In this document: one piece after another, positions 1-64,000 of the stretch
How positions within the stretch are numbered: the first letter of the stretch is position 1
How the letters are laid out: each line of letters opens with the position of its first letter
Source of the DNA: Candidatus Doudnabacteria bacterium
Lineage (GTDB): Bacteria > Patescibacteriota > Doudnabacteria > UBA920
DNA: 64,000 nucleotides
Direction of reading: 5' to 3'
Assembly: GCA_963768175.1 (NCBI GenBank)
Contig: CAVYGQ010000001.1
Span: 840,717-904,716, forward strand
Notes under the pieces: model-generated
What the model was told of the DNA's origin: nothing
What the model saw: only the letters and a program-made list of their open reading frames with translations
Databases searched by the model: none
Made by a program: the position numbers and the translations under genes

Positions 1-665
1 CTAGGTCTTTAGAGGATTTGTTAAAATAGGTTTCGCTGGCGGCTTCTACGCCATAGGCGTTTCTGCCATAGGGAATTTCATTTAAGTATAGCTGGAGGAT
101 TTGGCTTTTGGAAAAGTGCGCGTCTATGGCAATAGCTAAAATTACTTCGCGGATTTTTCTGTCTATAGATTTGTTGTCGGTTAAAATGGCATTTTTGACA
201 AACTGTTGGGTAATGGTGCTGCCGCCTTGGGCTTTGCGGCCGCTTAAGATATCGGTTAAAATGGCTCTGGCAGTGCCGGTTAAGGATACGCCACCTTCTT
301 TATAAAAACTTTTGTCTTCAATGGCAATGGTCGCTTCTTGGGCCAGGGGTGGAATTTGGTCCAAAGTAACGAGCGTGCGTTTGTATTCGCCGTGGATTTC
401 GTAAAGCAGGCTGCCGTCGCGTGCGTAAATTTTGGTGGACTGGGGAACGTTGCGGTCAAGCAGTTTATTCGGGTCGGGCAGATCTTTGGAATAATACAAA
501 AACATTACTGCAATCAGCACCACCCCCAGCGCCACCAGGCGGAAAGCCCAGGTGAAAAACCTTTTCCAGCCCGATTTAAAGCCGGAACTTTTTTTTATTT
601 TGCTTGGTTTCGGGAATTTCCCCGAAGTGCTGGGTTTGGGGGGTTGGTAGGAATATACACGCATG
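1..665 (-). CDS. Class A penicillin-binding protein, N-terminal transglycosylase (GT51) domain; runs off the window start (partial)
   Basis: Minus-strand translation from ATG at 663-665 gives MRVYSYQPP, then a TM segment, then EDKSFYKEGGVS and GGSTITQQF, which are GT51 motifs. The plus-strand ORFs 108-305 and 338-673 in the track are antisense artifacts. Confidence 0.75.
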
Positions 666-738
666 GTGTATAAATTATAGCTGTTTTTAAGGTTAAAGAA
701 AAATGCTATAATAAGAAGAAGAAATTAAGGTTACGCAA

Positions 739-1941
739 ATGGGCATCATTACGGATAGAAAAAGGATTGATGAAATATTAAACCGGGGCATAGTGGTTGA
801 GGTTTTGCCGTCCAAGGAAGAATTTGTAAAAAAATTACAGTCCGGTGAGCGCCTAAAAATTTATATCGGGGCCGACCCCACCTCAAACTCCTTGCATCTT
901 AGCCACGCGAAAAATTATATGCTCCTCGAGGAGCTGCGTCAGCTTGGGCACCAGGTGACAATTTTGTTTGGGGATTTTACCGCCCAAATAGGCGACCCCA
1001 CGGGTAAAAGCGCCGCGCGGCCCTTGCTTTCCGAAAAGGAAATAAAAAACAATGTTAAAGGCTGGCTGGCACAAATTAAATCGTTAATGGATTTTAAAAG
1101 TAAACAAAATCCTCCAAAAATTGCTTATAACGGCAAATGGCTTTCCAAATTAAGTTTAAAAGATGTAATCAAGCTGGCTGCGAATTTTACGGTTCAACAA
1201 ATGATAGAACGAGACATGTTTGAAAAGCGCTGGGACAGCAATGTTCCGATTTATTTGCACGAGTTTATTTATCCGTTAATGCAGGGTTATGACAGCGTCG
1301 CTTTGGATACGGATGTGGAGATGTGCGGTACGGATCAGACGTTTAATGCGCTCGCCGGGCGGCTGCTATTAAAAAGGTTGAAGGACAAAGAAAAGTTTGT
1401 GTTGATTGTTAATTTAATGGCTAACCCGAAAACCGGCCAGCTTATGTCCAAGAGCCAAGGTACCGGAGTATTTTTATCTTCTCCGCCGAATGAAATGTAT
1501 GGCGCCATTATGGCCCAACCGGATGAGATGATTGAAGTGTTATTTATTAATTGTACCAGAACCCCTTTGGCCGAAAAAAATATAGTTTTAGGGTTGGGGC
1601 CGAGGGACGCCAAGGCCAAAGTCGCGTTTGAGATTGTAAAAAAGTTTTATGGCGAGAAAAGGGCCGTTTTAGCCCAGGAGGCGTTCGTGTCCCAGTTTAG
1701 CAAAGGCGAGCTGCCCAAAGAAATTCCGACAAAAAAAATTAACCCAGGTTCTTATCAGATTTCGCAACTTATTGTTATGGTTGGTTTGGCAGCAAGCCGA
1801 TCTGAAGCCAGACGACTTATGGAGCAGGGAGGCGTTCAATTGTCCGGCCAAGTTGAAAAATTTGATGATACTTTACTGGTCAAAGGCGGTGACAATTTAC
1901 TGTTACAGGTAGGAAAAAGAAAATTTATCAGGATTATCTGA
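739..1941 (+). CDS. tyrS: Tyrosyl-tRNA synthetase
   Basis: HLSH (HIGH-like) and KMSKS-like (LMSKSQG) motifs, a C-terminal S4 domain and 400 aa length. Confidence 0.88.
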   Translation: MGIITDRKRIDEILNRGIVVEVLPSKEEFVKKLQSGERLKIYIGADPTSNSLHLSHAKNYMLLEELRQLGHQVTILFGDFTAQIGDPTGKSAARPLLSEKEIKNNVKGWLAQIKSLMDFKSKQNPPKIAYNGKWLSKLSLKDVIKLAANFTVQQMIERDMFEKRWDSNVPIYLHEFIYPLMQGYDSVALDTDVEMCGTDQTFNALAGRLLLKRLKDKEKFVLIVNLMANPKTGQLMSKSQGTGVFLSSPPNEMYGAIMAQPDEMIEVLFINCTRTPLAEKNIVLGLGPRDAKAKVAFEIVKKFYGEKRAVLAQEAFVSQFSKGELPKEIPTKKINPGSYQISQLIVMVGLAASRSEARRLMEQGGVQLSGQVEKFDDTLLVKGGDNLLLQVGKRKFIRII

Positions 1942-1942
1942 A

Positions 1943-1978
1943 GCAAAACCCCTCCAGTTTGGAGGGGTTTTGCTTTAC
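1943..1978. terminator. Rho-independent terminator hairpin after tyrS
   Basis: aaaacccctccagtttggaggggtttt: GC stem flanked by A and T runs. Confidence 0.7.
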
Positions 1979-2319
1979 GTGTTATATTCTGGCGTAGTCC
2001 GCAGTTTTACAGAGTATCGCCTGGAACTTCACCGTCTTTATCTTCATCCTTGTCGTCATCTAAAGGGGTGGCAACTACGCCGCCATCGGTTAAAGTGTCG
2101 TCTTCGTCGTCAAAAAACATATTATTTTACCCCGCGCCAATTAAGTAAAGTATTGAATTTAACCAATGCAATTTTTTTAATTGGTGATCACCATTTTCCC
2201 AAAAATTAGTAAGGGAATTGGTGCGGGGTGAACTTAATGCTTAAAGCCTTAACTTTTTTGGCTTGCCGCAATTATACCAAGGGGCTTATGGCATTGCAAA
2301 CCCAGTTGTGCACAGCCGC

Positions 2320-2817
2320 TTACAAGCTATTGCGCAGGCTTTTTATAAAATAATGCCCGGCACATAGGGCGATAGCCAGAGCGTCCGCCGCGTCGTCGGG
2401 CCTAGGGGCTGATTTTAATTTAAAAGTCTTTTGGATGATATATTGCACTTGTTTTTTTTCCGCTTTGCCGTAACCGCAAATAAAACTTTTTACTTGTAGC
2501 GGAGTAAATTCCAGAATCGGGAGATTTAGCGTCTGGCAAATTAGCAGCACTACTCCCCTGGCTTGCGAAACGGTCATTACGGTTTTTTGGTTGGTGGTAA
2601 AAAAAAGCTTTTCCACACCTACGGCGTCCGGTTTATATTTTTTTATCAGCTTTTTTAAATCATCAGCCAAAATTTTTAACCGCTTGGCATCGCCCAAAGT
2701 TTTTTTTGTTGTAATAACCCCAAAATCAACCAAAGTAAAATCATTGGATTTTTTTGAGGACTGGATTATTCCAAATCCGGTGGTGGCGGTTCCGGGGTCA
2801 ATTCCGAGTATGGTCAT
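2320..2817 (-). CDS. ruvC: Holliday junction resolvase RuvC
   Basis: MTILGIDPGTATTGFGII N-terminus and 165 aa, matching RuvC. Confidence 0.88.
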   Translation of the reverse strand: MTILGIDPGTATTGFGIIQSSKKSNDFTLVDFGVITTKKTLGDAKRLKILADDLKKLIKKYKPDAVGVEKLFFTTNQKTVMTVSQARGVVLLICQTLNLPILEFTPLQVKSFICGYGKAEKKQVQYIIQKTFKLKSAPRPDDAADALAIALCAGHYFIKSLRNSL

Positions 2818-2884
2818 GTTAACATATTATCATTTTAGCATTCTAACAATTGAAAAATGTTAGTATGTTAAAATGTTTAAATGA

Positions 2885-3601
2885 TCAGAGGTTTGCTGAC
2901 GTGTGCACCGCTATTACGTCTTCGTCATTTTCCAGCTCCTGAAACAGCGCGTCAACTTTCAGTTTTTGCTCTTCGGTTAGGTCCGTGCCTTGGGAGCTTT
3001 CTTTAATAATCTCCGCTTGGGCGATTTTGGCGCCGGCCTTTTCCAGGACTTGTTTGATTTTGTTCAAATCCGTGGGCTTGGTGTAAACTTCCAAACCTTC
3101 TTCTGACTCGCGTACATCATCGGCCCCCGCATCTATAGCCGCCAATTCAATATCAGATATTTCTGCATCGCGTTCTACCAAAATTTGTCCCTTGGTGGAA
3201 AATTGCCACGCCACGCTCCCTTGTGCCCCTAAGTTGCCGCTGTGTTTGGAGAACACATGTTTGATGTCATTGGTTGTCCTGTTGGGATTATCGGTTGCCG
3301 CTTCCACCAAAAATGCCGTGCCAAATGGCCCGTAGCCTTCATAAACCACTTCTTTTACTGCGCCGGCCCCTTCGCCAAGCGCGTTTTTGATTGCCCTGTC
3401 TATATTATCATTCGGCATGCCTTGTGCTTTGGCGGAATCCACGACGCTCTTTAATTTAAAATTCGCTTCTGGGTTTCCACCCCCGCCTTCCTTAACGGCA
3501 ATGGAAATTTTTTTGGAAAATTTGGAAAACAGCAGTCCTTTTTTTTGGTCAAGGGCTCCCTTAGTTCTTTTGATTTGCGACCATTTACTGTGACCGGACA
3601 T
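2885..3601 (-). CDS. yebC: YebC/PmpR family DNA-binding regulatory protein
   Basis: MSGHSKWSQIKRTKGALDQKKG... conserved N-terminus, 238 aa. Confidence 0.85.
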   Translation of the reverse strand: MSGHSKWSQIKRTKGALDQKKGLLFSKFSKKISIAVKEGGGGNPEANFKLKSVVDSAKAQGMPNDNIDRAIKNALGEGAGAVKEVVYEGYGPFGTAFLVEAATDNPNRTTNDIKHVFSKHSGNLGAQGSVAWQFSTKGQILVERDAEISDIELAAIDAGADDVRESEEGLEVYTKPTDLNKIKQVLEKAGAKIAQAEIIKESSQGTDLTEEQKLKVDALFQELENDEDVIAVHTSANL

Positions 3602-3612
3602 AAATAAGTAAT

Positions 3613-3666
3613 GTAGCGCGCCGATTTATCGGCAACTTGAGACAGCCCATAAATGGGCATGCTACG
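3613..3666. repeat. Compound palindromic intergenic repeat (copy 1 of 2; second copy at 55585-55637)
   Basis: GTAGCGCGCCGATTTATCGGCA...AGCCCATAAATGGGCA(T/C)GCTAC. Two inner palindromes, GCCGATTTATCGGC and GCCCATAAATGGGC, sit inside a GTAGCG/CGCTAC outer stem. Both copies carry identical 22-nt and 16-nt blocks. Confidence 0.8.
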
Positions 3667-3672
3667 CTGAGA

Positions 3673-4458
3673 TTATTTAAATGACACTAATACCGTAAAT
3701 TCTCCTTTAATGGAAGGTTTTTCTTTTAAAACATCAGAAACCTGCATCGGCGTACCGCGGATAAACTCTTCGTGCATTTTGGTGATTTCGCGGGCAATGA
3801 CGATTTGCGATGACGGAAAGGCATTGGTAATATAGTTTAAGGTTTTTAAAATCCGTTCCGGGGATTCATAAAAAATTGCTGTGGCTTCGGCATCGGCCGC
3901 GCTCTGCAGCGCCGAAACGGTTTTTGCCGCGGTTTTTTGTAAAAAACCCAAAAACATAAATTTATCGGTCGGCAAACCGGAGGCTGAAAGCGCGGCAATG
4001 GCGGCATTGGCTCCCGGGATCGGGACAACGGCCACATTTTCTTTTATGCACTCGCGCACCAAGCGAAAACCAGGATCGGAAATCCCGGGTGTGCCCGCAT
4101 CGGTAATTAAACAGCCGTCTTGTTTGGCCAGCCGGCGCGCCAGCTCTTTTACAATTTGTTGTTCGTTAAATTCCGCGAACTGAATAATTGGTTTCGCTGA
4201 AATTGCGAGGAGTGCATCCCGCCCCGACTCGCCGTCTTCGGCGAGGCGGGCCGACGAAGCAATCCCGTCTTTGTTTGAGATTGCCGCGCCCTCAGATGCA
4301 TTCGGGCTCGCAATTTCTAGACGTTCAATGTATTGCAGCAGCCTCCTGCTATATCCTGGATTTTCCGCAATAACAAAACTGCACGATTTTAAAGTTTCAA
4401 TCGCGCGCAGGGTTATGTCCCCCAGATTTCCTATTGGAGTCGCAACGATATACAACAT
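3673..4458 (-). CDS. rsmI: 16S rRNA (cytidine1402-2'-O)-methyltransferase RsmI, with an in-frame insertion of about 40 aa
   Basis: MLYIVATPIGNLGDITLRAIETL and ITDAGTPGISDPG motifs. An extra block, LEIASPNASEGAAISNKDGIASSARLAEDGESGRDALLAISAKP, is encoded by a GC-rich palindrome at 4205-4311. Confidence 0.8.
   Translation of the reverse strand: MLYIVATPIGNLGDITLRAIETLKSCSFVIAENPGYSRRLLQYIERLEIASPNASEGAAISNKDGIASSARLAEDGESGRDALLAISAKPIIQFAEFNEQQIVKELARRLAKQDGCLITDAGTPGISDPGFRLVRECIKENVAVVPIPGANAAIAALSASGLPTDKFMFLGFLQKTAAKTVSALQSAADAEATAIFYESPERILKTLNYITNAFPSSQIVIAREITKMHEEFIRGTPMQVSDVLKEKPSIKGEFTVLVSFK
4205..4311. repeat. GC-rich palindromic element inserted in frame in rsmI
   Basis: Arms gcgaggagtgcatc and gatgcattcgggctcgc are imperfect inverted repeats. 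The element contains nested hairpins ccgcc...ggcgg and ctcgccgtcttcggcgag and has higher GC than the flanking sequence. Confidence 0.65.
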
Positions 4459-4487
4459 TAGAATTTTAAATTTAAAATTTTATATCC

Positions 4488-4766
4488 CTACCAGTTTTTA
4501 TCCGGCGCTTCCAAACCAAAAGCCGCTTCTATAAAATCGTATTCCGCCTTAAGCTTGTCGCGGTATTCTTCCAGTTCGTTTTTTTGCTCGCCTTCGGCCT
4601 CGTACCATTCGTCATAGGAATTTTTTAATTCGTCATCAATCTCCTGCAGTCTCGCGTAGGCTTCGGCTTCTCCCTGCGGGCCCTGCTCCGCCCATTCCTC
4701 GTAGCTCATGCCGAGCGTCTTTTTGTATTTATCATCGTATAGGCTTTGTATGTCTTCTTGGTCCAT
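4488..4766 (-). CDS. Hypothetical acidic protein (92 aa)
   Basis: An ORF rich in E, D and Y with no recognisable domain. Confidence 0.4.
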   Translation of the reverse strand: MDQEDIQSLYDDKYKKTLGMSYEEWAEQGPQGEAEAYARLQEIDDELKNSYDEWYEAEGEQKNELEEYRDKLKAEYDFIEAAFGLEAPDKNW

Positions 4767-4924
4767 AGAAAGTTATATGATACGGATATACGGATTAAAT
4801 ACTGATGATACGGATAATACAGATATCCATCAAGACGTTGCCTGACAGAATCCGTATTATCAGTTTCATCCGCATGTATCAGTATATCAGTATCTCCAAT
4901 TAGTTATTATCTCTACCTATTTTA

Positions 4925-4992
4925 CTCTAAATCTCCAAAAAAGAAAAACCCTCTATGTATTGCCAAGGCCGTCGGGCCTGTTTGGCAATAGA
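4925..4992 (-). terminator. Rho-independent terminator for the dipeptidase operon
   Basis: The long inverted repeat ccctctatgtattgccaa...ttggcaatagaggg is followed on the minus strand by a T run. Confidence 0.6.
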
Positions 4993-5212
4993 GGGTCTTT
5001 CCGAAAAGTCAAAAGAAGCTTTTTGTAAGCCGAAAGATTTACCTTGCGGCCCATCGCCTTATAAATAAAGGCGATATACATCCTGACGAATCAGGATTGG
5101 TTAAAAAACTTTTAGTTGTTTTTTATTTTGGTTTCTTCTGATGAAGAACTAACTTTTCTATACTAAGTATAGCAAATTTTTAGGCAGTTGTCTAGGGCCC
5201 TGACCCGGCATT

Positions 5213-6199
5213 TTATAGCCTGCTAACTATTTTTGCCACGTTTCCATACATAATGCCGTAAATTTCATCATCCGTTAGTCCTGCTATTTCCGAGAGCTGT
5301 TCCGCAATAACCGACAGTTTTCCAATCTCATCAAACTCTTCAAAGAGATGTTGGGCGTCAAGCCCGCCGAAATCGGTCCCGATTGCCGAATATTCTGTTG
5401 AACCGGTTATATCACCGGCTTGTTTGTATGTTTCTATATAATTTTTGAAAGTTGGGAAAAAAGGATTTGCTGGCGTGAACCCGACCACTCCGCCGCGCTT
5501 GGCGATTTCTTTAAGTAATTCGGGAGTGATTAACCGCTGTTTTTCCGAACCCAGGCCGGTGTGGGTGGTGACAATTTTATTATAGTTTCGTACGCGCTCC
5601 AAAATATCGGCAGTAGTTTTGTGGTTGGCATGGGCGGTGTCTATTATCATTTTCAGCTCAACAAGCCGGTCAATTACTTTTTTTCCAAGGTCGGTCAAGC
5701 CCCTGTTTGGATCGCCTGACGAACCTCCGCCAAGCAGGTTGTCGTGGGAGTAGATTGGCCCAACTGACCTGACGCCGCGCGCATACAATTCGTCAGCTAT
5801 ATCGGGCGCAGTAACAATATCCCCGCCTTCTAAATGCAGGATGATTTGTTCTTGGCTGTAAGGCTGATTTTGCAAGCGTAAGTCTTGCGGTCGTGTAAGT
5901 ACTTTAAAGTCTTCGGTTGATTGGTAGTAATCGATCAACCTATTATATTCGTTGCGCACGCCTGCCAATACAACTTCATTTCCGGTTAAGGCGGCTTGTT
6001 TTATCTCCGTATTTGCCCGGCGGTAGATGGTGGCAAAATGCAAGTCTAGCAGTCTTAAGCCTTCGCGCGGCAATTGTTTGCCTCGTTCTTTGGCATGGGC
6101 AAGTTCGGGGTTGTTTAAAATTTGGCACAGCCAGGGATTGAGCCGGTCTTGGTGGAAATCCGCAGCGCGAAAATTTTTACCTTCCTTGGTGTTTAACAT
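5213..6199 (-). CDS. Membrane dipeptidase, peptidase M19 (renal dipeptidase) family
   Basis: An M19-like region (GLTDLGKKVIDRLVELKMIIDTAHA) and a 328 aa length. Confidence 0.6.
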   Translation of the reverse strand: MLNTKEGKNFRAADFHQDRLNPWLCQILNNPELAHAKERGKQLPREGLRLLDLHFATIYRRANTEIKQAALTGNEVVLAGVRNEYNRLIDYYQSTEDFKVLTRPQDLRLQNQPYSQEQIILHLEGGDIVTAPDIADELYARGVRSVGPIYSHDNLLGGGSSGDPNRGLTDLGKKVIDRLVELKMIIDTAHANHKTTADILERVRNYNKIVTTHTGLGSEKQRLITPELLKEIAKRGGVVGFTPANPFFPTFKNYIETYKQAGDITGSTEYSAIGTDFGGLDAQHLFEEFDEIGKLSVIAEQLSEIAGLTDDEIYGIMYGNVAKIVSRL

Positions 6200-6202
6200 A
6201 AG

Positions 6203-7141
6203 CTATTTGCGGTTAAGGGATCTATAGAAACCTAAAAATAGATTATTTAAATTTTGGCCTTGGAATTTGGCGCTGGCAGTCGCCACGCTTGCCGCGCTAA
6301 AACCCGGGTGTACATCTACTTCTATGAGAAAAAGCTTGTTGCCTTTAATTAGAATATTGGATTGGGAAAAAGTGCGGCAACCAAGCGCTTGGTGGGCGAT
6401 TTTGCTAATCTGTTTGACTTTTTTGATAATTTTGGGATTTAAGTGTGCCGGGAATTCTTTTAAAATCGCAGCCTTTCCATCTTTGATTTTTTTGGAAAGT
6501 AGGTCGCCGAGGACGCCGACCGGATCAAAAATTTTTGGTTCCCGGTTTCCAACAACAAGGCATGTTATTTCATAAGTCTTATTTATGTACTGTTCGGCAA
6601 TCATAGCCGAAACAGTGCCAATGTGCTTGTTGACTATTTTAATGCAGTTTTTTTGGCTTTTTGCAATAAACAATCCTCGGCTGTCAGTGCCGGCAACGTC
6701 TTTAATAATACATGGATAACCAATTCTGCTGACAGCTTTTAGTATAGTAGCCCTGGAATTTGTCCATAAGACTTTATCAATAAAAATGTCTTTTGCTACA
6801 GGTAAATGGCATTGCCGGAAAAAGGTTTTGGATAAAAATTTATTGGTTCCCAGAAAGGTTGCCAACGGCCCGGAGCCAAAGTACGGGATATTATAAAGTT
6901 CCAAAAAAGATTCTATGTCCGCTTCATTGCCCCGGCCATAAGCATTTTTTAAGACCACGCCGACTTGTTTGCGTTTAAAATCCTTTAATAATTCATCTGC
7001 CCCGGTGCGGCCGAAGTCATAAGCCTTAATCCGGAAATTTTTTAACTCGCGCTTCAAATCCAAAAGCTGTCTTTGATTTGCTTGAGCTTGCCCGGGATTG
7101 CCGTAAATAACGACGCCTAATTTTATAAGTTTGTTTTTCAT
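6203..7141 (-). CDS. ATP-grasp ligase, D-Ala-D-Ala ligase-like paralog
   Basis: An ATP-grasp fold with similarity to the Ddl C-terminal region. The ATGA overlap with the upstream 487-aa ORF indicates translational coupling. Confidence 0.6.
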   Translation of the reverse strand: MKNKLIKLGVVIYGNPGQAQANQRQLLDLKRELKNFRIKAYDFGRTGADELLKDFKRKQVGVVLKNAYGRGNEADIESFLELYNIPYFGSGPLATFLGTNKFLSKTFFRQCHLPVAKDIFIDKVLWTNSRATILKAVSRIGYPCIIKDVAGTDSRGLFIAKSQKNCIKIVNKHIGTVSAMIAEQYINKTYEITCLVVGNREPKIFDPVGVLGDLLSKKIKDGKAAILKEFPAHLNPKIIKKVKQISKIAHQALGCRTFSQSNILIKGNKLFLIEVDVHPGFSAASVATASAKFQGQNLNNLFLGFYRSLNRK

Positions 7142-8601
7142 AAATTGTTAAAGGTAATGCTGGCTAAATCGTTGAAATTTATGGTTTTCTCGAGTTTTTT
7201 TGCGGGCGGGATATATTTGGACGAGATATAGTCGTAAATATCGGCGGCGCCGGTTTTAAAGAAGTCGCCATATTTCATACTCACCGCCGCTTCAAGATAC
7301 TTTGGACTTAAAGGCCCGTCACAAAATATATCATGCGCGTATAAAGCCTTAAGCTGTCCGTCAAAGCGCCTGAAAAAAAGCGCCATACCGGCAACCAGCC
7401 CGGAGGTGTCAATGTTTTTAATAAGCGGGATTTCTTCCATAAAGGCGGAATGTTCAAGCGTTTTTAGCCATGCATTTTTAAACAGGCTTAAATAAATTGC
7501 GGACCCGTAGCCGGTTAGCGGACGCACGCCGGAGTAAAAATTTAACATTGAAAAAATCGAAAACAGGCTCGGGTAAATTTCTTTTTCCGCTAGCTTCTCC
7601 ATTATAGAACCCTTGTCCATATGGATTTTAAGATGTTCAAATCTGCTGTCGGCGGGAATCAGATATTCTCCTTGAAGGTACATGCGTAAAGAACGAGGCT
7701 GCCCGGGGTACTTTCTCCAGAAAAAGTGGGTGCCCTTTCCTTCTCTTTCCCGCCAGGTGATTATAATTCCTCGAAAGTTTTCCAGTATTTGATCCCGGAA
7801 AGGCTTATCAAAATAAGCGGCGGTTATAAAATTGTCTTCTTTTAACAGTTCAAGCAGACATTGGGTAGTAAGTTCTTCCTGGGTTATATAGAGCAAGTCC
7901 GGCAAAGTGGGGCGGGAGGCCTCGGGAAACAACAGTGGCCAGGTTTCTTTCACAATGACGGTAATTTGGTCGGCGTAGTCTTTGCATCTGTCAAAATTGA
8001 TTGATGAAATAAAGGTGTTAAAATCTTGTAAGAACTTTTGTTCTCCTTTAGTGAATTCATGCCATTGGTGGCTGATTTTAAGTCTGGCGACAAAATCAAA
8101 ATCTCTTTTTGTAATATAATAAGAGCAATGTTCCCGTTCGGCTACGCTAAAAAGGGGAACGTGCTTTCCATGCAGACAAAAGCCGCTTTTCCCGAAATAA
8201 TTATTGGGGGGCACATCGCCGCTGGAGACGACGATGGTGGCGTCCGCTTTTTCCTTTTGGAAAAATTTATTGACGCTGCTTATAACGTTGGCAGACAATA
8301 AAAACGGGTGGTTTAGTATCTGGTGATGGTCGGCAATATTGAAAGCAAGGGAATTTGCGAAGTTAATTTTTAATTTTTCTTTTGCATTGCCGCCGAACAA
8401 CCCTTCAAATTTACGGGTGATTTTATTTTTTAGCAGCTCCTGCCGTTTAAGGTGTAGAGCCGGAGTTTTAAAATTATATAGCCCGTCCGAAAACTCCCTG
8501 ATGCTTAATGGCATTTCAAAATATTCCCGGTAAAGCGGCGCATAACGGGTAATTTGGGAGATTATTTGGTCGCGCTCTTTTAAAATTTTAGCTATTTCCA
8601 T
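7138..8601 (-). CDS. Hypothetical protein of 487 aa with no recognised domain
   Basis: A long uninterrupted ORF, coupled to the ATP-grasp gene by a 4-nt overlap. Confidence 0.5.
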   Translation of the reverse strand: MEIAKILKERDQIISQITRYAPLYREYFEMPLSIREFSDGLYNFKTPALHLKRQELLKNKITRKFEGLFGGNAKEKLKINFANSLAFNIADHHQILNHPFLLSANVISSVNKFFQKEKADATIVVSSGDVPPNNYFGKSGFCLHGKHVPLFSVAEREHCSYYITKRDFDFVARLKISHQWHEFTKGEQKFLQDFNTFISSINFDRCKDYADQITVIVKETWPLLFPEASRPTLPDLLYITQEELTTQCLLELLKEDNFITAAYFDKPFRDQILENFRGIIITWREREGKGTHFFWRKYPGQPRSLRMYLQGEYLIPADSRFEHLKIHMDKGSIMEKLAEKEIYPSLFSIFSMLNFYSGVRPLTGYGSAIYLSLFKNAWLKTLEHSAFMEEIPLIKNIDTSGLVAGMALFFRRFDGQLKALYAHDIFCDGPLSPKYLEAAVSMKYGDFFKTGAADIYDYISSKYIPPAKKLEKTINFNDLASITFNNL

Positions 8602-8681
8602 AGGTATTTAAACTTTACTCCAATTCAAAAAATCCCGCCAGAATACGGTAAAATGCCAAAATTGTGTTTTAAAGTAATATT

Positions 8682-9434
8682 TTATTTTGTTTCCGCCTTA
8701 TCCCACATATACCAAAACCATTTACGATAGCTGTCGGCCAAATCCTTACTGTGCAAAATAAAGAATACAACATTATCAGAAAGCCTAAATAGTTCCAGGC
8801 CGGTGTAGGTAACTACATAGTCGCCAAAGACATGAAAAATGGAATTTGTGGAATATTCTTTTGGCAGAAAACGATATTTTAAAAGTCCCGGCCAGGTTTT
8901 GGCAAAATCTGGCGCCTGGGTTTTGATTTCATGATCAAATAATTGGTGAAATTTAATTTTTTTCCTGGCGGCTTCTTTAAAAAACGCCTGCCTGCTGGCT
9001 TCCAGTTTCGGTTCAAACCAGCCGCCTTTGGCCCCTACAACAAAATTTTCCTCACCAACGCGCAAAACATCCCGCCAAAGATTTTTTTGCCCTTCCAAGC
9101 CCCGATAAATATAGGCTTCTTCCGGGGCAATGCGACGGGTGAATTTCTTTTTTAAATCAGGAAGTATTTTTCCTAGGCTGGTTTGTTTTTCCGCCAGTAA
9201 TTCCGTCAGCTTGTCTGGGTCAACTGCATTGTAGAGATTTTCCGAAGATGAAAAAATCTCAAAGACTAAGCCTTTGTCTATAAGCCGGGCAATGGCATCA
9301 TAGGCATTGCGGCGGTGAATTTTGGCACTAACAGCTATCTTGCTAATACCCGCTTCCCCTGTTTCCACAAGGGATTCGTAAATTTTGGCTTCATTTGGCG
9401 AAAGCCCTAAGCTTAGGAATAAATCTTGGTTCAT
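8682..9434 (-). CDS. TrmB-family transcriptional regulator (paralog 1)
   Basis: N-terminal wHTH (LGLSPNEAKIYESLVETGEAGISKIAVSAKIHRRNAYDAIARLIDKGLV) with a TrmB-like C-terminal domain. Confidence 0.8.
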   Translation of the reverse strand: MNQDLFLSLGLSPNEAKIYESLVETGEAGISKIAVSAKIHRRNAYDAIARLIDKGLVFEIFSSSENLYNAVDPDKLTELLAEKQTSLGKILPDLKKKFTRRIAPEEAYIYRGLEGQKNLWRDVLRVGEENFVVGAKGGWFEPKLEASRQAFFKEAARKKIKFHQLFDHEIKTQAPDFAKTWPGLLKYRFLPKEYSTNSIFHVFGDYVVTYTGLELFRLSDNVVFFILHSKDLADSYRKWFWYMWDKAETK

Positions 9435-9569
9435 ATAATGTGGTGATGATTGCTACCATGTGGCGCTATTGGCCACTCAATATAGATAATATATGCTTAT
9501 CTGTCAACCGTCAACCCCGCCGCTCGCGAGCGGCGGGTCAAGAAACGGCTCTGATAGAAGGAGGAATAC

Positions 9570-9894
9570 AATGCTTGATCAAGAGTTGAAGAGTTCTGCG
9601 ATTGCCCAAAACCCTCTCTTGGAACCGATGCTCGGGCGGAGTTCGTATACCTGCACGATTTTCGTGATTGATCTCCTTGGGGGGAAATCGGATAACTTTA
9701 GGATTTCAGACGAAGTTCTGGAGCAAATTCGAAAGAGGGTGGAGGGGGCGGAGGATGCGACCTACTACATCATCCACTTCATCCCCAGAGACTTTGAAGT
9801 TAGTAGTCTTGAGGACTTGCCTGAGTCCGAGAAAAAGAAGGTTCGCGAAGCGCTTAACCAAGCACCCTTTCCTGTTTGTATCGTTTGGGTTTAG
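9570..9894 (+). CDS. Hypothetical protein of 108 aa in a GC-rich island
   Basis: An SD (gaaggagga) lies 6 nt upstream of the ATG. GC content is far above the flanking sequence. Confidence 0.5.
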
Positions 9895-9967
9895 GCTAAC
9901 TATCGTGTGAGGTCGCTAGTACGAGCGAAGCTTGGGCGAGCTAGTGGGAGATTAAGAAAGGGGTAAT

Positions 9968-10552
9968 ATGAAAGCGGTACTGTTTTTGGCCATTTGTCTC
10001 ACCATCCCCGCTTCGGCCCAGGACTGGCAGACGCGGGACAGCCTGCACGTGCAGGCGGACGTCAGCAAAAATTGGTTCGTCTCCGGCTGGTCGGTGACCA
10101 ACCTGCGGACCGAAACCCCCAACAACACCAACCTGTTCGCAGGCGCAGGCTACCGCGGCAAAAACTGGTGGCTGGAGGCCATAGTACAGCACCAGTGGAA
10201 CACTAAGGCTAACCAGTGGATGCTGGACTTCCGGTTCAACAAGCAGACCGAACGGTGGCGCTTGTATGCCGAGGTCTCGCCTTTTCTGATCAAGAAGGCC
10301 TTCTACGAGTACGTTATTGTAGAACGGCGGACTTGGAAAGGCTTCTCGTTCGGCGCGGAGACCGAGAACACGCACCAGATTGGGCCGGACATGATCGCAA
10401 TAGGCCCTAGGGTTAGTCGCAAGCTCGGCCGGTTTGCTGGCTTTGATGCATCGGCCGCTATTGCGGTTCGGCTTAGCCCTGTCGGTGGGCATACTGAACC
10501 GCGGTTGTCCCTGACGTTCAACCGCCGGCTTTATTTGAGAGACCGCAAGTAG
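9968..10552 (+). CDS. Secreted protein with a signal peptide, possibly beta-barrel-like; GC-rich
   Basis: N-terminus MKAVLFLAICLTIPASAQD, followed by alternating hydrophobic/polar beta-like segments rich in W, Y and R. An SD (aagggg) is present. GC is about 60% against about 42% for the host. Confidence 0.5.
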   Translation: MKAVLFLAICLTIPASAQDWQTRDSLHVQADVSKNWFVSGWSVTNLRTETPNNTNLFAGAGYRGKNWWLEAIVQHQWNTKANQWMLDFRFNKQTERWRLYAEVSPFLIKKAFYEYVIVERRTWKGFSFGAETENTHQIGPDMIAIGPRVSRKLGRFAGFDASAAIAVRLSPVGGHTEPRLSLTFNRRLYLRDRK

Positions 10553-10622
10553 CGCGCGGTCTCTCTTTTTTATTTGTTTTTATGCTATAATAAGCAGTAT
10601 ATTATTAAAACAAAAAATTACT

Positions 10623-11357
10623 ATGCAAGATAAGTTTGGCGGAAAAGAACCAAAGTATTACGATATTTTTACTGGTTTGTTTGTGGCAATATTGCTGATT
10701 TCAGAAATTACCTCTACAAAAATTGTGTCTTTGGGGTTTATCCAAACAGCAGGCGCCGCGGTGCTGTTCCCTATCTCTTACATTTTTAGCGATATTTTAA
10801 CCGAAGTTTACGGCTACGCCAGAGCCAGGCGCGTCATGTGGATCGGCTTTGCGTCTTTGGTATTGCTTTCAGCAATCTTAATTATTGTCCAGTATCTGCC
10901 GCCGGCGCCCTCCTGGCACAACCAGGCCGCTTACGACGTGATTTTGGGTGTTGTGCCCAGAATTTCCTTTGCCAGCGTGATAGCTTATTGGGCCGGCGGT
11001 TTTGCCAACGATTTAGTCTTGGCCAAAATGAAGCTTTTGACCAAGGGCAAATATTTGTGGACGCGCACCGTGGGCTCCACCGTGGTTGGCCAGGCCGTGG
11101 ACACTTTTTTGTTCCTTAGCATCGCGTTTTATGGTACCTTGCCCAACGCGGTTATTTTACAAATTATCTTCAGCTTTTATTTGTTTAAGTGCGGTTATGA
11201 AGTCGTAGCCACCCCGATTACTTATTTTGTGGTCAATAAATTAAAAAAGGCCGAAGGCCTGGATGTGTTTGATTACCATACCAATTTCAACCCTTTCAAG
11301 TTCAAGGTTGAAAATTCGGTAGACCAAGGGGCATCCTTGGACCCGGAACAATCTTAG
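10623..11357 (+). CDS. yhhQ: Queuosine precursor transporter (YhhQ/DUF165 family)
   Basis: A multi-TM protein carrying the SDILTEVYGYARARRV motif typical of DUF165/Vut transporters. Confidence 0.7.
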   Translation: MQDKFGGKEPKYYDIFTGLFVAILLISEITSTKIVSLGFIQTAGAAVLFPISYIFSDILTEVYGYARARRVMWIGFASLVLLSAILIIVQYLPPAPSWHNQAAYDVILGVVPRISFASVIAYWAGGFANDLVLAKMKLLTKGKYLWTRTVGSTVVGQAVDTFLFLSIAFYGTLPNAVILQIIFSFYLFKCGYEVVATPITYFVVNKLKKAEGLDVFDYHTNFNPFKFKVENSVDQGASLDPEQS

Positions 11358-11375
11358 ACCAAGGATGCCCCTTGG
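11324..11375. terminator. Perfect 17-bp inverted repeat (CCAAGGGGCATCCTTGG / CCAAGGATGCCCCTTGG) between convergent genes
   Basis: Seen directly in the sequence. A related copy lies at 57743-57781 after rnhB. Confidence 0.7.
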
Positions 11376-11377
11376 TA

Positions 11378-12154
11378 CTATTGGTGTTTCAAAAACGGTT
11401 TTAATATTGGCGCGTATAAATCTTTTTTCGGCGGAATAACCAATTTGTGATATAAATCCTTTTTGGTAAACTTAACAAATTTCGCCCCTCTTAGCACCAC
11501 CACCGGCGTTTGCTCGCCGCCTTCGCCCATTATCAGCGCTCCCAAGTCCGCCAGCGTGTCCACCAAATTGCGCTGGGTGTATTTTAATTTGCGTTTAAAA
11601 ATATCTTTTTGTCCGCGGTAATCAAACAGTGGCTTTAACCCCCAAAAGCCGATGCTTACCCCTTGCGTTCCCCATCTTAGCGGCGTGGTGCGGCTGTCCA
11701 CGGCCACGGCCGCCAGTTTTTTTGTGCCAAATTTTGTTTGGTATCTTTTGACAATTTGTTTAAGTAATAAATTAACATTCTTCGGCCAAAGAATAAAATA
11801 ACCATTGCCGTTGCTTTCATCTATGCCGGCCGAAGGTATAAGCGTGTAGTCTTTAATGGTCAAAATAATTTCCGAATCGCCAATCATGTAAGCCGGCAAG
11901 CTAAAATCGGCTTCTTTTTTTACAAGCTGGTGTTTTTGGTTGTAGCGTGCCGATTTATCCGCCGTCGCTGAAGCTTTGGCGGACAAGTCGGCCTTCTCGA
12001 TTTTCACGCATCTGCCCTGATGAATCGCCAAAATCTTGGAAGCAATCAACAAAACATCGCCTTCTTTAAGCTTAGGCAGGCGTTTGTCCAGCTCTTGCAA
12101 AATGTCGTCCTTTGGCGGCAGGAACTTGCGGGTTTTTATGGGAATGAATTGCAT
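11378..12154 (-). CDS. CofE-like (F420-0:gamma-glutamyl ligase family) protein
   Basis: IPSAGIDESN and LLIASKILAIHQG regions resemble the F420_ligase domain. The family assignment is tentative. Confidence 0.45.
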   Translation of the reverse strand: MQFIPIKTRKFLPPKDDILQELDKRLPKLKEGDVLLIASKILAIHQGRCVKIEKADLSAKASATADKSARYNQKHQLVKKEADFSLPAYMIGDSEIILTIKDYTLIPSAGIDESNGNGYFILWPKNVNLLLKQIVKRYQTKFGTKKLAAVAVDSRTTPLRWGTQGVSIGFWGLKPLFDYRGQKDIFKRKLKYTQRNLVDTLADLGALIMGEGGEQTPVVVLRGAKFVKFTKKDLYHKLVIPPKKDLYAPILKPFLKHQ

Positions 12155-12254
12155 AGAAGTAGTGTATCAAAAAAAATAACCCCTGGTAAGGAGGGTTTGA
12201 CAAGATAAAGAGAACCATATAAAATGTTAATACTTAGTATTAATTTAAGTTATT

Positions 12255-12518
12255 ATGAGAAATACTTCCTTAGTCACCATATCTTTGCCGCCGGCCATGG
12301 TCAGGGAATCCGATAGTAGGGCAAAAAGCAGGCAGATGACCCGGTCGGAACTTGTCCGTGCGGCCTTGCGCGAGTATTTGGAGCGCTACGGCGCCAAAAG
12401 AATCGCCTGGGAAGAACAGGACACCCTGAAAGCCATTCGGTCCTATGGGCGGGCAAAAAAACAGGGAAAACTAAAAATTTTAAGGTCCGGCGATTTAGCA
12501 AAATGGGCAAGAGAATAA
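12255..12518 (+). CDS. Ribbon-helix-helix (CopG-like) antitoxin
   Basis: An 87-aa protein with an RHH-like region (SRQMTRSELVRAALREYLERY) lying directly upstream of a RelE/ParE-like gene. Confidence 0.6.
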   Translation: MRNTSLVTISLPPAMVRESDSRAKSRQMTRSELVRAALREYLERYGAKRIAWEEQDTLKAIRSYGRAKKQGKLKILRSGDLAKWARE

Positions 12519-12522
12519 TCAA

Positions 12523-12789
12523 ATGAAAATCGCCAAAATCAATTATACCCCCTATTTCAAAAGGGCTTATAAAAGGTTGCCTTCGGAAATTAAAACGATT
12601 TTTTCGGAAAGAGAAAAAATGTTCCGTGAAAATTGTTTTGACCCGAAGCTCAAAACGCATAAGCTTTCAGGAAGGTTGGCGGGTTGTTGGTCGTTTTCCC
12701 TTGATTATTCTTACCGGGTCCTGTTTGTGTTTGTTAGTGGTGGCGGAGCGGACTTTTTAAACGTCGGCGATCATTCTATATATCAATAA
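12523..12789 (+). CDS. RelE/ParE-family type II toxin
   Basis: An 88-aa protein with the HKLSGRLAGCWSFSLDYSYRVLF signature, placed 4 nt after the antitoxin. Confidence 0.65.
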   Translation: MKIAKINYTPYFKRAYKRLPSEIKTIFSEREKMFRENCFDPKLKTHKLSGRLAGCWSFSLDYSYRVLFVFVSGGGADFLNVGDHSIYQ

Positions 12790-12795
12790 TTTTAT

Positions 12796-12872
12796 GGGCT
12801 AGTAGCTCAGCTGGTTAGAGCACGTCTCTTATAAGGACGGGGTCGATGGTCCGAATCCATCCTAGCCCACCA
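12796..12872 (+). tRNA. tRNA-Ile (anticodon TAT)
   Basis: Cloverleaf with acceptor GGGCTAG/CTAGCCC, anticodon loop CTTATAA, a GATGG/CCATC T-arm and an encoded CCA. Confidence 0.6.
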
Positions 12873-12901
12873 TTGGGACTATATTATTAAATTGTAGAAA
12901 A

Positions 12902-13132
12902 ATGGCAAATAAACCAAAGCCGCTCGCAAAATGCACTAGGTGTGGAAAAAGTACAACAGACGTGCGTTTGGTGAACCAGAGATGCCCAATTGTTTATAAA
13001 AAGGGTGGTAGATGTAAGGGTGTATATAGAAGTTTTATAATGCCTGGAGATTGGAAAAAATGCCCAGATTGTTTAGGAGAGAATAGTGAATGTGAGACTT
13101 GCCACGGGGCAGGTTGGCTTTCAACCAGATAA
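12902..13132 (+). CDS. Small zinc-ribbon protein (8 Cys, 76 aa)
   Basis: Paired CxxC motifs (CTRCG, CPDC, CETC). Confidence 0.5.
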   Translation: MANKPKPLAKCTRCGKSTTDVRLVNQRCPIVYKKGGRCKGVYRSFIMPGDWKKCPDCLGENSECETCHGAGWLSTR

Positions 13133-13159
13133 ATAGTAGAGCATCTTGGTACGTTTAAA

Positions 13160-13192
13160 AAAACTCCGGCAGTTGCCGGGGTTTTTTCTTTT
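13160..13192 (+). terminator. Rho-independent terminator
   Basis: Hairpin ccggcagttgccgg followed by ggttttttctttt. Confidence 0.7.
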
Positions 13193-13219
13193 CACTAAGC
13201 ACTTAGCACTAATCACTAA
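13193..13219. repeat. Heptamer tandem repeat (CACTAAG/CACTTAG)n, the reverse complement of (GTGCTTA)n at 61898-61936
   Basis: cactaagcacttagcactaatcactaa lies immediately 3' of gyrA. Confidence 0.7.
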
Positions 13220-13220
13220 T

Positions 13221-15686
13221 TTAAATTATCGTCGCACTCGCCACTTTATCTCCCTCATCCAGCCTCATTACCCTTACGCCTTGGGTGGCGCGGCCTAATG
13301 TGGAAACTTTGTTCAGTGGCGTGCGGATGGTTTGGCCGGATTTGGAAATTATGACCAAGTCGTGCTCTTCACTGTTGTTTAAAATATGCATGCTGACAAT
13401 TTTCCCGGTCTTGGGCGTAACTTTTACGGTTTTAATGCCGCTGCCGCCGCGCTTTTGCACTTTATAATACGACGCTTCGGTTTTTTTACCCAAACCGTTT
13501 TCCGTAACCACCAGAACTTCCAGAGTTTTTACATCCACGCTTTTGCGGATAATATCCATGCTGATAATCTTGTCGTCTTTTTTCAGGCGCATGCCGGTAA
13601 CGCCGCTGGCGTTTCGGCCCATGGCCCGGACGTCCTTCTCGCTAAAGCGGATGGCTTGGCCGTTTTCCGTGGACAGCATAATTTGGTCTTCGCCACTGGA
13701 GGTTTCCACCCACTTTAATTCATCGGCGCCTTTTAGGGAAATAGCTATCATGCCGCTGCGCCGTACTTTACTGAATTCGTCGCGGCTGGTTTTTTTAATC
13801 AGTCCGTTTTTGGTGGCCATAACCAGGAATTTGGCGTTGTCTTTTTTGGAAAAAGTAAGCACGGCTTGCGAAGTCTCGCCGCTTTGCAGCTGCAGGAAAT
13901 TCACCAAAGCCTGGCCTTTGGAAACGCGCGTGCCCTCGGGTAGCTCGTAAACTTTGGTCTGGAATACCCGTCCTTTGTTGGTGAAAAAGAGAATATCGTC
14001 GTGGGTATTGGAAGAAATAAGCTTTTCCACCACGTCTTCTTCTTTTAAGGTTTGGCCGATCACGCCTTTGCCGCCGCGGCTTTGGGTTTTGTAGGTGTCC
14101 GGCGCCAGGCGCTTGACATAGCCGGATTTGGTAATGGTAATAATTACGTTACTTTCCGGAATCAGATCTTCGGCAGAGAAGCTTCCAATGGCATTTTTTA
14201 TTACTTGCGTCCGGCGTTCGTCGCCAAAGCGAGACTTCATATCTTCCACCTCACTTCTAATAATTCCCAAAATTTTCTTCTTGGATTGCAAAATACCTTC
14301 CAATTCTTCTATTAAATTCTTTTTTTCTTTTAATTCGTCGTCAATTTTTTTACGCTCCAGGCCGGCCAAAGTTTGCAGGCGCATTTCCAAAATCGCGTCC
14401 GCCTGGATGTCCGTGAGCTTGAATTTTTTGATTAAATTGACTTTGGCTTCTTCCTTGGTGGGTGATTTTTTGATGGTGTTTATAACCTCATCAATACGGT
14501 CCAGGGCTTTTTTTAAGCCTTCCAGAATGTGGGCGCGTTCTTTGGCCTTTTTGAGTTCAAATTCCGTGCGTTTGCGCACCACAATTTCGCGGTGCTGCAA
14601 ATATTTTTCCAGGACAGTTTTTAAATTCAGGACATGGGGCTCAATGCCGTCTACCAAAGCCAGCATGTTCATGTGGAAAGATTCCTGGAGTTGGGTGTAG
14701 GAAAACAGCTGGTTTAAAATTTTGTTGGGCAACCCGTCTTTTTTTATGTCTATGACAATGCGCACGCCGTCTTTGTCGCTTTCGTCGCGTACGTCGCGGA
14801 TGCCTTCTATTTTTTTATCGCGGACCAGTTCGGCAATTTTTTCAAGTAAGGTGGCTTTGTTCACGCGGTAAGGAATCTCGTGGACCAAAATTTGGTAAGC
14901 GCCGGATTTGCTTTCTGTAATTTCCGTTTTGGCGCGCATCACAATACTGCCTTTGCCCGTGGCATAGGCGTTCTTAATGGCCGCGATGTCGTAAATTATG
15001 CCGCCGGTGGGGAAGTCCGGTCCCTTAACAAATTCCATTAGGTCTTCGGTAGTGGCTTCCGGGTCGTCAATTAGTTTAACAATGGCATCGCAAATTTCGC
15101 CTAAGTTGTGGGGCGGGATGTCTGTGGCCATGCCTACGGCAATGCCGAGCGTACCGTTAAGCAACAGATTAGGCAGTTTGCCCGGCAAGACCACTGGCTC
15201 TTTGCGTGTGGCGTCATAGTTGTCGCGCCAGTCCACGGTTTCTTTATCCAAGTCTACCAACAATTCTTCGGCCAAAGCGGACATGCGGGCTTCGGTGTAA
15301 CGCATGGCCGCGGCGCCGTCGCCGTCCATGGAGCCAAAGTTCCCCTGTCCGTCTATTAGCGGATAGCGCATGGCAAACAGCTGGGCCATATGGACCATGG
15401 AGTCGTAAACCGCAATATCGCCGTGGGGATGGTACTTGCCCAACACGTCTCCGACTACGGCCGCGGATTTGCGGAATTTGACGTTGTGGCGCAGTCCCAG
15501 TTCGTGCATCACGTATAAAATGCGCCTGTGCACGGGCTTTAAGCCGTCGCGGACATCCGGCAGGGCGCGGCTGACAATTACGCTCATGGCGTAATCCAAA
15601 TACGATTCCTGCATTTCCGTCTGGATGTCGCGCTGCTTGATTTCCCCGATGTCGGTGCTAAGTTCTGCTTTGGAATCTTTAGGCAT
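13221..15686 (-). CDS. gyrA: DNA gyrase subunit A
   Basis: [27 protein letters not shown] motif with C-terminal beta-pinwheel repeats. The start is refined to the ATG at 15684-15686; the track start at 15701 is a TTG. Confidence 0.93.
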
Positions 15687-15692
15687 AAAGGT

Positions 15693-15770
15693 AATGAACA
15701 AAAATTAAAAAAATGACACAAATGAGCAAAAATGAACTGTGGTAATTTCCGTCATTTTTATTATTTTTTA
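15693..15770. repeat. AT-rich repeat AATGA(A)CAAAAATTAAAAAAATGACA with an inverted TGTCATTTTTATT arm (copy 1 of 4)
   Basis: Other copies are at 19073-19165, 42272-42368 and 54402-54440. Confidence 0.75.
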
Positions 15771-15967
15771 TTGTAGCTCTCTTTTATATTATGAATCCCT
15801 TGGCCAATGGTTTGGAACAACGACATATTTTTGGCCACGTTCTTCTGGAACCTTGTGCTTACAACCCAAACCAAAATTAAAATTACCACAACAGTAACTG
15901 AAACAATCCACATTATCTTAATTTTCGTGTGTTGGGGCTGGTTTTGGATTTTTTGAATTATATTCAT
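15761..15967 (-). CDS. Small membrane protein (68 aa), hypothetical
   Basis: A single TM helix. The call is weak. Confidence 0.3.
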   Translation of the reverse strand: MNIIQKIQNQPQHTKIKIMWIVSVTVVVILILVWVVSTRFQKNVAKNMSLFQTIGQGIHNIKESYNKK

Positions 15968-16056
15968 AATTTTCTACTAAATACTAAAATGGGCTAAATA
16001 CGAAACTTTGGATATCCGTTGTTTAGTATTTTGCTCCTTTTCGTATTTAGTAGAGG

Positions 16057-16683
16057 TTATCTTAATGGTTCCAAAACAACCACTTTTGTCCCCTCTTCCG
16101 GCAAATCTTTTTTCTTGAGCGTCAGTTTGTCCATTTCTTCCTTTTTCCCGCCCATTTCTTTGATAAACTTGTCCAAAGACTCCAAATCCAAAATTAACTC
16201 TTTGGTTTTATAATGGCTGGGGATGACAATTTTCGGCTCAACTTCGTTAATGACTTTGCCGGCGGCTGATGCCGAAAGCACCGTGTTGCCGCCGACGGGC
16301 AGAATTAAAATATCTATATCGCCCAGCTCTTCCAGCTCGTTTTCCGTTAAATTAAATTCTTTAATGTGGGTAAGGTTCAGTATACGGATGTCCTCGCTCT
16401 CAATTAAAAAGATCGTAATGTATTTGTTTTCCTGCTTTAAGGGTATCCCGGTGACCGTTACGCCTTTTATGTCGTATTCGCCGGGATCGGTAATGTCAAA
16501 ATGCCCGCCGGAAATGCCGGAGACAGCCGAGTAAAGTTTGCTGTTTTTTTGGGCCAAAATTAAAATATCAGCCGCTCCCCTTGGCGGAGTCAGGCCGGAG
16601 TCTTTATTAAACGGGTCGGTTATAATGGTGGCTAATTTGGTGCTGATTTTAAACGAAGATAAACCAAAATACTGGATTTGCAT
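16057..16683 (-). CDS. Metallo-beta-lactamase-fold hydrolase (UPF0173-like)
   Basis: MQIQYFGLSSFKI start, an HxHxDH-like core and ILILPVGG / PSHY motifs. The start is taken at the internal Met (16683); the upstream extension is Cys-rich and junk-like. Confidence 0.6.
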   Translation of the reverse strand: MQIQYFGLSSFKISTKLATIITDPFNKDSGLTPPRGAADILILAQKNSKLYSAVSGISGGHFDITDPGEYDIKGVTVTGIPLKQENKYITIFLIESEDIRILNLTHIKEFNLTENELEELGDIDILILPVGGNTVLSASAAGKVINEVEPKIVIPSHYKTKELILDLESLDKFIKEMGGKKEEMDKLTLKKKDLPEEGTKVVVLEPLR

Positions 16684-16802
16684 ATAATGAATTGTATCAT
16701 TTTTTAGGCAAAAAGAAAAGGGCAAAATAAGGCAAAAACAGTCTTGACTTTTAAGAAAATTTGCCATATTCTTAACTGTTGGAGAATTGTTGAGGAGGCA
16801 CT

Positions 16803-17084
16803 ATGTACCTTGAAGTAGGGTTATTTGGCTTCGTTATCATAAAGGAGGGACCCTCTTCTTTTGCAGATATCGAAGTCGAGCTCGTGAGGCAAGAGCTGGT
16901 TGGTCGGGGGGTGATTTTTGACCTCACCGGCCAGCAGGCCGACCCGAGCGAGGTCAAGAAGATTGCCATGGCGCTGCGCGTGCCGTGGATTGTCGTCGGG
17001 AGTGGTGCCGACGGCCTGGAAGGCCACACTGCCCAGACCGTTGAGCAGGCGGAGGACCAGCTCATGAGAGGGTATGGGAGCTGA
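16803..17084 (+). CDS. Hypothetical 93-aa protein in a GC-rich islet
   Basis: A GGAGG SD lies 6 nt upstream. GC content is far above the flanks. No domain is recognised. Confidence 0.45.
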   Translation: MYLEVGLFGFVIIKEGPSSFADIEVELVRQELVGRGVIFDLTGQQADPSEVKKIAMALRVPWIVVGSGADGLEGHTAQTVEQAEDQLMRGYGS

Positions 17085-17131
17085 GACTTTCTCGACGGGG
17101 GTTGGTTGTGCTGTGCGCCGGCCAACCCCTT

Positions 17132-17159
17132 GATTTATATCTTAAAACTGCTATAATCT
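17132..17159 (+). promoter_or_regulatory. Sigma70-like promoter (TTGATT, 16 nt spacer, TGcTATAAT extended -10) upstream of rpsA
   Basis: Assigned by sequence pattern only. Confidence 0.4.
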
Positions 17160-17361
17160 TAATACTTATTTGGCGCAAAGCGCTACATTAAATAAAATCA
17201 TTGACCCCCAAATAAGTTTTATTTAAGCGCTTTTTAACAATTAACCAAATGCAATAAGGTTTGTAATTGGACAACGATTAGCCGTTGTTTTATTTTTGCT
17301 CCGACGGCAATTTTGTTTAATGTTACTTAATTTTATCTAATTTTGGTCAATTATAATTATT

Positions 17362-18588
17362 ATGTCAGAAGAAAAACAGCAAAATGTAATTCCGGCGGCC
17401 GCGGCTACGGCCCAAACCATGGGCGACTTGCTCGGTAGTGGGATTGAAATTAAAGTTTTAAAACAGGGTGATATGGTGGAAGGCACCCTGATTTCCGTAG
17501 GCAAGAACGAAGTCTACGTGGACTTGGAAGGCTATGGCGTAGGCGTAGTGCGCGGGCGCGAACTTTACGACGACGAAGCCACCCTTAGTGCGCTCAAACC
17601 CGGCGACAAAATTTTTGTTTCCGTGGTAGAGCCGGAAAATAAGGAAGGCATTTCGGAACTGTCTTTGCGTCAGGCCGGCCAAGAGCGGGTTTGGCAGACG
17701 CTTAAAGAAAAAATGGAAAACAAGGAAGTTTTGCGCACCAAAATTTTGGAAGCCAATAAGGGTGGGCTGATGGTGGAAATCAACAACGTTATGGGTTTTT
17801 TGCCGGTCTCCCAGCTGTCGCTTGAGCATTATCCGCGCGTGGAAGACGGCGATAAAAACCGGATTTTAGGCGTCCTGCAAAGTTACATTGGCCAGTTGTT
17901 TGACGTGCAGATTATTACTGCTGACTCCGCCGAGGAAAAATTAATCGTCAGCGAAAAAGCCGTATTTGAAAAAGAGATGGAAAATCGCCTGGGCCAGCTG
18001 AAAATCGGCATGGTGGTGGAAGGCGCGGTTACCGGCGTGGTGGATTTCGGCGCTTTTGTGAAGTTTGGCGAAATGGAAGGGCTGGTCCATATAAGTGAGC
18101 TTGCCTGGCAGAGAATCGAAAATCCTAAAGATATTGTAAAAGTCGGGCAAAAAGTAACGGCTAAAATTATTTCCATAGATAAGGGCCGCGTCTCTTTGTC
18201 CATTAAGCAGCTGCAGGAAGACCCGTGGCTGGAAGCGGTAAAGAAATATCAAATCGGCCAGACCGTAAAAGGCAAGGTTGCCAAAATTATGCCCTTTGGC
18301 GTGTTTGTGGAGCTGGATAAAGATATCCAAGGGTTAGCCCATGTTATGGAATTGTCCCACGAAGCCGTAAAAAATCCGGAAGATATTTTAAAGCCTGGCG
18401 AAGAAAAGGAATTTAAAATTATTTCCATTGAACCGGCCGAGCATCGTTTGGGACTTTCTTTAAAAGCTTTGCAGGAAGCGCCCAAGAAGATTGCAGAGCC
18501 GCTGGTTGAAACTCCGCCAGTCGCAGATTCAAAACAGCAAGAAGAACCGGAGAAAGAAAACGAAGTCGTCCCGGAAGAAGCTAAGTAA
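17362..18588 (+). CDS. rpsA: 30S ribosomal protein S1 (four S1 domains)
   Basis: Repeated S1 domains (GDMVEGTLISVGKNEVYVDLEGYGVGVV and similar), 408 aa. Confidence 0.88.
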   Translation: MSEEKQQNVIPAAAATAQTMGDLLGSGIEIKVLKQGDMVEGTLISVGKNEVYVDLEGYGVGVVRGRELYDDEATLSALKPGDKIFVSVVEPENKEGISELSLRQAGQERVWQTLKEKMENKEVLRTKILEANKGGLMVEINNVMGFLPVSQLSLEHYPRVEDGDKNRILGVLQSYIGQLFDVQIITADSAEEKLIVSEKAVFEKEMENRLGQLKIGMVVEGAVTGVVDFGAFVKFGEMEGLVHISELAWQRIENPKDIVKVGQKVTAKIISIDKGRVSLSIKQLQEDPWLEAVKKYQIGQTVKGKVAKIMPFGVFVELDKDIQGLAHVMELSHEAVKNPEDILKPGEEKEFKIISIEPAEHRLGLSLKALQEAPKKIAEPLVETPPVADSKQQEEPEKENEVVPEEAK

Positions 18589-18600
18589 GTCTGTGAATTT

Positions 18601-18636
18601 AAAAACCCCGCTTCTCGCGAGAAGCGGGGTTTTCCA
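18601..18636. terminator. Rho-independent terminator after rpsA
   Basis: aaaaaccccgcttctcgcgagaagcggggtttt. Confidence 0.75.
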
Positions 18637-18648
18637 TATCAGGATAAA

Positions 18649-18891
18649 TTACATTCCGGCCGGTTTGTTCGGCATCATAGGAGACGATGACGAACACGAT
18701 TTACAGTTGGCTTTGTGGGTGAATAACTCGTAAAGAGCGCCGAGGCCTACGAGCACATAAACAATTCTGGCAAGCGTTTCGCCAAGGTAAGTTACGACAT
18801 TAACACCAAACAATCCGACTATCAGCCAGACCAGCCCTCCAATTATAACCAGTATCCAGGCAATCATGTGTAGAGCTTTCATGTTGTTCAC
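18649..18891 (-). CDS. DUF378 family membrane protein
   Basis: MKALHMIAWILVIIGGLVWLIVGLFG...ARIVYVLVGLGALY, which is the DUF378 signature. Confidence 0.7.
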   Translation of the reverse strand: MNNMKALHMIAWILVIIGGLVWLIVGLFGVNVVTYLGETLARIVYVLVGLGALYELFTHKANCKSCSSSSPMMPNKPAGM

Positions 18892-19072
18892 CCCCTTTTT
18901 ATCCGTCTTTGGAGATTTGGTTCAAAGGACGGAGCTTTTGTTTCTTTAAGTTTTAATTTCCGCAAAGACCTGCGCGGATAACCCTTTAATGCCCCGATAC
19001 AGCCAAGGCTAAGAGTCACCTCTAGTATACTGTTTAAGCCAGAAATTGCAAATCGGTTATCCCCCAGAGAGG

Positions 19073-19165
19073 AAATGACAAAAATGAACAAAAATTAAAA
19101 AATGACAAAAGTTATTGCAGTAGTATTTTTGTCATTTTTATTATTTATTTAATTTTTGTCATTAT
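19073..19165. repeat. AT-rich TGACAAAAAT repeat element (copy 2)
   Basis: aaatgacaaaaatgaacaaaaattaaaaaatgacaaaag...tttttgtcatttttatt. Confidence 0.75.
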
Positions 19166-19169
19166 CCCC

Positions 19170-20558
19170 TTACCATCCGAACATTTTTCCGACCTCTTCC
19201 GACGTTTCACGGCGCCGGGCGATTTTAATTTCCCCGTTTTGGGCAATTAGCTTGGCCGGGGAAGACAGCAGGCAGTGGTGCGAGGCCAGGGAGTCTTGGT
19301 AGGCTCCGGTATCTAAAAATGCGATAAACAGTTCGTCTACATCTCCAAGGCGCGGAAGCAGTATATAGCCGCCGCCGGAGGTGTATTTGTCGTCGCTGTC
19401 GCAGGAACTGCCGGCCAGCCAGACCTTCTCGAGTTTTTTGGTTGTCATATTGTTGACCGGAATTACGTGCCATTTTTGGTGGATGGCCCAAGTATCAATT
19501 AAGTCATTCATAAAGCTGCCATCTATAACGTACCATTTGTTGTTGCCTTTATTGGTCACGGTTTTTTCGGCCAAGATTTTGTAAATGGTAATTTGCGCCG
19601 GCGCCGCAACATACCTGCCCCATTCGGCAATTAGATTGGGATGTCGTATGCCCAGTTTTTCGCTGTGGTTTTTTGCCGTTTTTACTAAGGCATGAATTAA
19701 ACTTTTGGCCGAGTAAAAATGTTTTTTCTTTTCGTAAGGCACGCCCGCCCCGCCGCCAATATCCAAAGTATCCAGTCCCGGATTTTTTTCCTTCAGCTTG
19801 GCGTAAAGTTCCAGCGCGCGCTTAAGCGGTTTGGCCATGCCGTCAATTTTTTCTATCTGGCTGGAAATGTGGTAGTGCAAAACCGAGAGGTTGCGGACTT
19901 TCCCCAAATCCAAAAGTTCTTTTTCCGTAAAGCCGTAACGGTTAAATTTTTTATCCCAATGGCTGTTGACTTTAAGGTCTAAATTTACGCGCACGCCCAT
20001 CTCGCCTTTGAATTTGGACATGTGTTCCAGTTCCACATAATCTTCTATAATCGGGATAACAATTAACCCTTTGGCTTTTAGCTCGTCAATTAATTCAATA
20101 TATTTGGGGGTCTTGGGGCCGTTACAAATAACGCGGATTTTGGAATTAAATTTATCCTGCTCTATCATCCTTTTAACTAAAAACAGCTCATTAGCGCTTG
20201 CTACGTCCAGGTTGGCGCCTTCGGCTACCGCCGGCAAAACAATTTCCTTGTTTTGGTTGACCTTCATGGCGTAGTGGTAGTAAAATTTGCCGCGGTAGCC
20301 CAATACTTTAATGTAGGCGTTAAAGGTTTCAATAAGGTCGCGCACGCGGCTTTCAATAACGGTGGGAAAAACAATTTCCGTTGCCGTGCCGTATTTTTTT
20401 ACAATATCAAAAATATTGTATTGGAAGTTCCCCTCCCTTACAATCAACTCGCCGTCCGGAGAAATGTCGAACATCTGGGTGTTGTATTCTTCAATGCCCA
20501 AACGCCAGAATTTTTTAGAGTCATTCTTTTTTTTCTTTGCTCGAGCTGTTGGGGTCAT
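19170..20558 (-). CDS. speA: Biosynthetic arginine decarboxylase-like PLP (fold III) enzyme
   Basis: SpeA-like N-terminus (YNTQMFDISPDGELIVREG) and an alanine-racemase-fold decarboxylase core. The start is taken at the ATG at 20556-20558; the track start is a GTG at 20597. Confidence 0.7.
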   Translation of the reverse strand: MTPTARAKKKKNDSKKFWRLGIEEYNTQMFDISPDGELIVREGNFQYNIFDIVKKYGTATEIVFPTVIESRVRDLIETFNAYIKVLGYRGKFYYHYAMKVNQNKEIVLPAVAEGANLDVASANELFLVKRMIEQDKFNSKIRVICNGPKTPKYIELIDELKAKGLIVIPIIEDYVELEHMSKFKGEMGVRVNLDLKVNSHWDKKFNRYGFTEKELLDLGKVRNLSVLHYHISSQIEKIDGMAKPLKRALELYAKLKEKNPGLDTLDIGGGAGVPYEKKKHFYSAKSLIHALVKTAKNHSEKLGIRHPNLIAEWGRYVAAPAQITIYKILAEKTVTNKGNNKWYVIDGSFMNDLIDTWAIHQKWHVIPVNNMTTKKLEKVWLAGSSCDSDDKYTSGGGYILLPRLGDVDELFIAFLDTGAYQDSLASHHCLLSSPAKLIAQNGEIKIARRRETSEEVGKMFGW

Positions 20559-20577
20559 ACGTGCGATTAGGTTGGAA

Positions 20578-20680
20578 GAGGACTGTCCTCTGGCCACAAT
20601 TAATATCGTTTAATAAATAATAGCTTGGTATTTATAGATCATTTTCTAAAATTATCAGTCTCTGCCAGAGGACAGTCCTC
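20578..20680. promoter_or_regulatory. Pair of near-identical 13-bp palindromes (GAGGACTGTCCTC and GAGGACAGTCCTC) about 90 bp apart, upstream of speA
   Basis: Seen directly at 20578-20590 and 20668-20680. Confidence 0.5.
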
Positions 20681-20688
20681 GTCATCAA

Positions 20689-21867
20689 TTATTGGTTAAT
20701 GTGTACTACCTTGGCCACCGGGAAGCCATTAAAGTCGGTGGCCGAGGCTAAAGTATAGGCGCCAATGTTTTCCGCGTAAAGCAAATCGTCAATCTGTAAA
20801 TCCTCCGGCAGTTCGTCTGCCAAGGAAATCGTATCAAACGCATCGCAGGTCGGACCGAAAGTTGCGCAAACTTTCAAATCGCCGTCCTTAAAAGAATGAA
20901 GCGGGTAATGCTGGTGGTCGTAAACCTGGCCGGAGAAAGTATGGTACACGCCGTCATCTAGATAATAACAGGTCTTGCCATCACGGATAGATTTGCCGAT
21001 AATTTTGGTAATCAAAGTGCAGGCCGTGGCAACCATAAATCGTCCGGGTTCGGCAATAACTTGAATATTGTCTTTTCCAAACAAGCGCTTTATTTCCGAA
21101 TTCAGTTTTTTGGCAAGTATGGTAAAAGATTTGGCGTCAGAGTCGTATTTTACCGGAAAGCCGCCGCCGATGTCCAAAACCTTTTTTCTCTTTTTCTCTT
21201 TGTCTAGAAAACCGATTTCAAACCCGCGCAGTTGCGCTTCTTTAAAAATTGAAGAGCAGATTTGCAAGGCTTGAATGTAATTGTCAAAATTATTGCATTG
21301 GCTGCCGACGTGGAAACTGATGCCTTCCACGCCTAGACCTAAATTAATGGCTTCCGCAATCAAATCCACCGCTTCGCCCGGATGCGCGCCGAATTTGGAA
21401 GACAGCTCTACCATGCTTCCGGTATTGGGGACGCGTATTCTTAATATTAAACCGACATCGGGGGCATGCTGTTTGATTTTTTTCAGCTCCTCTATGTTGT
21501 CAAAGGTTACCAAAATTTTATAAGGGTTAAGTTTGGTCAAAACTTTAGCCGGCTTAATGGTATTGGCATAGATTATTTTGTCCCAAATAAAATCCTGTCG
21601 CTCTTTTTCCGGCCAGTCTTCAATGTGCTTATAAACCAATTTGAATTCAAAAATGGAGGCCACGTCAAAGCTTGAGCCCATATTGAACATGGTCTTGATA
21701 ATCTCCGGATTGGAGTTGGCTTTAACTGCGAAATATAGTTGCACGTCCGGCAGTTTTTCTCTAAATTCTTTAAAATTTTGCTTTAAGATTTCGTGGTCAA
21801 CCACGAACAACGGGGTACCATTTTTAGCTGCCAATTCTAGCAAAAGTTTTTTGCGTTCTTGGGTCAT
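20689..21867 (-). CDS. Fold-III PLP decarboxylase (ornithine/lysine/carboxy(nor)spermidine decarboxylase family)
   Basis: A lysine in YFAVKAN for the PLP Schiff base, a GGGFPV motif and 392 aa. Confidence 0.7.
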   Translation of the reverse strand: MTQERKKLLLELAAKNGTPLFVVDHEILKQNFKEFREKLPDVQLYFAVKANSNPEIIKTMFNMGSSFDVASIFEFKLVYKHIEDWPEKERQDFIWDKIIYANTIKPAKVLTKLNPYKILVTFDNIEELKKIKQHAPDVGLILRIRVPNTGSMVELSSKFGAHPGEAVDLIAEAINLGLGVEGISFHVGSQCNNFDNYIQALQICSSIFKEAQLRGFEIGFLDKEKKRKKVLDIGGGFPVKYDSDAKSFTILAKKLNSEIKRLFGKDNIQVIAEPGRFMVATACTLITKIIGKSIRDGKTCYYLDDGVYHTFSGQVYDHQHYPLHSFKDGDLKVCATFGPTCDAFDTISLADELPEDLQIDDLLYAENIGAYTLASATDFNGFPVAKVVHINQ

Positions 21868-21904
21868 TAGAAAGTTAATAACACTTTTAATTATTCACGC
21901 TTTC

Positions 21905-22459
21905 TTAGAGTATCTGATGATTTTTTGACAAACTTAAACCATGCGATAACAACCAGGCCTCAACCTCTTTAGCTATTTTTTCGCTCATCCAATAACCCCT
22001 GGAAAGAGCAGCAATATCGGTTTTGGTAAGATCTTCAATAGTTTGAATGTTTGATCGTTTTGCCGTGGTATAAAAAGAGTTCGTGGCTCTAGTTCTTGAA
22101 AGCTTAATTATTGTCACTGGTTGTTTTAACAATTCTTGCTTAATATGTATCTCATTTTCTGCTATACGTTCTGCTTCCTTGTCTAATAAAGGTTTAAGTT
22201 TCCTAATCTCCGGATTAGTTTTTTCGTTTCGAGAAAGATCGCGAATAGGTTTTTCAATTTCAGCCATGGTTTCAGCTGTAATTGGATCTTCCACTTGGTT
22301 TATTCTTCTCTCTATTTCTTCGGAGCGGCGTTGAGTATTTTCAGGATTCACGAAATACCCTTTCTTATTATCATTCCCGCGAAAGCGGAAATTAGATTCC
22401 CGATCAGCTTTGGAATGACATAATGATAATAAATTATGGAATAAACCTAAAATTCTCAA
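21905..22459 (-). CDS. Hypothetical protein whose C-terminus resembles an RNA polymerase alpha-CTD-like HhH domain
   Basis: The C-terminal segment NIQTIEDLTKTDIAALSRGYWMSEKIAKEVEAWLLSHGLSL resembles an alpha-CTD. Confidence 0.4.
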   Translation of the reverse strand: MRILGLFHNLLSLCHSKADRESNFRFRGNDNKKGYFVNPENTQRRSEEIERRINQVEDPITAETMAEIEKPIRDLSRNEKTNPEIRKLKPLLDKEAERIAENEIHIKQELLKQPVTIIKLSRTRATNSFYTTAKRSNIQTIEDLTKTDIAALSRGYWMSEKIAKEVEAWLLSHGLSLSKNHQIL

Positions 22460-23924
22460 ACTGCCAAACGTCCGCGGCCGGTTTGCTGGCCGGGTTTTCT
22501 TTGAAGTAGATTTTACGATTCTTTAGGGGCGTCCAGTCAGACGGCGTGGAAATAAAGTCGCCGAGATAAGGTTTTGCAATATCCAGCACAAAATCGTGCG
22601 GCAAGTCGTCAGGCAGGCAAATACCTTTTTTCGGATTTTCAAACATCCATAGTACGGCGGCAATTACGCCTAGCGCGACCTGTAAAGTGGTGGCATTTTG
22701 GCCAGGTGCCAGCCTCCGGGCTTCCTGTATGCTTAAATCGCTCCCTGTCCACCAAGAATTATACCGATGCCCCATCAGTAGCGCGCCTAAAATGTCCGCC
22801 CCGGAAGTAATCTCATCTTCCAAAATTCTTATCTTGGACTGCATTTCGTAATTCCTGCCGCGAAGTTCGCATAAAGAAGATAGTGTTTCGTGGCACGGCA
22901 TATACGCGTAATGCACTGTCGGGCGGTAAACTGCCCTATCTCCATCCCAAACTGTTAACCTGTCGGATAACCCAAATGCTTCGCCGTGGCGAATGACCAT
23001 GCCCACAATTTCTTCGTTGGGAATCCATGACCTTACCCAGGTATTAATTCCCATTTGGGAGAGCATAATCTGATTTTTTGGCCCGTAAGGCGGAATATTA
23101 GCCAAGTCCGGTAGCCTTTGTTCGTGTGTGCCCCAACCCATCTCGGCCGGCGCGGTTCCTTCTTCCCGCAAGCCTTCCACGCTCCAGGTTCCTACAAATT
23201 CATCAACTTCTTTTGGGCGATTGGTAATTTGCGTGTCGCGCTCGCTGCAGTGGATTACTTTGATTCCCAATTTTTGTCCGAGCAAATTGAATTTGAGGTT
23301 TTTAATATAATTTTCCAGTTCTTCCCTGTCTTTGCCAGCCACTTTTTTATCTGCGATTGTTTTATTGCCGATATCAATCAATCCTTGTTTGACAAAATGG
23401 GAGATCAAACCGGGGTTTGCGCCATGGTCCACGACTGCCGTAGTGGCGTCTTTCCAGTCTTTGGACATGTCGTGCAGTTTCATTTGGCGCCAGTAAAGCG
23501 ATTTTTCAAATGGGCTGTCAGTAAATAATCCCTTAATGGAATCCCAGATTTCAACCGAAGTATTTACATACAAAACATTATGGTCGTGGCACCAGCCGAT
23601 AATATCATTAGCACCAATATTCCATGCCAAATCTATAATCAGGCCGCCCTTGTCTGTGTATTTGGCCAACTCCGGGCCTAGGTTTTCCGGCGTAATCCTG
23701 TTGCGTACAAATTTGATGCCCTTGTCCGTGAATTTTTTTAAAGCCGCTGCTTTGTCTTCAAAATCCATTACCGTGACGTTTTTTGGGTCAACCTCAATTT
23801 TTTCCAGCAGAATCGGCAGGGTGCACTGCGACACCGCGCCATAACCGATAATCAAAATTTTGCGGTCAAACTTTTTTTTTCCGCCGGAGGCGGATCCGCC
23901 TTTAGCGGACATACGTTTTTCCAT
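22434..23924 (-). CDS. hss: Homospermidine synthase / saccharopine-dehydrogenase-family enzyme
   Basis: NAD-binding N-terminus (ILIIGYGAVSQCTLPILLEK) and 496 aa. An in-frame AKGGSASGG cassette sits near the N-terminus. Confidence 0.55.
   Translation of the reverse strand: MEKRMSAKGGSASGGKKKFDRKILIIGYGAVSQCTLPILLEKIEVDPKNVTVMDFEDKAAALKKFTDKGIKFVRNRITPENLGPELAKYTDKGGLIIDLAWNIGANDIIGWCHDHNVLYVNTSVEIWDSIKGLFTDSPFEKSLYWRQMKLHDMSKDWKDATTAVVDHGANPGLISHFVKQGLIDIGNKTIADKKVAGKDREELENYIKNLKFNLLGQKLGIKVIHCSERDTQITNRPKEVDEFVGTWSVEGLREEGTAPAEMGWGTHEQRLPDLANIPPYGPKNQIMLSQMGINTWVRSWIPNEEIVGMVIRHGEAFGLSDRLTVWDGDRAVYRPTVHYAYMPCHETLSSLCELRGRNYEMQSKIRILEDEITSGADILGALLMGHRYNSWWTGSDLSIQEARRLAPGQNATTLQVALGVIAAVLWMFENPKKGICLPDDLPHDFVLDIAKPYLGDFISTPSDWTPLKNRKIYFKENPASKPAADVWQFENFRFIP
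23880..23903. repeat. 24-nt palindromic cassette AAAGGCGGATCCGCCTCCGGCGGA (in minus orientation) in frame in hss
   Basis: Identical 24-mers occur at 44773-44796 (murA) and 53990-54013 (murF). Each encodes KGGSASGG. Confidence 0.85.
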
Positions 23925-24167
23925 ATTAAACTTAGATTTAGGGGTAAAAAATAAAAAGACAAACCCTTTTTGAGAATTTGCCTATAATGAACTAAGCCAT
24001 TGGATTGACTTGCAGGTTTCAGATGCGTTAGCCGTGCGAATGTCTTTTCTGTTCACCTCTCTATAAAATATTAAATATTACACCTAATTTAACATCTGCA
24101 GCCGGGTTTGTCAAATCTTGATTTAAAAGCCGATTTCAAGTAAAATAAAAAAGCTATTTACTGATTT

Positions 24168-24244
24168 GGCGCAGTGGTGAAGTAGTCCAACACGGCGGTC
24201 TGCAAAACCGCTATCCATGGGTGCAAATCCCATCTGCGCCTCCA
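24168..24244 (+). tRNA. tRNA-Cys (anticodon GCA)
   Basis: Acceptor GGCGCAG/CTGCGCC, anticodon arm GCGGT-CTGCAAA-ACCGC, CCA encoded. Confidence 0.7.
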
Positions 24245-24247
24245 CTT

Positions 24248-24359
24248 CTTCGCTAAAGCTACGAAGTGCGAGCAACTTAGTTGGTATGCTCATTTTAATA
24301 GTTAACTGTAAATTTTAGAAGCGAAGAAGTGCCCTACGTAGCCTTGGCGAAGTAGGGCA
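24248..24359. repeat. Inverted repeat CTTCTTCGC/GCGAAGAAG plus hairpin GCCCTAC-GTAGCCTTGGCGAAG-TAGGGC (conserved-loop REP-like motif)
   Basis: Loop motif CGTAGC(C/T)TT(G/A)GCGAAG occurs 5 times in the window: at 24248, 24338, 35448, 51493 and 61948. Confidence 0.7.
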
Positions 24360-24388
24360 GAAAACGGCTATATTCGGTGTCCTTATGT

Positions 24389-24473
24389 GCCCGGGTGGCG
24401 TAATTGGCAGCCGCGCTTGACTTAAGATCAAGTGCCGAAAGGCGTGCGGGTTCGAGTCCCGCCCTGGGCACCA
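24389..24473 (+). tRNA. tRNA-Leu (anticodon TAA)
   Basis: Anticodon arm CTTGA-CTTAAGA-TCAAG, a long variable arm, CCA encoded. Confidence 0.8.
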
Positions 24474-24518
24474 CGAACAAATTAAAACCCTCCCTGTGCA
24501 GGGAGGGTTTTATGGTTA

Positions 24519-25205
24519 TTATTGCGCGATTGTCGCCAATTCCCGGTCAGATTGTTGGGTAATGGCGCTGGCCCTGGCTATTTCTGTCCTTTCCATGTTG
24601 GAGAAGTTTTCAAGCTCTTGGAGCTGGGCAAACATTTTTTTGGAGCCGACTTTCCAGTTATAGCTATAAGGCTGGACATAAACGCCATCCATTTTATCCA
24701 AGGTCCAACCATTATAACGGGTTGCCAACACGCTGCTCATATCATCAATCCACTCGCTATAGTTATTATATTTTTTTAGGTATTCCTGACCTCCGATGCC
24801 GCTGCAGTTATAGTAATAACTGTGAGCACACATGTTGCTTTCCACAAAACTTATAGCTACAACGGTTTTCCAGTTATCGTGACTGAGTAGTTGGCTGGCA
24901 AAACCTTGGAGAGGCGAATTATTATCTTGCAGGAAAGCCTGCAAGTTAACCGTTAAAGGGTCTGTAGTCTGGATATCGTTTAAAGTTATGGAATTTTGGC
25001 TGATATTTTGTTTTGGAGCGGAACCAAGCAAACTTGGGTCCGAGATGTTGATTTCAAAAACTTGAGCTGTTGATTGCCCTGAAGCCTGTAGCGCGGCGGC
25101 TGATGCTAACTGCGGTTGTAACAACGGGGTTAGCAAGACCAAAGCAATAATGCCGACAAAAGAGCTTTGATCTATGGCAGACTTGAGAGTTAAAAGAGCT
25201 TTCAT
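24519..25205 (-). CDS. Secreted hypothetical protein with a signal peptide (228 aa)
   Basis: N-terminal hydrophobic signal, then a Gln/Ser-rich linker, then a Cys-containing globular domain. Confidence 0.5.
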   Translation of the reverse strand: MKALLTLKSAIDQSSFVGIIALVLLTPLLQPQLASAAALQASGQSTAQVFEINISDPSLLGSAPKQNISQNSITLNDIQTTDPLTVNLQAFLQDNNSPLQGFASQLLSHDNWKTVVAISFVESNMCAHSYYYNCSGIGGQEYLKKYNNYSEWIDDMSSVLATRYNGWTLDKMDGVYVQPYSYNWKVGSKKMFAQLQELENFSNMERTEIARASAITQQSDRELATIAQ

Positions 25206-25616
25206 TCTTTAAATCAAACTCCTTTCTCCCCTGTCCCGATTCGCCATCTGGCGGACTATCGAGAAAGTACATTATGTTAAAGTGCGACTGTTGGACCCGT
25301 TCCTGTCCGCCAGTTGGCGGATTAAGGAACGTCAGCCGTCCCGCCAAAGCCTAGAAGGCCTTTTTGGGATACACGCTTACTTTTACCCTGTTAAATGCCG
25401 TTTTACGGCTTCTGCCTAAAAGGAAGAAATTTAACTGGGTAAACAAAAAAGTGCTAAAAAGCACCTTTACTATTTAATTATACTCTTTAAGGAGACCTTT
25501 TTCAAGGTCTTTTAGCCATTTTATCGCTCAAATAAGACAAAAAACATTATATTACTGGCAAAATAGGCAATAAAAAACCCCTTGTTTAAAAGAGATTTTT
25601 TATAAAAATTTTAGTT

Positions 25617-26510
25617 TTAAGGCCTGGTCGCCTTGCAATATTTATAAACCTGATAGCCGTAAACGGTAACTAAAGGGGTCCAAACAAGCGAAAAAATATT
25701 GCCTATCCACGAAAGATTATTATATTTTATGCCTGTTAGTGAGCCAAAAATTGCTAAAATAATCATCAAACCAATATAAATGCCAAAAGTTATAATACCA
25801 ACATAAAACAGCTTGCCAAAAATTTGGCTGATTCTTCCTTTTACGTAATATTTGCTTCTTTTTAGCGCGGCGGTGTTGTTTAGGCCTTCTTCTATGACTA
25901 TATATGGCGACTGGCTGAACCATAAAGCAAAAATTATGCCCGGTATTATAAATAAAATCATCCCTCCTAATACCGCCAAGCCGTTAAGCAGGCCGGTAAA
26001 AAAGAATGGGTTTATTTTAGGGCGAGACCTTTTAAAAGACTCTTTCCAGCCAATACCTTCCGTTTGGTCTTTTATGGCGTATAGCTGTGCCACGGTCGCC
26101 CAAACATAAAGATAAATAAAGAAGATAACGGCGATCGCGGCTAAAATTATTCCAACAATGGCCAAGACCTGGATACTGCCGGGGCTTTGTTTAAGAAGTC
26201 CTCCCGTGATGGCGGCTATTAGGGCTCCCAAAAGTATAAATAGCAAGTAACATGTTGCGGGTATTAATATAATAGTGATTAAGGTTTTAAAACGGTTTTT
26301 GTAAATTGCCCAAGACTCCTTTAGGATTTGTTTGGATTTGGGGAGTTCGGCGGCAACCGGCAAGGGTGCGCCGGAAGTCATACCGGCAAAAGCCTGTTCC
26401 ACATCTTGCGCTCGCCAGCCCTTAGCAAGCAAGGCCGTGGTAATTTCTTCTTTATTTTTGCCGGTTTGCGTTTGTTGTTTTATATAATCCAAGAGTTGTT
26501 GGGTAACCAT
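25617..26510 (-). CDS. Polytopic membrane protein, hypothetical
   Basis: A soluble N-terminal domain of about 60 aa followed by about 6 TM helices. Confidence 0.5.
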   Translation of the reverse strand: MVTQQLLDYIKQQTQTGKNKEEITTALLAKGWRAQDVEQAFAGMTSGAPLPVAAELPKSKQILKESWAIYKNRFKTLITIILIPATCYLLFILLGALIAAITGGLLKQSPGSIQVLAIVGIILAAIAVIFFIYLYVWATVAQLYAIKDQTEGIGWKESFKRSRPKINPFFFTGLLNGLAVLGGMILFIIPGIIFALWFSQSPYIVIEEGLNNTAALKRSKYYVKGRISQIFGKLFYVGIITFGIYIGLMIILAIFGSLTGIKYNNLSWIGNIFSLVWTPLVTVYGYQVYKYCKATRP

Positions 26511-26621
26511 AGGTTTTTGTTTGATTATTTATTCTACTTATAGTTTAACCTAGAATCTAATAAACGCAAATTTAAAAGTCTGATGCTAACAAAAAACACC
26601 ATCTTACAATGATGTCTTTTG

Positions 26622-26695
26622 TGGAGCGGCTAACGGGAATCGGACCCGTCCCCCAACCTTGGCAAGGTCGCGTACTACCACTATACTATAGCCGC
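26622..26695 (-). tRNA. tRNA-Gly (anticodon GCC)
   Basis: The reverse complement folds as GCGGCTA..CGACC-TTGCCAA-GGTTG..TAGCCGC-T-CCA. Confidence 0.8.
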
Positions 26696-26720
26696 GTAAA
26701 ATTATTATATCAGATTTTTT

Positions 26721-26796
26721 TGGTGCCGGGCCCCAGAGTTCGAACTGGGCACGCCTGCCTCTTCAGGGCAGCGCTCTACCGATGAGCTAGCCCGGC
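26721..26796 (-). tRNA. tRNA-Phe (anticodon GAA)
   Basis: The reverse complement is GCCGGGCTAGCTCA...CTGCC-CTGAAGA-GGCAG...CCGGCACCA. Confidence 0.85.
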
Positions 26797-26938
26797 GTAA
26801 TAAATTTGTACTGTTTCTTAACTCGTCGTCTAACTCCTCGCTCGAGACACTCGCCTCGCTTTAACGTTCGTGGTTGCTTGAGGCCGTTCTACGGCCGAAA
26901 CCACGAGCGAGCTTTGACGTTAGTCAAAACGAGTTGAG

Positions 26939-27014
26939 TGGTGGGCAATGTAGGGATTGAACCTACGACCCCTTCCGTGTAAAGGAAGTGCTCTACCACT
27001 GAGCTAATTGCCCC
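26939..27014 (-). tRNA. tRNA-Val (anticodon TAC)
   Basis: The reverse complement is GGGGCAATTAGCTCAGTGGTAGAGC..CTTCC-TTTACAC-GGAAG..CCCACCA. Confidence 0.85.
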
Positions 27015-27061
27015 TTAAGTTTGAATATTGTATCAAGATTCGGCCGTTTTGGCAAGAGAAC

Positions 27062-27364
27062 TTAAATAAATTTTGGCCCCAACCTTAAGATATTTTCAAA
27101 ATTGTCTTCCGGAGCTATTTTGTTTTTCTTTTTTTGGCCGCACTTTTGGCATTGGTGGACTAAAATGTAATCGCCGGATTTTATTTCTACAGCTACGGGC
27201 TTCATCATCCCCCCACAGGCTTCGGCGCGATCCCCCGGATTAACATCTATATGTTTGCTCCACAGGCAATTCGGGCAGTGGTTGGTATAACCCGTGCCTT
27301 TTATCTTTGCGCCGCAATGCTCGCAGACAAAATCTTCAATTGTCCTGGTGAATTTTTTGGACAT
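27062..27364 (-). CDS. RNHCP domain zinc-binding protein
   Basis: CEHCG...TNHCPNCL...CQKCG motifs. Confidence 0.65.
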   Translation of the reverse strand: MSKKFTRTIEDFVCEHCGAKIKGTGYTNHCPNCLWSKHIDVNPGDRAEACGGMMKPVAVEIKSGDYILVHQCQKCGQKKKNKIAPEDNFENILRLGPKFI

Positions 27365-27496
27365 AATAGGCTAATTATAGCTTAAAATAAATCAAGGGGC
27401 ACGTCATCAATCCTTTCGGACGAATCAGTGTCCCCTTGGGTTGTTTTGGCCTTTTAGCGGTTCCTCCTCGTGCCGCTTTTAAGCCGGTGGTGTTGT

Positions 27497-28132
27497 TCAG
27501 GCCGTTGGGAACAAGTAGGCCAAGATCTCATCGTGGGTAGCTTGGCCAATCTTCCCTGCCGACAGGTATAGTCCTAGCAGTTCTGATATCCGCCAAGCTA
27601 CGTAGCCTTTATAGTTCGCATTGGCGAGCTCGGCCATGCCGCCCTGCTCCCGGTCCACGAGCATGAAGATACCCGCGACATGGAGACGTTCGGCTTCTAA
27701 CACCTTAATGGACGCCAGTTTGGAATCCGCTTTGGTGATCAGGTCATCGAAGAGAGCCACGCGCTGGCCAGGCTGGTAAGCGCCGTCAATGTTGGCGCCA
27801 GAGCCGTGTGTCTTCATCTCTCGTGGAGTGATCATTGGTATCGTGGTAAAACTGGAGATTAGCGTAACCAGCGGAGTGGCGGCGGTCGGTACGTCGGCAA
27901 CCAAGTCACAGGTCACGCCTTCCATCATTTCTGTTAGGAGCCATGCGGTGTCCACCAGCAGCGTTGGAAACGAGCGGAGCAGGCGGAAGTTCAGGTAGAA
28001 TGGTGAGAGCGGGGCGTCGGGGTTTTTTTCGTGTAACTTGAGACGAAACCCTTTGCCTTGAGGCGACCTGGACTTGTCCAGGAAGATGCCGGCGTCAAAC
28101 CACGCCAGCGCGAGAGTTTCTTTGTCGATCAT
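27497..28132 (-). CDS. pyrE: Orotate phosphoribosyltransferase, second copy, GC-rich (xenolog)
   Basis: PRTase motif VALFDDLITKADS and FRLKLHEKNPDAPLSPFYLNFR. The start is taken at the internal MIDKE, because the upstream part overlaps pyrF. Confidence 0.7.
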   Translation of the reverse strand: MIDKETLALAWFDAGIFLDKSRSPQGKGFRLKLHEKNPDAPLSPFYLNFRLLRSFPTLLVDTAWLLTEMMEGVTCDLVADVPTAATPLVTLISSFTTIPMITPREMKTHGSGANIDGAYQPGQRVALFDDLITKADSKLASIKVLEAERLHVAGIFMLVDREQGGMAELANANYKGYVAWRISELLGLYLSAGKIGQATHDEILAYLFPTA

Positions 28133-28136
28133 GGTG

Positions 28137-28937
28137 TTAGTCCTGGCAGGCCTCGATGATGTTGTCGATGATGAGCTCCACCGCCGCCAGAGGATCCTGG
28201 GCGGCAGTAATGTCGCGGCCAACTACAATGCCGTTAGCGCCGCCGCTGATGGAGTTTCCTGGCGTTGCCACTGCCTTCTGCTCTTGCTTTGCGGAGCCAG
28301 GCAGTCGGACGCCAGGGGTGTAAATCAGGAAGTCCGGCCCGCAGGCTTCGCGGATAGCGGCGACTTCCAAAGGTGAGGCGATGACACCGTCGCAGCCGCA
28401 TTCCTGGGCCAGCTTGGCGTATCGAACAACGAGCTTGAGCCGATATGGCTCCTCGACCCCTTCTGGTTTCAGGCCAAGATCCACCAGGTCTTCCTCGCCG
28501 AGGGTGGTCAAGAGAGTTACGGCCAGCAGGAGAGGCTTGCGTTGCAGGTCGAGCTTAGCGGCGGTGGTGTCGATGGCTTCGCGGGCGGCTTTCATAGCCG
28601 CCTTGCCGGCAAAGGCGTGCATGTTGAACATAAGCGGTCGGAGACGGGTCAGGGCTGTTGCCGCGCCCTTGACCGTATTGCCTATATCGGCGAGTTTGCA
28701 GTCCATGAAGTCGGTGCCGACAAGCTCGCCAAACAGGTCCCGCAGGTCCTCGAGCGCCGTAAGCGCATCATCGTAGTCGGCGGTCACCAGAGTGGTAAAC
28801 ACCGAAAGTATGAACTCAAAGCCGATCTTGAACCCGCGCACCTTGCCTTTCAGCATGGTGACGAGCCCTGTGGCTTTGATCACATTGTCTACATCCAAGG
28901 CCACGATAATCCGTGACCCCGCGTCTTTTCGAGTCAT
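28137..28937 (-). CDS. pyrF: Orotidine 5'-phosphate decarboxylase, second copy, GC-rich (xenolog)
   Basis: IIVALDV start and the DxKxxDIxNT motif (MDCKLADIGNTV). Confidence 0.75.
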   Translation of the reverse strand: MTRKDAGSRIIVALDVDNVIKATGLVTMLKGKVRGFKIGFEFILSVFTTLVTADYDDALTALEDLRDLFGELVGTDFMDCKLADIGNTVKGAATALTRLRPLMFNMHAFAGKAAMKAAREAIDTTAAKLDLQRKPLLLAVTLLTTLGEEDLVDLGLKPEGVEEPYRLKLVVRYAKLAQECGCDGVIASPLEVAAIREACGPDFLIYTPGVRLPGSAKQEQKAVATPGNSISGGANGIVVGRDITAAQDPLAAVELIIDNIIEACQD

Positions 28938-29113
28938 TGTCTAGTCCTTTCACGTGAAATGAAAAGAAGACCCCACTATACAGCTAATTGGGCCTCCTTT
29001 TGCTTGTGGACGGAGTATACCAAAAGGAAAGCTTAAAATCAAGGCTTTTTTAATGGTGAATTTTCCAAAAATTTGATATGATAAAAGCAGCCCAAAATTA
29101 AAAATTATCAAAA

Positions 29114-30004
29114 ATGAGCTCCGCATCCAAGGTAACCTTAGTGTCCCCGAATTTTTCCGATATCTTTACCCCAAATATTGAAATTGGCCAGTTTCCGGAC
29201 GGTGACAGCCACGTGCGCATCCCATTGATTGCGGAGTGCAAAGATGCCGATGTAGTGGTTTTTCACAGGCTTTACCCCAACCAGAACAGCTTACTGGTGA
29301 GCCTGCTTTTTATTTTGGACTCATTAAAAGAAGTTGGAGCAAAACATATAAGCGTGGTAGCGCCGTATTTGCCGTATTCCCGCCAGGATAAAAAAAAGCT
29401 CAACGGCGAAGTGGCAAGCGCGTACGTGGTTTGCAACATGCTTGCCCGGGCCGGCTGCGGCAAGCTGGTGGCGTTTGACTGCCATTTTTTAAATAATGAA
29501 GGTCCGGCGGAGTTTAACGGTTTGAAAATTCAAAACATATCCATGGGCAAGGCTTTGGTGGAGTACGCCAAGACAGCCGCGTTTTTGGGCGAGGACTGCG
29601 AGGTGATTTCGCCGGATATGGGCGCAAACTATTTGGTTAAAGACCTTGGGGGCAAGTCTTATAAAAAATCCAGGAAAGAATATGACGGTGAAAAAATTAA
29701 TTATCGCGACGTGGAAACCATGGACGGCGACTTTGACGTTAAGGGGAAAAACGTCTTGCTTTTGGACGATATGATAAGCACTGGCGCCACCATGCTCCGG
29801 GCTTTGGAAAAATTAACGGCTAGTGGAGCAAAGAAAATCTGCTGCGCCGCCACCCATGGGTTGTTCTTATACAATTGCGTGGATAAAATCAAAAAGTTTA
29901 CGGATTGTGTTTATTCCACGGATACGATTATTAACGACAACGCCAAAGTTTCCATCAAAGAAAAGTTGGCGGACATTGGTAGCAACCAGCCGACGTTATT
30001 TTAA
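29114..30004 (+). CDS. prs: Ribose-phosphate pyrophosphokinase (PRPP synthetase)
   Basis: FPDGDSHVRI and VLLLDDMISTGATM motifs. Confidence 0.88.
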   Translation: MSSASKVTLVSPNFSDIFTPNIEIGQFPDGDSHVRIPLIAECKDADVVVFHRLYPNQNSLLVSLLFILDSLKEVGAKHISVVAPYLPYSRQDKKKLNGEVASAYVVCNMLARAGCGKLVAFDCHFLNNEGPAEFNGLKIQNISMGKALVEYAKTAAFLGEDCEVISPDMGANYLVKDLGGKSYKKSRKEYDGEKINYRDVETMDGDFDVKGKNVLLLDDMISTGATMLRALEKLTASGAKKICCAATHGLFLYNCVDKIKKFTDCVYSTDTIINDNAKVSIKEKLADIGSNQPTLF

Positions 30005-30020
30005 ACCTATCGGCCAAATT

Positions 30021-30647
30021 ATGGAAAATATTCTGGATATCTTAAAAAAATCCGGGGCGATACTAGACGGCCATTTTGTTTTGACGTCCGGCAAGCACGC
30101 CAACGCTTATTTGAATAAAGACGCGCTTTATCCGCACATTCAAGATACCTCGGATGTCTGCAGGATGTTTGCCGAAAAAGTAAAAAATTTGGATATTGAT
30201 ACGGTTGTCGGCCCGGCTTTGGGGGGAATTATCCTTTCCACTTGGACGGCGCATCACCTTTCTAAATTTAAGGGCAAAGAGGTATTTGGCGTTTATACGC
30301 AAAAAGCCGCTGACGGCAGCATGCAATTTGCCAGGGGCTACGATAAATTTGTTGCCGGTAAAAAGGTTTTGGTGGTTGAGGACTTAACTTCTACCGGCGG
30401 GAGCGCGAAAAAAGTCGTGGATGCCGTAAAGGCCATTGGCGGCATGGTGGTTGGGGTTTGCGTTATGGTTAACCGCAATCCCAAAGAGGTGACCGCGGAT
30501 TATTTTGGCGTGCCGTTTTTTCCGCTCGGTACTTTTGAAGTTGAGGCTCATGAGCAAGTCGATTGTCCCATGTGCAAAGCCGGTGTACCGATAAATACAG
30601 AAGTCGGGCATGGGAAAGAGTATTTGGAAGCTAAAGGGTTGTTATAA
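30021..30647 (+). CDS. pyrE: Orotate phosphoribosyltransferase (native-composition copy)
   Basis: PRTase motif VLVVEDLTSTGGS. The start at 30021 (MENILDIL) is the first ATG in frame after the prs stop. Confidence 0.75.
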   Translation: MENILDILKKSGAILDGHFVLTSGKHANAYLNKDALYPHIQDTSDVCRMFAEKVKNLDIDTVVGPALGGIILSTWTAHHLSKFKGKEVFGVYTQKAADGSMQFARGYDKFVAGKKVLVVEDLTSTGGSAKKVVDAVKAIGGMVVGVCVMVNRNPKEVTADYFGVPFFPLGTFEVEAHEQVDCPMCKAGVPINTEVGHGKEYLEAKGLL

Positions 30648-30659
30648 TTTTGCAACTTT

Positions 30660-31358
30660 ATGCTGACGGAAACAAAAGTTATCTTATCGGCCGATGGTTA
30701 CGATAAAGAGGGATTGCTTGGACTTGTGGAAAAAATCGGCAAGAAAGTTTATTGTGTGAAAATCCATAATTTGTATGACCGGTATGGGCCGCAAATTGTA
30801 AATGATTTGCGCAGAGCAGGGGCGCGAAAAGTTTGGGTGGACGTAAAATTACACGATATCCCCAATACGGTTAAATTGAGGGCGCGAGCCTTAGCCGAAT
30901 CCGGCTGTGAGATTATTACGGTGCACGCTTCGGGCGGTATGGAGATGATGCGGGCGGCCAAAGAAGGTTTTAATAAAGGCAAGGTTTTTGCCGTAACAGC
31001 GCTGACCTCCCTGAACAACGAGGCTATTAAGATTATTTATGGCGCCCAAGATGCCAAAGAATTGGTCATGCGTTTGGCGCTTTTGGTTAAAATGTCGGGG
31101 GTGGACGGTTTGGTATGTTCTCCGCAAGAAGTCCCGGCATTGCGCGCAGTTCCCGATTATAATGATTTAGAGCTGGTTGTACCGGGCATCCGCTCGGCAG
31201 GGGTCGGTGTGGATGACCAAAAGCGTTTTGATACCCCTTCAAATGCCTTAAGAGCCGGAGCGAATTTTTTAGTAATCGGCAGGCAAATAACTAAAGCCCC
31301 CAATCCGGTGGAGGCCGTAGATGCGTTGGAGTCTGAAATTGCGCAAGCCGTAAAATAA
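30660..31358 (+). CDS. pyrF: Orotidine 5'-phosphate decarboxylase (native copy)
   Basis: DVKLHDIPNTV (DxKxxDIPNT) and LVCSP motifs. Confidence 0.8.
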   Translation: MLTETKVILSADGYDKEGLLGLVEKIGKKVYCVKIHNLYDRYGPQIVNDLRRAGARKVWVDVKLHDIPNTVKLRARALAESGCEIITVHASGGMEMMRAAKEGFNKGKVFAVTALTSLNNEAIKIIYGAQDAKELVMRLALLVKMSGVDGLVCSPQEVPALRAVPDYNDLELVVPGIRSAGVGVDDQKRFDTPSNALRAGANFLVIGRQITKAPNPVEAVDALESEIAQAVK

Positions 31359-31364
31359 TGGTAA

Positions 31365-32435
31365 ATGTATAAATTATTTAGGCCGTTAATCTTTAAAGCT
31401 TCGTCCGATCCCGAAGACATACACAGGGTGGTGATGGGGCTTTTGCATATGGTTGGCAGCATTAGTCCACTTGGCTGGGCGGAGCGGCGGGTTTTTGATT
31501 TTGCCGACAAAAGGCTGGCACAAAACCTTTTTGGTTTGAATTTTAAAAATCCGGTCGGTCTGGCTGGAGGTTTTGATAAGCATGGGGAAGCCATTTTAGG
31601 CTTGGCCAATGTAGGTTTTGGGTTTTTGGAAATCGGCACGGTCACACGTTTTGGTCAGCCGGGCAACCCCAGGCCGCGCATTTTTAGATTACAAAAAGAT
31701 GAAGCCTTAATTAACCGTATGGGTTTTAACAACGAAGGCGCGGATTTTTTGGCAAGCAAATTGTCAAAAACAAAAAAATTAACAATTCCGCTGGGCATTA
31801 ATTTGGGTAAGTCTAAAGTTACCGAACTGGCCAATGCGGCGGAAGATTATTTGTATTCCTTTTCCAAACTTTACGATTATGGCGATTATTTTGTGGTTAA
31901 TATTAGCTCGCCCAATACCTCGGGGCTGCGGCAGTTGCACGAAAAAAGTTTTTTGGTTGATATTTTGTCGGGTTTGAACGGTTACAGATTAAGGCAGCCG
32001 GTAATAAAACCGGTCTTGGTAAAAACCGTTGTGGACTTGTCTTTGGAGGCAATTGACGAGGCATTGGAAGTTTGCAAAAACCAAAATGTTGACGGTATAA
32101 TTATTAGCAACACTTCAATTGGTAGGGATGGCTTCAAAATTAAAACCGATGAAACAGGAGGTTTAAGCGGCAAGCCGATAAGACAGAAATCTACTGATTA
32201 TATAAAATATATTCATCGGCAGGCTCCAGGCCTTCCAATTGTAGGTGTTGGTGGAATTTTTAGTGCGGAAGATGCTTACGAAAAAATTAAAGCGGGAGCA
32301 TCGCTTGCCCAAATTTATACCGGATTGATTTACGAAGGCCCGGGAGTGGTAAAAAAAATAAACCAGGGTTTGGTAAAATTGCTTGAGCGCGACGGGTTTA
32401 AAAATATTGGTGAAGCGGTTGGGAAAGGAAACTAA
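31365..32435 (+). CDS. pyrD: Dihydroorotate dehydrogenase (quinone), class 2
   Basis: N-terminal extension, GLAGGFDKHGEA, NRMGFNNEG and GVGGI motifs. Confidence 0.88.
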   Translation: MYKLFRPLIFKASSDPEDIHRVVMGLLHMVGSISPLGWAERRVFDFADKRLAQNLFGLNFKNPVGLAGGFDKHGEAILGLANVGFGFLEIGTVTRFGQPGNPRPRIFRLQKDEALINRMGFNNEGADFLASKLSKTKKLTIPLGINLGKSKVTELANAAEDYLYSFSKLYDYGDYFVVNISSPNTSGLRQLHEKSFLVDILSGLNGYRLRQPVIKPVLVKTVVDLSLEAIDEALEVCKNQNVDGIIISNTSIGRDGFKIKTDETGGLSGKPIRQKSTDYIKYIHRQAPGLPIVGVGGIFSAEDAYEKIKAGASLAQIYTGLIYEGPGVVKKINQGLVKLLERDGFKNIGEAVGKGN

Positions 32436-32440
32436 AGGAC

Positions 32441-32548
32441 GACGTCATTCCGAGCGCCTGCAATATCGCGCGAGGAATCTCTTATTGGCAGTTCGTTATT
32501 TAAGAGATCCTTCACCCTTCGGATGCACTCGGGGTTCAGGATGACGCC
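32441..32548. repeat. Palindromic element of the GGCGTCATYCTGA...TCAGGATGACGCC family (copy A, intergenic, degenerate left end)
   Basis: It shares the GAGATCCTTCACCCTTCGGATGCACTCGGGGTTCAGGATGACGCC right half with copies at 43990, 54177 and 57344. Confidence 0.8.
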
Positions 32549-32618
32549 GCTAATTTGGATGTTTGAGCCTTGAAAAATGTCAGTACTTGGGGTATAATCT
32601 ATAGGCAAATTTGATAAT

Positions 32619-32705
32619 GCCCAGGTGGTGGAACTGGTATACACGTAGGCTTGAGGTGCTTATGGGAGCAATCCCGTGCGGGTTCGAGTCCCGCCCTGGG
32701 CACCA
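32619..32705 (+). tRNA. tRNA-Leu (anticodon GAG)
   Basis: Anticodon arm TAGGC-TTGAGGT-GCTTA and a long variable arm. The 3' half is identical to that of tRNA-Leu(TAA). Confidence 0.75.
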
Positions 32706-32852
32706 GACAGGAAAAGTCAAAGAGTTTCGGTTCGCCTCGCTTCGCTCGGCGACTAATTTGTATTCAATTTTGGGGGTAAAAACGAATTCGCGATTTCGCA
32801 TTTTGGGAGAAGAAAATTTTTTAATCATCTGGAAAAAGGAAAAAACTTGAAT

Positions 32853-33239
32853 ATGAATTTTCCAAGCAGAATATTCCATAGGGTCGTTGCAATGCTGTAT
32901 GTGTTCGGCGTTGTTCTCCTTACATCCAGAGTACTTATCGGGTTTGAGCCGAGCTTGATACCGAGAATAGTTGATGTGATTATTTTAATTGGCGCTCTTT
33001 ATGGAGGAATTGGTTATCTAAAGTTCTGGAAAAATATTGATTTTCCAAGAACAATCACAAAGGTACTCTACGCCATTATCACTTTTCATCTTCTTGGATC
33101 TGTTATTATACATGCTTTTGTTATCGCCATTCCCAACAATAAAATCTTAGATATATTTCCTGTCTGGTATAGTTATATTATGGCTCCGATAATGGCTTTA
33201 TTTGCTTACTATAGCTGGAATGTGAGATTTAAAAAATGA
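32853..33239 (+). CDS. Hypothetical membrane protein (4 TM)
   Basis: The hydrophobic profile only. Confidence 0.4.
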   Translation: MNFPSRIFHRVVAMLYVFGVVLLTSRVLIGFEPSLIPRIVDVIILIGALYGGIGYLKFWKNIDFPRTITKVLYAIITFHLLGSVIIHAFVIAIPNNKILDIFPVWYSYIMAPIMALFAYYSWNVRFKK

Positions 33240-33360
33240 TCATAATTTGCCGCCAAAGAAAAACTTGAAATTGTTATCGGCGCGGCTCCGCCGCCTTTCC
33301 GGATTTTCGCGGGGGGGGATTTTCCGGGAAAATGCGTTCGGACTAATTCAAGAATACTGC

Positions 33361-33476
33361 ACCAATTTAAAATTTCAAATATCAAATTACAAATTTCAAA
33401 CGAATGTCCAATGACAGAATTTTGGAATTTAATAATTAGGATTTTATTTGACATTTGAAATTGGAAATTTGGAATT
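33361..33476. repeat. AT-rich direct repeats AAATTTCAAA / GAAATTGGAAATTTGGAATT upstream of the FMN reductase gene
   Basis: Seen directly. Similar AT repeat tracts lie at 35090-35205 and 42858-43000. Confidence 0.5.
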
Positions 33477-34058
33477 ATGCTCAATATCCCCGTAATTTTA
33501 GGTTCGGTGCGCGAGGGCCGCAAGAGCGAGGCGCCAGCTAAATATATAGTGGAAAAAATCAAAACCGCCGGATACCAAACCCAGCTGGTTGATTTTAAAG
33601 AGCTGCCTTTGCCGTTTTATGACGCTAAGGCTGTGCCGGTGGTATATTTTAAATCGCAATATCCCAATGCCAATGCCCAAAAGTGGAGCCAGATTGCCCG
33701 GGCGGCGGACGCTTTTGTTATTGTTTCTCCGGAATACAATCACGGTTACTCGGCGGTTTTAAAAAATGCGCTGGATTGGGGCTATTTGGAGTTTGAGAAA
33801 AAACCGTTTGGTTTGGTCGGGGTTTCTAATGGAACGGTCGGAGGGGCGCGGATGATTGAAAGCCTGCGTCTGGTGGTTGCGAATTTTGGTGCGGTGACTA
33901 CGCAGGAAACCATTATGATCGGCCCGGTACAAAGCTACTTTGCCGATGACGGGGAAATGATAAATCCCGAACTGGACAAAAGAATCGACGGCCTGCTAAA
34001 AAGTTTAACCTGGTGGGCCGAGGCTTTGAAAGATCACAGATACGCAGATAAAAAATAA
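33477..34058 (+). CDS. NAD(P)H-dependent FMN reductase family protein
   Basis: The FVIVSPEYNHGYSAVLKNALDW motif. Confidence 0.75.
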   Translation: MLNIPVILGSVREGRKSEAPAKYIVEKIKTAGYQTQLVDFKELPLPFYDAKAVPVVYFKSQYPNANAQKWSQIARAADAFVIVSPEYNHGYSAVLKNALDWGYLEFEKKPFGLVGVSNGTVGGARMIESLRLVVANFGAVTTQETIMIGPVQSYFADDGEMINPELDKRIDGLLKSLTWWAEALKDHRYADKK

Positions 34059-34068
34059 TAACACAGAT

Positions 34069-34100
34069 TTAAAAACACCTGGCAATCCAGGTGTTTTATT
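34069..34100. terminator. Rho-independent terminator
   Basis: aaaaacacctggcaatccaggtgttttatt. Confidence 0.75.
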
Positions 34101-34134
34101 AGTCTAATTTGCCCCCTATCTGTGTATTTGTGAT

Positions 34135-35085
34135 CTAAACCACTTTCCACTTCCCTTGCTCATCTTTCATCAGCTTTCCGGCTACGGAAAATCCGGCCGC
34201 TAGTTTATGCCCGCCGCCGCCAAAAATATGGGCGATTTTGGAAACATCTATATTTTTAAAAGTATCCGAGCGCAGGCTTCCCTTTATTACCCCGCCGTCC
34301 TGGCGCAAAAACATGGCGAACTTGGCTTCGGGCATGGTATTTAAGGTCTCGGTAAACCCTTCAAAGGCGGCCTGCGGCAAACTTGTGAATTCCGCCAAAT
34401 CTTTTTCCGTCATTACGGAATAAATGATCTTATTTTTTTTGTCGTAGTAGGAATTTTCCATAGCTTTGCCCCAGGCTTTTAAAATTTGAGGCGATTTGTT
34501 TTTGTAGGTTTCCCGGATAATTTTATGGCTCTGCGCGCCTTTGCGCAAAAGCAGTCCGGCGGTTTTTAGTGTGGAGCTTTGGGTGTTTGAGTGCATAAAA
34601 CCACCCGTGTCGGTAATAATTCCTGTGAGCAGACAAGTGGCAATGTCTTTGGTAATTGGCCAGTTATTAAAGTTAAAAAAGTCATAAACCAGTTCCGCCA
34701 CCGAAGATTTTTTTGCATCCACCACATTGACATGGCCAAAGCCCGTATTGTCGGGATGGTGGTCTATATTTAATATTGGGATATCCAATTCCATAATTTT
34801 TGGGCTGCCACAGCGGGTTTTTTCCGAGCAGCCAAAAGTAATCACAAGATCAAAGTTATTATTTTCAATATCATCGACAATTTTTTCCGCACCGGGCAAG
34901 AAGCTTAAATTCGGCGGCACTCCTTTTTTAACGGCGTAAGTTACCTGCTTGCCCATTTTTTCCAGTTGTTGCCCCATAGCCAAAAGCGCGCCCCCGTCAT
35001 CGCCGTCCATGCGCTCGTGCATGGTTAGGATAATACGCTTTGATTGATCAATTAAGTTTTTTGCTTTTGTAAATTCTTGCTCCAT
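34135..35085 (-). CDS. nrnA: DHH-family phosphoesterase (NrnA-like oligoribonuclease/pAp phosphatase)
   Basis: DHH (NIDHHPDN) and GGGH motifs; DHHA1 C-terminus. Confidence 0.8.
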   Translation of the reverse strand: MEQEFTKAKNLIDQSKRIILTMHERMDGDDGGALLAMGQQLEKMGKQVTYAVKKGVPPNLSFLPGAEKIVDDIENNNFDLVITFGCSEKTRCGSPKIMELDIPILNIDHHPDNTGFGHVNVVDAKKSSVAELVYDFFNFNNWPITKDIATCLLTGIITDTGGFMHSNTQSSTLKTAGLLLRKGAQSHKIIRETYKNKSPQILKAWGKAMENSYYDKKNKIIYSVMTEKDLAEFTSLPQAAFEGFTETLNTMPEAKFAMFLRQDGGVIKGSLRSDTFKNIDVSKIAHIFGGGGHKLAAGFSVAGKLMKDEQGKWKVV

Positions 35086-35205
35086 AATACCGTTAATGCA
35101 AAATTTTCAATTTTTAATTTTCAGTTTTCAAACAATTTTTAATTATCCAATTTTAAAATTAAGTTATTGAAAATTGTTTAGAAATTAGAAATTGAGAATT
35201 ATAAA

Positions 35206-35691
35206 TTATTTTTCCTCGTGTATTTTACGTATAACTTCGTCTATATGCTGCACATATCTCGGGCTAGTGTCTAGATGGAAGCTTATTCGGGGAATGACTT
35301 TGGTGGCAAAGTGCTTGTTAACTTCGCCCTGGAGGTCGTAAATGTTTTTTCCCAAAAATGTTAAGATTTTATAGTCCAAAGATAGAGCAGTCTGAGATTT
35401 TTTATCAGCCTGCGACAAACTTTTTTTCCCTCTCCCTTCTTGCCCGCCGTAGCCTTGGCGAAGGCGGGTGGGAGAGGGTGCCCCAAGCCCGTCTTGGGGC
35501 GGGTGAGGGTCTGGGTTAAAAATAGAAATCCAAATTTTGGCGTACTTCATATCTTTGCTGGTTTCCACTTTGGTTATGGTCACCAGGCCTTTTTGCCAAT
35601 CCAAAAATTTATGCAAAACCGGCCCCAATTCGTGCTGGATTAAGGAGTTTACCTTAGCTATGCGGTTGGTGTCTTTTTTTACCGGCTTCAT
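35206..35691 (-). CDS. rbfA: Ribosome-binding factor A with an in-frame insertion of about 40 aa
   Basis: RIAKVNSLIQHELGPVL and the C-terminal KH-like part match RbfA. The middle segment NPDPHPPQDGLGAPSPTRLRQGYGGQEGRGKK is encoded by a GC-rich hairpin element. Confidence 0.75.
   Translation of the reverse strand: MKPVKKDTNRIAKVNSLIQHELGPVLHKFLDWQKGLVTITKVETSKDMKYAKIWISIFNPDPHPPQDGLGAPSPTRLRQGYGGQEGRGKKSLSQADKKSQTALSLDYKILTFLGKNIYDLQGEVNKHFATKVIPRISFHLDTSPRYVQHIDEVIRKIHEEK
35427..35516. repeat. REP-like hairpin element in frame in rbfA (conserved loop GTAGCCTTGGCGAAG)
   Basis: cccgcc-GTAGCCTTGGCGAAG-gcggg, the flanking cctctccc/gggagagg stem and a second hairpin gccccaag...cttggggc. Confidence 0.7.
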
Positions 35692-35750
35692 AAATTTAAG
35701 TTAGCTGAGTATTGTATATCTTTTATTGCCTTTTAGCAAGAGTGTAAAGT

Positions 35751-36482
35751 TTATATGGTATTCCAAAAATGGTTGAGAATTATGCTTACGGTTTCATATA
35801 TATCGGCGCTTTCAACCACCAGCCCCAGCGAGCTGTCCCCTTCCTGGGTAATAAAAGCCACTTTTCCGTTATAGGCAAACATTTCATTTTTAAACGGAAA
35901 ATTTTGGGCTGGTATTAACTTGGTTTGCCTTAAAGCGAATTTGTCTTTTGATTGTAAATCTTGATAAAAGGGAATATCAGGGGCGATTATTTTTACAAAA
36001 TTTCCTTTTTTTACCCTTCTTTCCACGTATTCTTCGCCCCAATAGTCTCGGATTTTTTCATCAGGCAGTTTTGTGGAAAGTACCTCTATATAGTTGGCAT
36101 GCTTGGATAAAATATCTTCATAAATTTCCTTAATGCCCTCAAGCCCTTGATATATCCTGACTGATGGTTTTTTGCCGGCATGGCTCTGGATAGCCAAAAG
36201 CTGTCCCATGATGTTATCTAAGGCATTCTCTTTTTGTTTAATCAATGGAAAAATATTCTGTGGGTCTTCCACGATGTATATTTTGCGTTTGCCTTTCAAA
36301 ATAGTTTTAATCAATCCTTTTTCTTTTAAGCTGTCTACGAGTTCATAAACCGTGGCGCGTTTTAATTTGGCATTATTAACCAGTTCCTGCATAGTCGCGG
36401 GACCGGTTTGCAGGCCGGCCAAGTAAAGAGCGGACTCTTTTTCGCTTAGTCCGATTTTTTGCAGGTTTTGTTCTAAATTCAT
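35751..36482 (-). CDS. TrmB-family transcriptional regulator (paralog 2)
   Basis: wHTH LGLSEKESALYLAGLQTGPATMQELVNNAKLKRATVYELVDSLKEKGLI. Confidence 0.8.
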   Translation of the reverse strand: MNLEQNLQKIGLSEKESALYLAGLQTGPATMQELVNNAKLKRATVYELVDSLKEKGLIKTILKGKRKIYIVEDPQNIFPLIKQKENALDNIMGQLLAIQSHAGKKPSVRIYQGLEGIKEIYEDILSKHANYIEVLSTKLPDEKIRDYWGEEYVERRVKKGNFVKIIAPDIPFYQDLQSKDKFALRQTKLIPAQNFPFKNEMFAYNGKVAFITQEGDSSLGLVVESADIYETVSIILNHFWNTI

Positions 36483-36631
36483 AAAGTATCGGTAAAACCG
36501 ACGATATTTTAATTACAATATAACCTTATTTTAAAGGATATTTTTAATATTGTCAATAATATATATCAAGATTATTGATATATTTAACAAATTAGTGTAT
36601 AGTGTTTGGTCAACCTTAAGGAGGGTTGGGT

Positions 36632-37277
36632 TATGAGAATATTAGTCGTTGACGACGAGCCCATCAATTTGCTCGCCGCGCAGCAGACTTTGGTTGGGCA
36701 CGAGTTAGTGCTCGTTGACGGTTACGATAAGGCAACGGTACTTTTGGAGCCGGCCGCATACGAAGAAGAGATCACAAAACTCCAGGGAGGGGAAGGCCAC
36801 CGCATTAGCTACCGGCAAGTGCAAGAGATGTTACGCAAGTCTACCAAAGTGTTTGATGCCGTCTTAACTGACCTGCTCATGCCCCCAGGCAAGAGGGGGC
36901 AATCACCGCGGTCTCGCGAAACGTTCCAGAACCTCCCATTTCCTTCGGGGGTGATGCTCGCCCTGCACGCGATCCGGCAAGGCGCAAAGTATGTCGCTGT
37001 GTTCACAAGCGGGATCAACCATCACCACAATCCCGCGGTCTGGATGATGGAGCCGCTCAGGTGGGGCTGGAACGCTACGCCGCAGAAGTTCTTGGTCAAC
37101 GGAGCCATTTTGGGATTCTTTGATGAGTGCGATGGCGGTCGCGTCCCTGTAGATGGCACTGTGTGTCAGGAATGCAATGGCAAAGGTTGCCTAACATATT
37201 GTCATGAAACTGGCAAGCTTTTTGCCAAGAACTGGGGAAGGGTTCTTGAGGAGCTCATCAAGCACCACAACAGCTAG
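36632..37277 (+). CDS. Orphan REC (receiver)-domain protein with a Cys-rich C-terminus; GC-rich
   Basis: MRILVVDDEP..DAVLTDLLMP..VAVFTS gives REC beta1, beta3 and beta4 signatures, and CQECNGKGCLTYCH follows at the C-terminus. A strong SD (aaggaggg) is present. GC is about 58%. Confidence 0.65.
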
Positions 37278-37396
37278 GGAGTTTCGTACCGGACGCGAAT
37301 GCACTTTTTGCGCCCGGTTTTCTTTTGGCCAAAAATAAACCCCCTTATGGGGGTTCGGCGTTATCTCAGCGTCGCTATCAGCGATTGATCAGCGGT

Positions 37397-39331
37397 TTAT
37401 AACGTCTTCTGTTTTATCTTTTCCTCAAAACTCTCCAAGACATCCCCGACTAAAATTTTAATCGGGGTTTTTATTTTCATGCCGAATTCTTCGCCGGAGT
37501 TTACCGACTTAGATATAACTTTGCTTTGCTGGAGCTCCTCAATTTCTCCGCGGCCTAGCTCGGTATCGGCTCGCCAAACGTTAATGTGGCTGGTCTTTTT
37601 TAACAAGCCTTCTTCCACGCGGCCGCCAACAATCATTTGGCCTTTTTCCGTCATAAAAATTGCTAGAACTTTAGCCTTGCCTAAAACGTGTTTTTCCAGC
37701 TCAGGCGTAAACATCTTTATAACCGCCGAAGTAATATCTTCCAAAAGTTCGTAAATGACGTCGTAGGTATCTATAATAACCTTTTTTTGCTTGGCTAAAT
37801 TAATGGCTTTGGGGTTTACTTTGGTGCGAAAGCCGACAATTACGGCTTTGGAGCTGCCGGCGAGCAAAACATCGGACTCGTTAATTTCCCCCACGCCTTC
37901 GCTTAAGATGTTAATTTTAACCTCATCATTTTTTAATTTGGCCACGCTCTGTTTAATGGCTTCCAGCGAGCCGGCTACGTCGGTTTTTAAAATCAAATTT
38001 AAAGTTTTATTTTCCAAATTCCCCACAATGGCTTGTTTGCTGGAAAGTTTGTGGCTGTGGTTTTTGCGCTGGACCAAAACGGCAATAGCCTTGGCTTCGT
38101 CCAAAGTCGCGGTGGTCTGCAAAATGTCGCCGGCCTGCGGAACTTCCGAAAGCCCGGAAATTTGCGCGGCCGTGGAAGGCGTGGCTTCTTTAAGCTTGCG
38201 GCCGGTCTCGTCTTCCAGGCTCCTGACCCTGCCAAACGCGGCGCCCGCGGCAAAAATATCGCCAACCCTTAGCGTGCCGTTTTGCACCATAACCGTGGCC
38301 GTGGCCCCTTTGCCCTGGGTGATTTTGCTTTCTATAATTGTGCCCACCATTTTGCCGTGCGGGTTGGCGCGCAAATTTTCCATTTCCGCCGTCAGTAAAA
38401 TCATTTCTAAAAGCTGGTCTATGCCCTTGTTTTGTTTGGCGGAAATTTCGCAGGCAATGACCTTGCCTCCCCATTCTTCGGTAAGCACCCCTTGACCGGC
38501 CAGCTCTTGCTTAACCCTGGTAACGTTGGCTTCGGGCTTATCTATTTTGTTTATGGCCACAATCATGGGCGTGTTGGTGAATTTGGCGCGATTGATGACT
38601 TCCAAAGTCTGCGGCCTGACGCCGTCGTCCGCTGCCACAACCAACACGATAATGTCCGTTACGTTGGCACCGCGCGAACGCATCTCAGAAAAAGCTTCGT
38701 GGCCAGGAGTGTCCAAAAAAGTTATCCATTTGTCGTTTTTCTTTACTTTGTAGGCGCCAATATGCTGGGTAATGCCGCCGCTTTCGCCTTCGGCCACTTT
38801 GGTTTTACGGATGGTATCCAAGAGTGTGGTTTTGCCGTGGTCAACGTGTCCCATAATGGCAACTATGGGCGGGCGCGGTTTTAGGTTTTCTTCTTTTTCA
38901 GCTTTTAAGACTTCGTTTAAAAACCCTAAGCCGTATTCCGCTACGCTCTGGTCAGCTTCTGTCTCTACCTCAAAACCTAAATCCTGGGCCACAATGCTGG
39001 CGGTATCAAAATCTATTTCCTCGTTAATGGAAGCCATGACCCCGTTGTTTATCAGCACGGTAATAACTTTGGTTACCGGCAATTTTAACAGTAAGGCAAA
39101 ATCGCGGACTTTAATGAACGAAGGCAATTTAACTTTTATTGGCGTAATAGGAAGGCTGGTCGAAGATCCTGAGCGATTAGTCGAGGGACCAAAAGCTTCC
39201 AGCAGTTTTCGCGCTACGTAATTGTCTACCTTGTTGGCTTTGGGCGAAATGAAATAGCCTTTCTCCTTGGCCTTAAGGCGAACGTCTTGTATGGACATAT
39301 TCAGTTGTGAGGAGAGAGATGAGAGGTTCAT
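37397..39331 (-). CDS. infB: Translation initiation factor IF-2
   Basis: G-domain [15 protein letters not shown] and DTPGHEAF motifs, 644 aa. Confidence 0.93.
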
Positions 39332-39417
39332 GTTTTATTCCTCTCCTTTTTAAGGAGAGGCTAGGTGAGGTTATTTTGCGTTTAACTTATTGATTATACT
39401 CATAAATCTTAATAAAA

Positions 39418-40174
39418 TCAAGACATTTTAGCGCTTGGACTTGCGTCCCAAATTGTCTCAAACAACTTAATTTCTCCAGCCACGATATCCGGGCTTTCAA
39501 TAATTACCGTTACCAATTCTTTTTTGGAACTGAAGATTGCCACTTTATTTCCGTAAATTAGTTTTGAACTGTTATATAAATGGTTTTCCGGCAAATATTT
39601 TACTTCCCTTAGAAGTTCGGCGTGATTGGCTGTTAAAAAAGATTCCGGCATCTGGGATTTAAAATATAAAGCTTTAAAGTTTATACGTTTTTTCAATCTG
39701 GTTGGGATATAGTAGTTTAAATCCCAGATCCTCGCCGATGACTTTATGGATTTCGCTAATTGAGCCAATGTGCCTGACGGTGGAATTGAAAGTTTTGAGG
39801 GAATCCTCCGAGGCAATAAAGTATCCTTCTTTGCCTTCGTAGTAAGTAATCTGCGGTTTCAGATCTGGTTTTTGCGCCAGACTGTTTAATTGCGGCAAGA
39901 TACTTTTTAAGTCGTCTAATTCTTTTTCTGTTTTAGATGCCAAAATATGCGGCGGTGTGGCCACAAATTTTAACCCGCTCCGCATTTTAAAACTGCCCAT
40001 TAAACCCTTTTTCTCCAAAGCCTGGAAAATTACATAAGCCGAAGTTCGTTTTAGTTGCGCTTCCAGCGCCAATTCCGACATCCCCGCCTCACCAAGTTTA
40101 AGCGATGCCAAATACAAAGCCACTTCGCCGTCTTCCAGCCCTAATTCTTTAAGAGTTTGTTTAATGTCTTGCAT
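39418..40174 (-). pseudogene. TrmB-family regulator (paralog 3), frameshifted into two overlapping ORFs
   Basis: ORF 39674-40174 carries the N-terminal wHTH (LGLEDGEVALYLASLKLGEAGMSELA). ORF 39418-39816, in another frame, carries the TrmB C-terminal region (KVAIFSS..VTVIIESPDIVAGEIKLFETIW), which is homologous to paralog 2. Confidence 0.6.
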
Positions 40175-40432
40175 ATTAAATACAAATAAATTGATGCCTG
40201 AGCTTGTCGAAGGCTCAATTTATTTGTCCCTTCGACTTTGCTCAGGGGACAAATAAATTTAAATTTGACGTTTTTTACGTCAACAGTATATCAAATCTAA
40301 TAAAAATAAGCAAATAAAGGCAAAATATATAATAAATTATGCCACAATTATTGACGTTATGTCAATTTTGATGTATTGTTATCGGTCAAAACAAAAACAC
40401 CTGACGAGGTTAACAACGCAAAGGAGGTAGTT

Positions 40433-40876
40433 ATGAATATTTTGGTTGTAGAAGACGATCCGAAGCATATGAAGGAGGCTGTTGAGGTCATTCAAGCCGC
40501 CGGACACGAAGTGATACAGGCAACTGATATGTATAGAGCCAGGGAGTATCTCTACGATGACCGCCCCGACGGAGTAATTACTGACCTTTTTATTCCGGAT
40601 GGTGCGGGAGGAGTAAATGAAGATGCGGATCAGCCGCGAGGCCTAGGAATTGTCTTAATGGCGCAGCAGGAAGGCATTCCTTGCATCATCTGCACCGCAG
40701 GATATCACCACGGATCCAAGTACAACTGGATCTGCGGACTCGGGCGGAGGTTGCACTGGCCACCGATGGTAGATCAGCTTCAGGATCGGCACAACTACGA
40801 GGTGGAAAGCCAGTCGAAAGACTGGCAAGAAGCGCTCGACACCCTGGTCAAGATCATAGTGGCCAAGGGATATTAA
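40433..40876 (+). CDS. Orphan REC-domain protein, paralog of 36632-37277; GC-rich
   Basis: MNILVVEDDP..DGVITDLFIP..CIICTAGYHHG. A strong SD (aaaggaggt) is present. It is divergent from TrmB paralog 3. Confidence 0.65.
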   Translation: MNILVVEDDPKHMKEAVEVIQAAGHEVIQATDMYRAREYLYDDRPDGVITDLFIPDGAGGVNEDADQPRGLGIVLMAQQEGIPCIICTAGYHHGSKYNWICGLGRRLHWPPMVDQLQDRHNYEVESQSKDWQEALDTLVKIIVAKGY

Positions 40877-40962
40877 CAGCCAATGTGTTCAAAAACCGGC
40901 GGTTGTTCGGCGTTAGGAGGCGCGCGAACTACTGACCGGTTTTGTTTTGGCAGAATTGTTTA

Positions 40963-40994
40963 CTTGCTAAACTCACGGCCGTGAGTTTAGCAAG
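40963..40994. terminator. Perfect palindrome CTTGCTAAACTCACGGCCGTGAGTTTAGCAAG (a family member is at 60009-60040)
   Basis: A 14-bp stem lying between convergent genes. Confidence 0.65.
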
Positions 40995-40995
40995 T

Positions 40996-41322
40996 TTAGG
41001 TATTTGCTCTGGCCAAAGTCGCAAATTGCAAAAAGTATTTATTTAAACCTTCCGGGTTTTGCGGTTTATCGGATAGCTCCAGGCAGGCGTTTTCCCGCAG
41101 GCGGCATAGCTCTTTTAGTCTTGGCCCGCGCCAACGGGGATCGTTTATGGTTAAATCCGTCAATTCAAGCATTCTATCAAAGGCTTTTTGGAAATAAGCG
41201 GGCTGGTTTTTTTGTTTCCATCTTAAAGCCCGTCCGAACTCACTGCCTATGTTGCCAAGCTGTTCTTCAAGCGACATTTTTTGCCATTTTTGTTTTATCT
41301 CAGGACCATGGATGTATCCCAT
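40996..41322 (-). CDS. Hypothetical protein (108 aa)
   Basis: An ORF with no recognised domain. Confidence 0.4.
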   Translation of the reverse strand: MGYIHGPEIKQKWQKMSLEEQLGNIGSEFGRALRWKQKNQPAYFQKAFDRMLELTDLTINDPRWRGPRLKELCRLRENACLELSDKPQNPEGLNKYFLQFATLARANT

Positions 41323-41423
41323 AAATTTATTTTAGGTTATCTGCGTTCTAGATCCCGGATATTTTTTGTGGCTTGTGATAATCATCAGCACAAAAAATTC
41401 CGGGATGGAACACTAAGGGGTAT

Positions 41424-42266
41424 TTAGAATGTACGGTTTTTTCCCACAATCATCTTCAGCCTCTGAGGGATTATTTCCACGGTGCTGGGGAATTTGGCAA
41501 CAACGCGGCCGAGCATGGTCAAATTGGTGCCGCGCGGCTCCAAAAATTCAATTTTTTTGCATTTAATGACTGTGGTATTGGGCACCTTTTCCAGACAGCC
41601 TTCTGAAATAATGTTGCGGTATTTTAAAACCTGCATTTTATTAAGGTGCTCCATTATGAGCAGATCTAAATTGCCGTCCGTGGGGTTGGCGATTTTTTCG
41701 CTTTGGCAGGAAGTGGAACGGATGTTGGCCACCAGTCCGCCGAGCCCGTTTATGGTCACGTTGTAAGAATCATCCACCCGGATGGTAAAGCCTTTTGCCT
41801 CCGAAGAAAGCAGCTTCAGGCTTTGCCACAAAGAGGCGGTTTTGATGTTGTGGGACATTACGCCAAATTCCAGAAAGCTGATAAAATAATTGCCGGAAAT
41901 TTTGGCCAGGTCAATTTTTTCTATGCGCCTGGCGGCAATGGTTTTTACGCCCAAAAAGACGTTTTCAATGCCTAAAATTTTTGCCAAATTTGAATTTTCA
42001 TCAAACGGGATAAAACCCAAAGTAAAATCCCGCCCCTTAAGCGCCGCCAGCATTAAGTTAAAGGTATCGTCACTGCCGCAGGCCACCAAAGTATTGGTGC
42101 CTCTTTGGCTGGCCGTATCCACCAAATCCTGCACGCTGCGCAAGGGAGTTACCCTTGAAGCCTCGCCGGAAACTTTAAATTCGGCCAAAAGCCCGGAAAG
42201 CTCGGTCTGGAGCTTCTCAAATTTTTCCATGGGCAAATTGTGCTGGTCGAGGATATAGTAGTGCAC
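41424..42266 (-). CDS. Diacylglycerol-kinase catalytic-domain lipid kinase (YegS-like)
   Basis: The VACGSDDTFNLMLAAL region resembles the GGDGT motif. The start is a GTG. Confidence 0.6.
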   Translation of the reverse strand: MHYYILDQHNLPMEKFEKLQTELSGLLAEFKVSGEASRVTPLRSVQDLVDTASQRGTNTLVACGSDDTFNLMLAALKGRDFTLGFIPFDENSNLAKILGIENVFLGVKTIAARRIEKIDLAKISGNYFISFLEFGVMSHNIKTASLWQSLKLLSSEAKGFTIRVDDSYNVTINGLGGLVANIRSTSCQSEKIANPTDGNLDLLIMEHLNKMQVLKYRNIISEGCLEKVPNTTVIKCKKIEFLEPRGTNLTMLGRVVAKFPSTVEIIPQRLKMIVGKNRTF

Positions 42267-42271
42267 AAAAG

Positions 42272-42368
42272 AAATGACAAAAATTAAAAAAATAATAAAA
42301 ATGACAAAAATAAATGGGCCTATAATTTTTGCTCATTTATGCCAATTTTGTCATTTTTGCTCATTACC
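42272..42368. repeat. AT-rich TGACAAAAAT repeat element (copy 3)
   Basis: aaatgacaaaaattaaaaaaataataaaaatgacaaaaat...ttttgtcatttttgctcatt. Confidence 0.75.
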
Positions 42369-42369
42369 T

Positions 42370-42788
42370 TTACTCTTCTGGTTCAATAAGGGGTTCGGCT
42401 TTTTCCACGGGAGTTTTCTTGCCGCTGCCCCCGCTTACTCCGTTGCCGCCCATAACGCACTTGCCGGAAAATTGGGCACCGTCTTCCACCCTAAAAACCG
42501 TGCAGACAATATCCCCTAAAACTTTTGCCGTACTCTGTAATATCAAATGCCCGGATATTTTTAAGTTACCCTGTATTTCCCCGCCGACCACGGCATTGCC
42601 CGCCAAAATGTCTGCCGCAATTTTGGCCCCGGGACAACAAATACGCTCTGGCTAGTTTTGACTTTGCCGCTTACCTGGCCTTCTATTTTTATGTTGCCTT
42701 CGCTGTTTAAATCTCCTTGAATTTTAACGCTGGGGCCGACTACGGTTTCGGCCGGGCTGTTTAGGTTCTCGTCTAAGGTTTTGTCCAT
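42370..42788 (-). pseudogene. Bactofilin (DUF583), split by a 1-nt frameshift in a ggccccggg run
   Basis: The N-terminal ORF (42561-42788) ends ...KVKTSQSVFVVPGPKL. The C-terminal ORF (42370-42606) continues in another frame with ...PGAKIAADILAGNAVVGGEIQGNLKISG. Joined, they give a canonical bactofilin. Confidence 0.6.
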
Positions 42789-42857
42789 AAATGTCTTTTT
42801 CCGCCGGGTTTCCCGGCTTAATTAATGGTTGGGTCCGGTATTTGTTTAGGTTTTAAT

Positions 42858-43000
42858 ATAAATTTGAAGCATTAAATCCGAAATTCGAAACAAATTCTAA
42901 TATCTAAATTGTAAATTCAAAATCCTGGATGTGCCCGTTTAAATATTAAGTATTTGAATTTGTGAATTGTTTCGGATTTCGATATTAGGATTTCAAATTT
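42858..43000. repeat. Large imperfect AT-rich palindrome (AAATCCGAAATTCGAAACAAATTC ... GAATTGTTTCGGATTTCGA)
   Basis: Seen directly. It is intergenic and overlaps the 3' end of the DUF4446 gene. Confidence 0.5.
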
Positions 43001-43455
43001 GCCTTTTCTACTGCCTGTTGCTCTTCATCGGTCAGTTTAATCTCACATTTCCCCTGGTCTATTTTTTTGGTGTAAATCCTGTTTTGCTCGCGTCCATACA
43101 TGGAGGTAATAATTATTCCGGTATTGTGTTCATCCAATAAAGCCAAAGAAAAACTAAAATTCCCGCCGCCATCGTTAAACGGATTAAAACGTACAAGCCC
43201 CACTTTCTGAACGGCAAAAGTAACCTTAGTTTTTAGTTCATTTAATTCCTGCATCAAAGCCGTTTCCTGCTCCCGGCTGTTCTGTAATTCTTGCTTTAAG
43301 GAGTAAATCACACTTTCTAAACTTAGAGCTTTTCCACCCGCGAAAAAAGCCTTTTTTAGCTTATTAATAGAAATTATTTGCCAGGTGCAGTATCCGGCTA
43401 AAATCAGGGCCAAGCCGGCCAAAATTAAGGTGATTGTAGGTAGCTGTGTTATCAT
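42985..43455 (-). CDS. DUF4446 family protein
   Basis: N-terminal TM helix and GLVRFNPFNDGGGNFSFSLALLDEHNTGIIITSMYGRE. Confidence 0.7.
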   Translation of the reverse strand: MITQLPTITLILAGLALILAGYCTWQIISINKLKKAFFAGGKALSLESVIYSLKQELQNSREQETALMQELNELKTKVTFAVQKVGLVRFNPFNDGGGNFSFSLALLDEHNTGIIITSMYGREQNRIYTKKIDQGKCEIKLTDEEQQAVEKANLKS

Positions 43456-43989
43456 ATCTAAGCTATTGTAGCACTAGTTATGGCTTGCGTTCAAATGATA
43501 AATTGTATCATTATCCTTTATCTTTTATCCTTGACAACCTTCGCTTGGTAAAGGATAATGGATAAAAGATTAAAGATAAATTTATTATGTCCAAAAAGCA
43601 CAAAAGAAGCGATTACCAAATACCCCAGCAAGCCGGTATTTCCCATGCCGCGGAATACCGCATTATTAAGTTTGATTTGGTAAAAGTGGTAATTTTAAAC
43701 CTTGTTTATTTAGCGGTTATTTTGTCGTTGTATTTTGGCAACCAGCATACGCATTTTTTGGATAACTGGTTTGCGAAACTTCTCCATTTCTAGTTTATCT
43801 TTGAACAACGGGCATCATTGGTCTTAGAAATATTTCAATCCAATGGTGCCCGTTGTTACCTTTTGTTATAGACGCCCCATAATGGGCGGGTTTTGTCATA
43901 TATGATATAAAGTGGATAATTTTGGTTGACCAAAGGGCAAAAATTTGCTAAAATTGTAATACATATATCACATACGATAGTTTCCCTTT

Positions 43990-44075
43990 GGCGTCATCCT
44001 GAGCGTAGCGAAGGATCTCATTAAAGAAAGAGATTCTTCACCCTTCGGATGCTACTTCAGGTTCAGAATGACGCC
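43990..44075. repeat. Palindromic element GGCGTCATCCTGAGC...TTCAGAATGACGCC (copy B, intergenic, upstream of murA)
   Basis: Terminal inverted repeats plus an internal palindrome, GAAGGATCTC..GAGATTCTTC. Confidence 0.8.
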
Positions 44076-44094
44076 TTAGGAAAGAAAATATTAT

Positions 44095-45648
44095 ATGCAA
44101 AACCTTATAAAGGATCAGCAGAAAATCGGCCAGTTTATAGCCGAAGTCCGTGAGCTTAAAGGCTTTACCCAAAGCCAGTTTGCCAAAAGCTTAAAAACCA
44201 GCCAGTCAGCCGTAGCCAGGATGGAAAGCGGCCAGCAAAACTTAACTACAGAGATGCTGGCTAAGATTAGCGCAGTTTTGAACCATGAAATTATTACGTT
44301 GGCCGACAAGTCGGTAAATTTTAAAATAGAAGGCGGGCGGAAACTTTCGGGAAGGGTCGCGGTTAATACTTCCAAGAATGCCGCGGTGGCGCTGTTGTGC
44401 GCTTCTTTGCTTAATGAAGGTAAAACTATTTTTAAGAATGTGCCTAAAATAGAGGAAGTCTACCGGGTAATTGAAGTTTTGGTCAGTCTTGGCGTCTCGG
44501 TAAAATGGCAGGGCGCGGATGTGGAAATTTTGCCGGGCAAAAAAATTACCATAAATAAAATAGACAAAGAAGCCGCGGTTAAAACCAGAAGCGTTCTTAT
44601 GCTGCTTGGGCCTTTGGCTCATATTCTTCCCGCTTTTAACCTGCCTTTGGCCGGCGGCTGCAAACTGGGCGAACGGACCGTGAGGCCGCATTTGTTTGCT
44701 TTGGAAAAGCTTGGAGTTAAAATTCAGACCCATCATGACCATTACGCCGTAAGCTCGGCTAAAGCTCCCGCCAAAGGCGGATCCGCCTCCGGCGGAAAAA
44801 CCGCGGAGGTAGTGCTTTACGAAATGGGTGACACAGTGACGGAAAACACGCTTATGGCCGCGGCAAAAATAAACGGCGTGACCACCATCAAGCTGGCCTC
44901 TTCCAATTACATGGTGCAGGATTTATGTCATTTTTTGCAAAGTTTGGGCGTAAAAATTGAAGGCGTGGGTACCTCCACCTTAAAAGTGCATGGCAAACCG
45001 CACATTAACCAGCGTGTGGTCTTTTATTTAAGCGAAGACCCCATAGAAGCCATGCTGTTTTTGTCTTTGGCTGTCACCACAAATTCTTCCATAACCGTTG
45101 AGCGCTGCCCCATAGACTTTTTGGAGCTGGAACTGTTGAAATTGGAAAAGATGGGGTTTAAGTACCGGATTATTAAGCGTTATAAAAGCCATAACGGTAT
45201 TACCAATTTGGCAGATATTAAGACTTTCCCGTCTAAATTAATCGCGCTGGAAGAAAAAATCCACCCGTTGACGTCCTCGGCCGGAATTAATATAGATAAC
45301 CTGCCGTTTTTTGTGCCCATTGCCACCCAGGCCAAAGGCACCACGCTGATTCACGACTGGGTTTACGAAAATCGCGCTATTTACTATTTGGAATTAAATA
45401 AGCTGCGGGCCAATATAATTTTGGCCGACGCCCACCGCGTTTACATAGACGGCCCGACCGAACTTAAAGCAGGCGAAGTCATTTGTCCCCCTGCCCTGCG
45501 CCCGGCCGCGATAATTCTAATTGCGATGTTAGCCGCCAAAGGCACCTCTATTCTCCGCAACGTTTATTCCATAAACCGCGGCTATGAGAATTTGGTGCAG
45601 CGATTACAGAAGCTCGGAGCCAAGATCGAAATGATACATGGCATGTAA
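44095..45648 (+). CDS. murA: UDP-N-acetylglucosamine 1-carboxyvinyltransferase fused to an N-terminal XRE-type HTH domain
   Basis: Residues 1-65 form an HTH_3 domain (IGQFIAEVRELKGFTQSQFAKSLKTSQSAVARMESGQQNL). The MurA core follows (KLSGRVAVNTSKNAA...). An in-frame AKGGSASGG cassette is also present. Confidence 0.85.
   Translation: MQNLIKDQQKIGQFIAEVRELKGFTQSQFAKSLKTSQSAVARMESGQQNLTTEMLAKISAVLNHEIITLADKSVNFKIEGGRKLSGRVAVNTSKNAAVALLCASLLNEGKTIFKNVPKIEEVYRVIEVLVSLGVSVKWQGADVEILPGKKITINKIDKEAAVKTRSVLMLLGPLAHILPAFNLPLAGGCKLGERTVRPHLFALEKLGVKIQTHHDHYAVSSAKAPAKGGSASGGKTAEVVLYEMGDTVTENTLMAAAKINGVTTIKLASSNYMVQDLCHFLQSLGVKIEGVGTSTLKVHGKPHINQRVVFYLSEDPIEAMLFLSLAVTTNSSITVERCPIDFLELELLKLEKMGFKYRIIKRYKSHNGITNLADIKTFPSKLIALEEKIHPLTSSAGINIDNLPFFVPIATQAKGTTLIHDWVYENRAIYYLELNKLRANIILADAHRVYIDGPTELKAGEVICPPALRPAAIILIAMLAAKGTSILRNVYSINRGYENLVQRLQKLGAKIEMIHGM
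44773..44796. repeat. 24-nt palindromic cassette AAAGGCGGATCCGCCTCCGGCGGA in frame in murA
   Basis: Identical to the copies in hss and murF. Confidence 0.85.
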
Positions 45649-45713
45649 ATTTAAGCCCAGGCAAATTGGCAGGGCTTTTTTGTTTTGTGCTAAAATAAAG
45701 ATATAAAAGCGCC

Positions 45714-48209
45714 ATGGCGGAAACAAACAACAATTTGGGTTTATCATCAGCCGAAGCCGCTAGCAGATTAAGGCAGTACGGCTATAACGAAATTGCGGAA
45801 AGCAAAAGGCTATCCGGGCTTTTGGCTTTTTTGTTAAGGTTCCGCAATCCGCTGGTGCTGATTTTGGTCTTTGCGGCTACGATATCAGCTGTAACCGGGG
45901 ATCCCGTCAGTGCGCTGATTATCATCAGTATTGTACTGCTGTCCGTTATCTTAGATTTTTTTAATACCTACAAATCCCAAAAAGCCGCGGAAGAGCTGAT
46001 AGAAAAAGTGGAAATTACAGCCGAGGTATTGAGAGGCGGCATAGTGACTCCCCTGCCGCTGCGCTTGATTGTGCCCGGAGACGTGGTGGAACTTGAGGCC
46101 GGAGACGTAATTCCCGCAGACGGCAAAATTTTAAGCGCCAAAGATTTATTTTTGAACGAATCTTCGCTAACCGGCGAATCTTTTCCCGCGGAAAAGCAGG
46201 AAGGCTTGCCTATTTTTTTGGGAACCAACGTGGTTACCGGCACTGGCCGGATGCTGGTGGAAGTTACGGGTAAAAAAACCAAGTTCAGCAAAATCGCGGA
46301 AAGTCTGGAAGCGCCGGAAAGGCCTACGGATTTTGACCGCAGCATAAAAGATTTTAGCTACTTAATTATGAAGATAACTTTTGTCTTGGTTATCTTTATT
46401 TTTTTGGTTAACGCCATACTCAAAGGCAGCACTTATATTTTGGAGTTGTTTTTGTTTGCCGCGGCCTTGGCCGTGGGCTTGACGCCGGAGCTTTTGCCCA
46501 TGATTATTACGCTTAATTTATCCAAGGGCTCTTTGGCCATGTCCAAGCACGGCGTAATTGTAAAAAAACTATCGGCCATCCAAAACTTTGGCGCTATGGA
46601 TGTATTGTGCACCGATAAAACCGGCACGTTGACGGAAGACAGGATTGAACTGGTCAAGTACGTGGACGCCGAGGGCAAGCCGGATGAAAACATTTTTAAG
46701 TACGCTTACCTTTCCAGCAGTTTCCGCAGCGGCTTTAAGAATCCGCTGGATGTGGCTGTAAAAAATTTCAAGATGTTTGATATTGGCGGCAAATCCGCCT
46801 TCGCTGAAGCTTCGGCGGATGACTCGCTATCAAATATATTAATGGGAGTCAAAAAAATAGACGAAATCCCCTTTGATTACCGGCGCAAGCGCGATTCCAT
46901 TATCGTGAAAACTTCTCAAGGCTATGAGCTTATTTCCAAAGGCGCGCCTGAAGAAATGTTTGAGACCTGCAGTTTTTATAGCCAGATGGGTAAAAAACTC
47001 ACCCCTACTATAGCCAAAAAATTGGAAAAAGAATATCAGGCTTTAAGTGCCGACGGCTTTAGGGTTTTGGCTGTGGCCTGCAAGACGCTTCCGGAAAAAA
47101 CGGCATACGAAAAAGAAGACGAAAGGGATTTGGTTATATTGGGCTTTATTGCTTTTTTGGATCCGCCCAAAAAGAGCGTGACCGAAACCCTGCGGACTTT
47201 GGAAAATTATGGCATCGCCATAAAAGTTATTACCGGCGATAACGAAATTATTACCAAAAAAATCGCTCAGGAAATTAATTTGCCCGTTTTGGGCAGTTTG
47301 ACCGGGGCAGAGATAGAAAAATTGACCGATCGGCAGCTAGCAATAGATGCGGAGAAAACTACAGTTTTTGCGCGCGTTACGCCGGAACAAAAAAAGCGCA
47401 TTATTTTGGCTTTGCAAAAAAATAAACACGTAGTCGGGTTTATGGGCGATGGTATAAATGACGCGCCGTCGCTTAAGACCGCGGACGTGGGCATTTCGGT
47501 TAACAACGCGGTGGACGTGGCCAAGGAATCGGCCGATTTAATTTTATTGCACAAGAGTTTAAAGGAGCTGGCTTTAGGCGTTATCCAGGGCCGCAAAACT
47601 TTTGCCAATACTTTAAAGTATTTAATGATGGGTTTGAGCTCAAATTTCGGCAATATGTTTTCCATGGCCGGAGCATCCATGTTTTTTCCGTTTTTGCCCA
47701 TGCTGCCGGCCCAGATTTTGCTAAATAATCTGCTGTATGACGGCTCGCAGTTTGTCATTCCGCTGGACAATGTGGATGAGCAGGACATTGCCAGGCCACG
47801 GCAAATGAAGATCCATTTTTTGCGCAGATTTATGGTGGTTTTTGGCATTTTAAGTTCGGTGTTTGATTTTGTGACGTTTTTAGTGTTAACTTTTGTCTTC
47901 CATTATACCAACCACTACTTCCAGACCGGCTGGTTTATTACCTCTTTTGCCACGCAAATTTTAGTGGTATTTGTTATCCGCACCAAGCAGGTGCCGTTTT
48001 TCAAAAGCAAGCCGGCTAAGTCCTTAGTTATTTCCGTGTTTAGTTTTTTGGCTTTAGCCCTGCTTTTGGCCTTAGGCCCGATAAAAAATATCTTCGGCTT
48101 TGCCCCGCTTTCGCTGGCCATGGTTTTAAGCGCTTTCCTTATTACCCTGCTCTATTTAATCTGTATTGAGTTCGCCAAAAGCAAATTTTACCAATATGTT
48201 TCGGAATAA
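45714..48209 (+). CDS. Cation-transporting P-type ATPase (MgtA-like)
   Basis: DKTGTLT, TGDN and GDGINDAPSL motifs, 831 aa. Confidence 0.8.
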   Translation: MAETNNNLGLSSAEAASRLRQYGYNEIAESKRLSGLLAFLLRFRNPLVLILVFAATISAVTGDPVSALIIISIVLLSVILDFFNTYKSQKAAEELIEKVEITAEVLRGGIVTPLPLRLIVPGDVVELEAGDVIPADGKILSAKDLFLNESSLTGESFPAEKQEGLPIFLGTNVVTGTGRMLVEVTGKKTKFSKIAESLEAPERPTDFDRSIKDFSYLIMKITFVLVIFIFLVNAILKGSTYILELFLFAAALAVGLTPELLPMIITLNLSKGSLAMSKHGVIVKKLSAIQNFGAMDVLCTDKTGTLTEDRIELVKYVDAEGKPDENIFKYAYLSSSFRSGFKNPLDVAVKNFKMFDIGGKSAFAEASADDSLSNILMGVKKIDEIPFDYRRKRDSIIVKTSQGYELISKGAPEEMFETCSFYSQMGKKLTPTIAKKLEKEYQALSADGFRVLAVACKTLPEKTAYEKEDERDLVILGFIAFLDPPKKSVTETLRTLENYGIAIKVITGDNEIITKKIAQEINLPVLGSLTGAEIEKLTDRQLAIDAEKTTVFARVTPEQKKRIILALQKNKHVVGFMGDGINDAPSLKTADVGISVNNAVDVAKESADLILLHKSLKELALGVIQGRKTFANTLKYLMMGLSSNFGNMFSMAGASMFFPFLPMLPAQILLNNLLYDGSQFVIPLDNVDEQDIARPRQMKIHFLRRFMVVFGILSSVFDFVTFLVLTFVFHYTNHYFQTGWFITSFATQILVVFVIRTKQVPFFKSKPAKSLVISVFSFLALALLLALGPIKNIFGFAPLSLAMVLSAFLITLLYLICIEFAKSKFYQYVSE

Positions 48210-48284
48210 ACTTTAACTCATTCTCTAGTGCTTATTCGTGCGAATTAGCACTCGCTCGATAAAAAACAAGCCCTGCGATGAGGC

Positions 48285-48524
48285 TTATTTTTTTATCAGT
48301 TTTAACTTTTTTATCCGTGGCCACTTTTTTATTTCCGCCTCGCGCTTAAGCGCCTTGCCCCAGCTCTTGAATTTTTCATGGTAAACAATTTTTCCGCCGC
48401 CGTGGGCGATTACATATTTGGAACCTTTACCGGAATTGTGTTTTTGCTCCCGCTTTTTTAAATCCTTGGCGCTGCCGGAATATAGCGTGCCGTCTTTGCA
48501 TTTTAGGATGTAGAAATAGAACAT
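48285..48524 (-). CDS. GIY-YIG nuclease-family small protein (UPF0213-like)
   Basis: FYFYILKCKDGTLYSGSAKDLKKREQKH. Confidence 0.65.
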   Translation of the reverse strand: MFYFYILKCKDGTLYSGSAKDLKKREQKHNSGKGSKYVIAHGGGKIVYHEKFKSWGKALKREAEIKKWPRIKKLKLIKK

Positions 48525-48570
48525 GTCTTTACTTAAGTTCGGATTATAGCTAAAATTATAGAGATTTACT

Positions 48571-48602
48571 GGGCCTATAGTAAAGTGGTATTACGCGGCA
48601 TT
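48571..48602 (+). other. tRNA-like 5'-half fragment (a diverged duplicate of the tRNA-Ala 5' half)
   Basis: gggcctatagtaaagtggtattacgcggcatt compared with the intact gggcctatggtccagtggtaagacacggcatt. Confidence 0.5.
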
Positions 48603-48639
48603 TTCACCCCGTCACTAAATTGCATACAATACAAATGCT

Positions 48640-48713
48640 GGGCCTATGGTCCAGTGGTAAGACACGGCATTCGCATTGCCGGGACGCGAGTTCGATTCTC
48701 GCTAGGTCCACCA
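48640..48713 (+). tRNA. tRNA-Ala (anticodon CGC)
   Basis: G3:U70 pair, anticodon arm CGGCA-TTCGCAT-TGCCG, CCA encoded. Confidence 0.75.
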
Positions 48714-48743
48714 GCGTTTAGTGACGGGGCGAGTTGCTGAGGC

Positions 48744-48771
48744 GGGAGTTCGATTCTCCCTGGGTCCACCA
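48744..48771 (+). other. tRNA-like 3'-half fragment (T-arm, acceptor and CCA)
   Basis: gggagttcgattctccctgggtccacca. The inverted repeat ccccgtcactaaa/tttagtgacgggg brackets the intact tRNA. Confidence 0.5.
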
Positions 48772-48944
48772 TTTGACTTCGTTTCAGCAAGTTGAAACTT
48801 CGCTTATGGTTTTCGACCATATTACCGACGAATGTTTATACTTAGATAAAGTCGAATGTCTTGAGCGAGCGAAGCGAGTCGAAAGGCACTCACTCTCGTG
48901 GCCTTCGGCCAAATAATTCCCCCGATAAGGGGTTTTATCGTCTT

Positions 48945-49415
48945 ATGTTAAAAATTGAAATAATCGCTTTAGGAAAATTCAAGGAAAAGGCTTACAGGGA
49001 TCTGGAAGCCGAGTTTTTAAAGCGCTTGTCCCCCTTTGCCAAAATTAAAGTTATTGAACTGCCGGAAATCGGTTACGGCAAGAACCAGGATTTGGGAAAA
49101 ATTAAACAGCAGGAAGCGGAAAAAATAGTTAAACAATTGCCGGACGGCGGGGTAATAATTTTGCTGGAAGAAAAGGGAACATTGCGCAATTCCAAGGATT
49201 TTGCCGGTTTTTTAGAGCGGGTTGGCGGCTTGGGCAAAAAATTGGTTTTTGTCATCGGCAGCGGTATTGGTCTGCACGAATCAATCCGCCAATACAGCAA
49301 CTACACCATTTCCCTGTCCCCTCTTACTTTCCCGCACAATATGGCCAGGATCATTCTTGAGGAGCAGATATACAGAGCGTGTACCATTTTGTCCGGGAAA
49401 GACTATCATAAGTAG
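48945..49415 (+). CDS. rlmH: 23S rRNA (pseudouridine1915-N3)-methyltransferase RlmH
   Basis: The SPOUT fold (MLKIEIIALGKFKEKAY...VFVIGSGIGL). Confidence 0.75.
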   Translation: MLKIEIIALGKFKEKAYRDLEAEFLKRLSPFAKIKVIELPEIGYGKNQDLGKIKQQEAEKIVKQLPDGGVIILLEEKGTLRNSKDFAGFLERVGGLGKKLVFVIGSGIGLHESIRQYSNYTISLSPLTFPHNMARIILEEQIYRACTILSGKDYHK

Positions 49416-49509
49416 ATTTAAGATTAAAGATTTAGGTTTTAAGACTTCCCTCACCCGAGGGATTTTTTGAATCCGCGGCGATCAATGCCAAAAATATCCA
49501 AAGTAAAAG

Positions 49510-50772
49510 TTAAGTCTGGTCAAGAGTGTAAAAGTAGTGGTCAAATTGCATCAAAATTAGAAAAGTTACAAAAATAGTAACAAGAAGTAAGCTATAAGTA
49601 GTAAGTTTTTGTTTTAAAAGTTTATAAAGGTGTGAGAAAAATATCCAAACCAAAATTAACATTGCCGGGATGCCCATTTCCGCGGCGGCGATAATAAAAT
49701 AGTTGTGCGGCGGTTGTTTGTCCCACGGGGCTAGTGTTTTACCAGAGATGGTGTCCATCTCAAGCAGGCTCTCCCCTAGCCCAACTCCAAAAATTGGATT
49801 TTTTACTGCCATTTTTATGCCGGTAACATCGTAAAATTTTCTTGCTATAGTGGATTGGTCGAAAAAGGTCGCTCGGGTAATGAGAAAAGGCTTAAAAAGA
49901 ATAAACGAGGCTATAAGCGAAGCAACAAGAATAATTATGGCTGACGCTATCCTTCGAATGCCGGTCTCGGTATGATGCCAAAGAAGAAAACCAAAGAAAA
50001 TAACCAATCCGGCGGCTAGAGCAAGGAATGCTCCACGTGAAAAGGTAACTGTAAGCCCAAGAATATCAATGAATAGCAGAATTGAGTATAAAACCCTAGA
50101 TTTTTTAGTAATTAGGTTGGTTAATAAGTAAATAGTAATTAGAATCCCCGCCACCAGGAAGGCAGAAAATGGGTTTGGGTGAGGAAAGGTGCCATATCCG
50201 CGTATATAGGCTGTTCCACCTGAAACAATTTTTGCCACCCCAAGGATGCTTGGAGCCAAATGCGACTCCCCTAGTTTGTAAAGTCCGATTGAAGATTGCT
50301 TGGCAAATTGAATTAGAGCAAGGATGGATTCCAAGCCACAGAGCCAGGCAAAAAGCTTTAAAAACAAGTTTTTTATGGCATTTTGCTCAAATAGTAAGCT
50401 AAATGTTCCATATGCAACAATTAATTCTAGCCATTTTATCAATAAATAAGCATTAAGCCTTATATTTAAGCTAAAATGTATAAAAAATATAACAAAAATG
50501 GCTAAAATAAGCCATTTTAACGATTTTGCCACGTGGTAGAAATTTACACCACGTGGTGGAAAAACGGTCAAAGCAGTAAAAAATATCAATATGTCGCTTA
50601 AATATAAGGAAAAAGAAGTAAAATCCGAATAATCGCCGATTAAATAAGCTTCTTTTGTCAGAAAAACATGGCGGACAGGGAAAAAGATGCTAAAAATCGC
50701 TAAAATAAACAGCAAAACGAGGATTTTGTAATAATTTTGACTATTTTTAAGATTTATGATATAATTATGCAT
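49510..50772 (-). CDS. O-antigen ligase/polymerase-like polytopic membrane protein
   Basis: More than 10 TM helices and a Wzy_C-like loop region (TFSRGAFLALAAGLVIF). The start is uncertain. Confidence 0.5.
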   Translation of the reverse strand: MHNYIINLKNSQNYYKILVLLFILAIFSIFFPVRHVFLTKEAYLIGDYSDFTSFSLYLSDILIFFTALTVFPPRGVNFYHVAKSLKWLILAIFVIFFIHFSLNIRLNAYLLIKWLELIVAYGTFSLLFEQNAIKNLFLKLFAWLCGLESILALIQFAKQSSIGLYKLGESHLAPSILGVAKIVSGGTAYIRGYGTFPHPNPFSAFLVAGILITIYLLTNLITKKSRVLYSILLFIDILGLTVTFSRGAFLALAAGLVIFFGFLLWHHTETGIRRIASAIIILVASLIASFILFKPFLITRATFFDQSTIARKFYDVTGIKMAVKNPIFGVGLGESLLEMDTISGKTLAPWDKQPPHNYFIIAAAEMGIPAMLILVWIFFSHLYKLLKQKLTTYSLLLVTIFVTFLILMQFDHYFYTLDQT

Positions 50773-50888
50773 AATAAATAATTTTGCCAGGACAATGGTG
50801 CCCATTGTAAAATACGCTTATCTCTTTAACCATTCTAGCACAGCGGGTTTTTGTGTTATAATTTTTGAGTCCTGATGCTAAATTTTAT

Positions 50889-50963
50889 CTCCTCGTAGCT
50901 CAACGGATAGAGCAGCGGCGTCCTAAGCCGTTGATGTTGGTTCAATTCCAGCCGAGGAGACCA
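50889..50963 (+). tRNA. tRNA-Arg (anticodon CCT)
   Basis: Acceptor CTCCTCG/CGAGGAG, anticodon arm GCGGC-GTCCTAA-GCCGT, CCA encoded. Confidence 0.7.
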
Positions 50964-50988
50964 AAATAATCTATGTTATAATAAAACC

Positions 50989-51357
50989 ATGATTGACCCG
51001 GATTTAAAAAGCCAATTAGATCAAGTTAACGCAAATCTGATTGTTATCAAAAATCGAAAGAGTGGGGGAGTCTGGCGTGCTTTTTTTAACGGCGTGTTTG
51101 GGGCCCTTGGTTATGTGGTCGGTTTGGCAATCGTTGTACTCATTTTGGGCTGGTTTTTGCAAAAAAACGGCTTGCTGGGTGCATTTGAGACGCAGCTAAA
51201 GAATTTTACAGACTTAATTGACTCCGCTAAAAATTTAATTCCCAGCAATCAAAGCACCTCAACCTCAAAGACCATCCAACAGAACGGGGGAACGCCAACT
51301 ATGGTAACCTTGCCGAACGGCCAGCAAATAAAGGTAAATTTGCCTCAGGGGTACTGA
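50989..51357 (+). CDS. Hypothetical small membrane protein
   Basis: One TM helix and a Ser/Thr-rich tail. Confidence 0.4.
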   Translation: MIDPDLKSQLDQVNANLIVIKNRKSGGVWRAFFNGVFGALGYVVGLAIVVLILGWFLQKNGLLGAFETQLKNFTDLIDSAKNLIPSNQSTSTSKTIQQNGGTPTMVTLPNGQQIKVNLPQGY

Positions 51358-51424
51358 CCCCGTTAGAAGTCCAGCATATATCTTTTTAGCGGGTACTTTT
51401 AAGGTGTCCGACTTCTAACGGGGT
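51356..51424. repeat. Inverted repeat GACCCCGTTAGAAGTC ... GACTTCTAACGGGGT (paired family member at 51868-51969)
   Basis: Seen directly. Confidence 0.7.
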
Positions 51425-51485
51425 TGATAAAATAAGCTAAATCTAATAAAATATCTAAGCAACATTTTGTTGATCGTTTAAGGTT

Positions 51486-51515
51486 TGCCCTACGTAGCCT
51501 TGGCGAAGTAAGGGC
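51486..51515. repeat. REP-like hairpin GCCCTAC-GTAGCCTTGGCGAAGTA-AGGGC abutting the tRNA-Ala(GGC) 5' end
   Basis: The same loop motif as at 24338 and 35448. Confidence 0.7.
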
Positions 51516-51585
51516 CTGTAGTATAATGGTAATACGGATCCATGGCATGGATTAGTCGGGGGTCCGATTCCCCCCAGGTCCACCA
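51512..51585 (+). tRNA. tRNA-Ala (anticodon GGC)
   Basis: G3:U70 pair, anticodon arm GATCC-ATGGCAT-GGATT, CCA encoded. Confidence 0.75.
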
Positions 51586-51727
51586 CTCGACTCGCTTTGA
51601 CTAAAAGTCAAAGCTCGCTCGTGGCCTTCGGCCAAATCGAAGCGAGTTGACTGTCCCGAACGAAGTTGAGGGGCAAAAGTAACTCTCGTTGCGAGGGTTA
51701 TTTTTGTAAGGTATAATTAACCAGATT

Positions 51728-51801
51728 CGGGATGTAGTATACCGGTAGTACACACGCTTCGGGTGCGTGGAGACTGGGTTCGATTCCCAGCATCCCGACC
51801 A
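51728..51801 (+). tRNA. tRNA-Pro (anticodon CGG)
   Basis: Acceptor CGGGATG/CATCCCG, anticodon arm CACGC-TTCGGGT-GCGTG, CCA encoded. Confidence 0.8.
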
Positions 51802-51949
51802 GAGATAAAGCCCCAGTAAAATCTGGGGTTTTATCTTAGGTAAAGCAATGGTATGATATAGGTATGAACCCCGTTAGAAATTTATTCTTTCGGGAAACTT
51901 AGAGTAAATTGTTGAACATATCAAATATCTATTGTTTTATTGTTATTCC

Positions 51950-52783
51950 ATGGCTATTTCTAACGGGGTGAATAAGCAGGTTGTTATAAACAATCTTTTG
52001 ATTAGTTACAGCGAGGTACAAAGCGGCGGCGCTCAAACGCTGTTGTTTTTGCATGGCTGGCGGAGCCAAAAGGAAGTTTGGCTGCCGGTAATCCAAAAGT
52101 TGTCGGTCATAAACAGTCAGTTATCAATTTACGCAATAGATTTGCCTGGATTTGGCGGGTCGCAAGCTCCAACCACCCCGCCCCGTCAGACGGGCCACCC
52201 CTCCTTAAATAAGGAGGGGAATACTGCAGGATGGACGGTGGGGGATTATGTGAATATTGTTGCGGAATTTATTGGGAAATTAGAATTAAAAAATGTCATC
52301 GTTGTTGGCCATTCTTTTGGCGGCAGGGTGGCTATAAAATTAGCTTCGGTAAATCCGAAATTGGTAAATAAAGTGGTGTTGGTGGATAGCGCTGGATTTG
52401 CTATGGAAGCATCAAAGAAAAAATTGGCGGCCTTAGCCGCAAAAATTGTTAAACCGGTTTTTAAGCCCAAAGTCATGCAGGGACTACGCAAAAAAATTTA
52501 TCAGACAATCGGCGCGGAAGATTACGTAGCCATCCCGGAACTGCAAAAAACTTTTGTGAACGTTACGAACGAGGATTTGTCGGATGACATGAAAAAAATA
52601 CAGGCACCTACTCTTATAATTTTCGGGGAAAACGATAAAGAAACGCCGGCAACTTACGGCGAGTTAATGAAGTTTTTAATCCCAAAATCCAAATGCTTAA
52701 TTTTGAAAGGCACTGGGCACTTTAGTTTTTTGGAAAGGCCGGAGGAATTTGTAAAAATATTAAGTGATTTTATTCTATCTTAA
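51950..52783 (+). CDS. Alpha/beta-hydrolase-fold protein with an in-frame hairpin insertion
   Basis: LLFLHGW and GHSFGG nucleophile-elbow motifs. The start is taken at the ATG at 51950. The extra segment APTTPPRQTGHPSLNKEGNTAGW is encoded by hairpins at 52180-52219. Confidence 0.7.
   Translation: MAISNGVNKQVVINNLLISYSEVQSGGAQTLLFLHGWRSQKEVWLPVIQKLSVINSQLSIYAIDLPGFGGSQAPTTPPRQTGHPSLNKEGNTAGWTVGDYVNIVAEFIGKLELKNVIVVGHSFGGRVAIKLASVNPKLVNKVVLVDSAGFAMEASKKKLAALAAKIVKPVFKPKVMQGLRKKIYQTIGAEDYVAIPELQKTFVNVTNEDLSDDMKKIQAPTLIIFGENDKETPATYGELMKFLIPKSKCLILKGTGHFSFLERPEEFVKILSDFILS
52198..52219. repeat. Hairpin CCCCTCCTTAAATAAGGAGGGG inside the alpha/beta hydrolase gene (family members at 59294-59320 and 59361-59385)
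   Basis: A perfect 9-bp stem with a 4-nt loop. The similar hairpins are CCTCCCCTTAGAATAAGGGGAGG and ACCCCCTCTTATGAATAAGAGGGGGT. Confidence 0.65.
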
Positions 52784-52819
52784 CTATCTCTAATTCGCGC
52801 GAATAGGAGAACACTTAAA

Positions 52820-54403
52820 ATGGACTTGTTTGTTCCAAAATTTATCCAATACCAATTATACCTGCTCCAGCTGGAAAATTATGAGCTGGGAAGGTATTGG
52901 AAATTGCTTATAAAAAAGGGAGTTTTCCCTAAAAAAAGCCAACCTTTGCGCAAAGAGCTGGTCTGGACCGCTAAAGCTCGGGCGTTAATGCTTATGGCTG
53001 TGGCCCTGCATGGTTTGGTGGTCGTTTTGGTTGGGCTTATGGTTTTAACTTTAAAGCCGGGCATAGATAACTTTTTTACCACAATAATTTTGGCGGTATT
53101 AATTTTGTTGCCGTTTTATTTTGTTTTTTTCAGTCTGGCTTTGTTAATCCTTAAGCCTTTGGACACTCTGGTAAAACAAAGCCTTGTGGCTAAAGCCAAA
53201 ACCAAGCTGGCTGGATTGCCTGATGTCAAGATAATCGGCGTTGCCGGCAGTTACGGCAAAACTACAATGAAGGAAGTGTTGAGGGCAGTGCTAAGTGCTA
53301 AGTTCAAAGTGCTAAGTACGCCGGAGAGCATAAACACGCCGGTGGGGATTGCCAGATGGATTATAAATAAAATAACGGACGAAACCCAAATTCTGATTGT
53401 AGAAATGGGGGAGCATTATGAGAAAGACGTTAAAGAAATTTGCGATATAGCAAAACCCGACATCGCGGTGGTTACCGGCATTAACGAATCCCACTTGGAG
53501 CGGATGAAAAAAATGGATACGGTTATTGCCACAATTTTTGAAATCGTGAGTAACGCCCAGCCCGGCGCGGCTATTGTGCTAAACGGCGATGATCGCAGGG
53601 TTATGGAGAATTATAAAAAATTTGTCTGGCCAGACCATCGGCTGGAATTTTTTACAAAAAATCCCGGCAGTGAAAAGTGTAAAGTGAAAAGTGCAAAGTT
53701 TAACACAGACAAGCTGTGTTGGAATTTAGAGATTGATGATCTTGGCTCGGTAGAACTGGATTTACTTGGGGAATACGCGTTGGGCGACGTTGACGCGGCC
53801 GTGAAAATTGCCAAAAGTTTGGGTATGAGCAATGAGCAAATTATCGCGGGGATCAAAAATATCAAGCCCGTGGAGCACAGGCTCCAGCCGATAAAGTCTG
53901 CCACGAATGTTTTGGTAATAGACGACAGTTACAACGGCAATTCCGACGGAGTAGTGGAAGCCATAAAAGTTTTGTCGCGCTTTTCCGCCAAAGGCGGATC
54001 CGCCTCCGGCGGAGAAGGCCGCCGGAAGATTTATATCACTCCCGGGCTGGTGGAAATAGGCAAAAGTTCCGCCGATATTCATCGCAGTATTGGCAAACAG
54101 CTGGCGGACGTTGCGGATGTGGTTATTTTGATAAAAAATAGCGCGACGGGGTTTATTGAAGAGGGAATCCTCTTAGGGCGTCATTCTGACCCTGAGCGGA
54201 GCGAAGGGGAAGAATCTCAAACTAAGGATAAAGAGATCCTTCGTCCCTCGGATGCACTCGGGGCTCAGGATGACGCCGCTGGTAAGAGACCAAGAATTAT
54301 CTGGTTTAATTCCGCCTTGGAAGCGTACGCGGGGCTAAAAGACATTTTAAAACCCGGGGATGTAATTTTGTTTCAGAACGATTGGGGAGACCAGTATTTG
54401 TAA
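52820..54403 (+). CDS. murF: UDP-N-acetylmuramoyl-tripeptide--D-alanyl-D-alanine ligase with an N-terminal TM extension and two in-frame repeat insertions
   Basis: Mur ligase ATP-binding motif GVAGSYGKTTMKE. Two in-frame inserts are present: the KGGSASGG cassette at 53990 and a palindromic element of about 100 nt at 54177-54277. Confidence 0.85.
   Translation: MDLFVPKFIQYQLYLLQLENYELGRYWKLLIKKGVFPKKSQPLRKELVWTAKARALMLMAVALHGLVVVLVGLMVLTLKPGIDNFFTTIILAVLILLPFYFVFFSLALLILKPLDTLVKQSLVAKAKTKLAGLPDVKIIGVAGSYGKTTMKEVLRAVLSAKFKVLSTPESINTPVGIARWIINKITDETQILIVEMGEHYEKDVKEICDIAKPDIAVVTGINESHLERMKKMDTVIATIFEIVSNAQPGAAIVLNGDDRRVMENYKKFVWPDHRLEFFTKNPGSEKCKVKSAKFNTDKLCWNLEIDDLGSVELDLLGEYALGDVDAAVKIAKSLGMSNEQIIAGIKNIKPVEHRLQPIKSATNVLVIDDSYNGNSDGVVEAIKVLSRFSAKGGSASGGEGRRKIYITPGLVEIGKSSADIHRSIGKQLADVADVVILIKNSATGFIEEGILLGRHSDPERSEGEESQTKDKEILRPSDALGAQDDAAGKRPRIIWFNSALEAYAGLKDILKPGDVILFQNDWGDQYL
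53990..54013. repeat. 24-nt palindromic cassette AAAGGCGGATCCGCCTCCGGCGGA in frame in murF
   Basis: Identical to the copies in hss and murA. Confidence 0.85.
54177..54277. repeat. Palindromic element GGCGTCATTCTGA...CTCAGGATGACGCC (copy C), inserted in frame near the murF C-terminus
   Basis: It encodes GRHSDPERSEGEESQTKDKEILRPSDALGAQDDAA and keeps the reading frame. Confidence 0.85.
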
Positions 54404-54440
54404 TGACAAAAATTAAAAAAATGACATAATTGACAAAAAT
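54402..54440. repeat. AT-rich TGACAAAAAT repeat (copy 4, short) between murF and alr
   Basis: taatgacaaaaattaaaaaaatgacataattgacaaaaatt. Confidence 0.7.
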
Positions 54441-54442
54441 TC

Positions 54443-55588
54443 ATGGGGACAATCGGAAAAATTTTTAATAAGATAGTATCACCAAAAATTAACTATCAAC
54501 CGCTTATAGAAGTGAGGATTTTTAAAGATGCCTTGCTGCATAATTTACACGTTTTCCAAGAAAAATATCCGAGCCTTGAGTTTGCCCCAGTGATAAAAAG
54601 CAACGCTTACGGACACGGTATGGTACAGGTGGCAAAAATTTTTGACAGCAAACCCAAAGCTTTTTTTATGGTGGACTCATTTTATGAGGCTTTGGTGTTA
54701 AGGCGCGCCGGAATTAAATCTAAAATTTTAATGCTGGGTTTTAACCGGATTGAGCAATTGATTAACCCCAAATTAAAAAATTGTTCCTCGGCGATTATTG
54801 ATTTCTCCACTTTGCAGGAAGTGGTGGCAAAATTAAAAAAGCCGGCGATCTTTCATCTCAAGATTGATACGGGTATGCACCGGCAGGGACTGTGGGGGGA
54901 AGAAGTAAATAAGGCAATTGCGTTAATCAAGTCTAACCCAAACTTTAATTTGGAGGGCTTATGCAGCCATTTGGCGGATGCCGACGGGGCTGGGCAGGAT
55001 TTTACCAAACAGCAGATTAGACTGTGGAATCAAGTCGTGGAAAAATTCAAACAAAACTTTCCCTCCATTAAATATTTCCATTTAGCCAATACCGCCGGGA
55101 CTTTTTATACCAACGAAATTACGGCCAACGTGGCGCGCATCGGCATCGGGCTGTATGGGTTAAATAATTCACAGTTTGAAAAGTTGGACTTAAAACCGGC
55201 TTTGGAAATGGCCTCTATTGTCACTTCCGTAAAAACTATTCCGGCTGGGGAGAAAATCGGTTACAATATAACTTATGAGGCGCCGAAAGAAACAAAAATC
55301 GCCACCGTACCGGCGGGATTCAACGAAGGCGTGGACCGCAGGCTTTCAAATAAAGGATTTTACCAAATTAAGGGGCAAAACTGTCCTTTGCGGGGCAAGG
55401 TGAGCATGAACATAAGCAGCGTGGAAGTAACCAGTGTCCCTGGAGTTAAAGTGGGGGATGAGGTGGTAATTATAAGCCGAAATCCGAGCGATAAAAATTC
55501 GGTGGAAAATATTGCCAAAATGTGCGACACGGTACATTACGAAATTCTGGTTCATATACCTTCTATATTAAGAAGAATAATAGTGTAG
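54443..55588 (+). CDS. alr: Alanine racemase
   Basis: PLP-lysine motif VIKSNAYGHG, 381 aa. Confidence 0.88.
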   Translation: MGTIGKIFNKIVSPKINYQPLIEVRIFKDALLHNLHVFQEKYPSLEFAPVIKSNAYGHGMVQVAKIFDSKPKAFFMVDSFYEALVLRRAGIKSKILMLGFNRIEQLINPKLKNCSSAIIDFSTLQEVVAKLKKPAIFHLKIDTGMHRQGLWGEEVNKAIALIKSNPNFNLEGLCSHLADADGAGQDFTKQQIRLWNQVVEKFKQNFPSIKYFHLANTAGTFYTNEITANVARIGIGLYGLNNSQFEKLDLKPALEMASIVTSVKTIPAGEKIGYNITYEAPKETKIATVPAGFNEGVDRRLSNKGFYQIKGQNCPLRGKVSMNISSVEVTSVPGVKVGDEVVIISRNPSDKNSVENIAKMCDTVHYEILVHIPSILRRIIV

Positions 55589-55637
55589 CGCGCCGATTTA
55601 TCGGCATCCTAAGATAGCCCATAAATGGGCACGCTAC
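55585..55637. repeat. Compound palindromic intergenic repeat (copy 2 of 2)
   Basis: GTAGCGCGCCGATTTATCGGCA...AGCCCATAAATGGGCACGCTAC. Confidence 0.8.
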
Positions 55638-55653
55638 AGATGGAAAAAATTTT

Positions 55654-56853
55654 ATGAAAAAAAACATTGGCGTATTTTTTGGCTCGGGCTCTACAGAACA
55701 CGATATTTCGATAATTACGGCCCAGCTGATTATTGCCGGGCTAAAAGGTTTGGAATACCCGGTAACCCCCGTCTATATTACCAAGCAGGGCAAATGGATG
55801 CTCGGGGAAGAGCTGGGGAACTTGAAATTTTTTATTGACCCGAGTAAAAAAGTTGAAGACGAAAAAAAATATTACGAATATTATTTGGATATGCAAGAGT
55901 TGGTGGGGAAGATGGTGTTTAAGCGTAAGGGATTTTTGGGCAAATCTATTGTCATCGATGTGGCTTTTCCGGCCTTACACGGCGCTTTCGGCGAAGACGG
56001 AACCATTCAGGGGGTGTTCGAGATGCTCGGTGTGCCTTACGTGGGCTGCGGCGTGCCGGCCTCGGCCATTGCCATGGACAAGGCTCTGACCAAGATAATT
56101 ATGAAGGACGCGGGCGTGCCGACCACTAAATTTGCTTTTTTCTATAAACAGGATTGGGAAAATAGCAAGCCGCAAATTATAAATCAAATTAATCAGCTCA
56201 AGTGGCCGGTGTTTGTAAAACCGGTACATTTGGGCTCTTCCATCGGCATCGGCAAAGTAAAGGCGGGGGATATTAAAGATTTGGAAAATAAGATTGAAGT
56301 TGCGCTACATTATGACGAAAAAGTTTTGGTGGAAGAAAGCGTGGAAAATTTAATGGATGTGACATGCTGTATAATCGGCAACAACCAGCTGCGCGCCTCG
56401 TTGCTTCAGGAGTCGGTGTTTAGCAGCGAACTGTTTGATTTTGAAAACAAGTATATTTCCGGCGGCGGCAGCCAGACCGGCAAAGCCGTCAATAATTTGA
56501 TTATTCCCGCCAGACTGGACGAGGCCACCACCAAAGCAATTCAGGATTGCGCCATAAAAGTTTATAAAGCTTTGGGCTGTTTTGGCATCGCCAGGGTGGA
56601 TTTTTTATACAACAAGCAAACCAAAGAATTTTTTGCCAATGAAGTTAATCCTTTACCGGGTACGCTTTATCACCATTTGTGGAAAGCCAGCGGTTTGGAA
56701 TTAGGCCAACTTTTGCAGCAGCTGATAAAATTTGCGGAAGAAAAATACGAACAAAAACGCGAAATTACTTTTACCTTTGAATCTAGCGTGTTAAAACAGT
56801 TAAGTAGCGTTAAGTTAAAATCAAAAAAGTTAGATAGTGGTGTTTCATCATAA
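55654..56853 (+). CDS. ddl: D-alanine--D-alanine ligase (canonical copy, with a C-terminal extension)
   Basis: N-terminal Dala_Dala_lig_N (IGVFFGSGSTEHDISIITA) plus an ATP-grasp C-terminal domain. Confidence 0.88.
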   Translation: MKKNIGVFFGSGSTEHDISIITAQLIIAGLKGLEYPVTPVYITKQGKWMLGEELGNLKFFIDPSKKVEDEKKYYEYYLDMQELVGKMVFKRKGFLGKSIVIDVAFPALHGAFGEDGTIQGVFEMLGVPYVGCGVPASAIAMDKALTKIIMKDAGVPTTKFAFFYKQDWENSKPQIINQINQLKWPVFVKPVHLGSSIGIGKVKAGDIKDLENKIEVALHYDEKVLVEESVENLMDVTCCIIGNNQLRASLLQESVFSSELFDFENKYISGGGSQTGKAVNNLIIPARLDEATTKAIQDCAIKVYKALGCFGIARVDFLYNKQTKEFFANEVNPLPGTLYHHLWKASGLELGQLLQQLIKFAEEKYEQKREITFTFESSVLKQLSSVKLKSKKLDSGVSS

Positions 56854-57010
56854 TAATGACGATTTTATGAGGAAATATGATTTGCCCCGCCAGACAAGGG
56901 TATTTTGTCTTGTTTCATTTAAGCTAGTTGGCAATAAACTTAGTAATAAGCCGGTAATTTTGTCTGACGGGGTGAAACCCTCCCACTACGTGGTGGGTTT
57001 GATATAAAAC

Positions 57011-57739
57011 ATGACTTTTAGATACGAAAACCAAAAGTACAAACAAGGCTATAGCCATGTTATCGGCTGTGATGAAGTGGGTAAGGGCAGTTTGGCCGGG
57101 CCGGTGGTCGCGGTGGCAATAATATTGGATTTAAGATGTAAGATTAAAGATTTAAGCGAAGTCAGGGATAGTAAAATGTTGTCTCAAGAACAGAGGGAAA
57201 AACTTCAACCATTGATAAAGCAACATTGCCTGGCTTGGGGGATAGGCGTAGTCGATGAAAAAACTATAGACAAAATAAATATTCACCGCGCAACCTTGGC
57301 CGCGATGAAACTGGCTGTGGGAAATTTGTTGGCCTCTTTCTCCGGCGTCATTCTGAGGCCAAAGTGCTACTCCGAGGCTGAAGAATCTCAAACCGGGAAG
57401 AGATCCTTCGCCCGCACTGATAACTCCAGGGAACGGGCCCAGGATGACGCCGCTAAAGGAGTTTTGGTAGCCATAGACGGCAAGTTTATTATCCCCGATT
57501 TGAATTTGGAACAGGAAGCCGTAGTAGGAGGCGACAATAAAATTCTTTCCGTTGCTGCTGCCTCCATTGTTGCCAAAGTTTACCGCGATGATTTGATGCG
57601 CAAGCTTCATCGTCAATATCCGGTTTACAATTTTGCCCGGCACAAAGGCTACGGCACTTTGTTTCATCGAACAATGATTAAACAAAATGGTCTGTCGCCA
57701 ATACATCGCAGAAGTTTTTGCAAAAACCTATCAATTTAA
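57011..57739 (+). CDS. rnhB: Ribonuclease HII with an in-frame palindromic element insertion
   Basis: DEVGKGSLAGPVVAVA (DEVGRG motif). It is 242 aa against about 200 typical. The insert at 57344-57452 encodes VILRPKCYSEAEESQTGKRSFARTDNSRERAQDDAA. Confidence 0.85.
   Translation: MTFRYENQKYKQGYSHVIGCDEVGKGSLAGPVVAVAIILDLRCKIKDLSEVRDSKMLSQEQREKLQPLIKQHCLAWGIGVVDEKTIDKINIHRATLAAMKLAVGNLLASFSGVILRPKCYSEAEESQTGKRSFARTDNSRERAQDDAAKGVLVAIDGKFIIPDLNLEQEAVVGGDNKILSVAAASIVAKVYRDDLMRKLHRQYPVYNFARHKGYGTLFHRTMIKQNGLSPIHRRSFCKNLSI
57344..57452. repeat. Palindromic element GGCGTCATTCTGA...CCCAGGATGACGCC (copy D), in frame in rnhB
   Basis: Terminal inverted repeats shared with copies A, B and C. Confidence 0.85.
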
Positions 57740-57742
57740 TCC

Positions 57743-57781
57743 ACAAGGGGCATCCTTGTGCTGCACAAGGATGCCCCTTGT
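57743..57781. terminator. Inverted repeat CACAAGGGGCATCCTTGTG / CACAAGGATGCCCCTTGTA 3' of rnhB (related to 11324-11375)
   Basis: Seen directly. Confidence 0.7.
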
Positions 57782-57844
57782 ATTGATTGGAAGCCGCTGA
57801 CAAACAGCGGTTTTTGTTTTATAATAAGCTAAGTAGCCACTTAT

Positions 57845-57936
<92 letters not shown>

Positions 57937-57963
57937 AATTAGAAAAATTAGATTAAAATTTTT

Positions 57964-59286
57964 ATGAAAAAATATTACGGTGAGCAAACGCAAAAAGCCA
58001 TCAGAAATTTTCCTTTCCACGTTTACCGCGTGCACAGCGAATTTATTATGGCTCTGGCCATGATAAAGCGCTCTGCCGCTATTGCCAATTGCGAAGCGGG
58101 TAATTTTAGCCAGAGCATTAAAGGCGCGATTGTAAAAGCTTGTGATGAAATTTTAGCCGGCAAAATGCTCGACCAGTTCCCGTTAAGGGCCCTGCAGGGC
58201 GGAGCAGGCACTTCCATTAATATGAACGTGAATGAGGTAGTAGCTGCCCGGGCCACGGAAATATTGGAAAAGCAGGGCAAGAAAATCGTGGTTCATCCGA
58301 ACGATCATGTAAATTGCAGTATGTCTACAAATGACGCTAACCCCTCGGCCATTAAAATCGCCTCCATTTTTTTAGCCCGTGACTTGCAAAAGACCACGGC
58401 AATTTTGGCTAACGCCTTGGAAGCCAAAGCCAGGGCGTATAAAAACATTATTAAGCTTGGGCGCACTCATTTGCAGGACGCAGTGCCAACAACTCTGGGC
58501 GCGGTCTTTGCTTCTTATGCTGGCATTGTCCGTTGGCATCAGGAAAAAATAAACCGGGTTATCTCCTATATGCAGGAGCTAAATTTAGGAGGCACGGTTT
58601 TGGGTAATAGCATTAATGCCAGTCCAAAATATATTAAAGTAGTATATCGTGAGCTAAATAAACTTACTAAACAGAATTTTCACCCGGCAAAAAATTTAAT
58701 GTCCCAGACTTCCAGCCAGACCGACTTTTTGGCCATTTCTCAGGCAGTTACGGCCCTGTGCGTGGATTTATCCAAAATAGCCAATGATTTAAGGCTACTC
58801 TCCAGTGGGCCGCGCGGCGGCATCGGCGAAATTACCTTGTTGGAACTGCAAAAAGGCTCTTCTATTATGCCCGGAAAAGTGAACCCGGTATTGCCGGAAA
58901 CCGTAAACCAACTTTATTTTTTAATTTCTGGTAACAATTTAACCATTGAACATGCCGCCGCCGCCGCGCAATTTGAACTGGGCGTGATGTTTCCGATTAT
59001 CGCCGACCGCTTGCTTCAAAGCTTAAAATTGACTTCAGAAGTGATTGAACAGTTTGTGAAGGTATGCATTAATAAGATTAAAGCCAATCCTAAGCGTTGC
59101 AAGGAGCTTTTAGAAAAATCCACGGCTTACGCCACGCTATTTAGCCCCAAACTTGGTTACGACGCCACGGCAGAGCTTGTCAAAGAATCGGTTAAAAGCG
59201 GCAAAACTATCCGCGAACTGGTTTTGGGGAAAAAGCTAATGGCTAACAAAGAGTTTGAGGCGGTGGTGAAATCTTTTAGACCGTAA
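57964..59286 (+). CDS. Aspartate ammonia-lyase / class II fumarase family enzyme
   Basis: GSSIMPGKVNP signature, 440 aa. Confidence 0.75.
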   Translation: MKKYYGEQTQKAIRNFPFHVYRVHSEFIMALAMIKRSAAIANCEAGNFSQSIKGAIVKACDEILAGKMLDQFPLRALQGGAGTSINMNVNEVVAARATEILEKQGKKIVVHPNDHVNCSMSTNDANPSAIKIASIFLARDLQKTTAILANALEAKARAYKNIIKLGRTHLQDAVPTTLGAVFASYAGIVRWHQEKINRVISYMQELNLGGTVLGNSINASPKYIKVVYRELNKLTKQNFHPAKNLMSQTSSQTDFLAISQAVTALCVDLSKIANDLRLLSSGPRGGIGEITLLELQKGSSIMPGKVNPVLPETVNQLYFLISGNNLTIEHAAAAAQFELGVMFPIIADRLLQSLKLTSEVIEQFVKVCINKIKANPKRCKELLEKSTAYATLFSPKLGYDATAELVKESVKSGKTIRELVLGKKLMANKEFEAVVKSFRP

Positions 59287-59399
59287 TTTCAGGCCCCTCC
59301 CCTTAGAATAAGGGGAGGCAGGGAGGGGATATTATTCGAGGATAAATATCATCCTCTAACCCCCTCTTATGAATAAGAGGGGGTAACTCGTATCTATTT

Positions 59400-60044
59400 A
59401 TGTACATAGACCTCTCCCACATTTTTAATAACAACATGCCAGTTTACCCCGGCGATCCAGAGCCGGAGCTGGTTAAAATTGCCTCTGTGGGAAAAGACGG
59501 TTTTGCAAACCACCAGCTTAAAACCACCATGCATGTGGGCACGCATATGGATGCGCCGGCGCATATGATTCAAGATGGAAAATATTTGTCCGATTATCCG
59601 GCGGGGAAATTTTTTGGTCGTGGTGTTATAATCGACGCCCGTGGAAAGCCGTTGGCCGATGCCAATTTGTTGGCAAGTCACGAAATCCAGGCCGGCGATA
59701 TAGTAATAGTTAATTTTGGATGGGCACAAAATTTTGGCAGGGATGAATATTATAAAAAATATCCCGAACTGACCGAAGCTTTTGCAAAAAAATTAATTGA
59801 TCTTGGCGTTTCCATCGTGGGCACGGATACCCCAAGTCCGGATCGCCCGCCTTACAATGCCCATAAAATTTTACTTTCACATGATATCTTAATTATCGAA
59901 AACCTTACAAACCTGGAAGCCCTTATCGGCAAAACAAACTTTGAAATTATTGCTCTCCCAGCTAAATTTGCAGCCGAGGCCGCGCCTTGCAGAGTTGTGG
60001 TAAAGCTACTTGCTAAAACCGCGGCCGCGGTTTTAGCAAGTTAA
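59400..60044 (+). CDS. Cyclase-family protein (kynurenine formamidase-like)
   Basis: HVGTHMDAPAH motif. The C-terminal 12 aa are encoded by a palindromic repeat. Confidence 0.7.
   Translation: MYIDLSHIFNNNMPVYPGDPEPELVKIASVGKDGFANHQLKTTMHVGTHMDAPAHMIQDGKYLSDYPAGKFFGRGVIIDARGKPLADANLLASHEIQAGDIVIVNFGWAQNFGRDEYYKKYPELTEAFAKKLIDLGVSIVGTDTPSPDRPPYNAHKILLSHDILIIENLTNLEALIGKTNFEIIALPAKFAAEAAPCRVVVKLLAKTAAAVLAS
60009..60040. repeat. Perfect palindrome CTTGCTAAAACCGCGGCCGCGGTTTTAGCAAG overlapping the cyclase gene 3' end
   Basis: A family member of the palindrome at 40963-40994. Confidence 0.7.
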
Positions 60045-60072
60045 TCTAATCTTTGCAACTTTTTAATTCCAA

Positions 60073-61164
60073 ATGAATAAGAAGATCCTCATTTTTTATA
60101 CTTCTGTAGGTCTGGGGCATAAAAGCATTGCCGAGAATATCGGTTTTTATTTGGAACAGGCCGGTTACGAGGTTAAACTCACCGATATTGGCAAAGTGCA
60201 AAAGGGGAAGTTTGAACATATTGTGGTCGGTGTCCACCAATTTATCAACCGCAATCTCCCATTTGTCTGGGGCTGGCTATATCGGTGGGGGTATTATCCG
60301 ACTTTGCCATTTCGAACCTTTATTGCCGGGTTTAATTATAAATCGGCCAAAAATTATATAGATGAGTTTAAGCCCGATCTGATTATTAGCACTCAAACCA
60401 CCGCCTCGGCCGTGGTTGCTTACTTAAAAAAGCAAAAATTATACAATGGCAAGTTTGGCATAGCGTTTTCGGATTTCCATTTGCACAAGTATTGGCTATA
60501 CCATCAAGCCGATTTTTATTTGGCCAACACCGAGGAGCAAAAAAAGCAAATGGTAGAGCTTGGCACATCAGAAAATATAATTTATGTCTGCGGCATTACC
60601 CTAAAACCGCAAATAAAGATTGCTCTATTATCAGTAAAACAAAAACTTGGCATCCAGCCTACAGAAAAGGTGGTTTTGGTCGGCACCGGATCTTTGGGCT
60701 TGGGTTTTAAGGAAAAAGATTTGGAAGAACTGTCAAAATTGCAGAGCACAAAAATAATTTTTGTCTGTGGGAAGAACGCGGAGCTTTATCAAAAAATTAA
60801 AAAATTAAATTATCCAAATATTTTACCCTTAGGTTTTTATCAGCCCATGGACGAGCTTTACGCCATTGCCGATATTTTTGTGGGCAAGCCCGGGGGCTTG
60901 AGCACGGCGGAATCTTTAAGGTGGGATTTGCCTTTGGCGGTTTGTTACACTTTGCCCGGACAGGAAGAAGAAAACCTTAAATATTTAAATAAACGCAAGT
61001 TGGTTATTGCAAAACCAAAGCATCTTATTTCGGCGGTCAGCGGGGAACTTGAGACCGGAGAGTTTAGAGAATCGTTAAAACACAATCCCGAGAAACTTAA
61101 AATGTTTCAGGAAGGCGAGGCGCCGGTTTTGGCTGTAAAAACAGTTTTAGAGGGTTCTATTTGA
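60073..61164 (+). CDS. Diacylglycerol glycosyltransferase (MGDG synthase/UgtP-like, GT28)
   Basis: ILIFYTSVGLGHKSIAENI N-terminal MGDG_synth signature. Confidence 0.65.
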   Translation: MNKKILIFYTSVGLGHKSIAENIGFYLEQAGYEVKLTDIGKVQKGKFEHIVVGVHQFINRNLPFVWGWLYRWGYYPTLPFRTFIAGFNYKSAKNYIDEFKPDLIISTQTTASAVVAYLKKQKLYNGKFGIAFSDFHLHKYWLYHQADFYLANTEEQKKQMVELGTSENIIYVCGITLKPQIKIALLSVKQKLGIQPTEKVVLVGTGSLGLGFKEKDLEELSKLQSTKIIFVCGKNAELYQKIKKLNYPNILPLGFYQPMDELYAIADIFVGKPGGLSTAESLRWDLPLAVCYTLPGQEEENLKYLNKRKLVIAKPKHLISAVSGELETGEFRESLKHNPEKLKMFQEGEAPVLAVKTVLEGSI

Positions 61165-61303
61165 AGAGTGTTGCACGGGGGTTTGGCATACATCTTAAAG
61201 TTTGATTGGCCGGGTTTGACGTAATTTTAGTGATAGTTTATTATGAAGGTAATCAGAGGGAAAAGTTTGACAAGATTTTGAAAATTATATTAAGCAAAAA
61301 TTT

Positions 61304-61900
61304 ATGGCAAAGAAAGAAAAAACATCGTTTTTTGGCAAGATAATGGGGGGAAACGTTACAGAGGACACGGTTGTGACGCAGCCTGTTTCACAAACGCAGG
61401 AAGAAGATCTGGCTGAAGAACTCGCGCCGGATGATGACAATATAGTGGAGGAACGGGAAATGGTCATAGAGGAAGACTTGGTAGAGCCAGCTGTGCCGGC
61501 AGAGAAGGCCGCGGGGCAACAGGAGGCAGGTCAAGCCAAAGAAGGCAACGAGGAATGGCTTAACGACTTTGAGGGCCAGCTGAACATAGATATGTATCAG
61601 ACCAAGGACAATGTTATTATTAAGTCCACCATTGCCGGAGTCCGCCCCGAAGACATAGATATTACCGTGGCTAACGATATGGTAACCATAAGGGGCGCGC
61701 GCAAAAAAGACGAGAATATCCCGCAGGACGATTATTTTTACCAGGAATGCTACTGGGGCAATTTTTCCCGCTCGGTCATTATTCCCGTGGACATTGAAAG
61801 CGAAAGCATTGAAGCCGACCTAAAAGATGGTATTCTGACAGTGATTATACCAAAGGCGGCTAAGGCGAAGACAAAGAAAGTAAAAGTAAAAGGTTTATAG
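61304..61900 (+). CDS. Hsp20/alpha-crystallin family small heat shock protein
   Basis: ACD with GILTVIIPK. The N-terminus is acidic. Confidence 0.75.
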   Translation: MAKKEKTSFFGKIMGGNVTEDTVVTQPVSQTQEEDLAEELAPDDDNIVEEREMVIEEDLVEPAVPAEKAAGQQEAGQAKEGNEEWLNDFEGQLNIDMYQTKDNVIIKSTIAGVRPEDIDITVANDMVTIRGARKKDENIPQDDYFYQECYWGNFSRSVIIPVDIESESIEADLKDGILTVIIPKAAKAKTKKVKVKGL

Positions 61901-61936
61901 TGCTTAGTGCTTAGTGCTTAGTGCTTAGTGCTTAGA
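61898..61936. repeat. Tandem heptamer (GTGCTTA)x5 immediately after the hsp20 stop
   Basis: tagtgcttagtgcttagtgcttagtgcttagtgcttag. It carries TAG stops in all three frames. Confidence 0.85.
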
Positions 61937-61947
61937 GAGTAGTGAAT

Positions 61948-61971
61948 CCGCCTTCGCTAAAGCTACGGCGG
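61948..61971. repeat. REP-like hairpin CCGCC-TTCGCTAAAGCTAC-GGCGG (loop motif in reverse orientation)
   Basis: The loop is the reverse complement of CGTAGCYTTRGCGAA. Confidence 0.65.
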
Positions 61972-61989
61972 ACAAGTAGGATAAAACAC

Positions 61990-62235
61990 ATGAAAATTGT
62001 CAGAAATATTTATCAATACACCGCGGTATTTGAACCTGACAAAAAACGGGGCGGATTTACCGTGACCATTCCTTTTTTGCCAGGGTGTATTTCCGAAGGC
62101 GATACTTTTGAACAAGCTACCTTAAACATTCAGGAAGCCGCTGAGCTTTATCTTGAAGTAATGAAAAAGAAGAGAACAAAAATCTTGCGGGAAGAAAAAG
62201 GCGTGGTTGTGGCGCCCATTCAAGTTAGAGCTTAA
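61990..62235 (+). CDS. hicB: HicB-family antitoxin
   Basis: YTAVFEPDKKRGGFTVTIPFLPGCISEGDTFEQATLNIQEAAELYLE. Confidence 0.75.
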   Translation: MKIVRNIYQYTAVFEPDKKRGGFTVTIPFLPGCISEGDTFEQATLNIQEAAELYLEVMKKKRTKILREEKGVVVAPIQVRA

Positions 62236-62236
62236 T

Positions 62237-62455
62237 ATGCCAAAATTACCCGTTCTTACACCCAGAGTGGTTTGCAAGGCTTTGGAAAGAGCGGGTTTTG
62301 TTTTGGTTCGGCAAAAAGGCAGCCATAAAATGTATTTAAAAGATAGTTTAGGAGTAACCGTCCCGTATCACAACAAGGATTTAAAACCAAAAACTCTAAA
62401 ACACATTATTCAGGCATCCGGAATGGACTTGGTTGAGTTTATGGATTTGCTGTAA
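62237..62455 (+). CDS. hicA: HicA-family toxin
   Basis: MPKLPVLTPRVVCKALERAGFVLVRQKGSHKMY. Confidence 0.75.
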   Translation: MPKLPVLTPRVVCKALERAGFVLVRQKGSHKMYLKDSLGVTVPYHNKDLKPKTLKHIIQASGMDLVEFMDLL

Positions 62456-62619
62456 AAGTTATTTAACAATTCCGCTCCCAAAAGGCGCGGGATTTTGAAT
62501 ACAAAAAGAAAAGGCAAGTCGCGACGGCCTGCCTTCAATACTGGAGAGATGTCGCTCTTCCGGGCGCTTTGCGTTGGTACCCCGCAAAGCGGGTTTGTGA
62601 TGTGACGCCCAATTTCCAT

Positions 62620-62922
62620 TCAGATGGACGGCAAGTCTTTCCTTTTTTGGAACTCTTGATAAGAGATTTTTTCGCCGTTGGGCAAAAGGACGTGGGTTAT
62701 TGGTTGATTCCAAACAAGCTTCCGCCGATGGTCAAAAACAAGATACTCACAACTCAATTTACCAGAGCCTTTGCAAAAGCCGCACGCTTTTGCTACCGTG
62801 TCGCCTGGGTCAACTGGCCCCCAAAGTCCTGTCATACAGCAGTGGTGGCATCCGGTTATTATGAGTTTAGTTTTTATTTTCATTCTACTTATCCCCGAGT
62901 TTTTCAAGAAGGTCAAGGACAC
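62620..62922 (-). CDS. Hypothetical Cys-rich protein (100 aa), GC about 50%
   Basis: CHHCC and CGFCKGSGKLSC motifs. Only an ORF-level call. Confidence 0.35.
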   Translation of the reverse strand: MSLTFLKNSGISRMKIKTKLIITGCHHCCMTGLWGPVDPGDTVAKACGFCKGSGKLSCEYLVFDHRRKLVWNQPITHVLLPNGEKISYQEFQKRKDLPSI

Positions 62923-63130
62923 CCCCGTAAAGCAGGTACCAAACGGAGAAAACCTTCAGCCCAATTGCTCCAAGCATAGCCGCACTGACTAACAACACTT
63001 TGCCGATAGTTCCTCCGAACACTAAGGCAAGAACAACGAGAAACAGAGCGGCGATGAAAAGGGATAGCGAGATTTTTCCGCAAACCCGTTTTTCCCTCTC
63101 AAAACTCAGTTCTTTGTCCGTATCCATCAT
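62885..63130 (-). CDS. Hypothetical small membrane protein (2 TM)
   Basis: The hydrophobic profile only. It is divergent from TrmB paralog 4. Confidence 0.4.
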   Translation of the reverse strand: MMDTDKELSFEREKRVCGKISLSLFIAALFLVVLALVFGGTIGKVLLVSAAMLGAIGLKVFSVWYLLYGGVLDLLEKLGDK

Positions 63131-63285
63131 AGTTTCCTCCTTGGGGATTGAGCTTTATAATCGTCAAAAAATGAAAAATAGTCAATAAAAATCGACTATT
63201 TATTTAGTGGATATAAATTTTATTAGTAAACATTGATTAAATATGTTATATTTTTGTTGTCAGAAAGCAATGACAAATATTGTTT

Positions 63286-64000
63286 ATGGAAGAAGAATTG
63301 CAAAAATTAGGCTTAAGTGAGCACGAAGCCAAAATATATTTGGCGGCTTTGAGTTTGGGTCCTTCATCGGCGGCCCAAATATCGACGCAGACTAGTATAA
63401 AGCGGCCCACTGTTTATTTGGCTTTGGACAGTTTAATTAAGCAAGGATTAGTTTTAGAAAATTTTGCCGGGAAAAAGAGGTTGTTTGAGGCTGAGAAGCC
63501 TCAAAAGTTAGAAAAGCTGACCAAACGAATGAGGCGGCAAGTTATTGATGCGGAAATTTTGTTAGAAAGCGTATTGCCGGGACTAATTAAACTTCCTAAA
63601 CAATACTCACAAGAGCCGAAAGTAAGTTTTTATTCAGGAGAAGAAGGTTTAAAAAATATTGCGCTTGAAATTTCAGCTTGCTCATCTTCCTGGTATGCTT
63701 TTGGCTCCGGCGCAAAAATATTGGAAAAACTTGCAAAATTCAAAAGGATGGACATACTTTACGATTCTTGGGATATACGCAGTAGCCCGAGCAGGCCGAA
63801 AATTTATATAATTACAGACGCAGGAGTTTTTTCTTTGGGAAAAGAATGGGAAAAAAACAAAACTCCCTGGCGGGAAGTAAAGATTTTACCCGGGATCATT
63901 GGTGTCGGCTCCGGACTTATTATTTATGAAGATAAAGTGGCAGTATTGAGTCTTGAAAATAAACCTTTTGTTGCGGTAATTAAGAGCAAAGAGGTTGTGG
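63286..64000 (+). CDS. TrmB-family transcriptional regulator (paralog 4), running off the window end
   Basis: MEEELQKLGLSEHEAKIYLAALSLGPSSAAQISTQTSIKRPTVYLALDSLIKQGLV. It is not in the ORF track because no stop falls within the window. Confidence 0.75.
   Translation, partial: MEEELQKLGLSEHEAKIYLAALSLGPSSAAQISTQTSIKRPTVYLALDSLIKQGLVLENFAGKKRLFEAEKPQKLEKLTKRMRRQVIDAEILLESVLPGLIKLPKQYSQEPKVSFYSGEEGLKNIALEISACSSSWYAFGSGAKILEKLAKFKRMDILYDSWDIRSSPSRPKIYIITDAGVFSLGKEWEKNKTPWREVKILPGIIGVGSGLIIYEDKVAVLSLENKPFVAVIKSKEVV

Follow-up and report, generated by a model that had tools for sequence, protein, structure and literature searches.

Does a TrmB family protein that faces two small genes in a CPR bacterium belong to those genes, or is it a resident regulator with its own site of action? 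Knowledge of how transcription is regulated is next to absent for CPR bacteria (Patescibacteria), which are not growable alone, and no paper linking TrmB with CPR was found in the literature searched. The question is raised by a stretch of 64,000 nucleotides from a Candidatus Doudnabacteria genome, hereafter the window, which ends within the gene trmB4. This gene is divergent from two small ORFs, 62620–62922 (-) and 62885–63130 (-), located next to a hicBA pair (Table 1). In an earlier note on this DNA it was proposed that trmB4 is the fourth TrmB paralog of the window and repeats an arrangement in which such a regulator faces short cargo of atypical composition, in an accessory or mobile neighborhood. 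The inventory itself was confirmed: PF01978 is present in four ORFs (E from 7.5e-15 to 5.6e-9, the third gene being frameshifted), the two small ORFs are oriented as described, and the genes with PF15919 and PF07927 domains are adjacent. The composition argument failed, as both small ORFs have a GC content (0.451 and 0.472) typical of the window (0.449 ± 0.045 for its 49 long ORFs).

Table 1. Features of the trmB4 locus and the other TrmB genes of the window.
Feature	Position	Strand	Remarks
TrmB paralog 1	8682..9434	-	250 aa; PF01978 E 5.9e-14; 24% identity to TrmB4
TrmB paralog 2	35751..36482	-	243 aa; PF01978 E 3.1e-13
TrmB paralog 3, frameshifted	39418..40174	-	PF01978 E 5.6e-9 on ORF 39674-40174
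hsp20	61304..61900	+	PF00011 E 2.8e-19; conserved left flank of the slot
7-nt tandem repeat (TAGTGCT) x5.4	61898..61935	.	TRF score 76, 100% matches
hicB antitoxin, short form	61990..62235	+	81 aa; PF15919 E 1.7e-11, 44.8 bits
hicA toxin	62237..62455	+	72 aa from ATG; PF07927 E 4.1e-17, 62.5 bits; GSH motif
Hairpin-containing region between convergent genes, GC-rich (0.50)	62456..62619	.	probably terminates hicA (+) and the Cys-rich operon (-)
87-aa Cys-rich protein	62620..62883	-	CHHCCMTG ... CGFCKGSG, a pattern of the DnaJ zinc-finger type; gene 2 of the divergent operon
81-aa hydrophobic (~2-TM) ORFan	62885..63130	-	first gene of the divergent operon
Candidate sigma-70-like divergent promoter	63157..63185	-	TTGACT-17-GATTAT; consensus match only
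Distal, weaker palindrome AGTCAATAAAAATCGACT	63180..63197	.	78 bp from the proximal palindrome, on its upstream side; over the divergent -35
Candidate -10 of the trmB4 promoter, TATATT	63247..63252	+	TG two bases upstream; read from sequence
Proximal palindrome TGTCAGAAAGCAATGACA	63258..63275	.	18 bp, TGTCA-N8-TGACA; putative TrmB4 operator, autoregulation
trmB4	63286..64000	+	first 238 of 255 codons; TrmBL2-like regulator; PF01978 E 7.5e-15

TrmB4 and the TrmBL2 Architecture

Only 17 codons of trmB4 lie past the end of the window, and the full-length protein of 255 aa, taken from P0008, equals the translation of the window followed by EVVKVMFQLIWKSLLVQ. PF01978 is matched by residues 5–70 with 55.0 bits (Pfam cut-off 25.6); the three other paralogs score 36–52 bits. 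The AF2 model of TrmB4 (pLDDT 87.7; a single-sequence AlphaFold model with pLDDT 37 was discarded) predicts a wHTH domain at approximately residues 1–66, a long helix at 68–102 and a PLD-like α/β C-terminal domain at 108–247. By model comparison, the fold of this last domain is similar to that of the PLD-fold proteins NucT and Zucchini, and no invariant His was found in it across the aligned homologues. When the model was compared with the PDB, the top nine matches consisted of TrmBL2 structures (E 1e-11) and, after them, TrmB, and the Foldseek alignment with TrmBL2 reached E 1.2e-11 across 263 columns. The profile built from alignment A4 matched TrmBL2 (5box) over its full length (8–250 against 13–262, E 4.8e-8), while its match to TrmB (3qph) was confined to residues 3–94. 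PF11495, the effector domain, was neither matched by TrmB4 at E ≤ 0.01 nor listed for any of 86 homologues in their precomputed Pfam annotation, and the NCBIfam TrmB/TrmBL1 models covered only residues ~3–81 of TrmB4, with 16–26 bits against cut-offs of 600–650.

Profiles and model together indicate that TrmB4 is a protein of TrmBL2 architecture, predicted to be devoid of the sugar-binding subdomain of true TrmB. TrmBL2 itself (PF0496/TK0471 of Thermococcales; 5BOX, 5BQT, 5BPD), a filament-forming protein, is likewise ~255–264 aa long, has the same order of wHTH domain, long helix and C-terminal domain, is without a sugar-binding subdomain and contains the recognition-helix Tyr, but TrmB4 shares only 17–20% identity with it and comes from a bacterial (CPR) host. 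With TrmB and TrmBL1 (Tgr; 3QPH; NF040851, NF047390) the PF01978 DNA-binding domain is common; compared with the sugar-sensing TrmB of about 340 aa, however, TrmB4 is ~85 residues shorter and leaves the C-terminal sugar-binding part unmatched. The Tyr of the recognition helix (Y44 in KRPTVY) is invariant in alignments A1, A4, and A5 and aligns with that of TrmB (...NRVYD); in archaeal TrmBs this residue is important, its counterpart in the TrmB of P. furiosus being Y50 (PMC4158304, Table 1). Neither sugar transport nor glycolytic or gluconeogenic genes occur beside trmB4 in any of 20 orthologous loci, and in no relative is trmB4 part of a sugar-utilization operon such as the earlier note had allowed for beyond the window. 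The role of a sugar regulator is not supported, given the missing PF11495, the full-length match to TrmBL2 and the lack of sugar genes nearby. Because of the TrmBL2 architecture, the annotation of "~250-aa TrmB" proteins in these genomes as sugar regulators is misleading.

Conserved Flanks and a Variable Slot

Orthologues of trmB4 were found at 20 loci, in single copy and with 50–100% protein identity, and every locus with a named organism belongs to a CPR lineage. The neighbors in these loci are hsp20, ftsK, rodZ-like, recA and yidC-like genes, an MFS transporter gene and hypothetical genes. The downstream context was taken from the orthologous loci only: trmB4 is followed by ftsK, a rodZ-like gene and recA in L002–L005, by ftsK and the rodZ-like gene in L028, by ftsK in L020 and L021, as far as the contig extends, and by unrelated convergent genes in L014 and L016–L018. 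The gene is not itself cargo, as it has been retained along with its flanks in relatives at as little as 50% identity.

The stretch that faces trmB4 is, in contrast, an accessory variable slot. At least 12 unrelated gene families occupy the divergent position across the relatives. Part of the relatives have the same flanks, namely an MGDG-type glycosyltransferase gene and hsp20 on the left (the latter syntenic in L002–L005, L007, and L028) and ftsK, the rodZ-like gene and recA on the right. The interval between hsp20 and trmB4 measures 1–1.6 kb and differs in gene content in each genome with the same flanks; in the window its left edge is marked by the TAGTGCT repeat, which begins at the hsp20 stop codon. 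Toxin–antitoxin (TA) modules recur in the slot, with hicBA here, a PIN protein (PF01850) in L028, a putative TA-like pair of small genes in L003 and, as read from the translations, a possible VapBC-like pair in L006. Hotspots of variable content, bordered by core genes, have been described for defense or accessory islands of other bacteria and of phages. The trmB4 slot resembles them in its constant flanks (hsp20 and trmB4-ftsK), in unrelated inserts in each genome and in the frequency of TA modules. It differs from them in that no integrase, attC site, flanking repeats or known defense proteins were found, and in that one of its edges is a conserved promoter region with a putative operator. 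In particular, no integrase, transposase or recombinase ORF was present among the slot neighbors, and neither significant direct or inverted repeats nor recombination sites were found to flank 61900–63180. Together with its relocating hicBA, this slot represents a small and well-bounded case of accessory-gene turnover in a reduced genome.

Genes Occupying the Slot in the Window

The hicBA pair is intact, with its two genes adjacent and 1 nt apart, and both proteins score above the Pfam cut-off of 27 bits; hicA was also called as an 82-aa gene from TTG at 62207. HicB comprises the N-terminal fold only (positions 1–55 of the 123 of the PF15919 profile), and no C-terminal DNA-binding domain of the RHH or HTH type, which many though not all HicB proteins use for autoregulation, was recognizable in the 81-aa protein. 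Like HicAB type II TA systems, the pair consists of nearly abutting genes; the antitoxin gene standing first and the shortness of HicB were listed as differences. The cassette is mobile within the neighborhood, being found on the opposite, downstream side of trmB4 in L013 with about 87% DNA identity (hicA 89% and hicB 84% identical). The convergent region downstream of hicA was considered as a structured RNA or pseudogene and rejected as either, since its folding is not significant (z only -1.5 against shuffles), Rfam gave no match to it and no remnant of the C-terminal domain of the Cys-rich homologue in L002 was detected there. A scan of 58–64 kb against Rfam returned only a match at chance level.

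Opposite trmB4 stands a two-gene operon. Its first gene, described before as encoding two transmembrane segments, has a continuous hydrophobic stretch at residues ~16–72 that is compatible, by hydropathy, with two TM helices. AGGAGG precedes its ATG as a Shine-Dalgarno sequence, and it was called as a gene on two assemblies. It forms a singleton cluster among about 15 billion proteins and has no Pfam, PHROG or PADLOC match, only a single weak NCBIfam match below threshold. As no homologue exists, its coding status is judged only from the ribosome-binding site, the hydropathy and the fact that gene callers report it.

The second gene, the Cys-rich ORF, had been drawn from 62922 and given 100 aa; the gene proved to be conserved, and its start is most likely the ATG at 62883, giving 87 aa, because homologues align from there. 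This start lies 1 nt past the stop codon of the 2-TM ORF. The refuting condition of the earlier note, that the small ORFs lack conservation, holds for the 2-TM ORF and is contradicted by the Cys-rich one. A word-index homology search with the latter gave no match, and the exhaustive HMMER search delimited a family of at most eight proteins, in which C12, C15, T18, G19, C34, C37, G39, G41, F50, V65, and Y75 are invariant; the window protein keeps all 11. PF00684 and Anti-TRAP are matched by five of seven family members (best PF00684 E 2.1e-5), but the window protein itself has no Pfam match. Its first motif, CHHCCMTG, is without Gly at position 6. Weak matches of the family profile were to DnaJ 1exk (0.034), the phage antiterminator Q (0.1) and anti-TRAP (0.19). 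Two CxxCxGxG-type motifs, predicted to bind one zinc, are common to the family, the Cys-rich domain of DnaJ (PF00684), anti-TRAP (PF15777) and Q with its zinc motif; the likeness ends with the zinc knuckles. The C-terminal β region, with F50, a (T/K/S)HV motif and Y75, is the family's own, and the first motif of the window member reads CxxCxxTG rather than the CxxCxGxG of DnaJ. Judged by its codons, the zinc-finger gene is under purifying selection (dN/dS about 0.26 against the L002 homologue). A relative, P0096, adjoins phage terminase, portal and capsid genes in a phage- or prophage-like locus. For the slot proteins, PADLOC and PHROGs gave no defense matches, and phage matches at the level of the zinc knuckle only.

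Two Palindromes between trmB4 and the Divergent Gene

The proximal palindrome begins 28 nt and ends 10 nt before the ATG of trmB4, 5 nt past the candidate -10 TATATT. In the anchored alignment the columns of this hexamer form a conserved block. The proximal palindrome is kept in 20/20 orthologous loci, where the remaining intergenic sequence has diverged. As the exact GTCA-N8-TGAC it occurs nowhere else in the window, and the exact 18-mer pattern was found only at trmB4 in about 163 kb scanned. The distal palindrome, the arms of which reach 11 nt in the window, lies at a fixed spacing of 77–79 bp from the proximal one in the 20 loci. At this site the mean agreement is 7.5/10 matches compared with 4.0 in shuffles, and the sum of 135 (71.7 ± 4.5 in shuffles) was reached by 0/5000 shuffles. 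The candidate divergent promoter agrees with the consensus at 9/12 positions and has the left half of the distal palindrome as its -35. Since this half, TTGAC, is a plausible -35, part of the conservation of the distal site could be conservation of the promoter.

From these patterns we infer that both palindromes are operators of TrmB4. Dimeric recognition of a palindrome, as in TrmB/TrmBL1, is plausible for TrmB4. TrmBL1 recognizes the TGM motif TATCAC-N5-GTGATA, the half-site of which is different. A variant palindrome, TGTCC...CGACA, exists in L006 and L019 only, and the same two loci alone have the recognition helix KRTTVYSAL instead of KRPTVYLAL; this covariation of helix and putative operator is probably one evolutionary event. 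The half-sites in these loci are asymmetric (TGTCC and TGTCG), and the distal site of L019 differs again. In chromatin TrmBL2 is abundant, and its binding, to coding as well as intergenic DNA, is hardly specific (PMC4158304). TrmB4, with a pair of specific and strongly conserved palindromes at the promoter of its gene, may by comparison be a sequence-specific local regulator.

The distance of 78 bp corresponds to ~7.4 helical turns, which places the two sites out of phase for simple looping. A regulator so widely conserved would be expected to have targets beyond itself and a changing neighbor; no such target emerged from the limited DNA scanned.

What TrmB4 May Control

The explanation that we consider the best, and hold with moderate confidence, is that trmB4 is a conserved, monocistronic, TrmBL2-like regulator of Doudnabacteria-like CPR bacteria, having its own palindrome pair and a variable slot facing it. 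A TrmB4 dimer would bind the 18-bp palindrome just downstream of its own -10 box, and binding there would repress transcription of trmB4. The second, weaker site, 77–79 bp upstream, would be bound on the divergent -35. Because the distal copy lies on this -35, the facing gene, whichever it is, is probably co-repressed, possibly via cooperative or tetrameric binding. In the window the slot, which would be under this control, contains the operon of the 2-TM ORFan and the zinc-finger gene as well as the relocatable hicBA cassette. The locus offers a concrete candidate regulator–operator pair, TrmB4 with two copies of TGTCA-N8-TGACA 78 bp apart, conserved across orthologues down to 50% identity; current understanding is not overturned by any of these results.

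There is a modest chance that the palindromes are something else, namely elements of back-to-back promoters, an RNA hairpin in the 5′ UTR of trmB4 or sites of another conserved factor, and that TrmB4 acts elsewhere, e.g., as a nucleoid protein of the TrmBL2 kind that has little preference for sequence. The closest solved relative, TrmBL2, binds DNA largely non-specifically and coats it (PMC4158304; PMC4877046), and no further TrmB4-type sites were found beyond the trmB4 control region in about 163 kb scanned. The left half of the distal palindrome is -35-like, but the proximal site is situated past the -10, at a position that would not be expected to contain a promoter hexamer. The hairpin was rejected, for variants break its pairing with no compensating change: ...ATAACA in five loci disrupts a C–G pair of the would-be stem. 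Moreover, a half-site is shared and the spacing fixed in 20 loci despite diverged spacers, and autoregulation through a palindrome at the own promoter is a common pattern among wHTH regulators. The view of trmB4 as one of several sugar-type TrmBs that travel with, or are dedicated to, cargo of foreign composition in a mobile neighborhood is largely refuted and retains only a slight chance. It is contradicted by the conservation of trmB4 and its flanks, the ordinary GC of the small ORFs, the failure to find an integrase, a transposase or flanking repeats, and the predicted lack of the sugar-binding subdomain along with the absence of sugar genes nearby. In its favor are the variable, TA-rich content of the slot, the divergent arrangement, which does exist at all four paralogs, and the GC-rich genes that TrmB1–3 face.

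The contents of the slot allow doubt of another kind. The two small ORFs may lack function, as ORFs that exist by chance or as remnants in decay since hicBA was inserted, the Cys-rich one being a relic of a longer protein of the L002 type; we regard this as rather improbable. The 2-TM ORF is a singleton, yet it carries a strong Shine-Dalgarno sequence, and 1 nt separates its stop codon from the start of the next gene, a spacing like that of a coupled operon. The L002 homologue has 226 aa and aligns up to the stop codon of the window protein, but stand-alone Cys-rich members of 85–95 aa exist (P0004, P0005, P0006, P0095), and a remnant of the C-terminal domain was undetectable at the locus. No gene was called for the Cys-rich ORF on a Logan contig of identical sequence, and the ORF is missing from the gene index; its 11/11 invariant positions and low dN/dS nevertheless speak against decay. 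A bolder extension of the favored regulator–operator model would make the trmB4 control region, with its pair of putative operators 78 bp apart and its back-to-back promoters, a conserved, regulator-guarded expression site, where newly landing genes are repressed at once by TrmB4. This would be a local process akin to xenogeneic silencing, exerted by an archaeal-type TrmBL2-like protein, with TrmB paralogs as a main transcription factor family of these reduced genomes, and we hold it to be quite improbable.

The Other TrmB Paralogs of the Window

The repeated pattern noted earlier stands as far as the divergent layout of all four paralogs is concerned; GC-rich facing genes (0.50–0.58) are a property of TrmB1–3 only. 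TrmB paralog 2 is divergent from ORF 36606–37277, the N-terminus of which, MRILVVDDEP, is receiver-like by eye and which has no Pfam match, and it has the palindrome ATATATCAA-N5-TTGATATAT upstream. The 166 aa of TrmB3 represent the front half of a ~252-aa gene, with the C-terminal part in another frame (ORF 39418–39816). A comparison of the DNA-binding helices had been proposed as a check for different operators, and its outcome fits such a difference: the recognition helix of TrmB4 reads KRPTVYLAL and those of the other paralogs HRRNAYDAI, KRATVYELV, and KRTSAYVIF, and the upstream palindrome differs for each of the four. Among the relatives, additional TrmB paralogs are located close to trmB4 in L004, L005, L015, L020, and L029.

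Conservation and genomic context of trmB4

The earlier note placed, at the end of the window, a TrmB-type gene, here termed trmB4, opposite two small ORFs and next to a hicBA pair, with three other TrmB genes upstream, and this inventory is correct by Pfam and ORF calls (see table). The observation itself is real, except for the atypical composition ascribed to the small ORFs, since their GC contents (0.451 and 0.472) are typical of the 49 long ORFs of the window (mean 0.449 ± 0.045). It is the genes facing the paralogs TrmB1–3 that are GC-rich (0.50–0.58), while the trmB genes themselves are GC-poor (0.385–0.42). The convergent spacer downstream of hicA has a GC content of 0.50, unusually high in comparison with 0.24 in the trmB4 upstream spacer, and contains several hairpins; no Rfam match and no coding remnant was detected in it, and its fold z-score is −1.5.

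Features at the window end and the further PF01978 ORFs
Feature	Position	Strand	Remarks
hsp20	61304–61900	+	PF00011, E 2.8e-19
7-nt tandem repeat (TAGTGCT)	61898–61935	.	5.4 copies, perfect; begins at hsp20 stop codon, the left edge of the slot
hicB	61990–62235	+	PF15919, E 1.7e-11
hicA	62237–62455	+	PF07927, E 4.1e-17; GSH motif
GC-rich convergent spacer	62456–62619	.	164 bp
Cys-rich ORF	62620–62922	-	
Hydrophobic 81-aa ORF (2-TM)	62885–63130	-	
AT-rich spacer	63131–63285	.	155 bp, GC 0.24
trmB4, PF01978 (TrmB) ORF	63286 to window end	+	E 7.5e-15
Further PF01978 ORFs (n = 3)	8682–9434, 35751–36482, 39674–40174	all -	

The call to recover the full trmB4 gene and its neighbours was answered in part within the window, where the gene is near-complete: P0008, a database entry of identical sequence, extends it by just EVVKVMFQLIWKSLLVQ to 255 aa (counting from MEEEL), and the neighbours were read from orthologous loci. 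A scan of one genome per species yielded six loci with proteins 61–83% identical to TrmB4, four labelled Candidatus Doudnabacteria, one "uncultured bacterium" and one "Patescibacteria group bacterium"; 13 further orthologous loci were added by scanning metagenomes and by two exact-match look-ups, so that the comparison set comprised 20 loci (50–100% protein identity). The protein database contains 86 relatives, and every source naming an organism gives a CPR lineage (Paceibacterota, Patescibacteria group, Jacksonbacteria, Kaiserbacteria). A literature search found no paper that links TrmB to CPR, to Patescibacteria or to CPR phyla by name.

In four related loci (L002–L005) the order MGDG-type glycosyltransferase, hsp20, a variable stretch of 1–1.6 kb (the slot), trmB4, ftsK, rodZ-like and recA is kept. 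The same order extends up to the rodZ-like gene in L028, a 50%-identity orthologue, and the left part, from the glycosyltransferase to trmB4, is kept in L007, whose contig stops at trmB4. Both trmB4 flanks are different in L014 and L016–L019; downstream of trmB4 there is a convergent gene in L014 and L016–L018, while in L019 trmB4 is followed by two small ORFs on its own strand, beyond which the next long ORF is convergent. These differing flanks and convergent neighbours indicate that trmB4 is monocistronic. The conserved unit is trmB4 with about 150 bp of upstream sequence. It had been considered that the gene might belong to a sugar-utilisation operon beyond the window, which is answered in the negative, as sugar genes were present in none of the loci compared. 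The earlier interpretation was thus half right: the facing neighbourhood is accessory, and trmB4 is neither a sugar regulator nor cargo but a conserved regulator.

TrmB4 is a TrmBL2-type protein

Pfam recognizes the N-terminal domain of TrmB4 and nothing further, and the NCBIfam sugar-sensing TrmB and TrmBL1 models cover only approximately residues 3–81, with 16–26 bits against cut-offs of 600–650. A profile built from 48 homologues (A4) aligned with solved TrmBL2 chains over the whole length (query 8–250 to chain 13–262, E 4.8e-8) and with TrmB (3QPH) at residues 3–94 only. The AlphaFold model computed on A4 (mean pLDDT 87.7) consists of a wHTH, a 35-residue helix (68–102) and an alpha/beta domain (108–247), and a Foldseek search of the PDB returned eight TrmBL2 chains on top (E about 1e-11), with TrmB next. 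By profile, fold and family models, TrmB4 is therefore TrmBL2-type and not a sugar sensor. The sugar-binding part of TrmB, about 70 residues, is missing from TrmBL2, which is a chromatin protein and global repressor (PMC4158304). The recognition-helix Tyr, important for DNA recognition in the TrmB family (PMC4158304), corresponds to the invariant Y44 of TrmB4 alignments. After TrmB, the Foldseek ranking listed NucT, BJ-TSA-9 and Zucchini, proteins of the PLD fold that match the C-terminal domain; a catalytic HKD site is unlikely there, because the alignment of this domain contains no invariant histidine.

A fixed two-site layout upstream of trmB4

When seven upstream regions were aligned with MAFFT, invariant blocks were found only at GTTGTCAG...ATGACA and at one second, similar element. 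With 18 loci anchored at the first of these blocks, the consensus was TGTTGTCAGAA-N-ATGACA directly after a TATAAT-like hexamer, and almost no conservation was seen elsewhere. In the window this proximal site (TGTCAGAAAGCAATGACA, 63258–63275) lies 5 nt past TATATT (63247–63252); it starts 28 nt upstream of the trmB4 ATG and ends 10 nt short of it. No other exact GTCA-N8-TGAC is present in the 64 kb, where chance predicts 0.23, and the exact 18-mer pattern occurs at trmB4 only in about 163 kb of window and loci. A second copy, the distal site (63180–63197 in the window, AGTCAATAAAAATCGACT), lies 77–79 bp upstream in every locus, with a mean of 7.5 of 10 specified positions matched against 4.0 in shuffles. 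Its summed score of 135 (71.7 ± 4.5 in shuffles) was reached by none of 5000 shuffles, a count that overstates independence as the sequences are related, yet the spacers around the sites diverged freely. Even the two orthologues at 50% identity retain the pair, as AGTCA-N8-TGACT and TGTCA-N8-TGACA 78 bp apart (L028) and AGTCA-N8-TGACA and TGTCA-N8-TGACA 79 bp apart (L029).

An RNA hairpin at the proximal site was considered and rejected, because the right half reads ATAACA in five loci, which would break a C-G stem pair with no compensation. The footprint predicts a TrmB4 operator, in a fixed two-site layout that would also cover the promoter of the slot gene. A consensus promoter scan placed a minus-strand promoter (TTGACT-17-GATTAT, 63185–63157) such that its predicted -35 element coincides with the left half of the distal palindrome. 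TrmB4 dimers may bind both sites, at the proximal one blocking their own promoter or the early transcript region, and at the distal one the divergent promoter. The variant TGTCC...CGACA occurs in L006 and L019 only, and the same two loci alone have the recognition helix KRTTVYSAL in place of KRPTVYLAL, a suggestive helix-operator covariation that probably reflects a single event. The phylogenetic footprint is a useful new outcome, as it provides a candidate TrmB4 operator by which the promoter of any slot occupant would be covered.

Occupants of the variable slot

Across the 16 loci where the first gene divergent from trmB4 was readable, no fewer than 12 unrelated families are represented at this position. 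The gene is a 2-TM ORFan in the window, an MFS transporter in L005 and L016, a polyprenyl synthase in L022, a glycosyltransferase in L029 and a hypothetical protein without Pfam matches in L003, L006, L014, L017–L020, L023 and L028. In L002, L004 and L007 it belongs to a 219–253-aa family that may have a wHTH at the C-terminus (weak matches only), located at 3132–3791 (-), 9078–9839 and 9184–9849, respectively; this family may be the ancestral occupant.

Toxin-antitoxin (TA) modules recur around trmB4: hicBA in the window and a PIN protein in L028, and, by size or translation only, possible pairs in two other loci. In L003 trmB4 has a pair on either side, of 80+82 aa upstream and 70+142 aa downstream, both read as TA-like from size and arrangement, and the L006 pair is possibly VapBC-like, judging from translations. 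In L013 a hicBA cassette (1153–1531) lies directly downstream of trmB4, not upstream, with 84–89% protein identity to that of the window and about 87% identical DNA from a point some 25 nt ahead of hicB; hicBA has therefore switched sides relative to trmB4. Searches of the slot for an integrase, for flanking repeats and for known defence proteins gave no match.

Conservation of the small ORFs, which the earlier note had made decisive, holds for the Cys-rich gene and not for the 2-TM ORF, a singleton in a clustering of about 15 billion proteins. The latter has no match in Pfam, PHROG or PADLOC and a single weak, sub-threshold NCBIfam match (ExtQ, E 0.017, 15 bits where the cut-off is 150); its Shine-Dalgarno sequence is strong, and the ORF was gene-called on two assemblies. 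Homologues of the Cys-rich protein align only from ATG 62883, 1 nt past the 2-TM stop, and thus the Cys-rich gene most likely starts there, encodes 87 aa and forms a tightly coupled operon with the 2-TM ORF.

When 1.8 billion representatives were searched exhaustively with HMMER, the Cys-rich protein gave seven matches (five convincing relatives and two low-complexity repeats), to which a profile search added four more. Invariant positions are C12, C15, T18, G19, C34, C37, G39, G41, F50, V65 and Y75, forming two CxxCxGxG-like knuckles and, after them, a beta region that contains a (T/K/S)HV motif. Five of seven members match PF00684 (DnaJ CR domain; best E 2.1e-5) and PF15777 (anti-TRAP), the window member matches neither, and the profile matched solved structures weakly (DnaJ 0.034, Q antiterminator 0.1, anti-TRAP 0.19). 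Our best guess for the Cys-rich protein, judged from the analogous DnaJ CR and anti-TRAP, is a zinc-dependent protein-binding module. The L002 homologue (2426–3106, -; 226 aa, 58% identity) carries an extra Cys/His-containing C-terminal domain; in that locus the Cys-rich gene follows the 219-aa protein with the possible wHTH. Over 74 codons the two genes give dN 0.32 and dS 1.24, and dN/dS of about 0.26 places the Cys-rich gene under purifying selection. Stand-alone forms of 85–95 aa exist, so the 87-aa form need not be a truncated one. One relative, P0096, has small hypothetical genes on one side and terminase, portal, ClpP and capsid genes on the other, which links the family to phages. In the phage-like locus L008 the relative (6001–6453, 150 aa) has ParB-methyltransferase and amidoligase genes upstream and terminase, portal, ClpP protease and capsid genes downstream.

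Other TrmB paralogs

The four TrmB proteins share 23–28% pairwise identity. Comparison of their DNA-binding helices, suggested earlier as a way to predict operators, showed that all recognition helices differ, as do the upstream repeats, which in the window sequences fits distinct operators. TrmB1 is preceded by a perfect 22-bp GC palindrome (9516–9537), TrmB2 by ATATATCAA-N5-TTGATATAT, and TrmB3 by an upstream region (40182–40283) with three ACAAATAAATT copies, two of them inverted, and the palindromes TTGACGT-N5-ACGTCAA and TTGACGTTATGTCAA.

TrmB3 (39418–40174, -) shows a frameshift near 39735, with the N-terminal 166 aa in one frame. Its C-terminal half lies in another (ORF 39418–39816, ...REVKYLPENH...KLIYGNKVAIFSS...IIESPDIVAGEIKLFETIWDAS) and aligns to TrmB4 residues 196–238, so that TrmB3 either is a frameshifted gene (pseudogene) of about 252 aa or contains an assembly indel. 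It is divergent from a GC-rich ORF (40376–40876, +) with a response-regulator receiver domain (PF00072, E 4e-7). The GC-rich ORF divergent from TrmB2 (36606–37277, +) has no Pfam match and, in our reading, a receiver-like N-terminus (MRILVVDDEP); a TrmB/receiver pairing may be recurring. TrmB1 faces, in the 9435–10552 region, two GC-rich ORFs (GC 0.50 and 0.58), neither with a Pfam match, the second of which (9968–10552) has a signal-peptide-like N-terminus. More TrmB paralogs lie a few kb from trmB4 in L004 (16622–17338), L005 (16891–17616), L015 (2301–2531), L020 (781–1473) and L029 (3980–4759), and a high density of TrmB paralogs thus seems to characterize the lineage and not just the window.
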